This document shows positions 1 to 64,000 of a stretch of DNA of 64,000 bases, piece by piece; the first letter of the stretch is position 1; every line of letters starts with the position of its first letter. The notes under the pieces are model-generated. The model was given only the letters and a program-made list of their open reading frames with translations. It did no database searches and was not told the DNA's origin. Both the position numbers and the translations under genes were made by a program. The stretch spans positions 1,344,001-1,408,000 of the forward strand of contig CAVUZH010000003.1 in assembly GCA_963745835.1 (NCBI GenBank). The letters are read 5' to 3'. The stretch is from an uncultured delta proteobacterium (lineage in GTDB: Bacteria; Desulfobacterota; Binatia; UBA9968).

Positions 1-486
1 GTAGCCGAGGCTGATGATTGACTCCCGGTCGGTGGCCCAAAGCACCCGGTCTTTATCGGCCTCCTCTTTTGCGTCGGACGGATAGTTGGCGAGATAGGGA
101 GAGTAAAACGGCAAAAGCAGCTTATTATCGCGCATGATCATCAACGTCGGCGGCGTAGTCTCCACCAGGTCGGCGAGGTTGCGCCGGGCTTGCGCTTCGG
201 AAAGAATTCTTCGCGTAAGATCGGTGCTGCCGGCTCGGTAAGTTTCGACTTTGACGCCAGGATATTTGGCCTCGAATACGTTGGCGATGTCGCGATGCGC
301 GGTGAGGCTGGTGTACCAAACCAACTTTCCTTCTTTCTTCGCCCCCGCCTTGAGAACTTCTTCGCGATCGGCGCCGCGGTAGTTGGCCAGCTCGCCAAGG
401 GATTTGGTTTGCGCCGATGCAAACGACGCTACCAGGATAATAAGCGAAATCGTCAAGACAATGCTTGGCATCGGATACCTCATCAT
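1..486 (-). CDS. ABC transporter extracellular solute-binding protein (Fe3+/polyamine-like family), 3'-truncated by window edge
   Basis: Not in the ORF track. Manual translation from ATG at 486 gives MMRYPMPSIVLTISLIILVASFASAQTKSLGELANYRGADREEVLKAGAKKEGKLVWYTSL...FEAKYPGVKVETYR; signal peptide; clear paralog of 51151-52212. Confidence 0.88.
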   Translation of the reverse strand, partial: MMRYPMPSIVLTISLIILVASFASAQTKSLGELANYRGADREEVLKAGAKKEGKLVWYTSLTAHRDIANVFEAKYPGVKVETYRAGSTDLTRRILSEAQARRNLADLVETTPPTLMIMRDNKLLLPFYSPYLANYPSDAKEEADKDRVLWATDRESIISLGY

Positions 487-566
487 TGGAACCTTACTGT
501 CCACCGGCCTAATCCTCTTGCTTCGCTTCAAGGGCGAATGAGATTTGGAAAACGGCTGCTGCTTTT

Positions 567-3035
567 CTATTCCAGCACTCCATCTCTCTTGTGAGCCGTT
601 ATCACCTCTTCGCTGTAACCGACCACGTCGCGCAAGACCGTCTCCGTGTCGCGGCCCAGGACAGGAAATTCCCAACGACGGGTGAGCTTTGCGTTGGTAA
701 AGTGCAACGGAAAGTTAGGTAATACGACCCGTCCCAACCTGGGATTGTCGACTGCGACAATAAATCCACGCTGATTTAATTGCGGGTCCCGGGTCAAATC
801 TTCGCCAGTCTGCACGACACCCGCTGGAACTCCCAATTTTTGTAAACGATCCATGACGACGAATGCGTCTTGATCGCGGGTCCAAGCTGCAATGATCCGG
901 TTTAGCTCCGTGCGGTGCTTGATACGGTTCTCAGCAGTTTTGAAACGAGCATCCTGATCGCTACCGTCGTCCAGTATTTTCGCCAAGGCCTTCCACTGCT
1001 CATCGTTCTCGGCTGCGATGACACACCAGCGGTCTTCGCCGGCGCACGGATAGCAATCGTGCGGCGCGGCCCAAGGAGAAGCATTGCCGCAAGGCTCCGG
1101 ATCCTTGCCCGAGACAGCTGCCTCCATCAGGTTGGCCCCGATCATGAAAGCAGTCGCTTCCGATTGCGCCAGGTCGATGAAAGCGCCTTTTTTTTGTCGA
1201 TCGCGACAGAGCACGCCGGAGATTATGATGATCGCGCACAGCACGCCTGAAACATAGTCGGGAAAAACCGTCTGCGAGCCGATCGGCGGATCGATGTTCC
1301 CCGGGTGATTCCACAGATAGGTCAGCCCGGTGAACGAAGTAATATTGACGCCCACTGTTGAGAAGTGCCGCTTCGGCCCAGTGGTGCCGAGTCCCGGCAT
1401 GCGTAGGTTGATGATATCGGGTTTGACCGCGCAGAGATCGCGATAGCCAAGGCCGATTCGCTCGACCACATCGACGCTGTAGTTGTCGAGCACGGCATCG
1501 GCTTTGGCAACAAGGTCGTGCAAAACTCCTTGGCCCTTGGGATGTTTAAGATTGACAGTAAAGGATCGCTTATTGCGGTTAAATTCCAGAAATCGCGGCG
1601 AAAGATTGGGATCCTCTCCGGTGCCGAAAAATCGGAAAGGGTCCATGCCGCCCTTGCTTGACTCGACTTTGATCACATCGGCGCCAAGCTCGGCCAGGAT
1701 CGTCGTGCCGTAGGGCCCGGCGAGCACATGATCAAAGCTGACAATCCGCATACCTTCCAACGGTCCGTTGCCGCTGCTCTTGGAATCGGATTGTGCGGGC
1801 GGTTTTGACGCACTGCTGCTCCCTCCATCGCTCCCGAAACTGTCGCTGCGTTTTACATCTCCGCCGTCGGTCCCCTCTCTTCGTTCCCCCGCAACCGGGG
1901 AGATGTAAGCGGGGGCACGCCAACTGTCGAGCGGCGGGACGCTGCCGACAGGCGGCCGGGTGCCGTCGATGACAAATGGCATGGCCGGCTGTTTGACCCT
2001 GCCGAAACCGGCATGCTCCACCGGACTCATGAAACCGCGGCCCTGGACATGCTCGTCATTGGCAAATGCCAGTGGAGTATTGACCGGCACGCATGGAATG
2101 CCTTTGGACTGCATCAAATCGGTGATCTCGGCCATCGTGTATTGCAATAAAAATGATTCAATGGCGGGATTGAGCTCATCGGCATGGGCGCGCCGGTAAA
2201 CATTGTTGAGCCATTCCGGCGCGTCGAACACCGGCGGATGATCCTTCCAGATTGACAAAAATAACTTCCAATGTTGGCGTGTAACGTAGAGATAAACGAA
2301 ACCATCACGGCAAGGAAAAATCTTTGCCGGCGCCACCGAGCCGTGCTGGCTGCCGGCGCGTTTGAGGATTTGCTTGTCGTTGGCCCAGAGGCGAATGATA
2401 TGCTCTTGGGTCGCCAACGTCTCTTGCATCGAACTGTCGACATGATCGCCTCGTCCGGTGCGCTCGCGCCGATAAAGCGCCGCCAGAACGCCGGCTGCAG
2501 CAAACAGGCTGGCAAAGTAATAAGCTTGCAGTTCCGGCGGCTTACAAGGCGGCAGTGAAGCATCGCCGGAGATGTACAAGAAGCCGCTCTGGGCCAATGC
2601 CACGAGATCGTTGCAGGCAAAATTTTTCTTCGGCCCGGTTTGACCGAAGGGCGTGATCGACGCCATGACAATGCCTGGATTGAATGTTGCCAGATCTTGG
2701 TAGCCAAGTCCTTTCGCATCCATCTCACCAGGTGCGAAACTTTCCAGCACCACATCCGATACTCCAACGAGCTTTTGGAACTCAACGCGGTCCGCTTCTC
2801 TATCGAGATCGAGAACCTTACTGGCCTTGCCGGCGTTGAGATGAGCGAACGTAGTGCTGAGCAGTTTGCCTTCGGCGGATCTGATGAGGGGCGCCAAGTT
2901 CCTGACGGGATCGCCACCGGGTGGTTCTATCTTGATTACCTCCATACCTAAATCGGCAAGCATGCGGCCGCATAGCTGACCGCTTAAGCCGGTGACATCG
3001 AGTGCTCTGTAATCTTTGAGGAATGCCACGCTCAT
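567..3035 (-). CDS. Family III CoA transferase (CaiB/BaiF), two fused domains
   Basis: Two CaiB repeats (LADLGMEVIKIEPPGGD...NAGK; LAELGADVIKVES...NRNKRS) joined by a Ser/Gly-rich linker. Confidence 0.93.
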   Translation of the reverse strand: MSVAFLKDYRALDVTGLSGQLCGRMLADLGMEVIKIEPPGGDPVRNLAPLIRSAEGKLLSTTFAHLNAGKASKVLDLDREADRVEFQKLVGVSDVVLESFAPGEMDAKGLGYQDLATFNPGIVMASITPFGQTGPKKNFACNDLVALAQSGFLYISGDASLPPCKPPELQAYYFASLFAAAGVLAALYRRERTGRGDHVDSSMQETLATQEHIIRLWANDKQILKRAGSQHGSVAPAKIFPCRDGFVYLYVTRQHWKLFLSIWKDHPPVFDAPEWLNNVYRRAHADELNPAIESFLLQYTMAEITDLMQSKGIPCVPVNTPLAFANDEHVQGRGFMSPVEHAGFGRVKQPAMPFVIDGTRPPVGSVPPLDSWRAPAYISPVAGERREGTDGGDVKRSDSFGSDGGSSSASKPPAQSDSKSSGNGPLEGMRIVSFDHVLAGPYGTTILAELGADVIKVESSKGGMDPFRFFGTGEDPNLSPRFLEFNRNKRSFTVNLKHPKGQGVLHDLVAKADAVLDNYSVDVVERIGLGYRDLCAVKPDIINLRMPGLGTTGPKRHFSTVGVNITSFTGLTYLWNHPGNIDPPIGSQTVFPDYVSGVLCAIIIISGVLCRDRQKKGAFIDLAQSEATAFMIGANLMEAAVSGKDPEPCGNASPWAAPHDCYPCAGEDRWCVIAAENDEQWKALAKILDDGSDQDARFKTAENRIKHRTELNRIIAAWTRDQDAFVVMDRLQKLGVPAGVVQTGEDLTRDPQLNQRGFIVAVDNPRLGRVVLPNFPLHFTNAKLTRRWEFPVLGRDTETVLRDVVGYSEEVITAHKRDGVLE
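1871..1916. repeat. REP-like GC-rich palindrome inside the CoA-transferase interdomain linker
   Basis: tcccctctcttcgttcccccgcaaccggggagatgtaagcgggggc: imperfect nested hairpin read in frame as APAYISPVAGERREG. Confidence 0.5.
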
Positions 3036-3114
3036 GTTCTTACCTTAGATCCTTCTAGATTTAGAAAACGAATTGAACAAAGGTATTGGCCATGACGCCA
3101 CTTCTACGGTATCA

Positions 3115-3255
3115 AAATCCGAAGCTCGAACTCCGAAATTCGAAACAAATCCAAATGATCAAAATCTGAAAACTCCAAATGAAGTCGTTGAGATTCCGTT
3201 ACTGTATTTTGACACTAAGGCTTGTTTCGGATTTCGCTATTCGAATTTCTAATTT
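3115..3255. repeat. MITE/REP-like element with 34-bp imperfect terminal inverted repeats built from ~7-mers
   Basis: 3115-3148 aaatccgaagctcgaactccgaaattcgaaacaa versus 3222-3255 ttgtttcggatttcgctattcgaatttctaattt: 26/34 complementary by manual alignment; starts 8 nt after the 3264 stop codon. Confidence 0.75.
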
Positions 3256-3263
3256 GTTGCTTT

Positions 3264-4394
3264 CTATGCTCCAACATAACGACTGCGGATACTATTTAAG
3301 ATTTGCGCAGCTTCTTCGACCATTCGCTCGACAATAACTCTTGCCGGCTTGGCGCTCTTATCCTGGCTGAGCATGCCTGCGACTTGACCGCCGGGCACTT
3401 GCAAAACTTCAGTTCGGTTAGCAGCTTCGGCGGCGCGCCGGATCTCATCCATTGCCGCTCCCTGGTAGGGTGTCGGCATCGCTTCGAGCCCGGAATCGAT
3501 CCAGGCTTTGATAACGTCGCTGCGATAGTGCCGCGCAAAATGGCCGCTGGTATAAGCGGTTCGGACGAAATCTTCCGAGCTTCCGTTTAAGATTTGCTGC
3601 TTGTACGCCGGATGAATACCGCATTCCTCGGTAACCAGGAAAGCCGTGCCGCACCAAACCCCAACCGCTCCTAACGCCAGCGCCGCGGCAACTCCGCGGC
3701 CATCCGAAATTCCTCCGGCCGCAACCACCGGCAACGGCTTCACCGCGTCGACGATTTGCGGTATCAGAGGAAAATTGCCGATGGTTCCGGTGTGGCCGCC
3801 GGCTTCATAGCCCTGCGAAATAATCACATCGGCGCCTTTGCGCGCGTGGCTGAGCGCGTGCTTCACTGCGCCCGCCAGCGCCATCACCTTGATTCCTCTG
3901 TCGTGCGCGAGCGGCACCACTTCGGCGGTATCGCCCAACCCGATAATCAGAATCGGCACTTTCTCTTCGAGAATCACCTGCAGCTGTTCGCGGGTTGCCT
4001 TGGGTGTTTTGACCCAGCTCTTTCTGTCCGGCGGTTGCGGCGCTAAACCGAGTTTCGGAATCAATTCGCTCGTGAACCCGGCATGCTTCGGGTATTTCTC
4101 CTGGATCTCTTTTTTCACCTCGTCAGGATCCGGCACCCTGACATCTTCCATCTTGGGCAAGGTGATATCCACGCCAAACGGTCGATCGGTGAGCGCCCTG
4201 ACCCGTCGGATACGTTCGCGGATCACCTCGGGACGGATCGAACTGCCGCCGATACAGCCGAGGCCGCCGGCATTGGAAACGGCCGCGACCAGCTCCGGCG
4301 GCGTCGTCATCCCTTCTTTGTCCCAGCCCATGCCGGCTTGAATGATGGGAACTTCGATACCCAACAGGTCACATAATGGGGTTTTCAGCTTCAT
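3264..4394 (-). CDS. Nitronate monooxygenase / FabK-like FMN-dependent oxidoreductase
   Basis: TPLCDLLGIEVPIIQAGM, AVSNAGGLG, QGYEAGGH, PVVAAGGISDGRG, GVWCGTAF motifs. Confidence 0.9.
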   Translation of the reverse strand: MKLKTPLCDLLGIEVPIIQAGMGWDKEGMTTPPELVAAVSNAGGLGCIGGSSIRPEVIRERIRRVRALTDRPFGVDITLPKMEDVRVPDPDEVKKEIQEKYPKHAGFTSELIPKLGLAPQPPDRKSWVKTPKATREQLQVILEEKVPILIIGLGDTAEVVPLAHDRGIKVMALAGAVKHALSHARKGADVIISQGYEAGGHTGTIGNFPLIPQIVDAVKPLPVVAAGGISDGRGVAAALALGAVGVWCGTAFLVTEECGIHPAYKQQILNGSSEDFVRTAYTSGHFARHYRSDVIKAWIDSGLEAMPTPYQGAAMDEIRRAAEAANRTEVLQVPGGQVAGMLSQDKSAKPARVIVERMVEEAAQILNSIRSRYVGA

Positions 4395-4431
4395 ATTCGC
4401 TTCCTAAGGCTTAGAATCTAATACGAAAAAG

Positions 4432-4598
4432 TAACTGTAATCGTGTTCGTGCCGGTGGATTGGACAAGTGATGGTGCTTGGCTTGCCCAATTCCCAGTTT
4501 AGTTCTCATTTCTGTTTCGGTCTCCCGAACAGATGAGCGATCTTGCTAACGAACACGGCTATTCCGAACACGATCACGTACTTTCCGATCACGAGTAC
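4432..4598. repeat. Degenerate inverted element made of tcgtg(t/a)tcg-type short repeats
   Basis: gtaatcgtgttcgtg near 4437-4451 faces cgaacacgg..cgaacacgatcacg..cgatcacgagtacg at ~4550-4598; begins ~3 nt after the 4602 stop. Confidence 0.5.
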
Positions 4599-4601
4599 GT
4601 T

Positions 4602-5420
4602 TTATTTCCGATCTTCAGGTTTGATGTATCTAGTCGTGCCGCCGCCCTTCTGTGAATGGAGATAGCCTTCAACATCGTTCAATGGATTGGTGTAGTATCG
4701 CATGCGGTGCGAAACCAGATCATCAGTTCTCAGCGCGGTGAGAAAGTCCATGTCTTTTTGCATATAAGCGGCGATCTTCGCGCTCTCCAGTGTTACCGCG
4801 TTGCGGTTGCCGAGCTCTTTGGCCAATTGTTCAACCGCCGAGGTTAGCTGATCGTCGGGCACAACTTCCGAAACGAGGCCGACCCGCTCGGCTTGCTCGG
4901 CCGTAAGATTTCTGCCGGTTAGTTGGATATAAAAAGCTTTCTTGAATGGGATGCCGCTATGGAACAACGTCGACGTGGCAACTGCGCCATAACTGCCGCG
5001 GATCACTTCGGGCATACCGAACTTGGCCGACTCGGCGGCAATGCAGAGATCGTGACCATTGGTCAATGCTAGCCCGCCGCCCAAGCACCAACCGCGCACC
5101 GCCGCGACAGTGACCTGGGGCATGTTGCGCAGCAGCCGGACGATCTCATACGTCGAACCGGCCTGATCCCAGGGCCGTTTGCGTTTCCAGTTTTCGCGCA
5201 AATCATAAAGATCCAGGCCCGATGAATAGGAATCACCCGAACCGGTGGTTACGATACATTTGATTTTGTCGTTGTCGCCGAGCTCTTTTAACACCTCGAC
5301 CATTTCGATCATCAGCCGCTGGCTCAAAGCATTTTTCTTCTCCGGTCGATTGAACGTCAGCCATGCTACTCCGGCTTCCTCGTCAATTTTTTGCAAGATT
5401 GTTCTTAATTCAGCCATCAT
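4602..5420 (-). CDS. Enoyl-CoA hydratase/isomerase (crotonase) family, resembles hydroxycinnamoyl-CoA hydratase/lyase
   Basis: VAWLTFNRPEKKNALS, SSGLDL, VRGWCLGGG, FGMPEVIRG motifs. Confidence 0.88.
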   Translation of the reverse strand: MMAELRTILQKIDEEAGVAWLTFNRPEKKNALSQRLMIEMVEVLKELGDNDKIKCIVTTGSGDSYSSGLDLYDLRENWKRKRPWDQAGSTYEIVRLLRNMPQVTVAAVRGWCLGGGLALTNGHDLCIAAESAKFGMPEVIRGSYGAVATSTLFHSGIPFKKAFYIQLTGRNLTAEQAERVGLVSEVVPDDQLTSAVEQLAKELGNRNAVTLESAKIAAYMQKDMDFLTALRTDDLVSHRMRYYTNPLNDVEGYLHSQKGGGTTRYIKPEDRK

Positions 5421-5497
5421 TTACCTCCAAAATAAACCGTTAGTTTCAGCGTGACGCTTGGATTGAAAGGCTTGCGCGACATTACTCCGGCGTCAGT

Positions 5498-6364
5498 TTA
5501 GGGCCGGAGCAGAAACGGTACGACGATCTCCGCCAATTCTTCAGGCCTCTCGTGCGGGATGTGATGGCCGGCTCCCTCGATCGGCACAATCTCGGCTTTA
5601 GGAAAAAGCTTCACGCGCGGACCGCGCACCGACTTCATAAAACCGCTCTCCGTGCCATAAACAAAGAAGATGGGACACTGAATGCGCCGGATAAACGCTT
5701 CGATTTGTCCTTCGGACAAAGCGGTAGTCGTCCGATAACGTAGAATCGGATCATACTTCCAACGGTATCTACCGCCCTTGAAATTGGTTCCGTGCCGGGC
5801 CATATGCAACGCAGCATTATCGGGAATAAGAGGGTAAGTTTTCTGCAGCGCCTTTGCGGCAGCCTCCAAAGATTCGTGTGGAAACGGGATCTCTACGTAG
5901 TCTCGACCATTGAGTCTCTCGGCAAAAATCTCGGGCACTTCTTCATCGGCGCGCGCAAACGGACCCAGCGACTCGAGAAGCACCATGCGCTTGACCTTGT
6001 CAGGGAAGGCTCCGGCGTACAGCAGGCACATACTGCCGCCGAGTGAATGACCGATAATGGTTAGCGGCTCTTTACCGAGATGGCGCAGGAGACCGGCCAA
6101 GTCCGTCAGAAAATCCTCATGTTGATAGCCACGGCTTGTGCTCGGCCATTCGCTATCACCATGACCACGCAAGTCGATGGCCACTGCGTGTTTAATCGGT
6201 AACCCGCGCGCGATCATCGCCGCAATAAAATCATCCCAGCTTCGCCCTTGATCGCGCACGCCATGAACAAAGACGAAAGTCTCTTGGTTGGGATCGCCCC
6301 ACTCCCAATAGTGAAGTTTCAACCCATCATGATTGAAGTAATGGTCCCGGAGTTCTAAATTCAT
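5498..6364 (-). CDS. Alpha/beta-fold hydrolase
   Basis: FVHG, DLRGHGDS, GHSLGG nucleophile elbow, AGHHIPHE. Confidence 0.92.
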   Translation of the reverse strand: MNLELRDHYFNHDGLKLHYWEWGDPNQETFVFVHGVRDQGRSWDDFIAAMIARGLPIKHAVAIDLRGHGDSEWPSTSRGYQHEDFLTDLAGLLRHLGKEPLTIIGHSLGGSMCLLYAGAFPDKVKRMVLLESLGPFARADEEVPEIFAERLNGRDYVEIPFPHESLEAAAKALQKTYPLIPDNAALHMARHGTNFKGGRYRWKYDPILRYRTTTALSEGQIEAFIRRIQCPIFFVYGTESGFMKSVRGPRVKLFPKAEIVPIEGAGHHIPHERPEELAEIVVPFLLRP

Positions 6365-6448
6365 CGGCTGGTTTCTTGCCCTTTCAAATACAATTTACGG
6401 CAATGCGATCGAGCTTAGGCTCGATGTTTATGCCCATCTACTCTCTTA

Positions 6449-6836
6449 CTATCTCCTGCCCAATTCTTTAAGCGCTTCCTCGATGTAACTGATCGATGTA
6501 CTTGTTCGGACTCGGCAACGGTGGCTTTAACTGCCCCCGCTCGGCCATAATCTGAATTACAGCCCCGACTCGTTCGAGACTGGCTTCATCGGAACTGAGA
6601 GGCACGGCAATCAACGCGGTGTCTACCCGGTTAGCGGTCAGCACCAATGGAACATCCATTCCTTGCTGATCGAAGATACCTTGCCTATGCGCCACCCACA
6701 GTGGGCTGTATCCGAGTGTCTTGGAGGAAGCGTTGACCGGAAACTTAACTTTTTCCTGCCCGGCGACCTTATCGACGACAGCGATGAGAGATAAGACGAA
6801 ACTAACCGCTATAACCTTACAAAGAATTTGGTCCAC
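6449..6836 (-). pseudogene. Internally deleted NMT1/SsuA-type ABC solute-binding protein
   Basis: Signal peptide and N-terminus (SKTLGYSPLWVAHRQGIFDQQGMDV), short middle piece (VDTALIAVPL) and C-terminus (GQLKPPLPSPNKYIDQ) in only ~125 aa; the tail SYIEEALKELGRR* continues in another frame to a stop at 6449. Confidence 0.75.
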
Positions 6837-6888
6837 ACGTCTGGCTTCCTATGTTCTTAACTGCATGTTTGACTAGCGAAGTGCAAAA

Positions 6889-7971
6889 CTATTTTTTCGC
6901 CTCTTCGACAAATTTTCGGACAAAATCAACCACCTCGACAGGAGCGGTTAAAACTTTGTCCCGGAGCTTTTCGCCATCCTCTCCGGTTTCAAAGCGCGGT
7001 TGAAATCGCATCACCTTCTTGGCGTCAGCGATGAATTCTTCATCCTTAGCCAGGGAGGCAAACGCCTGACGCATTGTCGCGATTGCCTCGGGCGGCGAAC
7101 CGGGTGGCAAGAGCGCTACACGATTGAGATTTTGACTCGCCATATTCGCGGCTTTGAGAGCTTCGTACTTGATGCCGGTTGGCGCCTTGCCATGAATTTG
7201 CGTATAGACCTCGGTAAACGAACTCAGTTCCGGGTAATCCGGACTCTTTACCATGTTTCCATCGGGACGGATGACATCGTGATAGTAGAGCGGAGTGACC
7301 ATGCCGGTTTTGACCATTTGCGGTTCGACCACGCCGCGATAGCCCGGAATGTTTTCATCGTGGTACTGAATCTCGTTGCGCTGCACAGCCAGCCGCGCGT
7401 CGTTGCTGCTATTGTAGCCGGTCACATAATCGTACTTCAGGCCAAGAATGTCGAAAGCCAGCCGAAATCGCAGATCCTTGTTACTGTCGAAGCTCAGGCC
7501 ACCTGCCCGGAAGCGCTCGGCCTTGGCCAGATCGGTTGGTTTCTTAATTCCAGGTGGAACATCGGAGCGGATATAACACACCGTCACGCCTTGAACCGCG
7601 GAGATGAACGGCACTTTCATAAGATCGACTCTTAACGTCGTACTCTTCATCATCTGATGGTTATACGGTCCGGTGAAATAACCCAACGTGAGAGCGTCCG
7701 GTTTAGCTACCTCACCAAGAAAATTAATCCCGGTGACCCCGCCACCACCGGACATGTTTTGCACAACGATGGTCGGATTTCCCGGTATATGCCTGGGAAG
7801 ATGCCGAGCGACGATCCGTCCTTCGATATCGGTGGGTCCACCGGCGGAAAAGTTGATGAAGAAAGTGATGGTCTTTCCCTGGTAAAAGGGCCTTTCAGCC
7901 GCTGAGGCTGTATTCAGAGACAGGATCAAACCCGAAAGGACACATAAACAAGCGCATATGAGATCTTTCAT
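6889..7971 (-). CDS. Tripartite tricarboxylate transporter (TTT, Bug/TctC-like) solute-binding protein
   Basis: Signal peptide, FYQGKTI..AGGPTD..RHIPGNPTIVVQNMSGGGG..AKPDALT; start chosen at RBS-preceded ATG 7971 (alternative 7989). Confidence 0.88.
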   Translation of the reverse strand: MKDLICACLCVLSGLILSLNTASAAERPFYQGKTITFFINFSAGGPTDIEGRIVARHLPRHIPGNPTIVVQNMSGGGGVTGINFLGEVAKPDALTLGYFTGPYNHQMMKSTTLRVDLMKVPFISAVQGVTVCYIRSDVPPGIKKPTDLAKAERFRAGGLSFDSNKDLRFRLAFDILGLKYDYVTGYNSSNDARLAVQRNEIQYHDENIPGYRGVVEPQMVKTGMVTPLYYHDVIRPDGNMVKSPDYPELSSFTEVYTQIHGKAPTGIKYEALKAANMASQNLNRVALLPPGSPPEAIATMRQAFASLAKDEEFIADAKKVMRFQPRFETGEDGEKLRDKVLTAPVEVVDFVRKFVEEAKK

Positions 7972-8143
7972 GATTGGCTCTCCTTTCATTTTCGCTGATC
8001 CGAACTGACACGTTTATTCTGAAGCGCTGCTTCGCTCATCGTTACGGTAAAGCCCATTCGCGAGTGACAATCAGAAAAATACCTTTCCCACCTATCTGTG
8101 GATGCGATCGCAAGAATTGCGACGATCACCGACCCGATTAGCC

Positions 8144-9676
8144 TCAACTCGACGCTTCTGCTTGACCCAGAATGATTTCCTTCAACTTTACTTTATTCAC
8201 TTTGCCCACTTCGGTGTGCGGCAAGGAATCACAGATTTCGACCGACTTTGGCACCTTGTATGGGGCTAGCCGCGCTTTACAGAATGCAATCAACTCTTCT
8301 CCTTGAATCGATGATCCCGGCTTTAATACCAGCACCGCTTTCACCGCCTCGCCCCATTGCGCATCGGGGACACCGATTACGGCCGCTTCCAACACATCCG
8401 GATGGCTGTAAATCACGCCTTCGATTTCCAGAGGATAGATGCTGATGCCGCCGCTCTTGACCATGTCCTTCTTCCGGCCTGCGATAAAGAGATAGCCTTC
8501 TTCGTCGAAGTAGCCCAGATCGCCGGTATAGAACCAGCCGTCTCGGAAAGATGCATTGGTCGCTTCCGGATTCTTGTAGTAACCCTCCGTCGCGAGCGGG
8601 CTCTGGCAGACGATTTCGCCAATCTCGCCGACTTTCACCGGCCGGTCGCCATCGTCGACAATGCGCAGATCGACACACCAGACCGGCCGCCCGGCGGCGT
8701 CGGGTTTGTAATCCATATCGCTAGGCTTTGAGATGGCCATTTGGCCGCAATCGGTCGAGGCGTAAGTTCGGTAGATGTTCGGCGTGAGTTTCTTTCTTAA
8801 CTGTTCCAGGACAGAAGGATGAACTTTGCCGCCGGTAATCGCCAGACAACGCAAAGCACGGGTGTCATACTTCTTCGACTCGAGCACGCTCAGCATGCGC
8901 TCGCACATCGTCGGTACGGCGCCGATGTAAGTAACTTTTTCGCGCTCCACCGTGTTGAGAACATTCTCAGCGTCGAAGCGTTCGTGCAGTATCATTGTTC
9001 CGCCGAAATAGATGATTCCCAGTGTGAACGAACGGCCGGCGTTGAAATAAATCGGCGATGAGAGAATCGCGGTATCGTGAACGCCGAGGCCCTTTTCGAT
9101 GGCGTTGTTGATACAGTGGAAAACGAAGCTCCTTTGCGTCGAGAGACAGCCTTTAGGAAATCCTGTGGTGCCGGAGGTCAGCAAAACCGCAAACGGGTCG
9201 TCCTCGTCAACTTCGACTGCGGGTTCGTCGCTATTCTGTCCCTTAAGCAAACCGCCATAACTCAAATCCTTGATGATAATCGGCTTGAGAAAACTCAAAT
9301 CCTCAGTCGTCTTGGCAGATTCGAACGCGTCGACACAATCGGGCTGTAGAATCAGCACAGTTGGCTTAAAAAAGGAAAGCACAGAACCCAGCTCCAGGGC
9401 TTTCCATTTGACATCAAGCGGGATCGCCAGCGCGCCGATCTTGGCGGTGGCGAAAATGATCTCCAGATGTTCGATGCGATTGCCGACCGACAATGCCACA
9501 GTGTCGCCTTCACCCACACCCATCGACAGCAGAGCGTGGGCTAACTGATTGACCCGCGAGTTGAGATCACCGTATGTCGTTTCTCTGAAGCAATCTTTCG
9601 CGGCAATCTTGAGAGGAAACTTGGAGGCGTTACGGCGCAAGCCGTCGCCCATCAGCAAGGGAACTCTTGTCGCCAT
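8144..9676 (-). CDS. Acyl-CoA synthetase (AMP-binding, long-chain fatty acid/aryl-CoA ligase family)
   Basis: TSGTTGFPKG, GWFYTGDLG, GRKKDMVKSGG, YKVPK motifs. Confidence 0.93.
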   Translation of the reverse strand: MATRVPLLMGDGLRRNASKFPLKIAAKDCFRETTYGDLNSRVNQLAHALLSMGVGEGDTVALSVGNRIEHLEIIFATAKIGALAIPLDVKWKALELGSVLSFFKPTVLILQPDCVDAFESAKTTEDLSFLKPIIIKDLSYGGLLKGQNSDEPAVEVDEDDPFAVLLTSGTTGFPKGCLSTQRSFVFHCINNAIEKGLGVHDTAILSSPIYFNAGRSFTLGIIYFGGTMILHERFDAENVLNTVEREKVTYIGAVPTMCERMLSVLESKKYDTRALRCLAITGGKVHPSVLEQLRKKLTPNIYRTYASTDCGQMAISKPSDMDYKPDAAGRPVWCVDLRIVDDGDRPVKVGEIGEIVCQSPLATEGYYKNPEATNASFRDGWFYTGDLGYFDEEGYLFIAGRKKDMVKSGGISIYPLEIEGVIYSHPDVLEAAVIGVPDAQWGEAVKAVLVLKPGSSIQGEELIAFCKARLAPYKVPKSVEICDSLPHTEVGKVNKVKLKEIILGQAEASS

Positions 9677-9800
9677 TTAGTATAATAAGTCCGGCCCTAT
9701 TTGCGGGAGAGTGGTCTCGTCCCTGTTCGTTGCAAGTTCAATGGTCACGCGAGCCGCCTCCGACAAGAGAACTAGGCTGAAGATTCCTGCCACGCTCAGA

Positions 9801-9830
9801 CGTTGAACCTTGAACGGTTGAACGTTGAAC
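9801..9830. repeat. Short tandem ~7-mer repeat (ttgaacc/g) x4
   Basis: cgttgaaccttgaacggttgaacgttgaac, about 5 nt after the 9836 stop codon on the minus strand. Confidence 0.7.
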
Positions 9831-9835
9831 AATTG

Positions 9836-10663
9836 TTATCTGCCTTTCCAACGCGGCGGCCGTTTTTCGACAAAGGCTTTTGGACCTTCCTTAGCGTCGT
9901 CCGTTTGCAACACCATGCTCTGAAGATCCGACTCATAGCGCAGCCCCTGCTCCAACGTCATTTCGCAGCCTTTATAAATAGCTTCTTTGATATAGCGCAG
10001 CGCCAAGGGCGCGCCTTTTAGAAACGATTGCGCCATTTTTTCACCTGCGGGAACTAATTGATCATAAGATACGAGCTGGTTCACCAATCCGATGCGATAA
10101 CATTCCGCGGCATCGTAAAGTTCGCCGGACAGACAGATTTCCAAAGCTTTTGGAATGCCGACAAGACGCGGCAGCCGCTGCGTTCCACCCGAACCCGCCA
10201 GAAAACCAAGCCGCACTTCACTCAGTCCAAGTCGCGCCCCTTCCGCCGCTATACGAATGTCACACGCCAAACTCATCAAAAGCCCGGTGCCGACGGTATA
10301 ACCATGAAGCAGCGCGATCGTAATCTTATTCATTGCTGCAATCACTGGCGCTGGAGTGCCAGGAATCGCCGAGTTCTTCGACTGGCGCTGCACGAGCGGT
10401 GATTCCGTAGGTTCGATTTCCGTCGCATTCTGCCGCGCACGATCCTTGATATCTCCGCCTACAGAAAACGCGCGCTCGCCATTTGCCTTGAATATAACAA
10501 CCTGAACGTTTGGGTCTTCTTCCGCCGCGCGGCAATAGTCAACGATCGACCTCACCATCTCCCGGTTCACCGCATTCAACGACTCTGGACGATTCAGCGT
10601 GATCCAGGCGGTTTGATTTCTAACTTCGTACAAAACCTTTTCTTCTGCCACCATATTCTCCAT
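9836..10663 (-). CDS. Enoyl-CoA hydratase/isomerase family
   Basis: ITLNRPESLNA, AFSVGGDIK, GLSEVRLG, GGTQRLPRLVG, AFVEKRPPRWKGR. Confidence 0.92.
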   Translation of the reverse strand: MENMVAEEKVLYEVRNQTAWITLNRPESLNAVNREMVRSIVDYCRAAEEDPNVQVVIFKANGERAFSVGGDIKDRARQNATEIEPTESPLVQRQSKNSAIPGTPAPVIAAMNKITIALLHGYTVGTGLLMSLACDIRIAAEGARLGLSEVRLGFLAGSGGTQRLPRLVGIPKALEICLSGELYDAAECYRIGLVNQLVSYDQLVPAGEKMAQSFLKGAPLALRYIKEAIYKGCEMTLEQGLRYESDLQSMVLQTDDAKEGPKAFVEKRPPRWKGR

Positions 10664-10967
10664 TTTGGATTTTAGATCTTGGATCTAGATTATCGGAGAG
10701 GGAGATAAGCTATTGCTGCTCTACCTGTTCGTCCAATGTTCATAAGTCTGTTCACGCTTGCGTATGAAAGCTGGGAGCGAAGGGGCAAGCCTGGAGGCCA
10801 CAGACGTAGAACCGTGCAGATACTGCCAGGCCCGAACTATTGGAATCAGCACCCTGGGGCTGGCGAGGGCGGCCTTGGAGTCAGAGACCCATCGGCTGCG
10901 GCCGGAAGGCTTATCTCTTCGCGTCACTTTCGGAAAGATCCCCAATCCAAAATCGCAAATCCAAAAT
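10662..10967. repeat. ~305-bp element bounded by inverted AAAATC(C/G/T) heptamer arms
   Basis: attttggattttagatcttggatctagatt (10662-10691) and aatccaaaatcgcaaatccaaaat (10944-10967) enclose ~250 bp of unassigned sequence between two crotonase genes. Confidence 0.7.
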
Positions 10968-10970
10968 TCT

Positions 10971-11765
10971 TCATTTCCCCTTCCAAACCGGCGCTCGTTT
11001 TTCGGCGAACGCCCGGGGACCTTCCTTGGCATCTTCCGTTATACCGACCAATGCCGAGAGATCAGCTTCCAACCGCAATCCTTCCTCCAGCGGCAGCTCC
11101 ACCCCCTTCTTGATCGCTTCCTTAATGAACGCAACGGACATCGGCGCGCCTTTAAGTATCCGTTCGGCGAGATCCTCTGTAGTTTTAAGCACGTCGGCAG
11201 AAGGCACCGCGTTATTCACCAATCCCAACGACTTCGCTTCAAGACCGCTTACCGTATCGCCGGTAAGACACATTTCCATGGCTTTGGTGACGCCTACCGC
11301 CCGAGTCAGGCGTTGCGTGCCGCCGGCGCCCGGAATGATACCGCGCCGAACTTCCGTGAGTCCCAGCTTGGCATCCTCAGCCGCGACCCGCAGATCGCAC
11401 GCCAGGGCAAACTCCAATCCGCCGCCGACACAGTAACCGCGAATCGCCGCGATAGTTGGCTTGGTGATCGCCGCTACAGCGCGTGCCTGGGTGTAAATTT
11501 TATTGGTCAATTTCTGCTGGCGCCGTTCGATGGGCGAAAATGATGTTTCCGCCCGCTCCTTGAGATCCATCCCTGCTGAAAACGCCTTTTCGCCGGCGCC
11601 TGTGAATATCGCCACACGAATCCCGCTATCCTCCTCCACTTGCTGGCAAACATCGACCAACTCCCGTGTCATCTGTCGATTCATTGCATTGAGTGAATCA
11701 GGCCGGTTGAAGGTTATGAAGGCAATCTGATCGCGGGTTTGGTAAAGTATGGTTTGGAAATCCAT
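10971..11765 (-). CDS. Enoyl-CoA hydratase (crotonase family)
   Basis: AFSAGMDLKE, GYCVGGGLEFALACD, GLTEVRRG (both catalytic Glu positions present), AFAEKRAPVWKGK. Confidence 0.93.
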   Translation of the reverse strand: MDFQTILYQTRDQIAFITFNRPDSLNAMNRQMTRELVDVCQQVEEDSGIRVAIFTGAGEKAFSAGMDLKERAETSFSPIERRQQKLTNKIYTQARAVAAITKPTIAAIRGYCVGGGLEFALACDLRVAAEDAKLGLTEVRRGIIPGAGGTQRLTRAVGVTKAMEMCLTGDTVSGLEAKSLGLVNNAVPSADVLKTTEDLAERILKGAPMSVAFIKEAIKKGVELPLEEGLRLEADLSALVGITEDAKEGPRAFAEKRAPVWKGK

Positions 11766-11780
11766 TGAGTGCTACCTCTT

Positions 11781-12848
11781 CTAACGCGGTTTTGTTTTCC
11801 TCTCCTGTTGAAGCTTCTGTAGAAACGACAAATCGAGAAGCTCTTCGGCTTTTAACCCCATGCCGGCAAGGTTCTTATCGTTGGCGATGACATTCTCGAT
11901 TGCCTTGGCGGTAATAAACGGCAGCCCCGGTGTCACCTGGCTATAGGCGCGGCGCGTTTCCTCAAGCTCTTCAATCGCCTTGGATCTGAAATATTGGCCA
12001 AGGTACTCGAGAACCTTTTCTTTATTATTCTCGTCGCGATAAAAATCCATGCCGTCAGCTAACCCGCGCATAAAATTCATCACCGTCTCCGGTTCGGCGC
12101 GAATAAACGACGTCGTCGTCACCACGCCGGAAATGGTGTATTCGAAATCGACCTTGGCGAGATCGACGAAAATGGGAAGACCGGCCTTGCGCGCAAGCAA
12201 TGTGAGCGGCGGTTGCACGATGGTCCCTTGAACATGCCCACCGTTCAATGCGGCCCATCTCTCTCCGGCCGCGCCGACGGCGACGATCGTCACGTCTTTC
12301 TCCGGGTTCAAACCAACCTGGCGCAGCGCATAACGCGCAACGAAATCCGAGCTCGAGCCGATCTGGCTTACAGCGATCCGTTTCCCTTTTAAGTCCGCCG
12401 GAGTTTTAATCGTCGAATTGCCCACCAGGATGTAATCGAGCTTGTTGCCGACAGCGCCGACGTATCGAAGCTCCTTTGCCCCCTGCGCCCAGGCATTAAC
12501 AATCGCCGATGCGCCTTGCATTTCGATCAACACGTCCCGGGCAAGCAGCGCCTGCACGCCCTGAACCCCGCCCCGGATGAAAATCGGTCGAACACGGATG
12601 CCGTGTTTTTCAAATGATCCAGAGCGGTGCGCCACCCAGAAATAGCTCGTCGAACCGCCAAATGGATAGCCGATGTTGAGCTCGCGAAAGGATTTGGATT
12701 GAGCAAGAAGCAGGGAAGGCGCTAACGAAATTAATAGGATAAGAACTAAAATAACGGCTAGTGTGTAAACCGAAGAATATAATTTTGAATTTTGGATTTT
12801 GGATTTTATATTATCGGATAAGAAAGTCTCTGGGCTCCTTAACTTCAT
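11781..12848 (-). CDS. ABC transporter substrate-binding protein, NMT1/THI5/SsuA-like
   Basis: Hydrophobic signal segment, IKTPADLKGKRIAVSQIGSSSD, GLNPEKDVTIV; N-terminal extension KSKIQNSK is encoded by a heptamer repeat arm. Confidence 0.9.
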   Translation of the reverse strand: MKLRSPETFLSDNIKSKIQNSKLYSSVYTLAVILVLILLISLAPSLLLAQSKSFRELNIGYPFGGSTSYFWVAHRSGSFEKHGIRVRPIFIRGGVQGVQALLARDVLIEMQGASAIVNAWAQGAKELRYVGAVGNKLDYILVGNSTIKTPADLKGKRIAVSQIGSSSDFVARYALRQVGLNPEKDVTIVAVGAAGERWAALNGGHVQGTIVQPPLTLLARKAGLPIFVDLAKVDFEYTISGVVTTTSFIRAEPETVMNFMRGLADGMDFYRDENNKEKVLEYLGQYFRSKAIEELEETRRAYSQVTPGLPFITAKAIENVIANDKNLAGMGLKAEELLDLSFLQKLQQERKTKPR

Positions 12849-12897
12849 TCTATCCTCCGATCTTCAATCTAAAATCCAAAATCGAGAATCCAAAATC
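12781..12897. repeat. Inverted heptamer-repeat pair enclosing the RBS and ATG of the 11781-12848 gene
   Basis: aattttgaattttggattttggatttt (12781-12807) and aatctaaaatccaaaatcgagaatccaaaatc (12866-12897). Confidence 0.8.
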
Positions 12898-12898
12898 G

Positions 12899-13318
12899 TC
12901 ATCCCGCCAACTCAAAACATGGCAGTTTGATTTCCGGGTTGTGCGTCTGCTCAAAAACGACCTTCACCTTGTCGCCGAGCTTTACCTTCTCTTTCTTCTC
13001 GCCCACCAGTTTACTCTCGACGATGACCCCTTCGTCTAAAATTACATTGATATAATAAATCGGAACCTCATCTTTGAAGGCGGGATTGCGTGGCACACGC
13101 ACCAGAGTAAAACTGTGAATCTTGCCTGTGCCCTTACATTCGATCCAATCGAGCTCGCCGAAACAATCGACGCAGGCGACCCGCGGAAAAAACTGCACCT
13201 TGCCGCAGGCGCGGCATTTTTGCAGCAAGAACTTACTGTGGGCGGCGCCTTCCCAGAACGGCTGGTCGACCTTATTCACCTTGGGTATGCTCTTCTGAGG
13301 CATTCTTGCTTCTGCCAT
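12899..13318 (-). CDS. DUF35-type Zn-ribbon/OB-fold protein
   Basis: PFWEGAAHSKFLLQKCRACG..FFPRVACVDC..GTGKIHSFT; overlaps the thiolase stop. Confidence 0.92.
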   Translation of the reverse strand: MAEARMPQKSIPKVNKVDQPFWEGAAHSKFLLQKCRACGKVQFFPRVACVDCFGELDWIECKGTGKIHSFTLVRVPRNPAFKDEVPIYYINVILDEGVIVESKLVGEKKEKVKLGDKVKVVFEQTHNPEIKLPCFELAG

Positions 13319-14469
13319 TATTGTCTCCTTTCCATGACCAGCGCCGCCGTGGTGCCGAGATTACGCCCGTAGTTGAGCCAACCGATGCCAGTGACCAGCG
13401 CGCGTTTCGCGTTCTTTACCTGGTGGCCATCGGCTTCGCCGCGCAATTGACGCAGCGCCTCGACGATGTGAAGAAATCCACCGGCCAGCCCAGCTTGACC
13501 CACCGACAACTCTCCACCGCCTGTGTTCACAGGGAAATCACCTTTGTAAGTGAGATCGTGCGCATCGACGAATTTTCCGCCGTCCCCTTTTTTGCAAAAC
13601 CCCAAATCTTCTATCTGAATCATGACCGCGATCGGGTAGTCGTCATAAATTTCCAGAAGATCGATATCCTCGTGCCGTACCTCGGAAAAGATGCGATCGC
13701 CGACCACCTTCATGCCGAAGGTGGTTTTATCGGGCATCATATTGGCGACTTGATAATGCGAGATCTCAGCGTCGGTGACCAGATAAACGAGCTTGTCCGT
13801 GATCTTTTTTGCTTTCTCTTCGGACGCCAGGATAACGCATTCGGCGCCGGAACACGGCATGACGCAATCGAAGAGCCGAATCGGATCGGAAATCATCCGC
13901 GAATTGAGATAATCCTGCATGCTCATCGTTTGGCGAAATAACGCCTGCGGATTGTTGAGCGCGTTTTCGCGCTGCGCCACGGCGATCTTGCCGATCTGTT
14001 CGAGTGTCGTGCCGTAGTTTTCCATGTGGAGGCGCTGAATCAGCGCCATCAAGGAATTCGGCCCGCCGTAACCATAAACGTCGACAAAGTTGGCGCGCTG
14101 ATATTCCAGCGGCCTTTGAGTGGGGAGACTTTTATCGAAAGAGTTGCCGCCCACCAGCACGGCAATATCGAGGTGGCCGCACTCTATGGCATCTGCGGCT
14201 CGGCGCGCGCTCATGACTCCGCCGGCGCCGCCATAGTCGCCGTTCAAAACCCAATCAACCTCAAGACCCAATTGCTCCGCGACGTGCGGCGAAAAATCCG
14301 GGCTGGCCTGGGTCGTGATCGAGAGCCCGCGCACCTCTTTCTTGTGCAGGCCGGCGCGCTCGAGCGCCTGTCGGATCGCATTAGCATAATGTGTCAACAC
14401 CGATTCTTCGGATTTCCTCGAGTATTCCGTCGAGCCGTAGCCAACTAAACAAACTCTTTTCCGTCGCAT
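13318..14469 (-). CDS. Thiolase-fold protein (SCP2/Ltp2-like lipid-transfer-protein type)
   Basis: DYLNSRMISDPIRLFDC, EIYDDYP, PVNTGGGELS; no nucleophilic Cys in GDYGGAGG. Confidence 0.9.
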   Translation of the reverse strand: MRRKRVCLVGYGSTEYSRKSEESVLTHYANAIRQALERAGLHKKEVRGLSITTQASPDFSPHVAEQLGLEVDWVLNGDYGGAGGVMSARRAADAIECGHLDIAVLVGGNSFDKSLPTQRPLEYQRANFVDVYGYGGPNSLMALIQRLHMENYGTTLEQIGKIAVAQRENALNNPQALFRQTMSMQDYLNSRMISDPIRLFDCVMPCSGAECVILASEEKAKKITDKLVYLVTDAEISHYQVANMMPDKTTFGMKVVGDRIFSEVRHEDIDLLEIYDDYPIAVMIQIEDLGFCKKGDGGKFVDAHDLTYKGDFPVNTGGGELSVGQAGLAGGFLHIVEALRQLRGEADGHQVKNAKRALVTGIGWLNYGRNLGTTAALVMERRQ

Positions 14470-14520
14470 GATTCTCTCCCTGGTTAATCTTTAGATAGAC
14501 TTTCGCTGATCACTTCTGGC

Positions 14521-15651
14521 TTAGCGCTTCAGGCCCACCTTCAAGAATGTTTGGCCCATAGCCCGGTTCAGCTCGGCTTCACGCCCATAGAGCAGACGTA
14601 GCATCCGCGTTTCTCGATAGAACCCTTCGAACGGAAACTCTTTACAGACGCCGTAGCCGCCATGGATCTGGATCGCGGTATCTGCGGCGCCAAATGCCAT
14701 GGTTGCGGATCTCTTTTTTGCCAGCGCCGCCGCATCGAAAAACGGCAAACTCTGATCGGCGCGGGAGGCAGCTTCTATAGTCAACCACGTGCAGCTGCGA
14801 AGATTCACTGACAAATCCGCCAGCATCCACTGAATTGCCTGACGCTGCGCCAGCGTTCTGCCGAACGTTTCGCGAGTTCGCGCATGCTCGATGGCGTCAG
14901 CCAAACAGCGCATGCCGATACCGAGGCAGCGCGCGGCAATGCGCAGCTGCTCGGCGGCAAGAATTTCTCCAGCCTCATATTCGTACCCGAGCAAGCGGCT
15001 TTCGGGAACTTCGAAATCACGCAGCTTCAGCCGCCCCATTGCCGCATCGTTTGTTAAATCGACTTCTTCCTCTATGGAGAGTCCGTGATCACTTTTTTGG
15101 ACCAGAAACAGGCCGATTCGGTGCGTCCCCTGTTCCCGGGCTGGCAGCAGGAACAAATCAGCGGATGGACTATAGATCGTGATCTCGCTGTTGCTGATGC
15201 TAAAGCCTGCGGCTCCAGGACGATAACGAGTACTAATTCCATCGAGGGTACCGGTTTTGTGAATCTGATCAAACGCCAAGGCCAAGGAGCACTTGCCGGC
15301 TTGCAGGTCTTTGGCGAAATCGGTCTTAGCCAACAGCGCCGGAGCGCAGGCTGGCTCGAACGGCAGGATGCTTCGGCCGAACTCGCGATAGACCAGAACC
15401 CGGCCCAAATAGCCGATTGGTTCGGCCCCGGACTCAGGCAACTCAAGCGTCCATACGCCTAACCGCTGCGCGATGCTTGTCAGTGTCTGATGAATGTCCG
15501 CATCCAATCGACGGCGCGGTGGATCGCCGGGCGGCAGGAAGTGTTCCCGTTGCCTGAGATAATCGCCTTCGCGCGTGAGCAATTCCTTTTTGACAAATTG
15601 AACTGCCGTGCTCTGAATCAGCTTCTCTTCTTCGTTCAGTTTGAAGTCCAT
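14521..15651 (-). CDS. Acyl-CoA dehydrogenase family, non-catalytic beta-type subunit
   Basis: Retains RETFGRTLAQRQAIQ and AIQIHGGYG but lacks the TEP..G.D motif and the catalytic Glu (RLLYGRE). Confidence 0.85.
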   Translation of the reverse strand: MDFKLNEEEKLIQSTAVQFVKKELLTREGDYLRQREHFLPPGDPPRRRLDADIHQTLTSIAQRLGVWTLELPESGAEPIGYLGRVLVYREFGRSILPFEPACAPALLAKTDFAKDLQAGKCSLALAFDQIHKTGTLDGISTRYRPGAAGFSISNSEITIYSPSADLFLLPAREQGTHRIGLFLVQKSDHGLSIEEEVDLTNDAAMGRLKLRDFEVPESRLLGYEYEAGEILAAEQLRIAARCLGIGMRCLADAIEHARTRETFGRTLAQRQAIQWMLADLSVNLRSCTWLTIEAASRADQSLPFFDAAALAKKRSATMAFGAADTAIQIHGGYGVCKEFPFEGFYRETRMLRLLYGREAELNRAMGQTFLKVGLKR

Positions 15652-15682
15652 GGTTTATCGCGAAATGATATCCGACTCCGCC

Positions 15683-16879
15683 TTATGGCAGTTCGAGGCC
15701 GGCAACGCCTTCACGAAAAAGCGCCCGCTGGATGATATGGCGCTGTATCTCGGAAGGACCTTCAATGATTCGCCGAGCGCGCGCGTGACGAAAATAACGC
15801 GCCAATACATGGCTCTTGCGCAGCATCGCTGGCCCGGCGATTTCCAGAGCGAAATCGACGATCTTGTGCAACAGTTCAGTGCCGAACAATTTAACGTTAG
15901 CCGCCTCCGAGCGAACGTCCATCTTCTGATCGGCTTTCCATGCGCCGAAATAACTTAAGGTCCGCAGCGCTTCCAATTCACCTAGAAAATAACCGATTCG
16001 CTCGACGAATTTACTCGCTTCGGCCGAGTCGCCGCCGAGCAACTGCGCGACAACTCGCAGAACCCGTTGCGCCATGCCGTGAGCGCGAATGCCGACTTGA
16101 AAACGACGCGCGCCCAGCCATGCTTGATTGAGCGCCCAGCCGTTACCGACTTCACCGAGAACTTGACTGCGAGGCACACGGCAATCTTCGAAGACCAGTT
16201 CGCAAGGCTCGCTGCCGGCGATCGTTTCGATGCTACGGGTCACGCGATACCCTGGCGTCCCGGTCTCGATTAAGAAACAAGTTACACCTTCCCTACCCTT
16301 CGTATCCGGCAAACGGGCGAACAGCTGCACGAAATCCGCCACGTCAGCGAAGGTCGGAAACATTTTTGTGCCGTTGATAATGAAGTGATCGCCATCCGGC
16401 ACCGCGATGGTTTGCAGCATCGAAGGATCGGCGCCCGAAGCAGGTTCGGTCAAGCCGAAGGCCGAGGTCTTCTCGCCGCGAATGCACGGCCAAAGAAACT
16501 TATCGATCTGATCGCCTTTGCAGTTGTACAGGATATTGGAAACGTGATTGCCAAACTCGAACGGGATGGCGCTTTTTTCCAGCTCCTCAGTAACAGCGAG
16601 CATCGCCACATTGCTCACTTGCATACCACCGTACTCTTTTGGAACATCGAGATGCCAAAGGCCTTGAGCCTCAGCCTGCGTCTCAAGATTTTCCATTATC
16701 TCGATGTAGCGTAGTATCACCGGATCGCGGCTTAATCTGGCGCGACTCTTCCACCGGCTGCCTTCGAAAATGTCGGGAGCATCTTCGAACTGCGGTTCGA
16801 GCGGAATCAAACGTTCGCGGACAAACTCCTCGACGGTCTTCCGCAAAGTCTCTTCTTCGGGTGACAAGCGAAAATCCAT
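15683..16879 (-). CDS. Acyl-CoA dehydrogenase, catalytic alpha-type subunit
   Basis: FGLTEPASGAD, INGTKMF, RIIEGPSEIQR. Confidence 0.9.
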   Translation of the reverse strand: MDFRLSPEEETLRKTVEEFVRERLIPLEPQFEDAPDIFEGSRWKSRARLSRDPVILRYIEIMENLETQAEAQGLWHLDVPKEYGGMQVSNVAMLAVTEELEKSAIPFEFGNHVSNILYNCKGDQIDKFLWPCIRGEKTSAFGLTEPASGADPSMLQTIAVPDGDHFIINGTKMFPTFADVADFVQLFARLPDTKGREGVTCFLIETGTPGYRVTRSIETIAGSEPCELVFEDCRVPRSQVLGEVGNGWALNQAWLGARRFQVGIRAHGMAQRVLRVVAQLLGGDSAEASKFVERIGYFLGELEALRTLSYFGAWKADQKMDVRSEAANVKLFGTELLHKIVDFALEIAGPAMLRKSHVLARYFRHARARRIIEGPSEIQRHIIQRALFREGVAGLELP

Positions 16880-17209
16880 CTAGGCTTTCCTCATACGAAT
16901 AATGACTCTGATCGTTTTAGCGGGCCCGGTCATGACAATGTCCAGCACCCCTTACCACACCTGAAAATAAACCAAAAGATAAAATCATCTATCGTCCAGT
17001 CTGCAGTAAGTACTTGCCCTCAGGAAGCTGGTTGAAATGTTGCGTCGCTTTTTACTTCAACAGATTATTTGAATCCGGGACATCATCACGTGACCAGGAA
17101 AATTTGAACCTTGCCGCCTCCCCAAGAGACAGCGGGAGCGGCGCGCTGAGATACTTTCGAGTGAATGTTCATCGCCCGCGACGAATTGGTAGAGCCAAAT
17201 GTTGCGACT

Positions 17210-18472
17210 CTAGCCGATCTGACCAGTCGCTTTGAGCCAAGAGCGATTTAGGCTTGCGAAGAACAGGCCCGCTACGATGTAAACAACAACCAGAGACCAT
17301 AACAAGGGCTCATAGGTATTCCAGCGGTCGAAGATCGCGCCGGCCACCACAGGTCCAATAACGCCTCCCCAGGTGTAAAACAAAGTCATATAACCCCGTA
17401 TCTGGGCGTAGTGCTTTCTGCCAAACAAGTCTCCAACCACCGCCCAACCCAGCGGAAAAGTAGTTTCTACAGCGGCAAAGAAGATTGTGAAGAGGCATAG
17501 TGACCAGAGCGAGTTTCCGGCAATGGGCAAGAACATGGCACCCGCGGCGGCAAACAAGATGAACGCGGTTAAGCGCGGCTTGTTCGTTTTATCTGCAAAC
17601 CACCCCAGGATGAGAGTCAAGGCCATTCCAAGAAACGCATAGACGCTCAACAACAAAGCCGCCTCCGACTGGCTCAAGCCTTTCCAAACCATCAGCGGCA
17701 CAAAATGAACGGCGATGGCATGATAGGAGCCATTGCGAATACCTGCGGCCAAGACGGAGCCCCAGAATGCAAAAGAGCGCAGCGCCTCGGCCAACGTCAC
17801 TTCGCGTTCCGATTTGATCTTGTGCTCGCTGCCGTCGTTGCCGGAGGCATGGCTCAAAGGCATGTCCCCGTCGGGCAGGAGTCCCATGCTTTCGGGCGAA
17901 CGCCGAATCGTCAAGGTCAAAGGTATGCCGATCACTAGAAACAAGATTCCGGCGATGGCTGCTCCCCAGCGCCATCCCCACGCCTGGACGACAACGCTTA
18001 GAAGTGGAGCAATGAGAACCCCGCCCAATCCGAAAGCGGCGCTGCTCACGGTTATGGCACGAGCGCGGTGTCGGATAAACCATGTGTTGATTAACACCAT
18101 TGGCGCATGCATGAATCCGCCTGCGTGAGCTAGAGAAATAACCGCTAAGTAAACGATCAAAAAACTGACATAGCTCTCAACCTGAGAGAGCAGCAGGTAA
18201 CCCATGCCCATAAGGAGAACCGCGGCCAGCATGATCGGCTTGGGACCGAAACGGCCTAGCAGGTGGCCTACGATGGGGCCTTCGATTGCCCCTTCCGCCC
18301 GCGCCAGTGAAAATGCCAAGGAGGTTGAGGTTCGATTCAAATTCAAATCTTGGGTCAGCGGAAGAAAGAACACGGTAAAACCGAAACTATGAAGTCCGGA
18401 GCCCAACACGCGCAGGGCGCACGCGGCAGCCACCATGCGCCAGCCGTAAAAAAGTCCGGTTAATTTGGGCAA
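17210..18472 (-). CDS. MFS transporter (OFA/MCT-like)
   Basis: FYGWRMV start, ~12 hydrophobic segments, GWFADK, DLFGRKHY. Confidence 0.9.
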   Translation of the reverse strand: MPKLTGLFYGWRMVAAACALRVLGSGLHSFGFTVFFLPLTQDLNLNRTSTSLAFSLARAEGAIEGPIVGHLLGRFGPKPIMLAAVLLMGMGYLLLSQVESYVSFLIVYLAVISLAHAGGFMHAPMVLINTWFIRHRARAITVSSAAFGLGGVLIAPLLSVVVQAWGWRWGAAIAGILFLVIGIPLTLTIRRSPESMGLLPDGDMPLSHASGNDGSEHKIKSEREVTLAEALRSFAFWGSVLAAGIRNGSYHAIAVHFVPLMVWKGLSQSEAALLLSVYAFLGMALTLILGWFADKTNKPRLTAFILFAAAGAMFLPIAGNSLWSLCLFTIFFAAVETTFPLGWAVVGDLFGRKHYAQIRGYMTLFYTWGGVIGPVVAGAIFDRWNTYEPLLWSLVVVYIVAGLFFASLNRSWLKATGQIG

Positions 18473-18666
18473 AGAGACAGGTCCTGTAGGATGATTCGGA
18501 ATTACTTCAACGTTGACTTAGCACGACCTGGCGTAGAGGGAAAGCCAGACTACTCGTCTGCTCTGGCGCCAGACTTTCATCCAGCTTGTTTTTCGGCCCG
18601 GCAAATCATATCTATCGACCAGAGAATCATGAGTTGTTGACAGATGAGCAAATCTTCGGAAAGACT

Positions 18667-19020
18667 ATGTTCATGAAGTCCGAGCGTGAAAAACGGGAAG
18701 AAGAAATCGAGAGGCTGATGCGAGAAGCTGGCCTAAAACGAGAGCCCGACATCGCGTTTCAGGAAGCAATCAAGAAGGCGGCAGCTGCCATCGTTGAGGA
18801 AGATGCCAAGAAACTTGCGAAGACCGAGCGAGTGCCACGCGATTGGTCGATTAGCCCGACCACAGCCGCGCTGTGGCTGCTAGTGCTCGGAGCCGGCGTG
18901 GCGTTTTCAATGCCGAGCTTGGGCGCGGCGCTAATACTTTGCGGCATCGCGGTATTCGTCTGGGCCACTTTCCTGAGATCGTCCAAAAAGAAGGCGCGGC
19001 GTCGCCACATTCAAACCTAG
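18667..19020 (+). CDS. Hypothetical membrane protein
   Basis: Charged N-terminal helix, two C-terminal TM segments, basic tail. Confidence 0.6.
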   Translation: MFMKSEREKREEEIERLMREAGLKREPDIAFQEAIKKAAAAIVEEDAKKLAKTERVPRDWSISPTTAALWLLVLGAGVAFSMPSLGAALILCGIAVFVWATFLRSSKKKARRRHIQT

Positions 19021-19263
19021 TACTTTCATTGCTGCCCGGCTGGTTCTTTTCTACGGGATGATTCCGGAACATGATCGCGATTCATGTCAGCGGCCTTATC
19101 ACCACTCGGCCGGATAAGGTATTCCTCACTTTGAGGTACTTTCGTGCGCCAAGCCGTTCCGCTCCGGCGACCCAAATTGAACTTTCATTGACTCGCGCTT
19201 TTATATGCCCTTTGATACTTATGTGAACTTGGTTATCATTGATCACCCGCCTCCCAGTGGAAG

Positions 19264-19617
19264 ATGCCTAGAAAGGTTCTTGTTGTCGATAATGAATCCG
19301 CCAGTCGCAGAAACATTGCGTTTCTTTTACGGGAGCAAGGTTATGAAGTCGACGAAGCAGATGATGGGCTCACTGCATTAGACTTTTTAGATAAAAAGAA
19401 ATTCGATCTGTTAATCTGTGACGTCGTGATGCCGCGCGTGAGCGCGCTCGACGTGGTCCGCCGAATAGAATCGTCGCTCACATCCACTCCAGTTATCCTT
19501 ATAACTGGACACCCCGAATTGCTCGATGAGAAAAGCCTTGGACATTTACCCTGCTTCACCAAACCTTTCAATCTGTATGATCTACTCCGCAGAGTGAAAC
19601 AGTTGGTAGATGAATGA
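19264..19617 (+). CDS. Single-domain response regulator (CheY-like receiver)
   Basis: VLVVDNE, FDLLICDVVMP, ILITG, TKPF. Confidence 0.9.
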   Translation: MPRKVLVVDNESASRRNIAFLLREQGYEVDEADDGLTALDFLDKKKFDLLICDVVMPRVSALDVVRRIESSLTSTPVILITGHPELLDEKSLGHLPCFTKPFNLYDLLRRVKQLVDE

Positions 19618-20587
19618 TGTGTTCAGGGCTGGTTCTCCGACGGCGCTGAGCCGCGAATGAAGATAGAGTTTAGTCGTCGTCATGTGGAAGTTGCGCTTTC
19701 GGTGAACTCGATCGGTTGCGCGCTGAATACGCTCGGTCTAGCCGAGATTAATGTGGTCGTATAAGTGTCGCTCATTCGGTACACGATTCATCGTGAATAT
19801 CGAATATGACACATTACCGATCATGCTTCGGTTTAGTCTTCGCTAATCCATCTCTCTTGCTTCGCTGGAGTCATTCTTGCTTTATTTTTCTGGCGTGACG
19901 CATCTCATTCGTGAACTCACCCGCTTTGTACCTGATCGCGACACTATCACGGAAGTAGTTATCGTACTCGGGATAGTGCTGATGTTCTCTTCTTGTCGAA
20001 AACCAACAACCTGCAGAGCATTGCACGGCAGGTATCCCCTTATTCATCGGAAGCTTCACCAGCGATAAGTCAGAAGTAATTCCCCAAGACAGACTCAATG
20101 AATCGTGTGGGCGGGACCGATCGGAAGTCTGTGCACTTAAACGTGGCCGAAGGTTTTCACTACATTGCGAGCTACACCTCACAAAAACGTGGGTCGCAGT
20201 GAACGGCGGAATCTGCCAACTAAGGCAGTTTCTGCCAAGGATGGCTGCTTTTTAAATTAGGTTAATATCCTAAAACGCCGAGCCTGTCTGTGCATCTACT
20301 CGGCCCGCTCCTTGCGTTTTGGAGTAACAGCGGGAGGCACTGGACACCGTATTCGAGAAAAACATCAGGACGCCCATCAAGCAATACGGCGTCTCCCCTC
20401 CACAACCCTGCATGTCCCTCCTGGGACGTGTCCAACTCGCCTCCCGCGCACACCCAGTTCCGGTGCTGTTTAGCTTGAAGCTTTAGGGTCTTCGGTTGCA
20501 TACGCCGACTTAACGCCATGCTTGTCGAATTCGCGGCTGCTGTTACAGTTGAGTTAAAGCTTATCTACCCACACTGGAGGACTTCCA

Positions 20588-20752
20588 ATGAATCACACCG
20601 TCGCGTTTACGCTCCTGGTTATTTCGACAGTGATGTTAGCCGGGTGCGAGCTCGTCGGGGATATCTTTGAGGCGGGCGTATGGGTGGGAGTAATTTTGGT
20701 TATACTGATCGTTGGTTTGGTCGTCTGGCTTTTTGCCAGGGGCAGGACCTGA
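20588..20752 (+). CDS. Small (54 aa) membrane lipoprotein
   Basis: Below ORF-track cutoff; GGAGG RBS; MNHTVAFTLLVISTVMLAGCELVGDIFEAGVWVGVILVILIVGLVVWLFARGRT with lipobox LAGC followed by a TM helix. Confidence 0.8.
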   Translation: MNHTVAFTLLVISTVMLAGCELVGDIFEAGVWVGVILVILIVGLVVWLFARGRT

Positions 20753-20891
20753 GAGTTGCCGAAACAGTTCAATGATTTAGTTAGGATTTTGAAACTAAGC
20801 TGCGGCGAAGTGGATACAGCAGCTCTTGACCGCTGTCGCTCGAAATTGAAGATGAATTTGAAGAAACGCCGCGAGGCACCACCGATGTCGG

Positions 20892-21320
20892 TTACTGCCC
20901 GGTTGCGAGCCCGATAACGTCCTCGATGATATCTAGGATCCGGTTAGTACGTCGATCGAGCAAGATCACATCACGCTCAATGATGACCCGCTCCCAGTAT
21001 TCAGGGATTGACGGCAACCGTGAATCTAAGGCAGAAGGCAGAGGCTCTAACCGTTTTTGGAGCCCGGGAGGCAGCTGCCCATTCTTTTCCAAATGCTTCT
21101 GCAGCCCTGGAGGTAATTTACCTCCGCGCTTTGCCAACCCCGGCGGTAAACCTTTCTTCGTTGTGTTCGCGCGACGATAGTACTCACTGATGATTCTGCG
21201 CTCCTCCGGGAGGAAGTGTTCCGGATGTCGCTTGTCCAGTGCAATCGCATATGTGGCCGAAAGCGCCGAAGGAAATATTAAAAGTATTATCACTATGCTT
21301 GTTTTGATCGGTGAGTTCAC
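20892..21320 (-). CDS. Secreted LPPGL-repeat protein (RcnB-like)
   Basis: Signal peptide; GLPPGLAK/LPPGLQK x3; C-terminal ERVIIERDVILLDRRTNRILDII. Confidence 0.78.
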   Translation of the reverse strand: MNSPIKTSIVIILLIFPSALSATYAIALDKRHPEHFLPEERRIISEYYRRANTTKKGLPPGLAKRGGKLPPGLQKHLEKNGQLPPGLQKRLEPLPSALDSRLPSIPEYWERVIIERDVILLDRRTNRILDIIEDVIGLATGQ

Positions 21321-21356
21321 ATCGACTCCTCTCGTTGAGATAAGACCGTTATCGCT

Positions 21357-21751
21357 TTGACACTTGCCATGACCAGAACCGTTGATGGCCTTTCGCCGAG
21401 TTGCTGCTTCGCCAGCGCTAGCGAGATGAGGACGTTACCATGCCCCATCTTTCCGGTTGGTGGATTGATGATTGTTGTCTCGGTGGTCGGCGCTCCGGTT
21501 GGGTCGGTCGGCGCACTGCTCGTTAATGTAATCGGGGTGCCATTTCTTAGACCAATCATAACTGGAATGACCACCCAGAAAGGAGCTTAAATCTGAGCTG
21601 ATCTTATCCACGACTTTCGAACCACCCTGGCTGGAAGCGAGAGTATTCATCTTGGTCGCTTCCGCATTCAATGCTGTTGTTGCTTGGGCAACCCCACTCC
21701 GGACCAGCTGCCGAAGATGCTCGCCGCTACTAACAGAGCTGAAGTATTCAC
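21357..21751 (-). pseudogene. Frameshifted and truncated secreted protein
   Basis: AAGGAGG RBS and GTG at 21751; protein-like text split over three frames (signal peptide; LNAEATKMNTLASSQGGSKV; GLRNGTPITLT..PPTGKMGHGNVLISLALAKQQL). Confidence 0.6.
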
Positions 21752-21776
21752 GGTCTCTCCTCCTTACCGAAACTTA

Positions 21777-22199
21777 TCAGACGCCTAGCACCCGTTCTGT
21801 TTGTATGATGATCTCAGTCGCGGTTGCGCGGTCCTTGAAGAAGATGCCCTGCTTGGCCACTGTGCGAATCCTGGTTGTTTTGGCGCTTACCATCTCGAGC
21901 TCGATTTCAATCTCACGGTCATTGCTCATCGCTTTGATCGCCTTGCCCTGCTCTGTTTTAGAAGTTGCTTGAATCTTTATTCCCATACGATCGAGGGCAG
22001 TGCGTGTAGCTCCTTCGACCTGTGATATCGGAGCGGTGAATGTCCGGTAAGCAATTCCATCCAACGTGTAAGAGACTGAAGTACCGGCAGCGACGCCCGC
22101 GCCGACGCCGAAGAGCGTCATTCCTACGGCCGCGCAACCACTCAATGAAAAGAGAGAAAATAGCCCCAGAAAAAGTATTCGCAGTTTTTGATGCTCCAT
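21777..22199 (-). CDS. DUF3568-like lipoprotein
   Basis: Lipobox LSGC, AGVAAG segment, TF.API..V..AT..AL..M.I pattern; start moved to MEHQK. Confidence 0.75.
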   Translation of the reverse strand: MEHQKLRILFLGLFSLFSLSGCAAVGMTLFGVGAGVAAGTSVSYTLDGIAYRTFTAPISQVEGATRTALDRMGIKIQATSKTEQGKAIKAMSNDREIEIELEMVSAKTTRIRTVAKQGIFFKDRATATEIIIQTERVLGV

Positions 22200-22439
22200 G
22201 CGGTAACACCAAAGGCAATATATACGCCACTGGAAAGAACCGGCGGCAATTGCCTCCAACGGAACTTCTTAACCAGGGAAGGACAAGAGCAGAAAAGTCG
22301 GGGCAAGCAAAATTGTGATCGGCTCGGTAAATTTCTACATGATCCTACTCGGTGATGCTGGTCGATCTTCGAAGCATAAATCGTTTGAAGCGTAATTGAT
22401 TGTTGTCGTGGCCCTCTTAGCCCCGCTGTTCTCGGCGGG

Positions 22440-23462
22440 TCATTTGAGCAAGTCGCGCAGTCGATTGATCGTCGTCGCATCGGCTTTGAAGAAGCCATTA
22501 ACAATCTTCTCCAGTTCCTCGCCCGGAACCGGATCGAGCTCGAAATTCCCTTTCTTGGCCTCGGCAATAAATTCCGAATCTTTCAACGTCGCCTGAAAAC
22601 CTTGTCGGAAGAGTTGCACGCGATCCTTCGGTGTACCAGGGGGGAAGGTATAGAGATAGGTGATGGCTCCGACGTCATGCAGCGCCAATTCGATCAGCTT
22701 CCGGCTCGCGTCGGTCTTGGCCAAACTGATGGCGGTTGGGACGTCAGGTAATTCAGGATGGGCTACAGCTGTGTTTTGCAAAACAACTTTTATCTCCCCG
22801 GATTCCAAATGCTTGCGCCAGGTTACTTTGGTCGATGCCCACGCCAGACCGCAAATACCCGACACCTCACCAGCGTCAACCGCCAAACGAATCTCAGCTG
22901 TTCCTTTGTAGCCTGAGACAAGCTGCATAGGCAGCCCAAGCGCTTCTTTCAACACCGCTGCGTTATCGTATGGCGTCGAACCCGGCGGCGTCGCGCCCAT
23001 CTTTACCGGTGTCGGTGAGCTTAACCACTTTTTAGCGCTATCGATGCCGCTGGCCCGAGTCATCACGCAGGTGTCATGATTCTTAACCGGCGCGCCGACA
23101 TACTCGAACTTGCGCGCGTCAAACTCGATGCCCTTCTTTCCTATGACTTGATGTAAAACCAGCGTGCCGATCCAATTGCCCAAAGTTAGCCCGTCAGGCT
23201 TGGCCTGCTTATACACATAATTGGTGCCAATCATGAAAGCTGCGCCCGGCATGTTTTCCACCACGAAGGTTGGATTGCCTGGAATATGTTTGCCCATGTG
23301 ACGAGCGAGCATGCGAGAGTAGGCATCGAATCCGCCACCCGGCGTGGTCGCTACGACCAGGCGAATTGTTTTGCCGCTGTAGAAATCTTCCGCCGCCGCG
23401 GTGGAACAAAATGCCAGGCACACTAATAACGCCCACCACGTGCCGCGATAAGACTTTTTCAT
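22440..23462 (-). CDS. TTT (Bug/TctC-like) solute-binding protein
   Basis: EDFYSGKTIRLVVATTPGGGFD, KHIPGNP, GYKGTAEIRLA; start at RBS-preceded MKKSY. Confidence 0.92.
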   Translation of the reverse strand: MKKSYRGTWWALLVCLAFCSTAAAEDFYSGKTIRLVVATTPGGGFDAYSRMLARHMGKHIPGNPTFVVENMPGAAFMIGTNYVYKQAKPDGLTLGNWIGTLVLHQVIGKKGIEFDARKFEYVGAPVKNHDTCVMTRASGIDSAKKWLSSPTPVKMGATPPGSTPYDNAAVLKEALGLPMQLVSGYKGTAEIRLAVDAGEVSGICGLAWASTKVTWRKHLESGEIKVVLQNTAVAHPELPDVPTAISLAKTDASRKLIELALHDVGAITYLYTFPPGTPKDRVQLFRQGFQATLKDSEFIAEAKKGNFELDPVPGEELEKIVNGFFKADATTINRLRDLLK

Positions 23463-23933
23463 AGATACCTCCGTGTAGATCGGTTGATCAAAGGAATCTT
23501 TATCAAATGATCGTCTCAGCACCAAGGAAATACTTACGAGAACTAGGCCCGAATCACCGCACGGGCAGTAGCAATGCCACCGGTCGAGGATTAACGAACT
23601 AACCCTTAGTCCAGCGTGCAACTCAGCATGAAGGCAAGCTGCATAACGGCACGCGTAAGGTTGAAGGCCAGTAATGAGTCGATGTTAAGTATGTTCCGCC
23701 GAAGCGTCCTTTGAATCTCTGCTCTGTTCTTCTCCCGCCCGTTGTTGCTTTTTAACTCTAACATGATTTGCCGAACACGCTGGAGTATTTCGGCCAATCG
23801 GCTTGACGCTTGTCATCCCTTGGACCTATGGTATCTCACGAAGGAACTAGGCTAGATTTTTTCGGATGACAGCAAAGTCATTCGCAGAGGTCAAGAAAAG
23901 ACCTTCGTACAATTTCGATTGGAGGCTAAATCT

Positions 23934-24302
23934 ATGTCGCGCATTCGCCATATCGCGATTACCACCAAGGACGTCGCTCGTCTCGTCAAGTTTTATACGA
24001 CGGTCTTTGGCCTGAAAGTTGTGCCGGGCCGTGGAACCGGAACCTACCTTTCAGACGGTCACGTCAATCTGGCGATTTTGCCGCTGGAGCCTGAGCGCGA
24101 GACCGAAGGGCCGTATCTTAAGGAAGGTTTTTACCATTTTGGCTTCCAGGTGGATGACGTGGACGCACTGCGACCGATCAGCGAGCAGATGGGCGCTACT
24201 TCCAAGATTGAGAAAAGGCCGGAGAACCGGGAGGTCGAGGCGCGTCTCTATGATCCCGACGGCAATCCTGTCGATCTTTCGAAACGCGGATGGCCGATTT
24301 AA
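23934..24302 (+). CDS. VOC (glyoxalase/bleomycin resistance) family protein
   Basis: IRHIAI, FYTTVFGL, YLSDGHVNLA, HFGFQVDD, DPDGNPVDL. Confidence 0.9.
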   Translation: MSRIRHIAITTKDVARLVKFYTTVFGLKVVPGRGTGTYLSDGHVNLAILPLEPERETEGPYLKEGFYHFGFQVDDVDALRPISEQMGATSKIEKRPENREVEARLYDPDGNPVDLSKRGWPI

Positions 24303-24397
24303 GGTATTCGTAGCTCAGACAGCCTATTGGAATAACTGTTTTGCGTCCCCAACACGATCGATGCCAATTAAGTGATGCGAGACTGTTCAGGAGGCTC

Positions 24398-25423
24398 ATG
24401 ATGAGTTTTAAAACCGCTTTAGTGTTTGCTGCCATTTTAGTTCTGACAGCTAGTAAGAACGAGCTTTTCGGCGCGCAATCCGCATTTGAAGGGAAAGCAA
24501 TCCGGATCGTCGTCGGTTTTTCGGCCGGTGGGGGCTTCGATACCTATTCCCGAGCCATCGCCCGCCACATGGGGAAACATATTCCCGGCAATCCATCCAT
24601 GGTCGTGGAGAACATGACAGGGGCAGGAAGTATCGTTGCAGCAAACCATGTCTACAAAGTGGCAAAACCTGATGGGCTGACGATCGGCAACTTTCACGGT
24701 TTCCAGATTTTGAACCAGGTCTTGGGCGCGCCGGGAATCGAGTTTGATGCACGCAAGCTCGAGTGGCTTGGAGTACCTGTGCAAGATACCGGTGCCTGCG
24801 CTTTGACCAAGGCCAGCGGTATTGGCAGCATCGAGCAATGGCAGGCGGCAAAGCAGCCAGTCAAGCTCGGCGGTGTAGGACCAGGAGACGCCTCCTACGG
24901 CATGGCGAGAGTTCTCAAAGAGGTGCTGGGTTTGCCGGTTCAACCAATCCCAGGTTACAAGGGAACAGCCGATATTCGGCTTGCGGCTGAGAGCGGCGAG
25001 ATTGCAGGCGGCTGTTGGCAATGGGAATCGATTAAAGTGATCTGGCGCAAGGGCCTCGAAACCGGCGATGCTAATCTTGTGCTTCAACTCGTTGCTAGAC
25101 CACATCCCGAGCTTCCCAAAGTACCTCTGGCTGTCAACCTCGCCAAGACTGACGAGGCCCGGACCTTGTTGCAGGCGGCGGTTCACGACCCGAATTCCAT
25201 AACCAGGCCGTACTCGTTGCCGCCGGGTACACCGAAGGATCGGGTGAAAATATTGCAAAAGGCATTTATGGACACTATGAAGGATCCGGAGTTTCTGGCC
25301 GATGCAAAGAAATCCCAACTGGACCTCGAGCCGGTATCGCCGGAAGAAGTGGAAAAAACTGTCGCAAGGTTCTTCAAGCTGGATCCGACTTTGATAGCCA
25401 AGCTACGCGAGATTCTCAAATGA
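24398..25423 (+). CDS. TTT (Bug/TctC-like) solute-binding protein
   Basis: GKAIRIVVGFSAGGGFD, KHIPGNP, GYKGTADIRLA; AGGAGG RBS before 24398. Confidence 0.92.
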   Translation: MMSFKTALVFAAILVLTASKNELFGAQSAFEGKAIRIVVGFSAGGGFDTYSRAIARHMGKHIPGNPSMVVENMTGAGSIVAANHVYKVAKPDGLTIGNFHGFQILNQVLGAPGIEFDARKLEWLGVPVQDTGACALTKASGIGSIEQWQAAKQPVKLGGVGPGDASYGMARVLKEVLGLPVQPIPGYKGTADIRLAAESGEIAGGCWQWESIKVIWRKGLETGDANLVLQLVARPHPELPKVPLAVNLAKTDEARTLLQAAVHDPNSITRPYSLPPGTPKDRVKILQKAFMDTMKDPEFLADAKKSQLDLEPVSPEEVEKTVARFFKLDPTLIAKLREILK

Positions 25424-25522
25424 TGACTATTCGGTCCGATTGGCTCTGTTGAGATCTGGTCGCAATGATCCTGAAGATACCGTGGGCAAACATTATTACT
25501 GATTGTCAGGCTTGGAGGAATT

Positions 25523-26377
25523 ATGCCATTCGCTAACGTACGCGGTGCCCATATCAATTATAAAGTTCTCGGTGGTCACGGACCGTGGGTAGCGCTCTCA
25601 CCGGGCGGACGCCGCGACATGAGCGCGATTGAACCGCTGGCCAAGCATGTAGCTGACCTAGGATTCCGTGTTCTCATCCTCGACCGGCGCAACTGCGGCG
25701 CCTCCGATGTAGTGATCGCTGGTGAGGACTCGGAGTATGAGATCTGGGCCGATGATTTTTACGAATTGCTATCGCAACTGGGCGCGCTTCCCGCCTTCAT
25801 CGGCGGCAGCTCTTCCGGTTGCCGCACTTCGCTTCTTTTTGCTTTGCGTCATCCCGACGCAGTTCGGGGTCTCTTGTTGTGGCGCGTAACCGGCGGCCGC
25901 TTCGCATGTGAACGTTTGGCCCAAGAATATTACGGCCAGTACATCAGCGCGGCGCAGGAGGGCGGAATGGCCGCGGTTTGTGAGATGGAACACTGGAAAG
26001 AGCGAATCGAAGCAAGGCCGGAAAACCGCAAGCGGCTAATGAACATGGAGTCTTCTCAATTCATCAGCGTCATGGCGCATTGGCGCGAGTACTTCGTCCG
26101 CGGCGCTGACCTGCCGGTTATCGGCGCGAGCGAGGCAGAGCTCAGATCAATTGAGGCGCCCGCCCTCGTAATCCCTGGTAATGACAACACACACTCTCAA
26201 AAGACCGGTGAGCTCTTGGGTCAAATCCTTCCTAAGGCCCAACTACATATTCTTTTCCCGAAGCATTATGACATGGACTTAAGCCCGCGAGAGGAATGGG
26301 ACGAGAAGGCGCCCGAAATGGCGAGGCTCTTCGCCGAATTTATGGCCCATAACCAGCAGGCAATCGCGGCAACCTGA
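25523..26377 (+). CDS. Alpha/beta-fold hydrolase
   Basis: LSPGG, DRRNCGASD, GGSSSG nucleophile elbow, PALVIPGND. Confidence 0.88.
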   Translation: MPFANVRGAHINYKVLGGHGPWVALSPGGRRDMSAIEPLAKHVADLGFRVLILDRRNCGASDVVIAGEDSEYEIWADDFYELLSQLGALPAFIGGSSSGCRTSLLFALRHPDAVRGLLLWRVTGGRFACERLAQEYYGQYISAAQEGGMAAVCEMEHWKERIEARPENRKRLMNMESSQFISVMAHWREYFVRGADLPVIGASEAELRSIEAPALVIPGNDNTHSQKTGELLGQILPKAQLHILFPKHYDMDLSPREEWDEKAPEMARLFAEFMAHNQQAIAAT

Positions 26378-27524
26378 TGCCAAGCATCTGAGTCTCGGAA
26401 ACCTTTTCACCTTGACTTGCAGTCGCTCTGCTCACCAGCCGAATGTTCCAGTCTAGATAGTCCTTTCGTTGAAGTGGAAGCGTCTCTCGCTCGCTTTTCA
26501 GTAGGCGACAAGATCTTATCCCAAGCCCCCGCTTCCGGGGCAAAAACTTCCGTTGGCGCATCATTCGCTCGGCGGAACGGTCAAGTTTACTCGCGTGCGG
26601 CCGGAAAAATTTAATCATTCCGAAACTTACGACAACGGTGTGAACCGTCCGCGATTCGGCACAGTCTGCAGGAAAACGGTGCCGTGCCTAAGAAAGTACG
26701 TCTACTATTCGCGGGTTTACCTCGAAGAGATCTCGAAGAACTGTGAACCCAGGGAAACGTAACTAGCGAATGTAATGGTCCACCGCATTCGGAACGCAAC
26801 GGCGGGAGAATCTCAGAAATGGAGGCAAATGGTCAAAAGCAAATACCTTTTTACGGCGATTTTGTTCGAGACCGCAGGGGCTCTGAGATTGTCGGACAGC
26901 AGCAGTAGGACATCCACTGGGGCAAAGCACGACGGGGAAGGCCCAGGGGTACAGGTACGAAATCTACAGTGGCAGCACGAAAGCTGGACATCAACAAAGT
27001 CTCGGGGGGAACCAGCGACAGTGGTTCGGGTGCGCAAGTGCGTTCGGGTAGCGTGACCGGGTAAGGAAGCGGAAGCGGACCGGCTCGAAAAGCCAAGTGG
27101 TAGCGACAACTGAGAATCACGTAAAGCGCTTCTATCATCTTTATTCTGGTGTTTTCTCCGGTATACTGAATATGAGGCATGCGGGTTCAACGAATCGCCC
27201 GCCGAACTTTACCGGCTGTGGTGAGCCGGGCCATCCGGATTATCGCGAGCTTTACCGAAGCATGCCTGTTTCTGGCATAGAACCGACTTCCTTTATAGGG
27301 GGTAGAATTTACTGAGAGAACTTGTCCAAGAGAGCCGTTGCCAACTTAAGAGACCGGTCGATTGTGGTGTCCTGGCTTGCGAACTAAAACGAAGTGTAGA
27401 CTTGGCCTGAGGATTTGCTAATTTAAGAGAAGGCAGCTTTCCGGCGGCTCGGTCACCACGGCTCGCACCGACATTTCGAGTTCCACGATCGAACATCGAA
27501 AGTTTTCGGCTGCACAGGAGAGAC

Positions 27525-28193
27525 ATGGAACGTCTCGAAGACTACCAGAACTGCACTATCCTATACGTTGATGACGAGGAAAAATCGCTCGTCAACTTCA
27601 ATCGGGTCTTTCGCAAGAAGTTTAAGATATTGAGCGCCGCCAACGCGGCAGAAGGTTATCGACTGCTTGAAGAATATCGAGACGACATCGCGCTTCTGAT
27701 GAGTGATCAGCGAATGCCCGGAGAAAAAGGCGTCGAGTTTTTAAAACGCGCTCGTGAAGTGCATCCGAACGCAGTCCGTATTCTGACTACGGCGTACTCG
27801 GATTTCGATGTGGCGATTGAGGCTATGAATTCCGGCGCCGTTTCCAAATTGGTTACCAAGCCCTGGGATATACCTCAACTGGAGATGATCATTAAAGAAG
27901 CCTGTGATTTCTTTACGGCGCAACGCGAGGGCGAGTTTCTGCCTGGTACGGACCTCTCTGCAGCACAACTCAAACCGACGAGTCACGAGCGGGGGACTGA
28001 GATAGGTGAGCTACGAACGCTGGAGCAAGTGGCTCGCTACTTAAATGTGGACAAGTTTACTGTCTACCGTCTGATAACCCAGAAAAAAATACCGGCCTTC
28101 AAAGTAGGCAATCAGTGGCGTTTCAAACAGGAGATGGTAGATGCCTGGCTGGTGGCAAAGGCAAATATCAAAAAGGCCAAATCAGATTACTAA
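27525..28193 (+). CDS. Response regulator receiver fused to excisionase-type (HTH_17) DNA-binding domain
   Basis: ILYVDDE, SDQRMPG, TKPW receiver; C-terminal LRTLEQVARYLNVDKFTVYRLITQKKIPAFKVGNQWRF. Confidence 0.88.
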   Translation: MERLEDYQNCTILYVDDEEKSLVNFNRVFRKKFKILSAANAAEGYRLLEEYRDDIALLMSDQRMPGEKGVEFLKRAREVHPNAVRILTTAYSDFDVAIEAMNSGAVSKLVTKPWDIPQLEMIIKEACDFFTAQREGEFLPGTDLSAAQLKPTSHERGTEIGELRTLEQVARYLNVDKFTVYRLITQKKIPAFKVGNQWRFKQEMVDAWLVAKANIKKAKSDY

Positions 28194-28600
28194 GCATCGA
28201 GTTCGCTCGTAAGTCCCTGTGCCAGTTAATCCGCGGCGCTGTTCCTGCCCAGCAGTTTCAATACACCAGGGCGGCGATTCACAATCTTCTTCCCCTTGAC
28301 AATCTCGTTTGGGTCATTCTCCCCTTCCGCTCGTGCTATTGGGCATTGTTATCGTGGGCCGATGTTCGGTTGTAAATTAGTTCGTGTGTCATCGCCAAAT
28401 CCTCTTAGCGCCGTAACCGCACCTTCAAAATTATAGAAGCGCAGCCGGTGCTGAAGCTTCCGGCGCGCCCATGCGATTCACACTCAGGATAGGAGACACG
28501 CAAGTACACGGCTAGACATAAAATGACACTTTTGTTCATCGCTGGTCGCCCAGCATAATATTCTGGGCCCATTAACGCGTCTCTTTTCGGGATTTTTCCT

Positions 28601-28616
28601 TGGTATACTGCTTGCT
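28601..28616 (+). promoter_or_regulatory. Sigma54-type -24/-12 promoter upstream of the pilB-like gene
   Basis: TGGTAT-ACTGC-TTGCT matches TGGCAC-N5-TTGCW spacing. Confidence 0.6.
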
Positions 28617-28636
28617 CACGTCGGCTCCTTAAGTCC

Positions 28637-30766
28637 ATGTCTCAACAATTTGCCGAAAAAATTGGCGAGCTGCTCACTCAGGAAGGCCTACTCACTGCGG
28701 AACAACTTGCCAAAAGTATTGCCGTTCAGAAACAGCAAGATTCCGCAGAGCCGATCGGCAAAGTGTGCGTTTCGCTCGGGTTTGTCGCGCCCACCGATTT
28801 AGAAAAATTATTGGTGAAACATCGCCGGCGAATTCCGCTCGGCGAACTTTTGGTTCATCTCGGACTGCTCACGCCGAGCCAAGTACAAAACGCTCTCGAT
28901 CAGCAGAAAAAATTGAACCCGCATAAAAAGCTCGGCGCGGTACTCATTGAGAAGGGATACATCGATGAGGCTGCGCTGATTCGCGCCCTTTACGAACAGT
29001 CTCAGGCCGGCAACTGTCAGAAATCTAAGCAAGGTAAGTTTGATGCGCTGGTGGCGACGCGGCGTTTGAGCCAGCGGGATCTAGACTTGGCGCTCCGGGA
29101 AGCGCAGATTCAGCAGCGTCCCGTCGAAATTCTTTTGATGGAACGCTACAAGCTCAAGAAACAAGAACTGGGTGCTGCTCTCAGCGTATTCTATGGCTGT
29201 CCATTCAAAGAGTACGATGAAAAACAGCCGCCGGCCTGGGATTCCATACGCGGCCTCAATTTGAATTATCTGAAGGCCGCTTCTTGGATTCCTTTGCAGG
29301 TCAGCGAACGCTCCGTGGAGGTGCTTATCGATGACCCCACAGCTTATGAAAAAATCCAGGATATCAAGCGTCTGTTTTTAGGAAAACAGATCACGTTTGC
29401 CGTCGGCTTGCGCGATGACATCCTGAGATATTTCAGCACCGCCAAGGCCAATCTCGAGAAAAGCCACTCTCATGAATCGATCACGACCATACTAGGGCAG
29501 CTCGATGTCGCCGCACAGGACGAGGCAGACGACGATAGTTTGAACGACCCCGCCATCAATGAAAATCACAGCGTCATCGTCAGGCTGGTGAACCAAATCA
29601 TTACCGACGCCTGCAAAAAGAGGGTTTCGGATATTCATATCGAGCCTTACGGAAGCCAAAACGACACCGAGGTCCGCTTCCGTGTTGATGGACATTGCTC
29701 CAATTATCTGCGGGTTCCGGCGGTGTATCGCAGACCCCTCGTATCCCGACTAAAGATTATGGCCGGCCTCGATATCGCGGAACGCCGCAAACCGCAAGAT
29801 GGCAAGATCAAGTTCCGCCTGCCCGATCGCGAAATCGAACTACGCGTGGCGACTATTCCAACGGCAGGCATCGGCAATGAAGATATAGTTCTTCGGGTGC
29901 TCGCGGCCGGAGAGCCGATCCCGATAAACGAATTACGCATGACGTCGCGCAATTTACACAAATTTCGCGAGCTGTTGGCAAAACCTTACGGATTGATTTT
30001 GTGTGTCGGCCCAACCGGATCAGGAAAAACAACCACTCTTCATTCCGCCCTTAACGTGATCAATACGGCGGAGCGCAAAATCTGGACGGCAGAAGATCCG
30101 GTCGAAATAACCCAGCGCGGGCTGCGCCAGGTGCAGGTCAACGCCAAAATAGGATTTAATTTCGCTGCCGCGATGCGCTCGTTTCTCCGCGCCGATCCGG
30201 ATGTCATCATGGTGGGAGAGATTCGTGATCGGGAGACTGCCGAAATCGGTATTGAAGCTTCGCTTACCGGACATCTGGTATTGAGCACCCTTCATACCAA
30301 CAGCGCCGTCGAAACCATCACCCGACTCTTAGAAATGGGTATGGATCCGTTTAATTTTGCCGATGCATTGTTAGGAGTCTTGGCGCAACGGTTGGCGCGG
30401 ACGATCTGCGGCGGCTGTAAAGAACCCTATCACCCCGCAAAAGAAGAACTTGATGGATTAGCGTATGGGTATGGCGAAGCGGCTTTTGCTCAATTGGAAA
30501 TTCCCCAAAAAGAGAATCTCGTCCTATACCGCGGCAAAGGCTGTGCTGATTGTAATCAGAGCGGCTACAAAGGCCGGATCGGTTTGCACGAGCTCCTGGT
30601 TGTCAGTGACGAGATCAAGCGGCTGATTCACGCGCGTGCAACCGTAGCTGAGCTTTGGCAAGTCGCGGTTGCGCAAGGAATGACGACCTTGGTCCAGGAT
30701 GGCGTGCAAAAAGTTTTGGCGGGTTGGACCGACTATGGGCAAGTAAAAGCCGCCGCGACACGATAG
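28637..30766 (+). CDS. pilB: Type IV pilus/T2SS assembly ATPase (PilB/GspE family) with N-terminal MshEN-like c-di-GMP-binding motifs
   Basis: Walker A GPTGSGKT, AEDPVE, RADPDVIMVGEIRD, TGHLVLSTLH, CGGC...CADC Zn motif; N-terminal KIGELL..EGLL....L......Q and PLGELLVHLGLL....V...LDQQ. Confidence 0.9.
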   Translation: MSQQFAEKIGELLTQEGLLTAEQLAKSIAVQKQQDSAEPIGKVCVSLGFVAPTDLEKLLVKHRRRIPLGELLVHLGLLTPSQVQNALDQQKKLNPHKKLGAVLIEKGYIDEAALIRALYEQSQAGNCQKSKQGKFDALVATRRLSQRDLDLALREAQIQQRPVEILLMERYKLKKQELGAALSVFYGCPFKEYDEKQPPAWDSIRGLNLNYLKAASWIPLQVSERSVEVLIDDPTAYEKIQDIKRLFLGKQITFAVGLRDDILRYFSTAKANLEKSHSHESITTILGQLDVAAQDEADDDSLNDPAINENHSVIVRLVNQIITDACKKRVSDIHIEPYGSQNDTEVRFRVDGHCSNYLRVPAVYRRPLVSRLKIMAGLDIAERRKPQDGKIKFRLPDREIELRVATIPTAGIGNEDIVLRVLAAGEPIPINELRMTSRNLHKFRELLAKPYGLILCVGPTGSGKTTTLHSALNVINTAERKIWTAEDPVEITQRGLRQVQVNAKIGFNFAAAMRSFLRADPDVIMVGEIRDRETAEIGIEASLTGHLVLSTLHTNSAVETITRLLEMGMDPFNFADALLGVLAQRLARTICGGCKEPYHPAKEELDGLAYGYGEAAFAQLEIPQKENLVLYRGKGCADCNQSGYKGRIGLHELLVVSDEIKRLIHARATVAELWQVAVAQGMTTLVQDGVQKVLAGWTDYGQVKAAATR

Positions 30767-31122
30767 TGCACCACCACGCTGTTCAGATGTGCTCCTGCGA
30801 CTGATTTATCACTTACGTTAGGAATACTTCATGCGCCGTCCACGCCTGCCACGGCCAAGGGCTTATTATCATTGTATGGTCCCTGCAATGCGTTTCAGAT
30901 AAACGTGACACTTACTTAACCATCACTGACTCCTCTCGAGAGCCGAATCGGCTATCTCGTTCCAGAGATAATATGGCCGCGGTCGCCGTCCTCCTCGCCA
31001 AAATTATCCGCGACTCACTGTTAAGCTGAGTTGGTTTTCATTTACTCTTTCTACCGTAGGTCGCAATCCGATACTGTCCAGCTGATCTCGAACGCCACGG
31101 TTTGTCCTCTTTCCAATAACAA

Positions 31123-31157
31123 CGACAGCCGCTCCCCTTTGCGGGAGGCGGCTGTCG
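31123..31157 (-). terminator. Intrinsic terminator after orphan PxKF C-terminus B
   Basis: cgacagccgctccc/gggaggcggctgtcg hairpin followed on the minus strand by ttgttatt. Confidence 0.65.
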
Positions 31158-31180
31158 GCGTCGTTAGGCCGGGAGCCTGG

Positions 31181-31426
31181 TTACTTCTTGATGGAGATCC
31201 AGACGGTATGCCTGCTGCCATCCTGCAGAGTGGCGATCAGTAGCCATGTGCCGTCCTTGAATCCAGACTTGGTGCTGAGGTTGAAGTGCCAATCCGTACC
31301 GGTCAACCGGAATTCGTTGCCGGTCGTGGCCGCGTCAGTCGGCGTGGCGTCGATCGGCTTGTCTGAGTCAGTGGCACTGCTGTATTTGATTGCCTGCAGC
31401 GTGTGGATACCGGTGATTAATGCTGC
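31181..31426 (-). pseudogene. Orphan start-less PxKF-domain C-terminus (B), paralogous to the adhesin C-terminus
   Basis: Manual translation AALITGIHTLQAIKYSSATDSDKPIDATPTDAATTGNEFRLTGTDWHFNLSTKSGFKDGTWLLIATLQDGSRHTVWISIKK* aligns nearly colinearly with the last ~80 aa of 32023-35673; no in-frame ATG/GTG/TTG back to the stop at 31496. Confidence 0.88.
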
Positions 31427-31747
31427 ACGGCCTGGCCGGGTTAAGCTGCTGCGAACGGTAGAGCGAAAGACTTTCAGGATCTGACTACGGCTATGTCACT
31501 CGAAGCTTCAAAGAGAAAGATTGGTTGGACTAGCTCGAGGAGACGCAGCGAAAATTAGCAACCGGTCAAAAGACAAGACCTGATTATCACTGACCCAGAG
31601 CGATGTTCAGCGCTATCTGGAAACCGACCGAGGTATAGGGCATGGGACCGGCGACTTCAACGCCCGCCGAAAAGCGCTGACAAGGCGCCCGCAGCAGCAG
31701 AAGTAATGCAATCAAGTTCGTCAGCTGAAATTATGAGTGGATTCGGC

Positions 31748-31788
31748 AAAAGGACGAAGGGCGAAGAAGAGCTTCCTCTCCACCTTCG
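31748..31788 (-). terminator. Degenerate terminator after orphan PxKF C-terminus A
   Basis: cgaagg...ccttcg imperfect hairpin with a tcctttt tail on the minus strand. Confidence 0.45.
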
Positions 31789-31809
31789 GCTAAAACGCCA
31801 CGTCAGCGA

Positions 31810-31887
31810 CTATTTCTTGAACTGGAAATTGGCGTAGTAAGTCTTGCCGTCAATCAACTGGACGGCCAACTGTCTACACGTGTTTGC
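31810..31887 (-). pseudogene. Orphan PxKF-type C-terminal remnant (A)
   Basis: ANTCRQLAVQLIDGKTYYANFQFKK* matches, from memory, the typical end of PxKF domains (TCRQL.V.L.DG..H.ANF.FK). Confidence 0.7.
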
Positions 31888-31986
31888 GGCTGCAATAGTC
31901 TCACTGTTCTCGTTCAAACGCGGTCCTCACGAAACTGCAAACTAGAAACCTTAACCGCGCCACCTGGAAAAGAGGTTCAGGTTTTG

Positions 31987-32013
31987 CCGGGGAGCCCTGA
32001 GTGGGCTCCCCGG
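31987..32013 (-). terminator. Perfect 11-bp hairpin right after the adhesin stop codon
   Basis: ccggggagccc-tgagt-gggctccccgg; no U-tract on the minus strand. Confidence 0.6.
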
Positions 32014-32022
32014 GTCTGAATC

Positions 32023-35000
32023 CTACTTCTTAAGTGCGATCCAGGCATAGTGCGTGGAGCCGTCTTCCAGCGTGGCTACAATTTTCCAGATGCCCTGGCT
32101 GAAACCGGACTTCGTGCTCATGTTGAAGTGCCATTGACCGTCGGTAAGCCGGAATTGATTGCCGGTTGTAGCCGAATCGGTCGCCGACACTACCATGGGA
32201 TCCCCCAACGAGTATGTGTCGCTGCTGTATTTAAACGCCTGAATAGTATGGACGCCGGTTAGCCATGGGGTTCCGCCGCCACCATAAGCTATAAACTTCA
32301 CGGGAAGCGTACTGCCCAGTTTGACAGTCCGGATCGGGTGGGCAAAGTCTCCGCCGGTCGCATCATCGGCCCCGCCAATTGGAGACAAGAATCCGTCAAA
32401 GCCCAAAGGATTGATGGTGTACGAGCCATTCACATTCGTCACCTCGAAATTGGCGAGACCCGTGCCGCTGACTACCGGCTCAATCGTGGTGGTTCCAAAG
32501 CCCGGACCCACCGATGCCGGATTGTTGGCGCATGTCAGGTCACCCTTGTAAACGCCTGTCACCAAGCAGGCACTCGGAGACTTCGTCGTGCCGTCATAGG
32601 TCGTCGTGCCGCCGCCCGCTGTCGCCGTTACTGGCGCCTTGTTGATGGTGTACGAGCCATTCACATTCGTCACCTCGAAATTGGCGAGACCCGTGCCGCT
32701 GACTACCGGCTCAATCGTGGTGGTTCCAAAGCCCGGACCCACCGATGCCGGATTGTTGGCGCATGTCAGGTCACCCTTGTAAACGCCTGTCACCAAGCAG
32801 GCACTCGGAGACTTCGTCGTGCCGTCATAGGTCGTCGTGCCGCCGCCCGCTGTCGCCGTTACTGGCGCCTTGTTGATGGTGTACGAGCCATTCACATTCG
32901 TCACCTCGAAATTGGCGAGACCCGTGCCGCTGACTACCGGCTCAATCGTGGTGGTTCCAAAGCCCGGACCCACCGATGCCGGATTGTTGGCGCATGTCAG
33001 GTCACCCTTGTAAACGCCTGTCACCAAGCAGGCACTCGGAGACTTCGTCGTGCCGTCATAGGTCGTCGTGCCGCCGCCCGCTGTCGCCGTTACTGGCGCC
33101 TTGTTGATGGTGTACGAGCCATTCACATTCGTCACCTCGAAATTGGCGAGACCCGTGCCGCTGACTACCGGCTCAATCGTGGTGGTTCCAAAGCCCGGAC
33201 CCACCGATGCCGGATTGTTGGCGCATGTCAGGTCACCCTTGTAAACGCCTGTCACCAAGCAGGCACTCGGAGACTTCGTCGTGCCGTCATAGGTCGTCGT
33301 GCCGCCGCCCGCTGTCGCCGTTACTGGCGCCTTGTTGATGGTGTACGAGCCATTCACATTCGTCACCTCGAAATTGGCGAGACCCGTGCCGCTGACTACC
33401 GGCTCAATCGTGGTGGTTCCAAAGCCCGGACCCACCGATGCCGGATTGTTGGCGCATGTCAGGTCACCCTTGTAAACGCCTGTCACCAAGCAGGCACTCG
33501 GAGACTTCGTCGTGCCGTCATAGGTCGTCGTGCCGCCGCCCGCTGTCGCCGTTACTGGCGCCTTGTTGATGGTGTACGAGCCATTCACATTCGTCACCTC
33601 GAAATTGGCGAGACCCGTGCCGCTGACTACCGGCTCAATCGTGGTGGTTCCAAAGCCCGGACCCACCGATGCCGGATTGTTGGCGCATGTCAGGTCACCC
33701 TTGTAAACGCCTGTCACCAAGCAGGCACTCGGAGACTTCGTCGTGCCGTCATAGGTCGTCGTGCCGCCGCCCGCTGTCGCCGTTACTGGCGCCTTGGCAA
33801 TAGTCACACTCTGGTCCGCTGAGGCGGCCAGGAAGTTCGTTGTTTCCGCGCCACTGGCCCTCACCACGCATGTACCGGCCCCGCTCGAGCTGAAGATTCC
33901 CGTGTTGGCATTTACCACTGCGCATGGGCCACTCACGTGGCTGTAGGTAAGTGTGGAGCTATCTGTGTTCGTCGTCGATGCGCTCACCGTGAAGTTTCCG
34001 CCGCCAAACGTCGGCGTCGGCGCTGTCCCAAACGTGATCACCGGCGGCGCCTTGGCGGCGGCGTTATAGGTGAAGCAGGGCGAAGCGGTGCATGTGACCG
34101 GGCTCCCGGCACCCTCCCGGACAGTAACAGTCACCGGTCCCGCTACATGGGCAGGAGTTACTGCGGTTAGGTTCCCGCCCACCTTTGCGACTGAAGTAGC
34201 GGAGACGCCGCCAAACAAGACGGTCCATGGGCCATTGCCGATTCCGCTGACAGAGATGGTCACTGACGTGCCGCCGGTTGTCGGACCTGAGTTTGGTGAA
34301 ACGCTAGTAACCGACAACGCATCCTTAAACGCCGTCTGCGCGGTGAATCCGGAAGTCTGGCCTATTGCGGTCAGGGTAAAAATTCTGTCGAGGTCGATTT
34401 GCTGAGGGGCAAACTCAGCGACCACGAAGTTACCCTGCTGATTTGCGACCGCGGAGAGAAAAATATCCGGATACTCTTCAGGGAACTCATGAAAATAGAT
34501 ATATACCTGCTCATTCGCTTGAAAGCCGCTGCCAGTGATTGTGACGATCTGTCCGGGCGCGTAGTCGGTTTTGTCCGTGGTAACGCTCGCTTTAGAGCTA
34601 CTCACCAGCTTGGCGGAATTCAACACCTGGCCCCCGCTATTCACGCCGCCCGCCACTAATGCTTGATTGCGCTCCGGCAATTCTGTAATCGACTGGTCGG
34701 CGCGGTCGAGCAGCGACAATTGTTCAGCTGTCAGAATTCCTTGAAGTAGCGGATCCTGAGAAATTGACGGCGAGAAAAGAGCCGCGCGGCTCTGGGTGCT
34801 CAGCGTCGCGCCGAGCAGATCTGCGTTCGGCGGCAAGAGCGCTTTCGCAATAAAAACCCCATCCCTCGGATCGAAGACTTCCATCGATAACTCAGCGTCG
34901 CCCCCGATAATCTGTACCTTGCCATCCGGCAACAGTTTCAATGTTGCGAAGGCGCGAGCCGTCTGCATATTTGTGGGCGGTAGATAAAAAGTCTGCGAAG

Positions 35001-35673
35001 CGGGATCGAAAACCTCCGCTGTGTTGAGCATCGCCTCTTGCGCATTGACACCACCCACGATCATGACCTGACCGTTTTGTAGCAGGATTGCACTATGGAA
35101 TTTGCGAGGAGTTTTTAAAATCCCCGTTATGAGTGAAAAGCTTTGCGTGACAGGATCGTAGATTTCCGCACTTCCAAAGAGGTCCCCGCCAACGACAAGT
35201 ATTCTATCATTCGCTAAGATCGTGGCGGTATGGCCGCTACGCGCGCGCATCATGGCGGGACCGGCTATGAAAGAAGTAGTAACAGGGTTGTAGAATTCTG
35301 TGGATTGTAATGAGCCGGTCTGATCGCGACCGCCGATCACGAGTACTCTGCCGTCAGAAAGTCTGGTGGCAGAGTGATCGGTTCGTGGTGTTATCAACGC
35401 AGCCACGAGAGCAGAGACCTGCGAGACAGGATCAAAACTCTCCGCCTGGCTCACGATTCCGTTTTGATTATCGCCGCCGACGATCAAAACTTTTCCGTTC
35501 TCCAGCAGAGTAGCAGTATGGCTGCGCCGTTCGACATTCAAGTGACCGGTGCCAAGGATCTGCGCGACAGCCCACGTTGAGTACAACAGAGTCGCCAAAA
35601 GCACACCGAACAAAGTTAACCGCTTCAAAGTTCTGCGGTAATACGTATTGGACAACACTGCATCACTGTTCAT
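32023..35673 (-). CDS. Large secreted adhesin-like protein: Kelch beta-propeller, Ig-like, IPT/TIG, 6x MBG-like repeat, PxKF C-terminal domain
   Basis: Signal peptide; repeated R..HTATLL.NGKVLIVGG Kelch motifs; VTTDKTDYAPG; VTSVSPNSGPTTGGTSVTI (IPT); 77-aa repeats; FDGFLSPI...GSTLPVKF; GGAGG RBS before ATG 35673. Confidence 0.9.
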   Translation of the reverse strand: MNSDAVLSNTYYRRTLKRLTLFGVLLATLLYSTWAVAQILGTGHLNVERRSHTATLLENGKVLIVGGDNQNGIVSQAESFDPVSQVSALVAALITPRTDHSATRLSDGRVLVIGGRDQTGSLQSTEFYNPVTTSFIAGPAMMRARSGHTATILANDRILVVGGDLFGSAEIYDPVTQSFSLITGILKTPRKFHSAILLQNGQVMIVGGVNAQEAMLNTAEVFDPASQTFYLPPTNMQTARAFATLKLLPDGKVQIIGGDAELSMEVFDPRDGVFIAKALLPPNADLLGATLSTQSRAALFSPSISQDPLLQGILTAEQLSLLDRADQSITELPERNQALVAGGVNSGGQVLNSAKLVSSSKASVTTDKTDYAPGQIVTITGSGFQANEQVYIYFHEFPEEYPDIFLSAVANQQGNFVVAEFAPQQIDLDRIFTLTAIGQTSGFTAQTAFKDALSVTSVSPNSGPTTGGTSVTISVSGIGNGPWTVLFGGVSATSVAKVGGNLTAVTPAHVAGPVTVTVREGAGSPVTCTASPCFTYNAAAKAPPVITFGTAPTPTFGGGNFTVSASTTNTDSSTLTYSHVSGPCAVVNANTGIFSSSGAGTCVVRASGAETTNFLAASADQSVTIAKAPVTATAGGGTTTYDGTTKSPSACLVTGVYKGDLTCANNPASVGPGFGTTTIEPVVSGTGLANFEVTNVNGSYTINKAPVTATAGGGTTTYDGTTKSPSACLVTGVYKGDLTCANNPASVGPGFGTTTIEPVVSGTGLANFEVTNVNGSYTINKAPVTATAGGGTTTYDGTTKSPSACLVTGVYKGDLTCANNPASVGPGFGTTTIEPVVSGTGLANFEVTNVNGSYTINKAPVTATAGGGTTTYDGTTKSPSACLVTGVYKGDLTCANNPASVGPGFGTTTIEPVVSGTGLANFEVTNVNGSYTINKAPVTATAGGGTTTYDGTTKSPSACLVTGVYKGDLTCANNPASVGPGFGTTTIEPVVSGTGLANFEVTNVNGSYTINKAPVTATAGGGTTTYDGTTKSPSACLVTGVYKGDLTCANNPASVGPGFGTTTIEPVVSGTGLANFEVTNVNGSYTINPLGFDGFLSPIGGADDATGGDFAHPIRTVKLGSTLPVKFIAYGGGGTPWLTGVHTIQAFKYSSDTYSLGDPMVVSATDSATTGNQFRLTDGQWHFNMSTKSGFSQGIWKIVATLEDGSTHYAWIALKK
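32411..33796 (-). repeat. Six apparently identical 231-bp in-frame tandem repeats
   Basis: ttgatggtgtacgagcc recurs at 32411, 32642, 32873, 33104, 33335, 33566; no differences seen by eye. Confidence 0.96.
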
Positions 35674-35727
35674 CCGATCCTCCAAATAGTCCTTTGCCTA
35701 CAACGCCGCTCCGTACCCGTTTTTGGC

Positions 35728-35763
35728 AAAAAAAAACCGGCACAGAATTTCTGTTGCCGGTTT
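35728..35763 (-). terminator. Leader terminator/attenuator overlapping the 3' end of the riboswitch aptamer
   Basis: AAACCGGCAACAG-AAATT-CTGTGCCGG-T9, 55 nt upstream of the adhesin ATG. Confidence 0.88.
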
Positions 35764-35823
35764 CACCATTCGCTCCCTGACGCCCGTGGTGACCACGTTG
35801 GGCAATCAGTTCATCGCGTCAAC
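35753..35823 (-). ncRNA. c-di-GMP-II-type riboswitch aptamer
   Basis: GUUG-ACGC-GA-UGAA-CUGAUUGCCC-AACGU-GGUCACC-AC-GGGCGUCAG-GGAGCGAAUGGUGAAACCGG-CAAC: P1 GUUG/CAAC, K-turn UGAA/GGA, P3 CUGA..GCCC/GGGC.UCAG, pseudoknot UCACCA/UGGUGA. Confidence 0.82.
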
Positions 35824-35847
35824 TTTCTTATGATTCTGCGGCGGTAG

Positions 35848-35863
35848 AGCATGCGGTGTGCCA
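35848..35863 (-). promoter_or_regulatory. Sigma54-type promoter of the riboswitch-adhesin transcript
   Basis: TGGCAC-ACCGC-ATGCT; predicted +1 near 35837, just upstream of the aptamer. Confidence 0.7.
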
Positions 35864-36438
35864 CGAAACCGCGGGCTGAGGAATTCCAACCAGCGTTCAA
35901 TCGATGTCATCCCGGGTCATCTTCTGGCTAGAATGATTTCTTCGGAAAAGGCGAGGTCGTGACGCGATCAAATGGCAAACATGTCGCAGATGACATAACG
36001 GGTGACGCATCGGGCGGAAGACAGCTCGCCGACGCGGCTCGGTGTACGGAGGATCTGCTTTGGTTTTCGATTTAAAGCCTAATCACGGCGGTCCGCATGC
36101 GCGTGAGACGGTGAGCCGAACAAGCGGACTCGGCTTAGTAGCAACTGCGCTTAAGCTGAACAACGCTCCGTTTGACGGGTGATAACCGATCAGGGTGTTG
36201 AGGGACGATCGACGCAGTGATTCATATCATGACCTAAGGGCGGGTATTCTGCGCGATCACGCCAGCCTAGAACATGTGACGACGGAGATTTAGCAATCTA
36301 AGCATCATTCTCAAAGCAGTTTCCACGCAATAACTCTTTGAATGGTTAAAACCCGCTGGAGAATTGGCACAGATCCTCGGCTAGTAATTCAAAAGAAAGC
36401 TCGTATCTTTAGACTTTCTTTCTGGGGAGACGTATAGC

Positions 36439-37491
36439 TCACTTAGTCGCCAGTACTTTCTTGACTCTTTCCAAAACCTCGGGCGGCGACTCGAAGATTT
36501 CTTTTACCAGTGCTTCTAGTTCTTCTCCTGACGTTGGTTCCACATCCATGCGGCTCTTCTTGGCCTCGGCGAGCGCCTCGGGGTCCTTCAATGTCTTTTG
36601 GAATGCCTCTCTCAGGATTTTTATTCTTTCAGGAGGAGTGCCCGGCGTCACCATCATCGGCCGACCAAAATCCCCCGAGGCCAAAATAATCTGCGCAACA
36701 CGCCGGCTATCGCCCGGGACCTTGTGTTGCTCGAACAACTCATTAAGAGTCGGCGCATCGGATGCACGGGAATCTTTCTTGCGCGCAGTCTGAACAATAT
36801 GACGATCAAAGCCGTTCTTGTGCCATGTGTCGAACGGTTCGCGGCCAAAGTGAGCAGCCATACTATGCGCACGGCAAACAACCTCATTTTTTTCCACAGC
36901 AAGGTCAATCTCGGTGCCGCCGGCATAACCGAGTACTGTGTTAAATTTCGCACCAAGCGAATCCTCTAATACTTTCGACAATAGATAATCGCTGCTGGCC
37001 GTGCCGCTGCCGCCGCACTTGGGAGGCTCCTTTGCTTTCATAATATCTGCAATATCCTTATACGGCGCATCGGCACGCATGTAGAAAATAATCGACTCAA
37101 CTGCCGGGGATCCAATCCAATGGAACTTACGGAGATCGAACTGCATCTCCTTACGTCCGACAAGTTGGTCGACGTAGATGCCATTGAGAGGCATTACCAT
37201 GGTTAGACCATCCGGCTTGGCCACATTGAAGACATGATTGACCGCTATCACGGATCCCGCGCCGGTCATGTTTTGCGCAACGATTTCCGGTTGCCCCGGG
37301 ATATATTTCGGCATGTATTTAGCGAACAAGCGAGCCCAACGGTCATAGAATCCTCCCGCTGTTGAACCCACCATGATGCGAACTGTTTTCCCTCTATAAA
37401 ATCCGTCGCCTTGCGCCCTGACTTCAGCTGTAACGCTCGCAAGCATGATTGAACCGAACAAAACTAAAAAACCAAGGTTTCCCTTCTTCAT
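36439..37491 (-). CDS. TTT (Bug/TctC-like) solute-binding protein
   Basis: FYRGKTVRIMVGSTAGGFYDRWAR, PPKCG, GYAGGTEIDLAVE, FGRP. Confidence 0.92.
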   Translation of the reverse strand: MKKGNLGFLVLFGSIMLASVTAEVRAQGDGFYRGKTVRIMVGSTAGGFYDRWARLFAKYMPKYIPGQPEIVAQNMTGAGSVIAVNHVFNVAKPDGLTMVMPLNGIYVDQLVGRKEMQFDLRKFHWIGSPAVESIIFYMRADAPYKDIADIMKAKEPPKCGGSGTASSDYLLSKVLEDSLGAKFNTVLGYAGGTEIDLAVEKNEVVCRAHSMAAHFGREPFDTWHKNGFDRHIVQTARKKDSRASDAPTLNELFEQHKVPGDSRRVAQIILASGDFGRPMMVTPGTPPERIKILREAFQKTLKDPEALAEAKKSRMDVEPTSGEELEALVKEIFESPPEVLERVKKVLATK

Positions 37492-38313
37492 GACAATTCC
37501 CTCCTATCATACGACGACAAAGTCCGCGTGCTTATGAACGGCAAAAAGGATGATATTTGAGCTGTAACGCTGGACCACAAACGGTCAGTCCAGAGGCCGG
37601 TATGGGGGGCAATAAGGCGAGCCAGAAAATAATCGTGTAGAAAGCCGAGGCGCGTGGGACTCATCTGATATTTCGTGACGGCATCTTTGTTCATTGGACA
37701 CAGAAGATCCGGGCGTTAATGGACGCAGTTCTTATATAACAAGCGGCGCCGCTCGGGAAGGAGTTAGGGAGCGTGATCGAGATTGGCCTCGATGCCGATG
37801 ATAATACAGGCGGCCGAGTTTCAGATGCGTCGTAGTTCCCTACCTAAGCTTAAAGTCGTCGCAATGATTTCAGCGACCTGCGACCGCTCATCTCTCTTCG
37901 GCAAACCCTCTCCCAGGGGAACGCCATTGACCCGTCAATCGCGCCTATGATAAGCGAGGACGTCAAAGAAGCGCCGTAGGGACTGCTGCAATTTCTGGTC
38001 AGTACCACCGCGCGCAGCGGCAGGATGAGTAATATAGAGGAGCTATCAAACTGCTCAACATGGACGCATGTTCAGGCAATCGATGAGTCCGGCAGCAAGC
38101 GCAGCAGTTTTGATTCAGCTCGAACGGCGTCACGGACATGATTCGCCGCAAGAATTTTTTCGTTCATCACGGCATGGACGACCGTTTTAAACTTTGTTAG
38201 ATTGCGCAGCGCTGATGTGTGGAGCCGTGCCGGATGTCGATACGAGTCAAGCATAAAGGAATAGGCAATATCTTACCTATAAAAGAACAGATCATGCGGA
38301 CCGATCGGCTTGG

Positions 38314-38832
38314 ATGGCAACGCTCGGATGGAAGGAGCACCCTTTGAAGTTAAGAGGCCCGGCAATATTTAGTTTGTGCGCTTTGATATTCTTTATCGTT
38401 TTCGTTTATCAAGCGCAGGATTGGCGAATGCAGGCCCGGCTCTATCCTTGGGCGATAGGCATACCGATGGTCATTTTAGCCTTAGTTCAGGTCATCCTGG
38501 ATCTAAGGGGTTACAAAGCCAAAGAGACATCGGATGGTGCTCCCGTCGATTTTCAGTTTACTCAAACCATCGAGCCGGCACTGGCAAGAAAACGGGCCAT
38601 TACAATGTTTTCGTGGCTACTCGGTTTCTTTCTGCTGGTATGGCTACTTGGATTCGAATACGGAATTCCCCTCATGGTGTTCAGCTATTTGAAAATCCAA
38701 TCGAATGAATCATGGGTCTTATCCATTATCCTTACAGTCCTGGCTTTTGTATTCTTCTGGCTTCTCTTTGTAAAACTTCTCACCCTGCCGTTCCCACAAG
38801 GTCTGATTTTTACTTGGCTTGGGATAGGATAA
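38314..38832 (+). CDS. tctB: TTT small membrane subunit TctB-like
   Basis: 4-5 TM helices, ARLYPWAIG, LLGF, C-terminal FVKLLTLPFPQG; heads the TTT receptor array. Confidence 0.8.
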   Translation: MATLGWKEHPLKLRGPAIFSLCALIFFIVFVYQAQDWRMQARLYPWAIGIPMVILALVQVILDLRGYKAKETSDGAPVDFQFTQTIEPALARKRAITMFSWLLGFFLLVWLLGFEYGIPLMVFSYLKIQSNESWVLSIILTVLAFVFFWLLFVKLLTLPFPQGLIFTWLGIG

Positions 38833-38952
38833 GGCTTCAAATCCGGTATAAGGCGATGCTAATATCTGCGCACTAGCCTAACTCTCGATTTTACATACGA
38901 GGCTCGCTGCTTCAGCAAATAGCCTTCACGGCTACGCTTGCCGGAGGTGGAT

Positions 38953-40014
38953 ATGACAATCCCGTTTCGTCTTCTTAGCTATTTCCGAGTTTTTTTGTGC
39001 TCCGCATGCGTGATCGGCTTTTGCAATCAATCCGTCCAGGCGCAAACCGAGACATTTTATCAAAATAAGACGATTCGCGTCATTGTCGGATTTACTCCCG
39101 GCGGATTCTATGATCGTTGGGCTCGTTTGATCGCACGTTACATGCCTAGGTACATACTGGGTAATCCAGAGATGATAGTGCAAAACATGCCAGGCGCAAG
39201 CTCCGTTATTGCGGCCAACTACGTCTACAACGTTGCCAAAGGCGACGGATTAACGATCCTCGCGCCAATCAACAGTTTGTACCTAGACCAAATCGTCGAG
39301 CGTAAAGAGGTGCAATTCGACGTGCGTAAATTCGAATGGATCGGCACACAAGAAAAAACCCCAATCATGCTTTATGTGCGATCTGACGCTCCTTACAAAT
39401 CCATTGCTGACATTATCAAAGCCGCCGATCCTCCTCGATGCGGCTCCACCGGAACAGCCAGCACCGGCTATATTCTCGCTAAAGTGCTAGACGAAACTCT
39501 CAAGGCAAAGATCAATACGGTGACCGGCTATCAAGGTGGCAGTGAAATCGATATTGCGGTGGAGCGCGGTGAAATTCACTGCCGCGGTATGGACATCCCG
39601 CCGCACTTCGGCCGTGAGCCGTTCGATACTTGGCACAAAAAGGGTTTTGATCGACATATTCTCCAAGGCGGGCCAAAGCGCGATCCGCGTTTGGCGGACA
39701 CACCGACGCTTTTTGAATTGATGGATCAACACAAAACCCCGGAGACGGCTCGCCGCCTGGCACGTATCATCTTGGCCGTTGGCGAATTTGGTCGTCCGCT
39801 GGTTGCGCCTCCCGGTATGCCGGCAGAAAGGATCGCAATCTTACGTGACGCTTATTCCAGGGCTATGAATGACGCCGAGCTCGTCGCAGAAGCAAATAAG
39901 GGACGGATGGATATGGATCCGTCCACCGGCCAAGAACTCCAGAAGCTGTTGAAAGATGTGATGGACCAGCCCCGAGAAGTTCTCGAACGGGTGAAAGCGA
40001 TTCTCGCAAATTAG
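38953..40014 (+). CDS. TTT solute-binding protein
   Basis: FYQNKTIRVIVGFTPGGFYDRWAR; GGAGG RBS before 38953. Confidence 0.92.
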   Translation: MTIPFRLLSYFRVFLCSACVIGFCNQSVQAQTETFYQNKTIRVIVGFTPGGFYDRWARLIARYMPRYILGNPEMIVQNMPGASSVIAANYVYNVAKGDGLTILAPINSLYLDQIVERKEVQFDVRKFEWIGTQEKTPIMLYVRSDAPYKSIADIIKAADPPRCGSTGTASTGYILAKVLDETLKAKINTVTGYQGGSEIDIAVERGEIHCRGMDIPPHFGREPFDTWHKKGFDRHILQGGPKRDPRLADTPTLFELMDQHKTPETARRLARIILAVGEFGRPLVAPPGMPAERIAILRDAYSRAMNDAELVAEANKGRMDMDPSTGQELQKLLKDVMDQPREVLERVKAILAN

Positions 40015-40036
40015 CATCCAGAGAAGGAAGTTTTGA

Positions 40037-40451
40037 ATGGTAATTGGCAAGTTCAAGCTTATCGCATTCGGTCTAGTTGCTTTTACAATCAGTCTCTCCG
40101 CCATCGCCAGCGTTTACGGGCAAAGCGAGTCTTTTTATAAGGGCAAAACCATTCGCATCATCGTCGGCTTTACTCCGGGAGGCTTCTACGATCGTTGGGC
40201 ACGACTATCCTACGCGGCGGCGATTACGGCCAGCCGATCTTTGCCCCGCCCGCAACACCAGCCGATCGCGTAAAAATTTTGCGCGAAGGTTATGCGAGAG
40301 CATTGAAAGACCCCGAACTGATCGCGGAAGCAAAAAAAGCGCGAATGGATATGGAAGCCCGTTTCCGGCGAAGAGCTCCAAACCTTAACCACGCCGCTGA
40401 TGTCAACCAGCCGCAGTCATTCAACAAGCGAAGAAGGTTTTGGAAAATTAG
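40037..40451 (+). pseudogene. TTT solute-binding protein with a large internal deletion and frameshifts
   Basis: N-terminus (..FYKGKTIRIIVGFTPGGFYDRWARL) joined out of frame near 40207 to the C-terminus (ILRGGDYGQPIFAPPATPADRVKILR..KKARMDME). Confidence 0.88.
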
Positions 40452-40645
40452 AAAAATGGAAACCGGATATGCTACGTCTAACGTTGTAGGGAAAGAATTA
40501 TGAAGCCCCTATCAGTGTTTTGTCTGCGCTCAGTTGGGAATACACCAGTAATAATCGCCCATGAACACTTCTTCTAAGTGACTACACACAAAAGTGAGAC
40601 TATTCGGCAGACCAACGATACCGGACGATTTCAAAGGAGACTAGT

Positions 40646-41677
40646 ATGCGAGTCTTGATTTTCGCCATCGCGTTATTTCTGCCCATGAGCACTCCGCTCT
40701 ACGCGCAGACCCCCTTTTATCAGGGAAAGCAGATTAAAGTTGTCGTCGGTTTCACCTCCGGCGGTTTTTACGATCGATGGGCTAGGTTGTTATCCCGCTA
40801 CATGCCCAAGCACATTCCGGGATCCCCGGAAATGATCGTGCAGAACATGCCAGGAGCGGGATCGGTGGTGGCCACTAATTTCGTGTACAACGTGGCCAAA
40901 CCTGATGGCTTGACTATCGGTTTTCCCAGTAGCGCAATTTATCTCGATCAACTAATAGGCCGCGCCGAAGCGAAGTTTGATATCCGGAAATTTAGCTGGA
41001 TCGGCTCACCGGTCCAAGAACCGGTGATTTTTTATATCAGAGCCGACAGTCCCTACAAATCGATCTCCGATATCAGAAGCGCCAAAGAGCCGCCCAAGTG
41101 CGGCGCCACAGGTACAGTAAGCACCGATTTCATACTGGCGCGTTTGCTCGAAGATACCATGCCGCCGCTCAAGATCGACACCGTTTTGGGCTATCCTGGA
41201 GGGGCAGAAATCGACCTAGCGGTCGAAAAAAACGAGGTTATCTGTCGAGGGATGACCGCTTCGCCGTTCCACGGCCGTGAACCTTTCATATCATGGCAGA
41301 AGAAAAACTTCGTCCGGGTCCTGCTTTTTACCGGCGAAAAACGCGACGAAAGACTGCCGGATGTTCCGACTCTCGACGAGATCTTCGACAAGGAGAAGGT
41401 CCCCGAAGCCGGACGCCGGGTCGCTGAGGTGATCCTTGCTGCCGAGAAGTTCGGGCGGCCGATCATCGCCGGACCCGGAACCCCGCCGGAGCGGCTAAAT
41501 ATCCTTCGTCAGGCATTCAATCAGGCTATGAAAGATCCTGAGCTGCTTGCCGAGGCCAAGAAAACTAGGATGGATGTCGATCCGACGAGCGGGGAAGTTC
41601 TGGAAAAGCTGGCGAGGCGAGTTTTAGATCAACCCCCCGAAGTCCTTGCCCGAGTAAAAAAGATACTAAGTAACTAA
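40646..41677 (+). CDS. TTT solute-binding protein
   Basis: FYQGKQIKVVVGFTSGGFYD, PPKCG, VICR. Confidence 0.93.
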   Translation: MRVLIFAIALFLPMSTPLYAQTPFYQGKQIKVVVGFTSGGFYDRWARLLSRYMPKHIPGSPEMIVQNMPGAGSVVATNFVYNVAKPDGLTIGFPSSAIYLDQLIGRAEAKFDIRKFSWIGSPVQEPVIFYIRADSPYKSISDIRSAKEPPKCGATGTVSTDFILARLLEDTMPPLKIDTVLGYPGGAEIDLAVEKNEVICRGMTASPFHGREPFISWQKKNFVRVLLFTGEKRDERLPDVPTLDEIFDKEKVPEAGRRVAEVILAAEKFGRPIIAGPGTPPERLNILRQAFNQAMKDPELLAEAKKTRMDVDPTSGEVLEKLARRVLDQPPEVLARVKKILSN

Positions 41678-41745
41678 CCCCTATCTCTTGCAAGCGCACC
41701 GGATGATGATAAACAAGCAACAATATTCCTAAGGAGGTTCGCTGA

Positions 41746-42777
41746 ATGAAGAAATTCGCGGTAACCTTAGCAATCGTTTTGCTCCTGGTTGCCAGCGCCC
41801 ACGCGCAGGCTCCCTTTTACCAGGGTAAAACCATCACCATCATTGTCGGCACAAAATCCGGCGATGCCTACGATCTTTACCCTCGCATGCTCGCTGAATT
41901 CATGCCCAAGTATATTCCGGGGAATCCGAATATCATTATTCAAAACGTCCCAGGCGCCGCCTCGATGATCGCTGCCAATCAAGTTTATAACGTCGCAAAG
42001 CCCGACGGCTTGACTATCGGCGCCATCTATCCGGCGCTTTATTTCGAGCAGCTCACTAAAAAACCCGAGGTCAAATTCGACTGGACCAAGTTTGGCTGGG
42101 TTGGCAATCCGGTCACCTCAAACCATCTCCTATACATGCGAGCCGATGCTCCGTACAAATCAATGGATGACATTCGCACCGCGTCCTCCGCGCCTAAATG
42201 CGGCTCCAACGGTATCACCTCGACCGGTTATTATTTGCCAAAATTGATGGAAGAAACCCTCGGCACGAAATTCGACATCGTATTGGGTTATCAGTCCGGA
42301 CAAGATGTTGATTTGGCCGTGGAGCGGGGCGAAGTCGTTTGCCGCGCTTTCACGATCACCGCATTCTTTGCTCGCGAGCCCTTCATTTCTTGGCGCAAAC
42401 GAGGCTTCGTCAATGTGCTGATGCAGAGCGGCGCCAAGCGCGACGCTCGCCTCAAAGATGCGACGACGATTTATGAGCTCATGGACAAGTACAAAACCAA
42501 CGAAGCCGGCAGAAGTCTGGCTAAAGTAGTTTTATCGGCCGGTGAGTTCGGGCGCCCTCTGGTTACCCCTCCGGGTGTTCCGGCAGATCGATTGAAGATC
42601 CTGCGCGATGCCTTCGACAAGTCTGTGAGCGACCCCGCCTTGCTGGCTGCCGCGGAGAAGCGAAGGCTTGAAATGGATCCCGCCAGTGGCGCCGAGTTGG
42701 AAACGTTGGCTAAAGAAGTCATGTCGGCAAGTCCAGAGATCGTGGAGCGGATGCAAAAATTGTTAAGCGGTAAATGA
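41746..42777 (+). CDS. TTT solute-binding protein
   Basis: FYQGKTITIIVGTKSGDAYD, APKCG, VVCR. Confidence 0.93.
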   Translation: MKKFAVTLAIVLLLVASAHAQAPFYQGKTITIIVGTKSGDAYDLYPRMLAEFMPKYIPGNPNIIIQNVPGAASMIAANQVYNVAKPDGLTIGAIYPALYFEQLTKKPEVKFDWTKFGWVGNPVTSNHLLYMRADAPYKSMDDIRTASSAPKCGSNGITSTGYYLPKLMEETLGTKFDIVLGYQSGQDVDLAVERGEVVCRAFTITAFFAREPFISWRKRGFVNVLMQSGAKRDARLKDATTIYELMDKYKTNEAGRSLAKVVLSAGEFGRPLVTPPGVPADRLKILRDAFDKSVSDPALLAAAEKRRLEMDPASGAELETLAKEVMSASPEIVERMQKLLSGK

Positions 42778-42791
42778 TGTCACAATAATAC

Positions 42792-42834
42792 CCGGGGCAT
42801 CTCTAACTTGTTGCTCAGCCGCGAGATGCCCCGG
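42792..42834. terminator. 12-bp intergenic hairpin within the TTT array
   Basis: ccggggcatctc...gagatgccccgg; no U-tract, so possibly an mRNA-stabilising stem. Confidence 0.55.
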
Positions 42835-42860
42835 CACACCATTGACGGGAGGGAAATCCA

Positions 42861-43886
42861 ATGATTGTGATTCTCGTCCTAGCTCTCATCATCGGCTGGC
42901 ATTCCGATCTTCTTGCTCAAGCGCCTTTTTACCAGGGTAAAACCATCAGCATTGCCGTCGGCACTAAAGCCGGCGATGTTTACGACTTATATCCCCGACT
43001 TCTTGCCGAGTTCTGGACTAAACACATCCCCGGCAATCCCAACATCATCGTCCAGAACGTGCCGGGAGCGGCCTCGCTCATTGCTGCCAATCAGGTATAT
43101 AACGTAGCCAAACCGGACGGGCTGACCTTGGCGGCGATCTATCCGGCGCTCTATTTCGATCAGCTGATCAAGAAACCGGAAGTGAAGTACGACTGGGCGA
43201 AATGGAATTGGCTCGGCAGTCCGGTAAAGTCCAATCACCTTCTCTATATGCGCGCCGATACGCCGTATAAGACCGTGGATGACGTGCGCAAGGCATCGAC
43301 AGCGCCGAAGTGCGGCGCCACCGGCGTCGCTTCGACCGGTTACTACATGCCCAAGCTCATGGAAGAAGTCCTCGGTTCCAAGTTCGACATCGTCTCGGGT
43401 TATGTATCGGGGCAGGATATCGATCTCGCGGTAGAACGCGGCGAACTGCAATGCCGGGCATTCACAATTACGGCCTACTTCGCCCGCGAACCGTTCATCT
43501 CGTGGCGTAAGAAAAACTTCACTAACGTGTTGATACAAACCGGGAGCCGGCGCGATTCCCGGATCAAGGATTCGCCGACGATTTATGAATTGATGGACAG
43601 GTACAAAACTAGCGACGCGGGGCGTGCGTTAGCCAAGGTAATCCTCGCTTCGGGTGACCTGGGCCGTCCGCTTGTAGCTCCTCCCGGCGTTCCAGCGGAC
43701 AGGATAAAGATTTTGCGCGCCTCATTTGAGAAAACGATTCAGGATCCGGCACTCCTGGCGGAGGCAGAAAGACGAAGATTAGAGATCGATCCGACACCTG
43801 GAGATGAAATGGAAGCTTTGGCGAAGGATGTGATGGCGACTCCGCCCGATGTCGTTGCAAGCATGCGCAAACTCCTCGGCAGCTGA
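42861..43886 (+). CDS. TTT solute-binding protein
   Basis: FYQGKTISIAVGTKAGDVYD, APKCG, LQCR. Confidence 0.93.
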   Translation: MIVILVLALIIGWHSDLLAQAPFYQGKTISIAVGTKAGDVYDLYPRLLAEFWTKHIPGNPNIIVQNVPGAASLIAANQVYNVAKPDGLTLAAIYPALYFDQLIKKPEVKYDWAKWNWLGSPVKSNHLLYMRADTPYKTVDDVRKASTAPKCGATGVASTGYYMPKLMEEVLGSKFDIVSGYVSGQDIDLAVERGELQCRAFTITAYFAREPFISWRKKNFTNVLIQTGSRRDSRIKDSPTIYELMDRYKTSDAGRALAKVILASGDLGRPLVAPPGVPADRIKILRASFEKTIQDPALLAEAERRRLEIDPTPGDEMEALAKDVMATPPDVVASMRKLLGS

Positions 43887-43980
43887 CGCGGCGACGTTGA
43901 ATCATAGTAAGGCATCTCGGGCGATTGACACCGCTTGCAGCTTCCATGCTTCGGCCGCCCAGCCAAAACAAAGGACGACA

Positions 43981-45012
43981 ATGATGCTTCGACGGGTTTT
44001 CCCATTTCTATTCGTCCTTTTCTGGAATTATGATCTGCCGGCCCAGACGCCTTACTATCAGGGTAAGACCATAAGGCTCGTGGCGGGGACGCCGGCCGGA
44101 AGTGTTTATGACAGCTATGCGCGCCTAATGGCGCAGTTTCTACCGAGATATATCGCAGGCACGCCCAACATCATCGTCCAAAATATGCCCGGCGTGGCTT
44201 CGATGGTTGCGGCGAATTACATCTACAGCATCGCCAAACCTGATGGTCTGACAATCGGCGCAATTCAGCCTGCCCTCTACTTCGATCAACTAGTCGGACG
44301 CAAGGAGGTCCAGTTTGACTGGCAGAAGTTTAGTTGGATCGGTAACACAACCGTATCGCACCATCTGCTCTATATCAGGGCGGATGCGCCGTATAAAAAC
44401 ATAGAGGAGATCCGCCAGAGCTCGGTGGCGCCCAAGTGCGGTTCGGAAGGGACAGCCTCGTCGGCTTACTACATACCTAAACTACTGGAAGAGACTCTCG
44501 GGGCAAAATTTAACGTTGTCACGGGTTATAACGCGGGAACCGAAGTTGACCTGGCGGTGGAGCGCGGAGAGGTGCAATGCCGCGCCTTCACCATTGCTGC
44601 TTTCTTTGCCCGGGAGCCTTTCCATACCTGGCGTAAGAACGGGTTTGTTCGCGTGCTTATTCAAACCGGAAAGAAGCGCGATGCAAACTTGCCGGACGTG
44701 CCTAGTCTTCATGAGCTCATGGATCGATATAAAACAACCGATTCGTCGCGCCGTTTAGCCGACGTAATCCTGGCTGCCAATGAGATTGGTCGCCCGATTA
44801 TCGGCACGCCGGGTATCCCAACGGAACGTCTAAAAATTCTCCGCGATGCGTTTAGCAAGGCGGTGAATGATCGAGAGCTTCTGGAGGAAGCGAAAAAGAA
44901 ACGCTTGGAATTGGATCCGGTTTCCGGCGAGGAGTTGCAGACTCTCGCCAGCGAGATCATGGCGCAACCGCCGGAAGTCATCGAACGGATGAAAAAACTG
45001 CTGGGATCGTAA
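43981..45012 (+). CDS. TTT solute-binding protein
   Basis: YYQGKTIRLVAGTPAGSVYD; start at MMLRR after AAGGA. Confidence 0.92.
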   Translation: MMLRRVFPFLFVLFWNYDLPAQTPYYQGKTIRLVAGTPAGSVYDSYARLMAQFLPRYIAGTPNIIVQNMPGVASMVAANYIYSIAKPDGLTIGAIQPALYFDQLVGRKEVQFDWQKFSWIGNTTVSHHLLYIRADAPYKNIEEIRQSSVAPKCGSEGTASSAYYIPKLLEETLGAKFNVVTGYNAGTEVDLAVERGEVQCRAFTIAAFFAREPFHTWRKNGFVRVLIQTGKKRDANLPDVPSLHELMDRYKTTDSSRRLADVILAANEIGRPIIGTPGIPTERLKILRDAFSKAVNDRELLEEAKKKRLELDPVSGEELQTLASEIMAQPPEVIERMKKLLGS

Positions 45013-45052
45013 ACAACAAACGTTAGGATTTGAACAAAAATAGGGGGAGATC

Positions 45053-46081
45053 ATGAGGAGAATCGTTGCCTTTCTTCTTTTATCGGTTACATGGGCTGCC
45101 GCCGCCAGCGCCCAAACGCCCTTTTATCAGGGCAAAACAATCACAATCATAGTTTCGACCAAGGCCGGCGATGTTTACGATCTTTATCCGCGTCTGGTCG
45201 CCGAGTTCATGCCCAAACATATCCCCGGAAGTCCCAACATTATCATTCAAAACGTTCCCGGCGCCGCTGGCCTGATTGGCACCAATCAGATCTACAACGT
45301 CGCGAAGCCGGACGGATTGACCTTCGGCGCAACCTATCCGGCGCTTTATTTCGAGCAATTGGTCAAGCGTCCGGAGGTCAAGTTCGACTGGACGAAGTTT
45401 ATCTGGATTGGCAGCACAATTAATTCGAACAGTCTCATGTACATGCGCGCAGACACGCCGTACAAAACCATCGAAGATGTCCGCACCGCGTCGACCCCGC
45501 CGAAATGCGGTGCTACCGGCGTGACATCGTCCGCATATTACATGCCGAAACTCCTGGAGGAGGCGTTCGGAACAAAGTTTGATGTGGTCTCGGGTTATGT
45601 GGCTGGCCAGGATATTGACCTAGCGGTGGAGCGCGGCGAAGTACAGTGCCGCGCATTTACCATCAATGCCTTCTTTGCGCGCGAGCCGTTTATCACTTGG
45701 CGTAAGAAAAACTTCGTGAACGTACTTTATCAGACTGGAAGCAAGCAGGACGAAAGACTCAAGAACGTGCCATTGTTCAATGACTTAATGGATAAGTACA
45801 AGACGTCGCAAGAAACTAGACAGCTGGCGAAAGTGGTTCTAGCCTCCGACGAGTTCGGCCGACCACTGGTCTTCCCTCCGGGGGTTCCCGCAGACCGTGT
45901 CAAAATCATTCGCGATGCATTTAACAAAACCATCAACGATCCGGCGCTTCTAACCGAAGCAAAACGACGCCAACTCGACATCGATCCCGCGACCGGCGAG
46001 CAGTTGGACTCTCTCGCCAAGGAAGTGATGACAGCGACACCTGAAATAATCGAAAAGGTTAAGAAGCTGATCGGTAAGTAA
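45053..46081 (+). CDS. TTT solute-binding protein
   Basis: FYQGKTITIIVSTKAGDVYD, PPKCG, VQCR. Confidence 0.93.
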   Translation: MRRIVAFLLLSVTWAAAASAQTPFYQGKTITIIVSTKAGDVYDLYPRLVAEFMPKHIPGSPNIIIQNVPGAAGLIGTNQIYNVAKPDGLTFGATYPALYFEQLVKRPEVKFDWTKFIWIGSTINSNSLMYMRADTPYKTIEDVRTASTPPKCGATGVTSSAYYMPKLLEEAFGTKFDVVSGYVAGQDIDLAVERGEVQCRAFTINAFFAREPFITWRKKNFVNVLYQTGSKQDERLKNVPLFNDLMDKYKTSQETRQLAKVVLASDEFGRPLVFPPGVPADRVKIIRDAFNKTINDPALLTEAKRRQLDIDPATGEQLDSLAKEVMTATPEIIEKVKKLIGK

Positions 46082-46198
46082 AAGATGAATGTTCAGCTCG
46101 CAATCCCATGGCGCTTGGCAAGGCTCCCAACAATCAGTCGCACCGACGTAACTGACGATGCAACGGACTTGAGAGTTAATCGACAAAAAACAAGAGCG

Positions 46199-47233
46199 AT
46201 GCTGGCCGCTTCGCTCTTGTCCTTCGCTCTCATACTTGCCGGCTTAGCCTCTACCTCGCAGGCCCAGACTCCCTACTATCAAGGCAAACAAATCAGGCTC
46301 ATCATCGGCTCAAGTCCGGGCGGCGGCTACGACCTATGGCCGCGCATGATGCTGCGTTATCTGACGAAGCATATCCCCGGCAATCCGGAGATCGTGCCGC
46401 AAAACATGCCCGGCGCCGGCGGCGTCGTGGGCGCGAACTATGTCTATGGGATCGCTAAACCGGACGGGCTCACCATCGGCGCTTTCAATCCAGCGCTTTA
46501 CTTCGATCAATTGATCAAGCGCGAGGAAGTAAAATTCGACTGGTCAAAATTTGCATGGATCGGCTCGCCGGAACAGAATGATATTCTGCACTTCATCCGC
46601 ACCGACGCCCCGTATAAGACTATTGATGACCTGCGTAACGCGAAGGAAGCGCCGAAATGCGGCAGTTCCGGTACCGGCACGACCGGCCACTATATTCCTC
46701 GTCTGCTTGAAGAGGTCCTCGGGATCAAAACTCACATCGTTAGCGGCTATCAGGGCGGCGCTGAGATCGATCTCGCCATTGAAAGAAATGAGGTCGTTTG
46801 TTGGTCTCCGGTAGTGGCTACATACTTCGGCAGAGATCCCTACAAGCGTTGGCACAAAAGTGGATTCACGCGGGTCGTCCTTCAGACTGGTGAGAAGCGC
46901 GACCCGCGCTTGAAAGATGTGCCGAGCATTTGGGAGCTCATGGACCAGTATAAGACCCCGGATTCCGGCAAACGGCTGGCCAAGGTGATCTTAACAGCCG
47001 CCACTCTCGGACGACCGATTACTGCTCCGCCGGGAACGCCTGCCGACAGGGTAAAAATTCTCCGTGACGCCTACGCCAAAGCCCTCAGTGATCCTGATCT
47101 GCTCGGCGAAGCTAGCAAAAGAGATTGGGATGTGGAGCCGGTTAGCGGCGAAGATTTGGAGACACGATCGAAAGAAGTCATCGCACAGCCAGCCGAGGTC
47201 GTCGAACGAATGAAATGGGTTCTCGGAAAGTAA
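46199..47233 (+). CDS. TTT solute-binding protein (start uncertain; frame open from 46085)
   Basis: YYQGKQIRLIIGSSPGGGYD, APKCG, VVCW. Confidence 0.9.
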   Translation: MLAASLLSFALILAGLASTSQAQTPYYQGKQIRLIIGSSPGGGYDLWPRMMLRYLTKHIPGNPEIVPQNMPGAGGVVGANYVYGIAKPDGLTIGAFNPALYFDQLIKREEVKFDWSKFAWIGSPEQNDILHFIRTDAPYKTIDDLRNAKEAPKCGSSGTGTTGHYIPRLLEEVLGIKTHIVSGYQGGAEIDLAIERNEVVCWSPVVATYFGRDPYKRWHKSGFTRVVLQTGEKRDPRLKDVPSIWELMDQYKTPDSGKRLAKVILTAATLGRPITAPPGTPADRVKILRDAYAKALSDPDLLGEASKRDWDVEPVSGEDLETRSKEVIAQPAEVVERMKWVLGK

Positions 47234-47497
47234 TCCGGGCACCGAGCTGATCACTATCATTCATTCCATGAACGATACCCTCTAGAAGTAATACTCGGTA
47301 CTGCACGCGCTTAGATCCCTTAACTCAGCAATCAATTGTAAGACTTGGAAAGGAGGGTACAAAATTGTAGATCTTTGTCGATTGATGTCTACAGCCGAAG
47401 CCTACCTAGAGCCAGGGTTCGCTAGCTCCGGCGATCAACTCCTCTAAAATATTACATTTCCGTACTCGATATCTCTTCTCCTGGTCTGCATCATACC

Positions 47498-47513
47498 CGG
47501 CACAACCGTTGCT
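47498..47513 (+). promoter_or_regulatory. Sigma54-type promoter
   Basis: CGGCAC-AACCG-TTGCT upstream of 47572. Confidence 0.65.
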
Positions 47514-47571
47514 ATTTGGGCATTCATTACGATTCGCGGAAACCGATCCATAAGGAGTTAGCCACCCAGCG

Positions 47572-47862
47572 ATGCTGACCTATCTTTCCAAACGTAAGTG
47601 CCCGCGCTGCGCTTTCGACTTTGTCGTCGTTCTGCTGGATTGTCACGCCCGAATGCAATGGATCAACGGCTTTTGCGGAAAATGCGATCACAATATCTCA
47701 TGGAAGTTGTTTCGGAGAAGAGATTATGAACCCGGAAATCATTCTGTGGACTCGAGTACTGTTACAAGCGATATGGGACCTGGCCGGCATACGGGTCAAC
47801 GCCCCACCGAGAGACGTACCCAGGCTCCGGTCGTCCGCCCGAGCTTGGATCTGCTCCGCTGA
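47572..47862 (+). CDS. Small Zn-finger-like protein (CPRC...CGKC); tail overlaps the next gene
   Basis: AAGGAG RBS, two CxxC pairs in the first 40 aa. Confidence 0.5.
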   Translation: MLTYLSKRKCPRCAFDFVVVLLDCHARMQWINGFCGKCDHNISWKLFRRRDYEPGNHSVDSSTVTSDMGPGRHTGQRPTERRTQAPVVRPSLDLLR

Positions 47863-48019
47863 TCATTCGCAGGGAAGCTTTATCTGGACCTGTAATTCTC
47901 TTTCCCTTGATCCCGACACCGTCCGGAAGCGCGTGCTGACCAAGAGCAAAGCTGACTTGAAAGCGATCGCCGAAAAAGAATTTCTCGAGAGCCCACTGCA
48001 ATTGATCAACTCGATGTAA
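47726..48019 (+). CDS. Hypothetical protein
   Basis: GGAG RBS; LWTRVLLQAIWD...ARAWI...SFIWTCNSLSLDPDTVR resembles a recurring small helical hypothetical family (recollection). Confidence 0.7.
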   Translation: MNPEIILWTRVLLQAIWDLAGIRVNAPPRDVPRLRSSARAWICSADHSQGSFIWTCNSLSLDPDTVRKRVLTKSKADLKAIAEKEFLESPLQLINSM

Positions 48020-48045
48020 TGATGGGATCAAATGTCAAGAGAGCG

Positions 48046-48079
48046 ACCGTAGCCCGCGCAATCTCAAGCGGGTTGCGGT
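48046..48079. terminator. Hairpin between convergent genes
   Basis: accgtagcccgc...gcgggttgcggt (12 bp with G-U pairs). Confidence 0.5.
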
Positions 48080-48163
48080 TGTCTTAATCGGACGCTGGAA
48101 ACGCTTGGATGAGTCCCTACTGACCGATGGCCCCGCGCTTCAGCTATCCAGGGATAGCGGAAA

Positions 48164-48613
48164 CTAAGTCTTAACTGCTTCGAGCGCGTCCTCAGCCTCT
48201 TCAGGACGTCGCATAGAGTCGATTCCCTCGAAATCGCCGCGCAAAGCTTTCAAAGCATATTTCTCCCGGTTGATCTCATCGCGAGTTCGAACACCCAGCC
48301 GCCGGAATATCGGCACAGGTGGACACCAACCTTGGATTGCATGTTGAAACAAGAATGGTAAAACCACGCTCGGAACAATTAGCCATTTCCTGTTCCGAGT
48401 TATGCCGAGCACAAGTCCGGTGAACGCAGCGGCGGAGGCGTTAGCCTCCAGCAGCCGCTCCATGTCCCACTCATGATCGAGCTCGTTTATACGCCGAGTA
48501 AGCTCACTCTCACTTCGCAGGGAATACTCCCGAACGCGATTGTCGATCTCGCGATCGATTTTGCGGTTTATCTCTTCAGCCGTGTTGGCGCGTACCCTAT
48601 CTGCCTTCGCCAT
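48164..48613 (-). CDS. DUF2892/YgaP-like membrane protein
   Basis: ELDHEWDMERLLEANA, two TMs, FQHAIQGWCPPVPIFRRLGVRT. Confidence 0.8.
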   Translation of the reverse strand: MAKADRVRANTAEEINRKIDREIDNRVREYSLRSESELTRRINELDHEWDMERLLEANASAAAFTGLVLGITRNRKWLIVPSVVLPFLFQHAIQGWCPPVPIFRRLGVRTRDEINREKYALKALRGDFEGIDSMRRPEEAEDALEAVKT

Positions 48614-48764
48614 GTCTATTGACCTCCGGTAATCGAGGCCGGAGCGCTCTCGTGTGCTCAGGTCGCATGATCAAAAAGCTTCTTGATCGTTGCCTTACCA
48701 GATCTGGATCTACTCTAACAGTTACGAAGTGGCGAAAAAATCGGCTGGCGGGAGAAGCAGGCGG

Positions 48765-49109
48765 CTAAAGATCTTTGTCGGCGGTAGCCACCTCCTTAAC
48801 CAGAAACATGCATTGCTGGCATCTTACCTCGGAAACTGTGCCGTTGTTGTATTCGGTTTGCTGAAGCTCTTTTGAACCGCATTCGGGGCACTTTGTTCCT
48901 TGTTCAGTCGCTACGTCATATCCAAGTTTTTCGATCTCTACATGCCCTTTCCTCACCGGAAGCATCTCAATCTCATAATAGAGTTGGCACTGCCGACAGA
49001 TAACACGGCACTCGCGAAATAATCTCGGTCTGTACTCCCTCGGCTTCCACTCGGTTTCAACGACGAAATCCTGCGATTGACAGTTGGGACAGGTCATCTT
49101 TATTTCCAT
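48765..49109 (-). CDS. Double Zn-ribbon hypothetical protein
   Basis: AAGGAGG RBS; CPNC, CRQC, CPEC, CQQC. Confidence 0.7.
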   Translation of the reverse strand: MEIKMTCPNCQSQDFVVETEWKPREYRPRLFRECRVICRQCQLYYEIEMLPVRKGHVEIEKLGYDVATEQGTKCPECGSKELQQTEYNNGTVSEVRCQQCMFLVKEVATADKDL

Positions 49110-49566
49110 AACCCCTCCTTAGCACTGGAAAGTTTGAGCGGACAGTTCCGCATTACTGGCAAGCACGATGCTTACTTTTGATCGGCAGCCTCCGAACAAA
49201 TGGCGAACATCCCACCAAGGTAAGGCGTGCGTGCTCAATACTTCGGGAACAACCGAGCCTTCGCACTATCGAACATGCTTCAAGCCCCGGTGACCTCAGC
49301 TGGTCTCATAGAATCAACTACTTATGAGTCCCTGTCAATAATAAAGCTAATGGCCTACGGGATGATGTCATGGGTTAACGAAACGCCGGAGTGAGAATTT
49401 AATCGGCTGTGCTTCGACAGCGTGCGAGAGCTTCTTTTTCAAAAGAAGAAAACCGCGCGCCGAATTACAACACGCGGCGCGGAATTTTTAGGTTACCGGC
49501 AGGTTGTGACTTGAACTGAATGATCCCTTCTGTCAATCTTTGGTGAACTCTAATTGTGCCGTTTCA

Positions 49567-50889
49567 ATGACTGAAACAGAACTCCCCCGAGATCAACTCC
49601 TGGCTCTTGCTTCTCATCTAAACAGTCGACGCGACAGCATTCTGGAAAAGTGGCGCGCGGCGGTGAAGCAGGATTCAGCGCTTACCAATGCAACCACGCT
49701 CTCGAGCGCGCAATTCTACGATCACATTCCCAGCGTACTTGATTCGTTTGAAAGGAATCTTTGCGCCCGCAGTCAAGCGGCTGCTGTCGACGCAGCAGAA
49801 GTCCAGAAAGAACTGGCCGCTGACCATGGACTTCATCGCTGGCACCACGGCTACAATCAACAGGAAGTGATGCGCGAGTGGAGTCATTTGCATCTCTGTC
49901 TCGTCGCCGTGCTCGAAGAATACGATGCTGCGCACCCCGAGATTGCCCATGAGGTCATGGCGTTTGCGAGGCTCACACTGGCGCAGTTGTGCAGCGACGG
50001 CGTCAACGAAAGCGCCTCGCGTTATGCTCGTTTGCAACAGGTGGAGGCGGCTGGCCGCCTTCGTGACTTGGAACAGGCGCTGGCGCAGCTAAGAAGTTCG
50101 GAGCGCCAAAGAGCCGATGCCTGGCGCGAAGCAGCCCATGACCTGCGTGGTAAGCTGGGAGTTGTTAAAAATGTCACCGAGATTCTGACCAATGACCGTT
50201 TGCCCGAGTCCGACCGAGGCGAAATTCGCACGATGCTACAGCAGGGCGTTGAGTCGTTGCACGCTCTTCTGGAAGATCTGATCGTGTTATCTCGCTTGGA
50301 TGCCGGCCAGGATCGACGCAACATCACCGGTTTCGACGCCGGGGCTATGCTGCGGGATTTGTGCGTTGCGATGAAACCCGCCGCCACGGAGCGCAATCTG
50401 TTTCTTGAATCCCTGGGTCCGGAACCGTTTATGGTCGAAGGAGATTCGGTCAAAATTCTGCGTATCACTCAAAACTTGCTGCTAAACGCCATCAAGTATA
50501 CCGAACAAGGAGGCGTGAAGGTCGGTTGGTCGGAAGTGGCGCCGCAAACATACGAGCGCTGGATGCTGTATGTACAAGACACCGGTCCGGGCTTTGAAGA
50601 CGGCTCGATCACGCCGCTCGCGCAAGCAATCAAGAAATCCACGGAAGAGGTTCAGGTGGTGGACCAGGAGGCGGAAAAAGCCGGTCAGGATTCAACCTTT
50701 GTCGCCCCCGCGCCCGTGCTTCCTTCGGAGTCAAAGCACCGACCGGACTATCAACCGCCCGGTGAAGGAATCGGCCTATCGATTGTCAAAAAACTCTGCG
50801 AGCTCCTGGACGCCAGCTTGGAATGTGAAACCGAGCGCGGCAAAGGAAGCACCTTTCGGGTTATCCTTCCGCGCCGCTACGAAGCCTAG
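49567..50889 (+). CDS. Cytoplasmic sensor histidine kinase (RsbRD-N-like input domain)
   Basis: AAHDLRG H-box, NLLLNAIKYT N-box, VQDTGPG, GIGLSIV; no TM; ILEKWR...HGLHRWHHGY input domain. Confidence 0.9.
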   Translation: MTETELPRDQLLALASHLNSRRDSILEKWRAAVKQDSALTNATTLSSAQFYDHIPSVLDSFERNLCARSQAAAVDAAEVQKELAADHGLHRWHHGYNQQEVMREWSHLHLCLVAVLEEYDAAHPEIAHEVMAFARLTLAQLCSDGVNESASRYARLQQVEAAGRLRDLEQALAQLRSSERQRADAWREAAHDLRGKLGVVKNVTEILTNDRLPESDRGEIRTMLQQGVESLHALLEDLIVLSRLDAGQDRRNITGFDAGAMLRDLCVAMKPAATERNLFLESLGPEPFMVEGDSVKILRITQNLLLNAIKYTEQGGVKVGWSEVAPQTYERWMLYVQDTGPGFEDGSITPLAQAIKKSTEEVQVVDQEAEKAGQDSTFVAPAPVLPSESKHRPDYQPPGEGIGLSIVKKLCELLDASLECETERGKGSTFRVILPRRYEA

Positions 50890-51150
50890 CGCGCGGAGCT
50901 TGAGAAAGTTCACCAGTCATAGTTCAGCTAGTTTCATAAGCAGAAATAGCTTACTCGCGAGACACCAGTCGTCGGGCTTGCGATTCGAATTTCTTTCGGA
51001 CCTCCGTAGAATCTTTGATTGCCAATTAAACGGGCTTTATCTCGCTCTCTCTTACGTCGGCAATGCGATGTTTGACAGAGATTATTGCATTCATTAGATT
51101 CTGCCCGACAAATATCGATCCAAAACACTCTGCACCGTCAGGGAGGTTTC

Positions 51151-52212
51151 ATGCGCACCAGAATAGAAGGGACATTATCGATTGCCGCAGTTGCGGTTTT
51201 TCTCAGTATCGGCTCGACTGCTGTGAGCCAGACGAAAAAACCGACTACGCTTGCGGAACTAGCAGCCTACACGGGCGCCGACCGTGAACAGCTTTTATTG
51301 GCCGGGGCCAGAGCTGAAGGCAAAGTCGTTTGGTACACGTCATTGGCCGGCGCGTCATTCAAAGAACCCATGAAAGCCTTTGAAGCGAAGTATCCCGGCG
51401 TCAAAGTGGAAGTTTATAGATCTCAGAGCAGCGATCTCGGAAAGAGGATCATGACCGAGAACAAGGCAAAGCGGTTTTATATGGATGCGCTCGAAACCAC
51501 GCTGCCGCTTCAGAAGCTTCTGCATGAAGACAAAATGATGACTCCTTTTACTTCGCCTCACCTCAGCAAGTATCCAGATATAGCAAAACGAAAAGCGGAT
51601 AAGGGGCTGTACTTTTGGGCGGTGGACCGTGAGTCATATTCAGGATTAGCGATCAACAAGACCTCCATCACGGCAGCGAGTGTAAAGAACTACGAAGATC
51701 TCTTGAGGCCCGAGTTCAAGGGCAAATTAGGTTTTGCCATTTCCGAGACCGGACCGAGAGCTATCGGTGCAATGATCACGGCGAAAGGCGAAGAGTTTGT
51801 AAGAAAGCTGAAGTCACAGGAAGTTTCATTGCACGCGGTTTCAGGCCGCGCCGTGGCCGACCTGGTCGCCTCGGGTGAATTGGGTGCATCGCCGACGGTT
51901 TTCCGCAGCCATGCATCGGAGATTGCCGCCAGCGGCGCTCCGGTTACCTGGATTCCAATGGATCTGGTGCCTACTAATGCCGGTGCCGTAAGTCTTCCAA
52001 TCAGCGCGCCGCATCCGCACGCAGCCGTTCTCCTGATAGATTTCATGTTGAGTCCCGAGGTGCAGGCCATCTTCGAGAAGGGTCAACAAGGTAGCCCGGC
52101 TAAGGATTACGGTTTCAAACGGTGGTATCCTGAAGAGGGAATGAATTCCGAGCAATACGATAAGGCGAGCACGCAGTGGGAGAAACTGCTGCGCGAGATC
52201 GGCCGCAACTAA
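51151..52212 (+). CDS. ABC extracellular solute-binding protein (Fe3+-type family)
   Basis: Signal peptide, EGKVVWYTS, FEAKYPGVKVE, APHPHAAVLLIDFMLS; GGAGG RBS. Confidence 0.9.
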   Translation: MRTRIEGTLSIAAVAVFLSIGSTAVSQTKKPTTLAELAAYTGADREQLLLAGARAEGKVVWYTSLAGASFKEPMKAFEAKYPGVKVEVYRSQSSDLGKRIMTENKAKRFYMDALETTLPLQKLLHEDKMMTPFTSPHLSKYPDIAKRKADKGLYFWAVDRESYSGLAINKTSITAASVKNYEDLLRPEFKGKLGFAISETGPRAIGAMITAKGEEFVRKLKSQEVSLHAVSGRAVADLVASGELGASPTVFRSHASEIAASGAPVTWIPMDLVPTNAGAVSLPISAPHPHAAVLLIDFMLSPEVQAIFEKGQQGSPAKDYGFKRWYPEEGMNSEQYDKASTQWEKLLREIGRN

Positions 52213-52246
52213 AATGAAACTCAAGTATCACGGAGGAGAATCAAAA

Positions 52247-53284
52247 GTGCTGACCATCGATGCTGATGCCCACGTAGTTGAGAGTGAACGAACCTGGGAC
52301 TATTTGGAAGGTAGCGACAAACGTTATAGGCCGGTGCCCATTACCGCCGACATGCCTCAGGATAAGAGAAAAAACTTCTGGATTATCGGTGGCCGCCTGA
52401 TTGGAGGGCGCGATAATATCGGCAAGGATACTTCTCAGGAGTCTCGAGAAATGGCCGACATTGAGGCGCGACTAAAGCACATGGACGAGATCGGCACTGG
52501 GATTCAGGTGCTCTACCCTACTCTATTTCTCCGTCCGTGGACGGACCAACCGGAAATCGAGGTAGCACTGAGTCGCTCTTATAATCGTTGGCTCGCGGAC
52601 ATCTGGTATAAAGCCAAGGGTCGATTGCGTTGGGCTGTGCATTTACCTTTGATGACGATGGACAAAGCGCTGGACGAGCTTCGCTGGGCCTCCGGAAACG
52701 GCGCGTGCGCTGTTTTTATGCGCTGTCTGGAAACCACTCATAGGTTGCACGATCCCTACTTCTTTCCCTTATACGAGGAAGCAAGCCGGCTCAACATGCC
52801 CATCGGCATTCACTCAGGGGTGGGAAACTTCGCGGTCTCCGAAGCTTTCGGCGTTGATCCTTTTCGCGAAGCCAAGCTCGGCGTGATTGGCGCTTTTCAC
52901 GCTATGATCATGCGCGGCATCCCGGAACGTTTTCCGCGTCTCCGCATCGGTGCCATCGAAGTTTCCGCACAATGGATTCCGTACGTGGTCCATGACATCA
53001 ACCTGCGTTTGCCGAAGTTTCTCGGCAAAGAGGCCAATCCCGATGTGCTGCGCAACAGCAGTCAATTGTTTGTTGCCTGCCAGACCGATGATGACCTGCC
53101 TTACATACTGAAGTATTCCGGTGAAAATAGCCTGATGATCGGCTCTGATTACGGCCACGCCGATAATGCCAGCGAGTTGCTGGCTTTGACTCGACTTAAA
53201 GCCAAGGGTGAAATCGATCCCCAGGTGATCGATAAAATCCTTTATGACAATCCAGCGCGGTTCTACGGCTTGTCGATTAATTGA
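52247..53284 (+). CDS. Amidohydrolase family 2 protein (decarboxylase/hydratase-like)
   Basis: IDADAH, YNRWLAD, PIGIH, GSDYGH, NPARFY; GTG start after GGAGG. Confidence 0.9.
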   Translation: MLTIDADAHVVESERTWDYLEGSDKRYRPVPITADMPQDKRKNFWIIGGRLIGGRDNIGKDTSQESREMADIEARLKHMDEIGTGIQVLYPTLFLRPWTDQPEIEVALSRSYNRWLADIWYKAKGRLRWAVHLPLMTMDKALDELRWASGNGACAVFMRCLETTHRLHDPYFFPLYEEASRLNMPIGIHSGVGNFAVSEAFGVDPFREAKLGVIGAFHAMIMRGIPERFPRLRIGAIEVSAQWIPYVVHDINLRLPKFLGKEANPDVLRNSSQLFVACQTDDDLPYILKYSGENSLMIGSDYGHADNASELLALTRLKAKGEIDPQVIDKILYDNPARFYGLSIN

Positions 53285-53326
53285 GTTTCCATGTAAGAAA
53301 GACGCTGCGGCCCGCGCGGAGACAAC

Positions 53327-53764
53327 TCACTTCATCGGACGAAACTTCGGCAAGGTATAGCCTTCGTTGTCCTCGTAGACCACTTCCACCGGCATGCCGA
53401 TCTTCACTTGATCGGGCGCGCAATCGATGACGTTGCTGATCAAGCGCGGCCCTTCGTCAAGATCCACCAACGAAACATTGTAAGGCACCTTGTCCTCATA
53501 GGACGGGTGCCAGGCGCGGCAATAGGTGACGAACGAATACACTTTGCCTTTGCCGCTGAGCTGAACCCAGTCGTACTCCGGAGAAAGACAAAGGGGGCAG
53601 GAACCCTGAGGCGGATAGCTAAAAAGTTTGCCGCATACGCGGCAGCGCTGCGCCGTCAATTTGTGCTCACTCAGACTAGCCCAGAACGGCTTGGCTTCCG
53701 GTTCCTGGAGGAACGGTTCTACTTTAGGGACGGCTCGCCCGCGGTGGTCTTTTGTCTCGCTCAT
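53327..53764 (-). CDS. DUF35-type Zn-ribbon/OB-fold protein
   Basis: PFW, QRCRVCG, CPLC, SGKGKVYSF, LVDLDEGPRL. Confidence 0.92.
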   Translation of the reverse strand: MSETKDHRGRAVPKVEPFLQEPEAKPFWASLSEHKLTAQRCRVCGKLFSYPPQGSCPLCLSPEYDWVQLSGKGKVYSFVTYCRAWHPSYEDKVPYNVSLVDLDEGPRLISNVIDCAPDQVKIGMPVEVVYEDNEGYTLPKFRPMK

Positions 53765-54915
53765 AATGCCCCCAAAATCAGACTAGCGTGCATGCATAGG
53801 CTGCCGCCATGGCCGCTGACGATACCAAGTTTGGCATCTTTTACCTGACGCTCCGGTTCGACTTCATTGCCGCGAAGCTGTCGCGCCGCTTCGGTGACGT
53901 GCAGCATGCCTTCGATATGCGCCTGCGATAACAGGCCGCCGTGGGTGTTCACCGGAAGCTCGCCGCCGACTTCGATGCGGCCGTTTTTGACAAAGTCCTT
54001 GCCTTCGCCTTTTTTGCAGAAACCATAATCTTCCAGGGTGATCATCGTGGTGATCGTGAAGCAGTCATAGATTTCGGCGAAGTTCATTTCTCCGGGTGTG
54101 AGTCCGGCCATCTTGTACGCCAGTTCGGATGACTTTTTGCCGCCGAGAGTCGTCAAACTGGGAGCATCCATCAGGCTAAAATGTGGATGATGTTGTCCCA
54201 TTCCTAAAATCGCCACCGGCCGTTTGGGATAATCGCGGGCGCGTTCAGCGCTGGTGACCAGAACCGCGCCGCCTCCGTCGGACTCCAGCGCGCAGTCGAA
54301 AAGGCGTAGTGGATCGACGATGTAGCGTGATGCCTGGTGATCGGCGATGGTCATGGCTTTTCTCATCGTTGCGTTTCCGTTCAGACAAGCGTGCTTGCGC
54401 GTTGCCACTGCGACATGGGCGAGATCTTCGCTGGTAGTGCCGAAGTCGTGCATATGGCGCTGCGCGGCAAAGGCGTGATTGGCGACGGCCGAGAAATGGC
54501 CCCAAGGTTCCTCCCAATGTTCGTCGCCGTGGCGAATCGGGTTGCCCGGCGACGGATCGGGAGTGGCGCGTTTACGCGCGTGCACGCACATGACCGTGTT
54601 GGCCATGCCCGCTTCGATTGCCATGACCGCGTTCTGGACCATCGCGATCGGGGTCGCGCCACCAAGAGCCAGGTCGGTGGCATAGGTCGGGCTCATGCGC
54701 GCCATATTCGCCATGCGCACGGCGTAACTACGGTGCGCGTCGTTGAGCGGTTGATTGGTAATGAAGCCGTCGACCTCAGAGGCTTTGATCCCGGCATCGT
54801 CGAGGCAAGCCTTGATGCATTCGAGATGAAGCGAATGCGTGCTCGCCTCCGGTCGCTTACCGACTTTAGTTTCGCCAACCCCGACAATGGCGTACCGGCC
54901 GCTAATATGTCCCAT
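53761..54915 (-). CDS. Thiolase-fold protein (SCP2/Ltp2-like)
   Basis: YAIVGVGET, PLRLFDC, EIYDCFT, PVNTHGGLLS; start at MGHIS after GGAGG. Confidence 0.9.
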   Translation of the reverse strand: MGHISGRYAIVGVGETKVGKRPEASTHSLHLECIKACLDDAGIKASEVDGFITNQPLNDAHRSYAVRMANMARMSPTYATDLALGGATPIAMVQNAVMAIEAGMANTVMCVHARKRATPDPSPGNPIRHGDEHWEEPWGHFSAVANHAFAAQRHMHDFGTTSEDLAHVAVATRKHACLNGNATMRKAMTIADHQASRYIVDPLRLFDCALESDGGGAVLVTSAERARDYPKRPVAILGMGQHHPHFSLMDAPSLTTLGGKKSSELAYKMAGLTPGEMNFAEIYDCFTITTMITLEDYGFCKKGEGKDFVKNGRIEVGGELPVNTHGGLLSQAHIEGMLHVTEAARQLRGNEVEPERQVKDAKLGIVSGHGGSLCMHASLILGAL

Positions 54916-54980
54916 GGTTCCTCCGAACAGATGATAGTCAAGACTTACGGGTCGTGAGGCATTGCTCATTGATCCCAGCG

Positions 54981-55001
54981 CTCCATCACTCCATACTCCA
55001 G
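54981..55001. repeat. Short (a)ctcca repeat x3
   Basis: ctccatcactccatactccag. Confidence 0.4.
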
Positions 55002-55243
55002 CCGGCCAGGATTTCCAACTGATTTACGTAAAATAACGCAATCGTAAAAGGATAGCGTCTCGTGTTCACCACGTTGAAGAGGATTCGGAAAATCATGACT
55101 GACTGCCCGCAATACGCCTTAGATGTGATAGATCGGTAGGTCCAAGTCTCACGACAATTTTGGGACTAGCGCGGGTCTCAGGTTCTTAAGCGGTGCGGGA
55201 CAGCGTCATGGACGTTCTGAGCCGCCAACGGATGACACCTGAA

Positions 55244-55375
55244 TCATTTGGCCGATGGGTGATTCAGCGTTCCTGCTTCCGGAGCCTCTTTCTTTTTCTT
55301 GAAATACTCTCGCTTAGCAAGCCGAGTCGCATGCCGCTTACGGCGTTGCAAGTTGCGTTTAGCATTCTGTTTCAT
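55244..55375 (-). CDS. Small basic protein (43 aa)
   Basis: Below ORF cutoff; GGAGG RBS; MKQNAKRNLQRRKRHATRLAKREYFKKKKEAPEAGTLNHPSAK. Confidence 0.5.
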   Translation of the reverse strand: MKQNAKRNLQRRKRHATRLAKREYFKKKKEAPEAGTLNHPSAK

Positions 55376-55584
55376 GTCGTACCTCCATCTTCGTGCATCT
55401 TTTATTTATGTGCTATTTACAGTTGGCTCTCGATGGCAGTCAAAGCCGTTGTCACAGAGACGAATTCAGACCAAACAGTTCACACAATAGCCGGTGCAGC
55501 GAGCGGCGGCAACCGAAGCGTTCTGATAACACCGCATAGGATTTGCTGTAGCGTGTGGGAAGACGGTTGGCGACGCAACAACGC

Positions 55585-56277
55585 CTAGACAAGCCGTAAC
55601 TGCGCATCTGAGATCGGATTGATGCAATCCGAGGAGTCGAATTCAGGCTTATTAACCAGCGGCGAAACATCGTGAGACTCCATCAGCTCCGAAGGAAACG
55701 GCGCAAGCACCGCCGCGATATCTGCATCGCGCGTGCTGAGCCGCGGATCCAGCCACTGCCTCGCCTGCAGCGGATCGAAGATCACCGGCATTCGGTTGTG
55801 AATACGGCGCAGCAAGGCATTGGGCGCTGTCGTTATAATTGTGAAGCTGTGGAGTATCTCCCCTTCCACATCCCGCCACACATCCCAAAGGCCGGCGAAC
55901 GCGAACGGCTCTTTTTTCTTCAGATGAAACCAAACAGGCACTTTGCCGCTTCCCTCACGGCGCCACTCGTAAAAGCCGTCCGCGGGGATCAGGCAGCGGC
56001 GGCTTTCGACCAGCCGGCGAAAGCTCGGCTTTTCCGTTAGGCTGTCGGCGCGCGCATTGATCATTCGGTTCGCAATCGATCGATCCGGCGCCCATGACGG
56101 GACCAAACCCCAGCGCATGATCTTGAGTTCGTTCTTGCCCCCGTTCTGAATAATGACAGGCACTTCCTGCGAAGGCGCAATATTATAACGGCGACGAAGC
56201 AGCGGCAGATCACTCTGGAGTTTATAGCGAACTTTGATTTCTCGAAATTCGAAAGAAGCCGTAAAGCGTCCACACAT
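55585..56277 (-). CDS. SOS response-associated peptidase (SRAP/HMCES/YedK, abasic-site protection)
   Basis: MCGRF N-terminus, RYNIAPSQ, MRWGLVP, INAR, RCLIPADGFYEW, IHNRMP. Confidence 0.95.
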   Translation of the reverse strand: MCGRFTASFEFREIKVRYKLQSDLPLLRRRYNIAPSQEVPVIIQNGGKNELKIMRWGLVPSWAPDRSIANRMINARADSLTEKPSFRRLVESRRCLIPADGFYEWRREGSGKVPVWFHLKKKEPFAFAGLWDVWRDVEGEILHSFTIITTAPNALLRRIHNRMPVIFDPLQARQWLDPRLSTRDADIAAVLAPFPSELMESHDVSPLVNKPEFDSSDCINPISDAQLRLV

Positions 56278-56381
56278 AATAGCGGTCATCTATAGCACGC
56301 ATAGCGAGATCTTTCATCAACGCAGGAGATTGTTTAAGCTCTCTACATAGGATCCTAGACGGCAGACAATGGAGAGCTCAC

Positions 56382-56543
56382 ATGGTTACAGCAGATAGTA
56401 AGTGTCCAAAATGCGGGAATGGCATCATGAAACTGTTTCCTGAAACAAAGCCTCTGATTCCGGAACCCGAGCAGAGCGAGCTGCGCGCCCGCTGCACCGT
56501 TTGCAATTACGAGGATACGGTTACGATTCGATCCGACGATTAG
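56382..56543 (+). CDS. Small Zn-ribbon protein (53 aa)
   Basis: Below ORF cutoff; GGAG RBS; MVTADSKCPKCGNG...RCTVCNYEDTVTIRSDD. Confidence 0.65.
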   Translation: MVTADSKCPKCGNGIMKLFPETKPLIPEPEQSELRARCTVCNYEDTVTIRSDD

Positions 56544-57484
56544 AAGAGAACCATCTGCCAAATGATTCTTTGCATTCCTACCCAGCCCGCTGCAGCTCGA
56601 CTAAGACGGTGTCCCAAAGGAGTGAAGCTTATACTGGCGAAGAAATGACTTAGATCTTCTAGGCCACGGGTTTTGTCAACTTAGTCAATACGACGCCGCA
56701 CGAGTGGCGAGATCCTGTGGAAGAACTTCCATCTAAGGCTACTTCAGTACAAGAGATGACGGCTTTACCGGCATCATGTTTGCGCCAAAGCTGCTTCAGT
56801 AATAGTGCCTAGAGGAGTGACTTCGATGGAATCGCCGCGACAGAAGAATGGCGGTGTGGGCGATGAAACTATATGCCCCTTCAGCGCTAAGACGGAAGAA
56901 AACCCCAATATGAGGATCTGTGATTTGGAACCCTATATTGAGCAAGAACAGAAAGTCTTTAGAATTAAAGAAACAGCGCGGTCTTGTAATCGGCGGCGCA
57001 TGCTTAGAATTTATCTTCCATCATTACCGCTCAAGTAGATCGATAGTGAATACGACCCCAAATAAGTGGATTGACGAATGTTCAAGCTCCCAGAGTGGCC
57101 CCTTTTTAGAGTCAAATGTTTGCTCTGCCGTCATACAAATTGTCCGGCGTGTCGCGAGGTGTCATTTTCCATATTAGCATGTTGTCAATGCCGAGCTAGA
57201 TTCTTCGAACGTCTTAAAAGATTCATACGAGCACCAAAGCAGCAATGGTAACAAAAAAGATGGATTTACTATGTCGTGGACAGCGAGAAATAAAGCCCCT
57301 ATCGTTGGAGACACGTCGTCGCTATTCCAGGCTGTTTTCGAGTTCGCGTATCGTACTGAATTATTAAAACCGGACTTCCAAAGCGGAACGCCGTGGTTGT
57401 GCAAGAAGGATGTCTTCGAGTTTGAGAGAAGGCTTTCTCTCTTTGCAGCCCTAGGGTCGTGCCGATCCACCTATGCGTGGATCC

Positions 57485-58504
57485 TTACATACCGGACGTT
57501 TTATCTCGCACCAGGCGCTGAACGAAACATTGGCTGTCCCGTGACTCGTGAACACTCTGGCCGCAAGTGACTTTGCCCTTGAGCAAACCCGGTGCGGGGA
57601 ATGCGTCTGCTGTGTTATTCCCCTTATCGGGACAGAAACGTGCCCAATCTGTGATCATCTGGCACTGGTTCAAGTTGCCACCGTTCTTGATTACTGGAAT
57701 TAAGTAGCACCGGTTAGGGTCAGCTTTGAACATAGGCTTTAGGTGCTCATTAAAGATCGTTGCGTTGACACCATTGGCGATATTTCCACAGTAACCGACA
57801 TCGATTGCCGGCTGGCCTGCGCACAGGGGCAACTTCTCAAAAAGGGCCCGGACCTCATCGGTGCTTGCGTTAGTTATCTGGTAAGTTTCCCAGCCGGCAT
57901 TCCCTTTACCTCCGGTACGTAAGTCAAGCGTTGTATCCATACCGCAGATACCTTCCACGACGACTATGGGTAGTGCTGGAAGGGCTTGGTTCACAGCAAC
58001 CGCGCTGACGCTCACATTAGCGGTGCCTTCTGTGGCTTGACCGAACAAATTGAGGAGAGGAGTTAAGAACAGCGGAGACTTCATGGATTCCCCTGCAGAG
58101 CCCCCGTGAGGATTTTTATTCTCTAACGCAACCCGAGCTCCGTTAGCATTGGCGATGTTGACGCCTGAGGTGACAAATTCCCCAGTAGCGTTATCATACT
58201 TCACCAGCGTTACGTTCTGCTGATCAATGCTATTATTGGGACTGTCTAAATAATTGTTCCCGGTACCGGGATTAGTCCCGCCCGGATTAAACTTGGCCGC
58301 CCGGTTCGTGACGGTTGACCAGTTCCCGCTTGGTATTGCAGAAGCCGCCGCCAGAGCCGCCGCATCCACCGCCGGCTGCCCCTGCGATCTGACATAGGCG
58401 AGGTGCCCGGTATCTAACGCCATGCCGACCATGATCAGGAGCAAAACGATCATTACCGTGACGAAAATAAGCGCATAACCTCGTTCATTCGTTACAGCCT
58501 TCAT
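57485..58504 (-). CDS. tadG: TadG-like Flp pilus pseudopilin
   Basis: ERG|YALIF prepilin-like start, TM, MALDTG..YVRSQ.Q.AVDAAALAAA. Confidence 0.8.
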   Translation of the reverse strand: MKAVTNERGYALIFVTVMIVLLLIMVGMALDTGHLAYVRSQGQPAVDAAALAAASAIPSGNWSTVTNRAAKFNPGGTNPGTGNNYLDSPNNSIDQQNVTLVKYDNATGEFVTSGVNIANANGARVALENKNPHGGSAGESMKSPLFLTPLLNLFGQATEGTANVSVSAVAVNQALPALPIVVVEGICGMDTTLDLRTGGKGNAGWETYQITNASTDEVRALFEKLPLCAGQPAIDVGYCGNIANGVNATIFNEHLKPMFKADPNRCYLIPVIKNGGNLNQCQMITDWARFCPDKGNNTADAFPAPGLLKGKVTCGQSVHESRDSQCFVQRLVRDKTSGM

Positions 58505-58519
58505 CGCACCCTCCCCAAT

Positions 58520-59038
58520 TTAGGCAGAATATGGTCCGAACGTGGTGGCATTCGTGCAGTAATTGTTATTCATATAGGGCTGATATTTGTAGTGCATCTG
58601 CGTGGTCCGAGAGATGGTAGCGGAGTCTGGAGCGTTACCGCCAAACAACCTTAATAACTGATACATAAAGAAGTTATACTGACCTTGTGCAGTCACCTCG
58701 AGAAATTCCATACAGCCCGTGCCTTTGTAAAATGTCACCGTCACCGTTTTGTTGGTTAGATATGCCGGCAACCGGCTCAGAACCTCTGTTTTGACGGTAT
58801 TCGCTTCAGCGGAACTGAAGACTAGATTTGTACTCGGCCCACTTTTTTGGAGTCCGCTACCGATTCGAGCCCCCTCCCGAGCCGCAGTCTGAGTAAGATT
58901 TGCTACGAAAAAAGAAACGCCGAAATCAACGGGTATATAAAGTGCGATCAGTATCAGCGGAGTTATGAGCGCGATCTCTACGATACTTTGACCGCTTTCA
59001 TTTTTTTGTTTTACTTTAGTTTCGTCGCCCGAGTTCAT
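58520..59038 (-). CDS. tadE: TadE-like pseudopilin
   Basis: SG|QSIVEIAL..P, DFG, AAREGAR. Confidence 0.88.
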   Translation of the reverse strand: MNSGDETKVKQKNESGQSIVEIALITPLILIALYIPVDFGVSFFVANLTQTAAREGARIGSGLQKSGPSTNLVFSSAEANTVKTEVLSRLPAYLTNKTVTVTFYKGTGCMEFLEVTAQGQYNFFMYQLLRLFGGNAPDSATISRTTQMHYKYQPYMNNNYCTNATTFGPYSA

Positions 59039-59082
59039 TGATTTGCCTCCTATCTGTCAGGACGCTTCGATCGCAACGCAAA

Positions 59083-59586
59083 TTAACACCCCGCCTGACC
59101 CTCCCACCGCATGCGCGTTTCACGAGTTATTGCTGTATTGCTTAGGTCTCCAGAAGCCCCGAACCACCGTAAGAGTTGATAGAAGAAGAAGTTGTAAGTC
59201 CCGGATACCGTGACCGTCACCATTCGGTTGCAGTTTGTGCCGGTATTAGGATCTAAATCCAGGGTGATGGTAGCAGCTGGAAGGAGCGCCGACGAAAGCC
59301 TGGCTGCCGTTTCCTTGAAGATATTTCCCGTACAAGAAGGCATGACGCAGCTAGCTGTTCCGCTTACGAGCGTCGGATCGGCAGCCGCAATTCTGGCTCC
59401 TTCGCGTGCCGCGTTTTGAGCAAGCTGCCCGGTATAGAACGCAAGTCCAAAGTCTGCCGGTATCCAGGCAACGATCAGCAGAATTAGAAATGTGAGCGTG
59501 AACTCAACAGCAGCTTGGCCGGAGGAACGAAGCAATTTAAGTAAAGGATTTCGGCTAACATGCAGCGGGTATAAACCTGATGGCAT
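59083..59586 (-). CDS. tadE: TadE-like pseudopilin
   Basis: SG|QAAVEFTL, DFG, NAAREGARIAA; start at ATG 59586 after AAGGGAG. Confidence 0.85.
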   Translation of the reverse strand: MPSGLYPLHVSRNPLLKLLRSSGQAAVEFTLTFLILLIVAWIPADFGLAFYTGQLAQNAAREGARIAAADPTLVSGTASCVMPSCTGNIFKETAARLSSALLPAATITLDLDPNTGTNCNRMVTVTVSGTYNFFFYQLLRWFGASGDLSNTAITRETRMRWEGQAGC

Positions 59587-60236
59587 CCATCGACTCCCTT
59601 CAGCTTCAAATTTTGCTCTTTGGCCAACTGCAAATGATGCAACGCTGCAAAATTGCGACAATCAATTGCTAGTTTCAGACCATGACAAATCGCTGTCAAA
59701 ACCGGTACTTTGATTGACACTGTTGTCACTGTCGCGTTCCGATTCGCATATAACGAGTAGCAGACGAACAAAATTGGTCGATTGCGCGGATGTGGAACTG
59801 GTGAGAGAACTCTATCGCAACAGCCCACCTGAGTGATGATCGCGTGGATCAGAGATCCGGCACAAATGAGCTGAGACGAAAGCGCAACCAACGGCGTCTT
59901 TTAGTTGTCTGATGCGAAGTGCCTGACGCTTTAACTGCCTCCGGAGAGACCTCGATTTCGTCGCACTAGAAAAAGAGCAGCGAAGCTAAATTCATCAGGC
60001 AGCGCAAGTCAGATGTATTCTGGTGAAAGATTCTCTTGTTGTACATTGCTGGCAGCAGTAGTGTGGTTTTGAGCAGTCCTCAGCGATTGGTGGCTTCTGA
60101 AATCTCGCAATAGACTGCCCTGCATTGCGTTCAGGCTTGCGAAGCATAATCCATGACAGCCAATACATCGCCGCAAGCGCGAGATAGGCACTTTGCCATA
60201 ACGGTAATTCCCGCTAGGCGGGTAATTCTTTTGCGA

Positions 60237-60581
60237 CTAACAGTTCTCGAATCTTACGCTGGAGGTCCACAAGACGGCTTGACAATCCGTTACAGCCTGC
60301 GTCCAACACGACTTGAGATCCTCAGAACGAACCAGTGCGGTCGTTGCCAAGATAGGTATGTCTTTCGTTTCTCGGGAGGCGCGGAGCGCCCTCGCCACTT
60401 CCCAGCCGTCCATCACCGGCATCATCATGTTCATTAAGATCAAGTCTGGCTTATCTTGGTTAGCCTTTTCAACACCGGCTTTGCCGTCACTCGCCAGAAC
60501 AGGAAGGTAGCCGGTTATTTGTACTCTTAGGGCCAATAGATCGCGCATATCCGAGTTATCTTCTACGATCAAAATCTTCAT
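60237..60581 (-). pseudogene. Degenerate DivK-like single-domain response regulator
   Basis: KILIVEDN, PDLILMN (Asp to Asn); frameshift near LKSC, after which LDAGCNG and VKP lie in other frames. Confidence 0.72.
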
Positions 60582-60950
60582 TATCCCTCCCCGTATTTCG
60601 AATTTGACTACTTCATTGAAGCAACGCGGCGCCGGAAAGAAGAGAATCCTCATGTAGTTCCAAGCTGCGCTTCTTCGCTGGGCTATTAACGAGAGCCACC
60701 TTTGCCCTCAGTTTCTAGAGGACAGCCAATAACTCTGGAGAAATTCGGCACGGGTGGAGGTCTATCTCTGCGGGCGCGATGGCAACTTTGCCTGTTAACT
60801 CAGAGCGATCTCACTCATCGGGTTTATTCGTAGGCCGTATTGGTGAATCGACGGAACGCTATTAGACAAACATCAACAACGCAACGGGCATGCTCAGTGC
60901 TCTAATGAATCGAATGGCAACAAAGATAATGCTCAGATAGGAGATACATA

Positions 60951-61307
60951 ATGAATATCATCTCAAAAGTCTCGATGGGCAAGGCGAGTTTGTTCACGAC
61001 CTACTGGTTTATCTTCTTTCCGATTGCCTTTGTGATCAAACTCGCTGACAAAGCCGGAGCCGGAGGCGAGCAGCTGCTCATCATTCTGCTGATCCCTTTC
61101 CTTTGGTCGCTATATGGCGTCTGGAGATGTGCCTTCAATGTCCGACATTCGATGTGGGGTTATATCGCCAGAGGGTTAATGGTCGTCAACGTTCTAATCT
61201 TCTTTGGGGTTTTCTTTGCCAGCATGGCTAATGAGATCCGCAAGCCGCAGCCGGCAAAGGCCGAGGACTTACGGCAGCGCGACTATATCATAGGAACGTC
61301 CTTGTGA
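60951..61307 (+). CDS. Hypothetical membrane protein
   Basis: AGGAG RBS, three TM segments, GVWRCA motif; weak sigma54-like site at 60886-60901. Confidence 0.7.
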   Translation: MNIISKVSMGKASLFTTYWFIFFPIAFVIKLADKAGAGGEQLLIILLIPFLWSLYGVWRCAFNVRHSMWGYIARGLMVVNVLIFFGVFFASMANEIRKPQPAKAEDLRQRDYIIGTSL

Positions 61308-61481
61308 CTTCATGGAGATGGACGGCGCCATTTAAACTCCGGTTACAGTCCCATTCTCAGGGAACTCAAACACGTACTCCTAGATCTCGGAAGATCGTCC
61401 ATTCCTCACCTAAGCTTAGCGCTTGTCGCCCACGGCGCGTATTGTACGTTGAAATCCCCGGCTGATTGCAAAAGCCTCAAT

Positions 61482-61515
61482 CAATTCTGGATTTTGAATT
61501 TTCGTTTTTAAATTT
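61482..61515. repeat. Heptamer-repeat arm downstream of the 61522-62559 gene
   Basis: aattctggattttgaattttcgtttttaaattt. Confidence 0.6.
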
Positions 61516-61521
61516 GGTCGA

Positions 61522-62559
61522 TCACCGGATTACCTTATCTGCTCTTGCGAGAACCTCCGGCGGGATGATCACGCCGATCTGCTTCGCGGTCTTTAGATTA
61601 ACGACGAGTTCGAACTTCGTCGGCTGCTCGACCGGCAGCTCGGCCGGTTTGGCACCCTTGAGTATTTTGTCAATCATCGCCGCGACACGCTTGAAGGCTT
61701 CGGTCTCATCGGCCCCGTAGGACATCAACCCACCGTTGTCCACAAAGTCCTCGCGATAATAGATTGCCGGCAGACGATACTTTGCTGCCAGGTCGATGAT
61801 CCGTTTTTGGATGGCGCTTGTTTGAGACAAGCGGTGCCGGGTTACTGAAAGAGCCGTGCTTCCCGCTTTGACCGCCTCTTTGAAGCCGCTCTCGTAGTTT
61901 TCGCTGCTGCCAATCTCCATTGAATGAATTTGCAGCCCAAGTTGCCGCGCAGCTCGCTGGCTTTCGGCCCACTGAGGCTCGCTACTTCCAGAGCTTGGGT
62001 ACCATAAGACAGCGACGCGCGAGAGTTTGGCTATGGATTCCTTGAGTGCTTCCACTCGTTTCCCTGCCAAGACATCCGCCAGGGAATAAAATCCCGTCGT
62101 GTTTCCTCCCGGCCGCGCCACACTGGCAACCAAGCCGCGTGCAACTGGATCGAAAGGAGTATCAGTAAAGACAATCGGGATTGTTTTTGTAGCCTTCTTG
62201 GCGGCCAGACCGTCATTTGGACCGCCCGCAACGATGACATCGACTTTAAGGCGCACCAGCTCATCCGCCAAACCAGGAAGCCGCTCGGGCTTCTCTTCCG
62301 CATAGCGGCGCTCGAAGACAATGTTCTTACCCTCTACGTAACCGAGTTCCCGCAGTTCCCGTCGTAGTGCCTCGATGCCGAATGTACTGGAAGATGATCC
62401 CCCGCTGAGTCTTCCTATACGATAAATTTTTCCCTCTTGCTGCGCGTTCGCATAAGGGCATAGCACAAAGAGCAAACCCATCAGTGCCAGACAATAAACT
62501 TCTCGCCTTTGTGATCTTTCGATCCAGAATCGACAATCCAAAATCGAAAATCGCTTCAC
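61522..62559 (-). CDS. ABC transporter substrate-binding protein (ABC_sub_bind family)
   Basis: LRELGYVEGKNI, TKTIPIVF, GGLMSYG, GAKPAELPVEQPTKFELVVNLKTA. Confidence 0.93.
   Translation of the reverse strand: MKRFSILDCRFWIERSQRREVYCLALMGLLFVLCPYANAQQEGKIYRIGRLSGGSSSSTFGIEALRRELRELGYVEGKNIVFERRYAEEKPERLPGLADELVRLKVDVIVAGGPNDGLAAKKATKTIPIVFTDTPFDPVARGLVASVARPGGNTTGFYSLADVLAGKRVEALKESIAKLSRVAVLWYPSSGSSEPQWAESQRAARQLGLQIHSMEIGSSENYESGFKEAVKAGSTALSVTRHRLSQTSAIQKRIIDLAAKYRLPAIYYREDFVDNGGLMSYGADETEAFKRVAAMIDKILKGAKPAELPVEQPTKFELVVNLKTAKQIGVIIPPEVLARADKVIR
62521..62553. repeat. Heptamer-repeat arm at the 5' end of the 61522-62559 gene (encodes RFSILDCRFWI)
   Basis: gatccagaatcgacaatccaaaatcgaaaatcg, inverted relative to 61482-61515. 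Confidence 0.7.
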
Positions 62560-63560
62560 TTGATCACCTTGTCCGCCCGCGCCAATACGCTAGGCGGAAT
62601 CATCAAACCAATCTGCTTCGCGGTTTTTAAGTTGATCACAAGCTCGAACTTCGTCGGCTGCTCCACGGGAATATCGGCGGGCTTCGCTCCTTTGAGAATT
62701 TTGTCGACGTAAGTGGCGGCGCGTCGATAGAGTTCAGGTACATTCACTCCGTAGGACATCAATCCACCGGAATTTACGAACGCATCCGTCCAATAGATCG
62801 CAGGCGTTTTGGTTGCGATCGCCATTGAAACTAACTGCATCCGGTGACCAGCGAAAAACTGACTCGATATCAGGGTCATGGCGTCTAGGCGCTTTTTCAT
62901 GAGAATCGTGGGCAGTTCTTGGACATCCTTAAGCTCGCGCGCGTTAAGAATTTCCACCTTCACCCTTCTGCCGTGCGTCACTCGCTCGACCTCCTTTAAT
63001 TGCGGAGCGCTAATCGGATCAGACGGGTTAGTAAGCACCCCGATCAGCTTCGCCGAGGGGAAAGTTTCCATTAGAAGTTCTGTGCGCTTGCCGCTCAGCT
63101 CGACATTCATGTTGGTGAGGCCCGTCAGATTTCCGCCGGGATTGGCGAGGCTCGCCACCATTCCGGCACCTAGAGGATCAGCAACTAAGGCAAAAACGAT
63201 CGGCGTTGTCGGCATCGACTTCTTGGCAGCCAGTGCCGCGGGCGTAGAGGATGCTAGAACTACATCCGGTTTGAAGCGATCGATCTCTTCGGCCAGCTCG
63301 GCAAGCCTGCCTGCGCGGCCCTCAGCGTTCCAGAGCTCGATTGTAGCGTTTTGGCCGGCGACGTAGCCGAGACGATTCAGCTCTTCGAAAAAAGACTCCA
63401 TATTCGCGCGTTGTTGATCATAGGCGAAAACTGCTATGCGCAAGATTTTGCCTGGCGCCTGCGCCTGAGCGTAAGCACAAAGGGCAAAGAGCAGAGCGCT
63501 CAGGCAGGTAAGCGCAAAGAACAAAGCCCGAAGCCGAAAAGAAATAATGTCTCTGTTCAT
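62556..63560 (-). CDS. ABC transporter substrate-binding protein (ABC_sub_bind family)
   Basis: ASLANPGGNLTG, GGLMSYG, GAKPADIPVEQPTKFEL. Confidence 0.93.
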   Translation of the reverse strand: MNRDIISFRLRALFFALTCLSALLFALCAYAQAQAPGKILRIAVFAYDQQRANMESFFEELNRLGYVAGQNATIELWNAEGRAGRLAELAEEIDRFKPDVVLASSTPAALAAKKSMPTTPIVFALVADPLGAGMVASLANPGGNLTGLTNMNVELSGKRTELLMETFPSAKLIGVLTNPSDPISAPQLKEVERVTHGRRVKVEILNARELKDVQELPTILMKKRLDAMTLISSQFFAGHRMQLVSMAIATKTPAIYWTDAFVNSGGLMSYGVNVPELYRRAATYVDKILKGAKPADIPVEQPTKFELVINLKTAKQIGLMIPPSVLARADKVIK

Positions 63561-63602
63561 GATCCTTTTACTATGCTGTTGCCTAATGGCTATTACCTGC
63601 TG

Positions 63603-64000
63603 TTATCGAATCACCTTATCCGCTCTGGCCAACACATTCGGCGGAATCGCCAGGCCAACCTGCTTGGCGGCATTTAAGTTTATCGCCAGCTCAAACTTTG
63701 CCGGTTGTTCGACCGGTAAGTCGCCCGGCTTCGCGCCTTTTAAAATCTTGTCGACATAAATAGAGAGGCGCCTGAAAACCTCGAGATCATCGGTTGCATA
63801 CGACATCACGCATCCGGCATCTACGTACTGCCGGGCCTCGCACATCGAAGGCAGTCGATTCTTTATGGCCAGATCTGAAATTTGCCTCATATGCGGCCCG
63901 AGCACGGCATGACTCACCGTAATTAGCGCCTGTACTTTTCTCTGAATCGCTTCTCGAATTGCGCCTGCCAAGTCAGGATTCGGACGGGTCACCTGCAGCG
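63603..64000 (-). CDS. ABC transporter substrate-binding protein (ABC_sub_bind family), 5'-truncated by window edge
   Basis: GCVMSYA, GAKPGDLPVEQPAKFEL, VLARADKVIR. Confidence 0.9.
   Translation of the reverse strand, partial: LQVTRPNPDLAGAIREAIQRKVQALITVSHAVLGPHMRQISDLAIKNRLPSMCEARQYVDAGCVMSYATDDLEVFRRLSIYVDKILKGAKPGDLPVEQPAKFELAINLNAAKQVGLAIPPNVLARADKVIR

Follow-up and report, generated by a model that had tools for sequence, protein, structure and literature searches.

Why should a gene for a large surface protein be followed, on its own strand, by two further pieces of its C-terminal domain? In the 64,000-nucleotide stretch of DNA analyzed here (the window), a minus-strand gene at 32023-35685 encodes a protein of 1220 amino acids whose C-terminal end is a PxKF domain (NCBIfam NF038114), and behind it lie two short PxKF-like fragments, A and B. 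The first-pass annotation had proposed that the fragments are alternative C-termini, either swapped with the expressed end as in Rhs/CDI/MafB loci or left behind by successive 3′ replacements. Our comparisons favor a form of the second proposal: A and B look like a fossil record of tail swapping, rather than a working switch.

The gene product is a secreted surface protein in which a conserved Kelch head of ~460 amino acids is joined to an exchangeable tail, and this tail is a stalk of Ig-like/MBG-type repeats followed by a C-terminal PxKF beta-sandwich. The parts of the gene and its convergent neighbor are:

34322-35685, minus strand: conserved head, ~460 amino acids, with signal peptide, Kelch propeller and Ig-like domain (Pfam Kelch families), ending ...TAFKD
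32395-34321, minus strand: replacement stalk, with a TIG domain (Pfam match), an Ig-like segment and 231-bp repeats, without DNA homology to the ortholog in genome G005
32026-32394, minus strand: live PxKF tip (tip C), a complete domain (NF038114), with its stop codon at 32023-32025
28637-30766, plus strand: convergent neighbor and syntenic anchor, a T2SSE-type ATPase with an MshEN domain (Pfam T2SSE, 416.7 bits; MshEN, 37.4 bits)

The stalk repeats (32411-33796) have a period of 231 bp (77 amino acids) and are present in 6.0 copies with 100% matches (TRF). GC content is 60-62% in the stalk versus 51-54% in the flanks, which may be caused by the Gly/Ala/Thr-rich repeats rather than by foreign origin. 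The live tip contains LPVKF, the PxKF motif strand, and P39, V40 and K41 are conserved in the tip alignment. Its predicted model is an 8-strand beta-sandwich (pLDDT 89.6) for which the best structural match is an MG domain of Salmonella alpha-2-macroglobulin (VIA Z 10.2, rmsd 3.0, 99 residues), and Foldseek matches are to Ig domains (E about 3e-4); the PxKF fold is thus predicted to be a plain Ig/macroglobulin-like sandwich. There is no toxin family among the Pfam and NCBIfam matches, and a full-text literature search for the PxKF domain returned no relevant paper. A single metatranscriptome contig covers only 32229-32420, within the live tip, leaving A and B uncovered, from which neither expression nor silence of the fragments follows.

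Upstream of the 1220-amino-acid gene is a predicted riboswitch leader of the c-di-GMP-II type:

35746-35830, minus strand: predicted c-di-GMP-II riboswitch aptamer in the gene leader (RF01786, 50.3 bits versus a gathering score of 53.5, E = 4.2e-10, model positions 1-84 of 84)

The same leader gives two more overlapping matches, to families of the RF01786/RF03169 clan. Leaders of orthologs pass the gathering score of RF01786 (L011, 67.9 bits; L039, 55.0 bits) or that of RF03169, which is 40 (L012, 45.4 bits; L015, 45.6 bits). Identity across three species is 96-98% in the leader bin at 35713-35811 and about 60-90% in the adjoining bins.

Downstream of the live stop codon, the window contains the two fragments, two scraps of other sequence and three hairpins:

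31987-32013, minus strand: hairpin past the live stop, with an 11-bp G+C-rich stem (-35.6 kcal/mol, z -4.2, 0 of 200 shuffles as good)
31810-31902, minus strand: fragment A, the final 25-30 residues, with stop, of a PxKF tip that belongs to another type (NF038114)
31755-31788, minus strand: imperfect hairpin past A, between A and the convergent cupin scrap (-24.4 kcal/mol, z -1.7, 9 of 200 shuffles as good)
31631-31698, plus strand: 3′-terminal scrap of a cupin-like gene, the last ~13 codons, ending ...GMGPATSTPAEKR and a stop, which matches intact genes of other genera
31426-31540, no strand assigned: S2, a short conserved element of unknown nature that ends at the B junction (75-92% matches)
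31181-31430, minus strand: fragment B, the final 81 residues and stop of the old tip, comprising 5 of its 8 strands (NF038114 profile positions 47-112)
31118-31162, minus strand: ancestral terminator hairpin past B (-37.3 kcal/mol, z -5.6, 0 of 200 shuffles as good)

The peptides and coordinates originally assigned to A and B are correct, and both fragments proved to be relatives of the PxKF domain. NF038114, which describes the 'rightmost' PxKF domain, has a curated cut-off of 35 bits. Residues 1098-1219 of the live protein match its positions 2-113 (46.5 bits; 52.7 in the genome scan). Fragment B matches at 31.0 bits (E = 2.5e-7; 29.6 bits in the genome scan), and fragment A matches positions 89-113 at 27.2 bits (E = 3.8e-6) or, in the genome-wide scan, positions 84-113 at 23.4 bits (E = 3.5e-4); the two lie under the cut-off because they are partial domains. 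Six-frame scanning of the entire 7.3-Mb genome gave three matches, every one at this locus, and all three reach profile position 112-113 and then stop. When the last 140 amino acids of the gene were compared with the genome by tblastn, fragment B was found (59.5% over 79 amino acids, E = 1.9e-25) but fragment A was missed, and the remaining matches were no better than E = 0.27, the gene's own repeats aside. A Pfam search left B unmatched and returned only noise for A. An HMM built locally from 64 tips recovered B (E = 6e-30), missed A (E = 0.73) and did not list the stranded end in genome G021; as this model is biased to B- and C-type tips, it was left out of the counts.

Neither fragment is a whole domain. 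B lacks three of the eight strands, the PxKF strand among them, and A, which can be aligned to the end of both the G319 tip and the G021 orphan, retains only two; the PxKF motif is missing in both, as each starts downstream of it. The earlier statement that they have no start codon is accurate for the front of each domain piece, but there is an internal TTG in each frame: that of B heads a 41-amino-acid ORF (31181-31306), and that of A is the Leu codon of RLNEN. A hairpin had also been noted past each stop. Those after the gene and after B are strong, but the one after A is weaker and the evidence for it is weak. The stem past the live stop has no U run directly after it, and the hairpin past B is conserved in G005, where the stem is retained despite changes on both sides. 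Sites in a promoter/terminator consensus scan were no commoner than in shuffled sequence, and the three minus-strand hairpins were not among them. Since transcription is expected to end at the hairpin past the live stop, A and B should be silent.

Where did fragment B come from? Genome G005, of the same genus, contains an ortholog of 987 amino acids with the same head and a B-type tip still attached; it ends ...TDWHFNLSTK..TWLLSATLVDGSQHTVWISIKK and adjoins the same downstream ATPase gene. Amino acid identity of the heads is 83% across residues 1-460. At the DNA level, window 36011-34322 aligns with ortholog locus L012 168-1861 (83%), window 31426-31063 with 3090-3452 (76%) and window 30802-28491 with 3709-6028 (86%), where the ATPase gene of G005 occupies the same position. 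Between these aligned blocks the sole match is 79 nt of the live tip (32186-32110) to the G005 tip, at 77%. Homology of B to the 3′ end of the G005 gene begins at ~31428-31430 and extends beyond the stop, and the sequence just upstream of B is the unrelated element S2. As G094, a member of another genus, is collinear with G005 over both stalk and B-type tip, the B-type tail is taken as the older state, a direction of change based on the two genomes that have this tail. Judged from these alignments, fragment B is the gene's own former end.

Fragment B also appears, by codon comparison, to be free of excess decay. Its frame is intact across 81 codons and its dN/dS relative to the G005 tip is 0.135. 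With G094 as outgroup, 7 synonymous and 3 non-synonymous changes fall on the B branch (binomial P = 0.002 against neutrality), and 7 synonymous and 5 non-synonymous changes on the G005 branch. The lack of excess decay implies that displacement was recent relative to the split between the species of this genome (G000) and of G005. Continued selection on B would also fit its intact frame and low dN/dS.

What replaced the old tail? In the window, ~2.9 kb (34321-31427) stands in place of ~1.2 kb; besides the new stalk and tip with a terminator, it includes fragment A and pieces of unrelated genes. By blastn, homology between G000 and G005 and between G000 and G003 stops at nucleotide 1364 of the gene (window 34322), and that between G005 and G003 stops at the equivalent place, such that each of three species of one genus has a tail of its own, beginning at the same base in all. 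The G003 gene itself extends past the end of its contig. The head is present in 21 of 81 family genomes, and in full-length cases the match ends at residue 455-460. No donor of tip C and its downstream spacer was found among the 90 family genomes searched, and the closest tips elsewhere have 69% to 81% identity to tip C. The only near-identical sequence among 5.8 billion proteins is that of a sister strain (P0002), which has the same tail with one extra repeat. Sliding identity revealed no clear donor tract in the head.

Fragment A is harder to place. A and B are separated by a patchwork of scraps, and the spacers (135 nt from gene to A and about 380 nt from A to B) consist of hairpins and scraps; neither contains an ORF that matches a family, and no immunity gene was found in them. 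Over 41-68 nt, the cupin scrap shares 86-95% identity with the ends of intact genes of ~165 amino acids in other genera, and G000 has no close intact copy, the best candidate being a 33% paralog. Matches to S2 (32-113 nt at 75-92%) occur in 11 other loci, where the element sits at the 3′ end of TopoVI-A genes or follows nitroreductase-like ORFs, so named by eye. Five genomes with intact cupin genes gave 0 NF038114 matches, and thus no A-type tip convergent with a cupin gene. In G020, the start of a PxKF domain is present only on a separate contig. An Rfam search of 30700-32200 detected no known RNA, only a sub-threshold, terminator-like match to P34 (15.9 versus 44 bits).

The account we consider likely is that this locus has had earlier 3′ ends, of which A and B are relics without function. 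On the evolutionary line leading to this genome, ~2.9 kb of other DNA would have taken the place of the old tail. On the left, the exchange would begin within the conserved head or at its margin, where we infer homologous recombination; on the right, it would end in an illegitimate join within the old PxKF domain at about window 31428. Such a join would have stranded the last 81 codons of the old tip, with their stop and terminator, as fragment B. The stalk, PxKF tip and terminator of the present gene would have come with incoming or intermediate DNA, and A, the cupin scrap and S2 could be what remains, after erosion by deletion, of an earlier replacement or of co-imported DNA. Successive 3′ replacement is therefore upheld for B, as B-type tips are attached to the gene in G005 and G094; for A, descent from a former end of the same gene is plausible only. 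Stranded PxKF ends in two other genomes, G021 and G515, are in keeping with this account.

Could the fragments instead be decayed tandem paralogs or parts of an eroded island? Fragment A, and perhaps all of 31427-32022, would then be the end of an independent full-length gene, one that formerly had neighbors of its own (the cupin gene and the S2 region) and was whittled by deletions. The scraps of unrelated genes between A and B are what such a history would leave, and A and the cupin scrap converge on a shared hairpin, resembling a former gene pair. Tandem full-length PxKF genes also occur elsewhere (G549:C428, G546:C356, G554:C7, L117, L114, L126), and genome G515 has a stranded PxKF end behind an unrelated gene, an ORF that by eye resembles an amidohydrolase. 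For B, however, this reading is contradicted, since the head is orthologous to that of G005 at flank-level identity and G005 has one gene, not two, beside the same neighbor. For A the data fit paralogs and replacement alike, although more events are needed for paralogs than for replacement, and overall we regard paralogs as unlikely. An assembly or binning artefact that fused unrelated contig ends is so improbable as to be negligible: although the assembly is of metagenome type with an estimated contamination of 9.3%, a 1121-nt contig from an independent study (X6) spans 31320-32420 with 1 difference, which shows that the arrangement did not arise in the assembly of this genome. In addition, a third study supplies pieces that cross the B junction, and the flanks are syntenic with G005.

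A working silent-cassette system, in which A and B are kept as an archive that recombines with the expressed tip into variants in the style of pilS or Rhs/CDI orphans, would account for the intact, constrained frame of B, for the position of both orphans on the same strand right behind the expressed gene and for the high variability of tails on a fixed head in this family. However, the orphans that would have to serve as donors lack three (B) or all but two (A) of the eight strands, and no conserved core stands in front of them. The longest run identical to the live tip measures 12 nt in B and 7 nt in A; RecA-dependent exchange usually needs ~20-30 nt of identity. Alternative tip joints were absent from contigs of three DNA runs (three studies) and one RNA run, although contigs lose rare variants. 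Nor do other genomes point to an archive. Among the 86 matches found in 50 further genomes with the domain, a single one consists of the C-terminal part alone, in a short frame; most of the 86 end at profile positions 110-113, with a minority at 88-108. The domain occurs in 4 of 401 genomes of the phylum, and the other three never have more than one match. Orphan tips are thus rare among PxKF genomes. The stranded end in G021 lies in frame immediately after the stop of an unrelated 1043-amino-acid gene. Taken together, we find a working archive very hard to credit.

How does tail replacement at this locus compare with known systems? In mafB-CT loci, orphan cassettes are start-less 3′ pieces that are paired with immunity genes and carry homology for re-use. 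At pilE/pilS, vlsE and msp2, an expressed gene for a surface protein has incomplete copies without promoters in its vicinity; silent-cassette systems of this kind have many cassettes, conserved flanking blocks of high identity and variants visible within a population. In contrast, the PxKF locus has two dissimilar fragments with at most 12 nt of identity to the live tip, and contigs without variant joints. Like other NF038114 proteins, the live tip is a full member in which the domain comes last and the stop follows the end of the profile, whereas A and B comprise only the last 25-30 and 66 profile positions, respectively.

The closest parallel is with rhs loci, as portrayed in the sections of Jackson et al. 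(2009, PMC2935791) on C-terminal displacement, in which the conserved upstream core and the variable tip evolve separately. There, a non-homologous newcomer displaces the ancestral tip that relatives share; the old tip persists downstream on the same strand, silent and without a start, and such displaced tips can stack; insertion of a circle by a single crossover was proposed as the mechanism (PMC2935791). Similarly, the ancestral B-type tip, attached in G005 and G094, has been displaced downstream of a newer tip. Unlike the rhs loci described in that account, the PxKF locus has no toxin tip or immunity gene, its orphans are cut within the tip domain and carry no fragment of a conserved core, ~1.2 kb of old tail was lost, consistent with replacement rather than circle insertion, and the whole tail (stalk and tip, about 760 amino acids) is exchanged, not the tip alone. 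Orphan cdiA-CT/cdiI modules (Poole et al. 2011, PMC3150448) are likewise start-less 3′ pieces behind a full-length gene for a secreted or surface protein. Such modules, however, come with immunity genes and retain homology for re-use, neither of which is seen here. Of the tip swapping first proposed, what survives is an evolutionary analogy: toxin, immunity gene and conserved orphan core are absent, both orphans are cut within the fold with at most 12 bases identical to the live tip, and the contigs show no alternative joint. The opposite outcome, in which the fragments lack any HMM match or are only decayed tandem paralogs without chimeric alleles, does not apply to B but may apply to A, which lies among scraps of other genes.

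For annotation, A and B should be marked as gene remnants rather than genes. The locus provides a dated example of tail exchange, with the old end, the newer end and the junctions between them. Stacked orphan tips that arise by C-terminal displacement are known for polymorphic toxins and are explained there by toxin/immunity diversity; the same genomic signature appears here in a protein without a toxin or immunity gene, which suggests that head-anchored tail exchange is a general diversification route for large bacterial surface proteins. A bolder view, which we rate as a long shot, is that proteins with a Kelch head and variable tail form a polymorphic, non-toxin surface system under c-di-GMP riboswitch control, in which whole tails are regularly exchanged between lineages at a fixed boundary by Rhs-like displacement and stranded tips are temporarily re-usable. 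If this were true, selection would act on surface diversity, such as in evasion of phages and predators or in recognition of kin or substrates, rather than on toxin/immunity diversity.

Downstream of the 1220-aa gene, on the same strand, lie two partial PxKF ends, A and B. Their coordinates and the hairpin after all three stops were as the first-pass annotation had described them, and both match part of the PxKF profile NF038114.

32023–35685, minus strand: 1220-aa ORF (ORF call)
31810–31887, minus strand: A, reading ANTCRQLAVQLIDGKTYYANFQFKK and then a stop; NF038114 profile 89–113, E 3.8e-6
31181–31426, minus strand: B, reading AALITGIHTLQAIKYSS...HTVWISIKK and then a stop; NF038114 profile 47–112, E 2.5e-7

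The 1220-aa protein has Kelch repeats at residues ~50–270 and a TIG domain at 458–526 (Pfam), six 231-bp (77-aa, MBG-like) repeats with 100% identity among copies (32411–33796; TRF), and a C-terminal live tip, residues 1098–1219, that matches NF038114 ("rightmost", PxKF domain; cut-off 35 bits) over profile positions 2–113 with 46.5 bits (NCBIfam). A six-frame scan of the 7.28-Mb genome returned exactly three matches: the live tip, A and B. With the gene's last 140 residues as query, tblastn recovered B (59.5% over 79 aa, E 1.9e-25) and missed A. Hairpins are strong after the stops of the gene (z -4.2) and of B (z -5.6), and weak after that of A (z -1.7). The first-pass observation is thus real; the sole correction concerns the absence of a start codon, as both frames contain internal TTG codons.

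How did B come to lie there? In G005, another species of the genus, the ortholog encodes 987 aa, is 83% identical over residues 1–460 (the conserved head) and terminates in ...AALISGIHTLKAIKYSNSTDSDPPIDATPTDAATTGNQFRLTSTDWHFNLSTKGNGFTAGTWLLSATLVDGSQHTVWISIKK, which is B's sequence type, here an uninterrupted part of the gene, with the homologous terminator hairpin behind it. By blastn, window 36011–34322 aligns with 168–1861 of the G005 locus L012 (83%), 31426–31063 with 3090–3452 (76%), and 30802–28491, the convergent T2SSE/MshEN ATPase gene, with 3709–6028 (86%). Between the head and B segments the sole match is 79 nt at 77%, live tip to G005 tip, and ~2.9 kb in the window (34321–31427) occupies the place of ~1.2 kb in G005. 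The gene of G094, from another genus, is collinear with that of G005 across head, repeat stalk and B-type tip, and is split into two overlapping frames of 969 and 360 aa (L039, G094:C14, 5589–5709); a frameshift or a sequencing error would account for the split. Since both G005 and G094 carry the B-type tail, this tail is probably the older state and the window arrangement derived, with B as the probable former end of the gene.

At the left junction, homology ends just past the TAFKD codons, at window 34322. Homology of our genome to G005 and to G003, a third species of the genus, ends at gene nt 1364 in both cases, and homology between G005 and G003 breaks off at the corresponding position. 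These three congeneric species thus carry three different tails, all starting at the same base. The head is present in 21 of 81 family genomes, with matches ending at residue 455–460; complete head-bearing ORFs across the family range from 969 to 2609 aa, and most C-termini of these proteins are not PxKF-like, as judged by eye. At the head/tail boundary (window 34200–34400) GC content rises sharply, from ~0.54 on the head side to ~0.61 on the stalk side; stalk GC is 60–62% versus 51–54% in the surroundings, which may be due to amino-acid composition. At the right, homology to G005 restarts at ~31428–31430, where homology of the short element S2 ends, and this join is illegitimate and lies inside the old PxKF domain.

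Two further pieces lie between A and B.

31631–31698, plus strand: scrap of a cupin-like gene, last ~13 codons and trailer
31426–31540: S2, 75–92% identical over 32–113 nt in 11 other loci
L050 984–1092, L052 1501–1564, L056 1501–1569, L057 1434–1502 and others: S2 occurrences, by sequence similarity

Intact versions of the cupin-like gene exist in other genera of this family (scrap 86–95% identical over 41–68 nt); no close intact copy was found in the genome that holds the window. At TopoVI-A genes S2 overlaps the last codons (...KEKDWLD and stop); other occurrences sit between genes, some of them 3′ of nitroreductase-like ORFs (so named by eye). The element could be a terminator module, a small mobile element or a gene-end relic. 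One S2 match among family genomes is from an unpublished genome, on which no claim rests. A, whose sequence type is akin to a tip end in G319 and an orphan in G021, is convergent with the cupin scrap across a weak hairpin, resembling a former gene pair. A is a true PxKF end, which may once have been attached to the 1220-aa gene or may have been imported within a neighbor.

The first-pass annotation proposed a tip-swapping system or a record of successive 3′ replacements. Were A and B an archive feeding recombination with the expressed tip, B would be expected to stay under constraint, and its low dN/dS, the best point in favor of such a switch, fits this. Against the G005 tip, dN/dS is 0.135 (dS 0.76). 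Polarized by the G094 outgroup, changes on the B branch number 7 synonymous and 3 non-synonymous, and those on the G005 branch 7 and 5, versus a neutral expectation of ~77% non-synonymous (binomial P 0.002 for the B branch). Most of B's separate history thus passed under purifying selection, which we read as recent displacement. However, neither piece is predicted to fold alone: in the tip model (alignment A6, 58 tips; confidently predicted 8-strand sandwich, pLDDT 89.6, pTM 0.84), B covers residues ~51–131, five strands without the PxKF strand, and A residues ~107–131, two strands. Moreover, the longest run identical to the live tip is 12 nt in B and 7 nt in A, and contigs of three DNA runs, drawn from as many studies, in which rare variants would be invisible, show the same arrangement and no alternative joints (one 1121-nt contig covers 31320–32420 with 1 difference). 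The earlier interpretation is thus partly supported: the B-type tips attached in G005 and G094 favor a replacement record, and a working swapping system is not favored.

No donor of the new tail was found among 90 family genomes searched. The nearest tips are one of 69% identity, in a locus labelled Verrucomicrobiae, and others of up to 81% when the tip is compared by itself, in proteins with very different fronts (Kelch, peptidase S8, HYR, MBG), and a Pyrinomonadaceae-labelled locus is 45% identical across 563 aa of repeats and tip. The sole near-identical protein, P0002 from another assembly (872/885 residues identical in the best alignment), has the same tail and, going by its length, one more repeat, which suggests that repeat number varies between strains.

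NF038114 matches occur in 7 of 41 relatives, our genome included, and in 4 of 401 genomes of the phylum; none of the other matching relatives has stacked matches. PxKF-bearing genomes reached via 50 of 60 tip-search loci gave 86 matches (two from an unpublished genome, on which no claim rests), with only one C-terminal-only match in a short frame, in G515; three others are whole domains in frames of 120–135 aa.

L010 (G021:C164) 9211–9372, minus strand: stranded C-terminal PxKF half, profile 60–113
L160 (G515:C347) 4485–4667, plus strand: C-terminal piece in an 89-aa frame, profile 51–113

The G021 half lies in frame directly past the stop codon of an unrelated gene for a 1043-aa surface protein, and the G515 piece directly 3′ of a 494-aa ORF, amidohydrolase-like by eye. 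Stranded PxKF ends, as in these two cases, recur as accidents. The domain's spread over loci labelled as belonging to many phyla, Gram-positives and CPR bacteria among them, argues against a diderm-specific sorting signal. Structural similarity of the modeled sandwich to macroglobulin, filamin and Ig domains is only generic (VIA Z 10.2, Foldseek TM ≤0.44).

The leader of the gene carries a candidate riboswitch.

35746–35830, minus strand: c-di-GMP-II aptamer, 50.3 bits versus a gathering score of 53.5, E 4e-10
L011 6001–6085, L039 8436–8520, L012 350–434, L015 2489–2573: aptamers in ortholog leaders, by covariance match

Orthologous leaders of G019, G094, G005 and G003 score above gathering, and the leader bin 35713–35811 is 96–98% identical in three species versus ~60–90% in flanking bins. 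Adjoining genes (27525–30766, plus strand) encode an HTH-domain response regulator and an ATPase of T2SSE type whose MshEN domain is a c-di-GMP-binding module. Together with the signal peptide and Ig-like repeats, leader and neighbors fit a c-di-GMP-controlled surface or matrix protein, a putative adhesin. Separately, c-di-GMP-I-GGC riboswitches (L041 1577–1659, minus strand, 75.3 bits; L042 3341–3419, plus strand, 69.9 bits) lie near other Kelch-head family members (G047, G074), upstream of different ORFs.

A full-text literature search found no publication on the PxKF domain. The closest described process to the tail replacement is the C-terminal displacement that rhs loci undergo (PMC2935791), and the A/B locus would be a variant of it.
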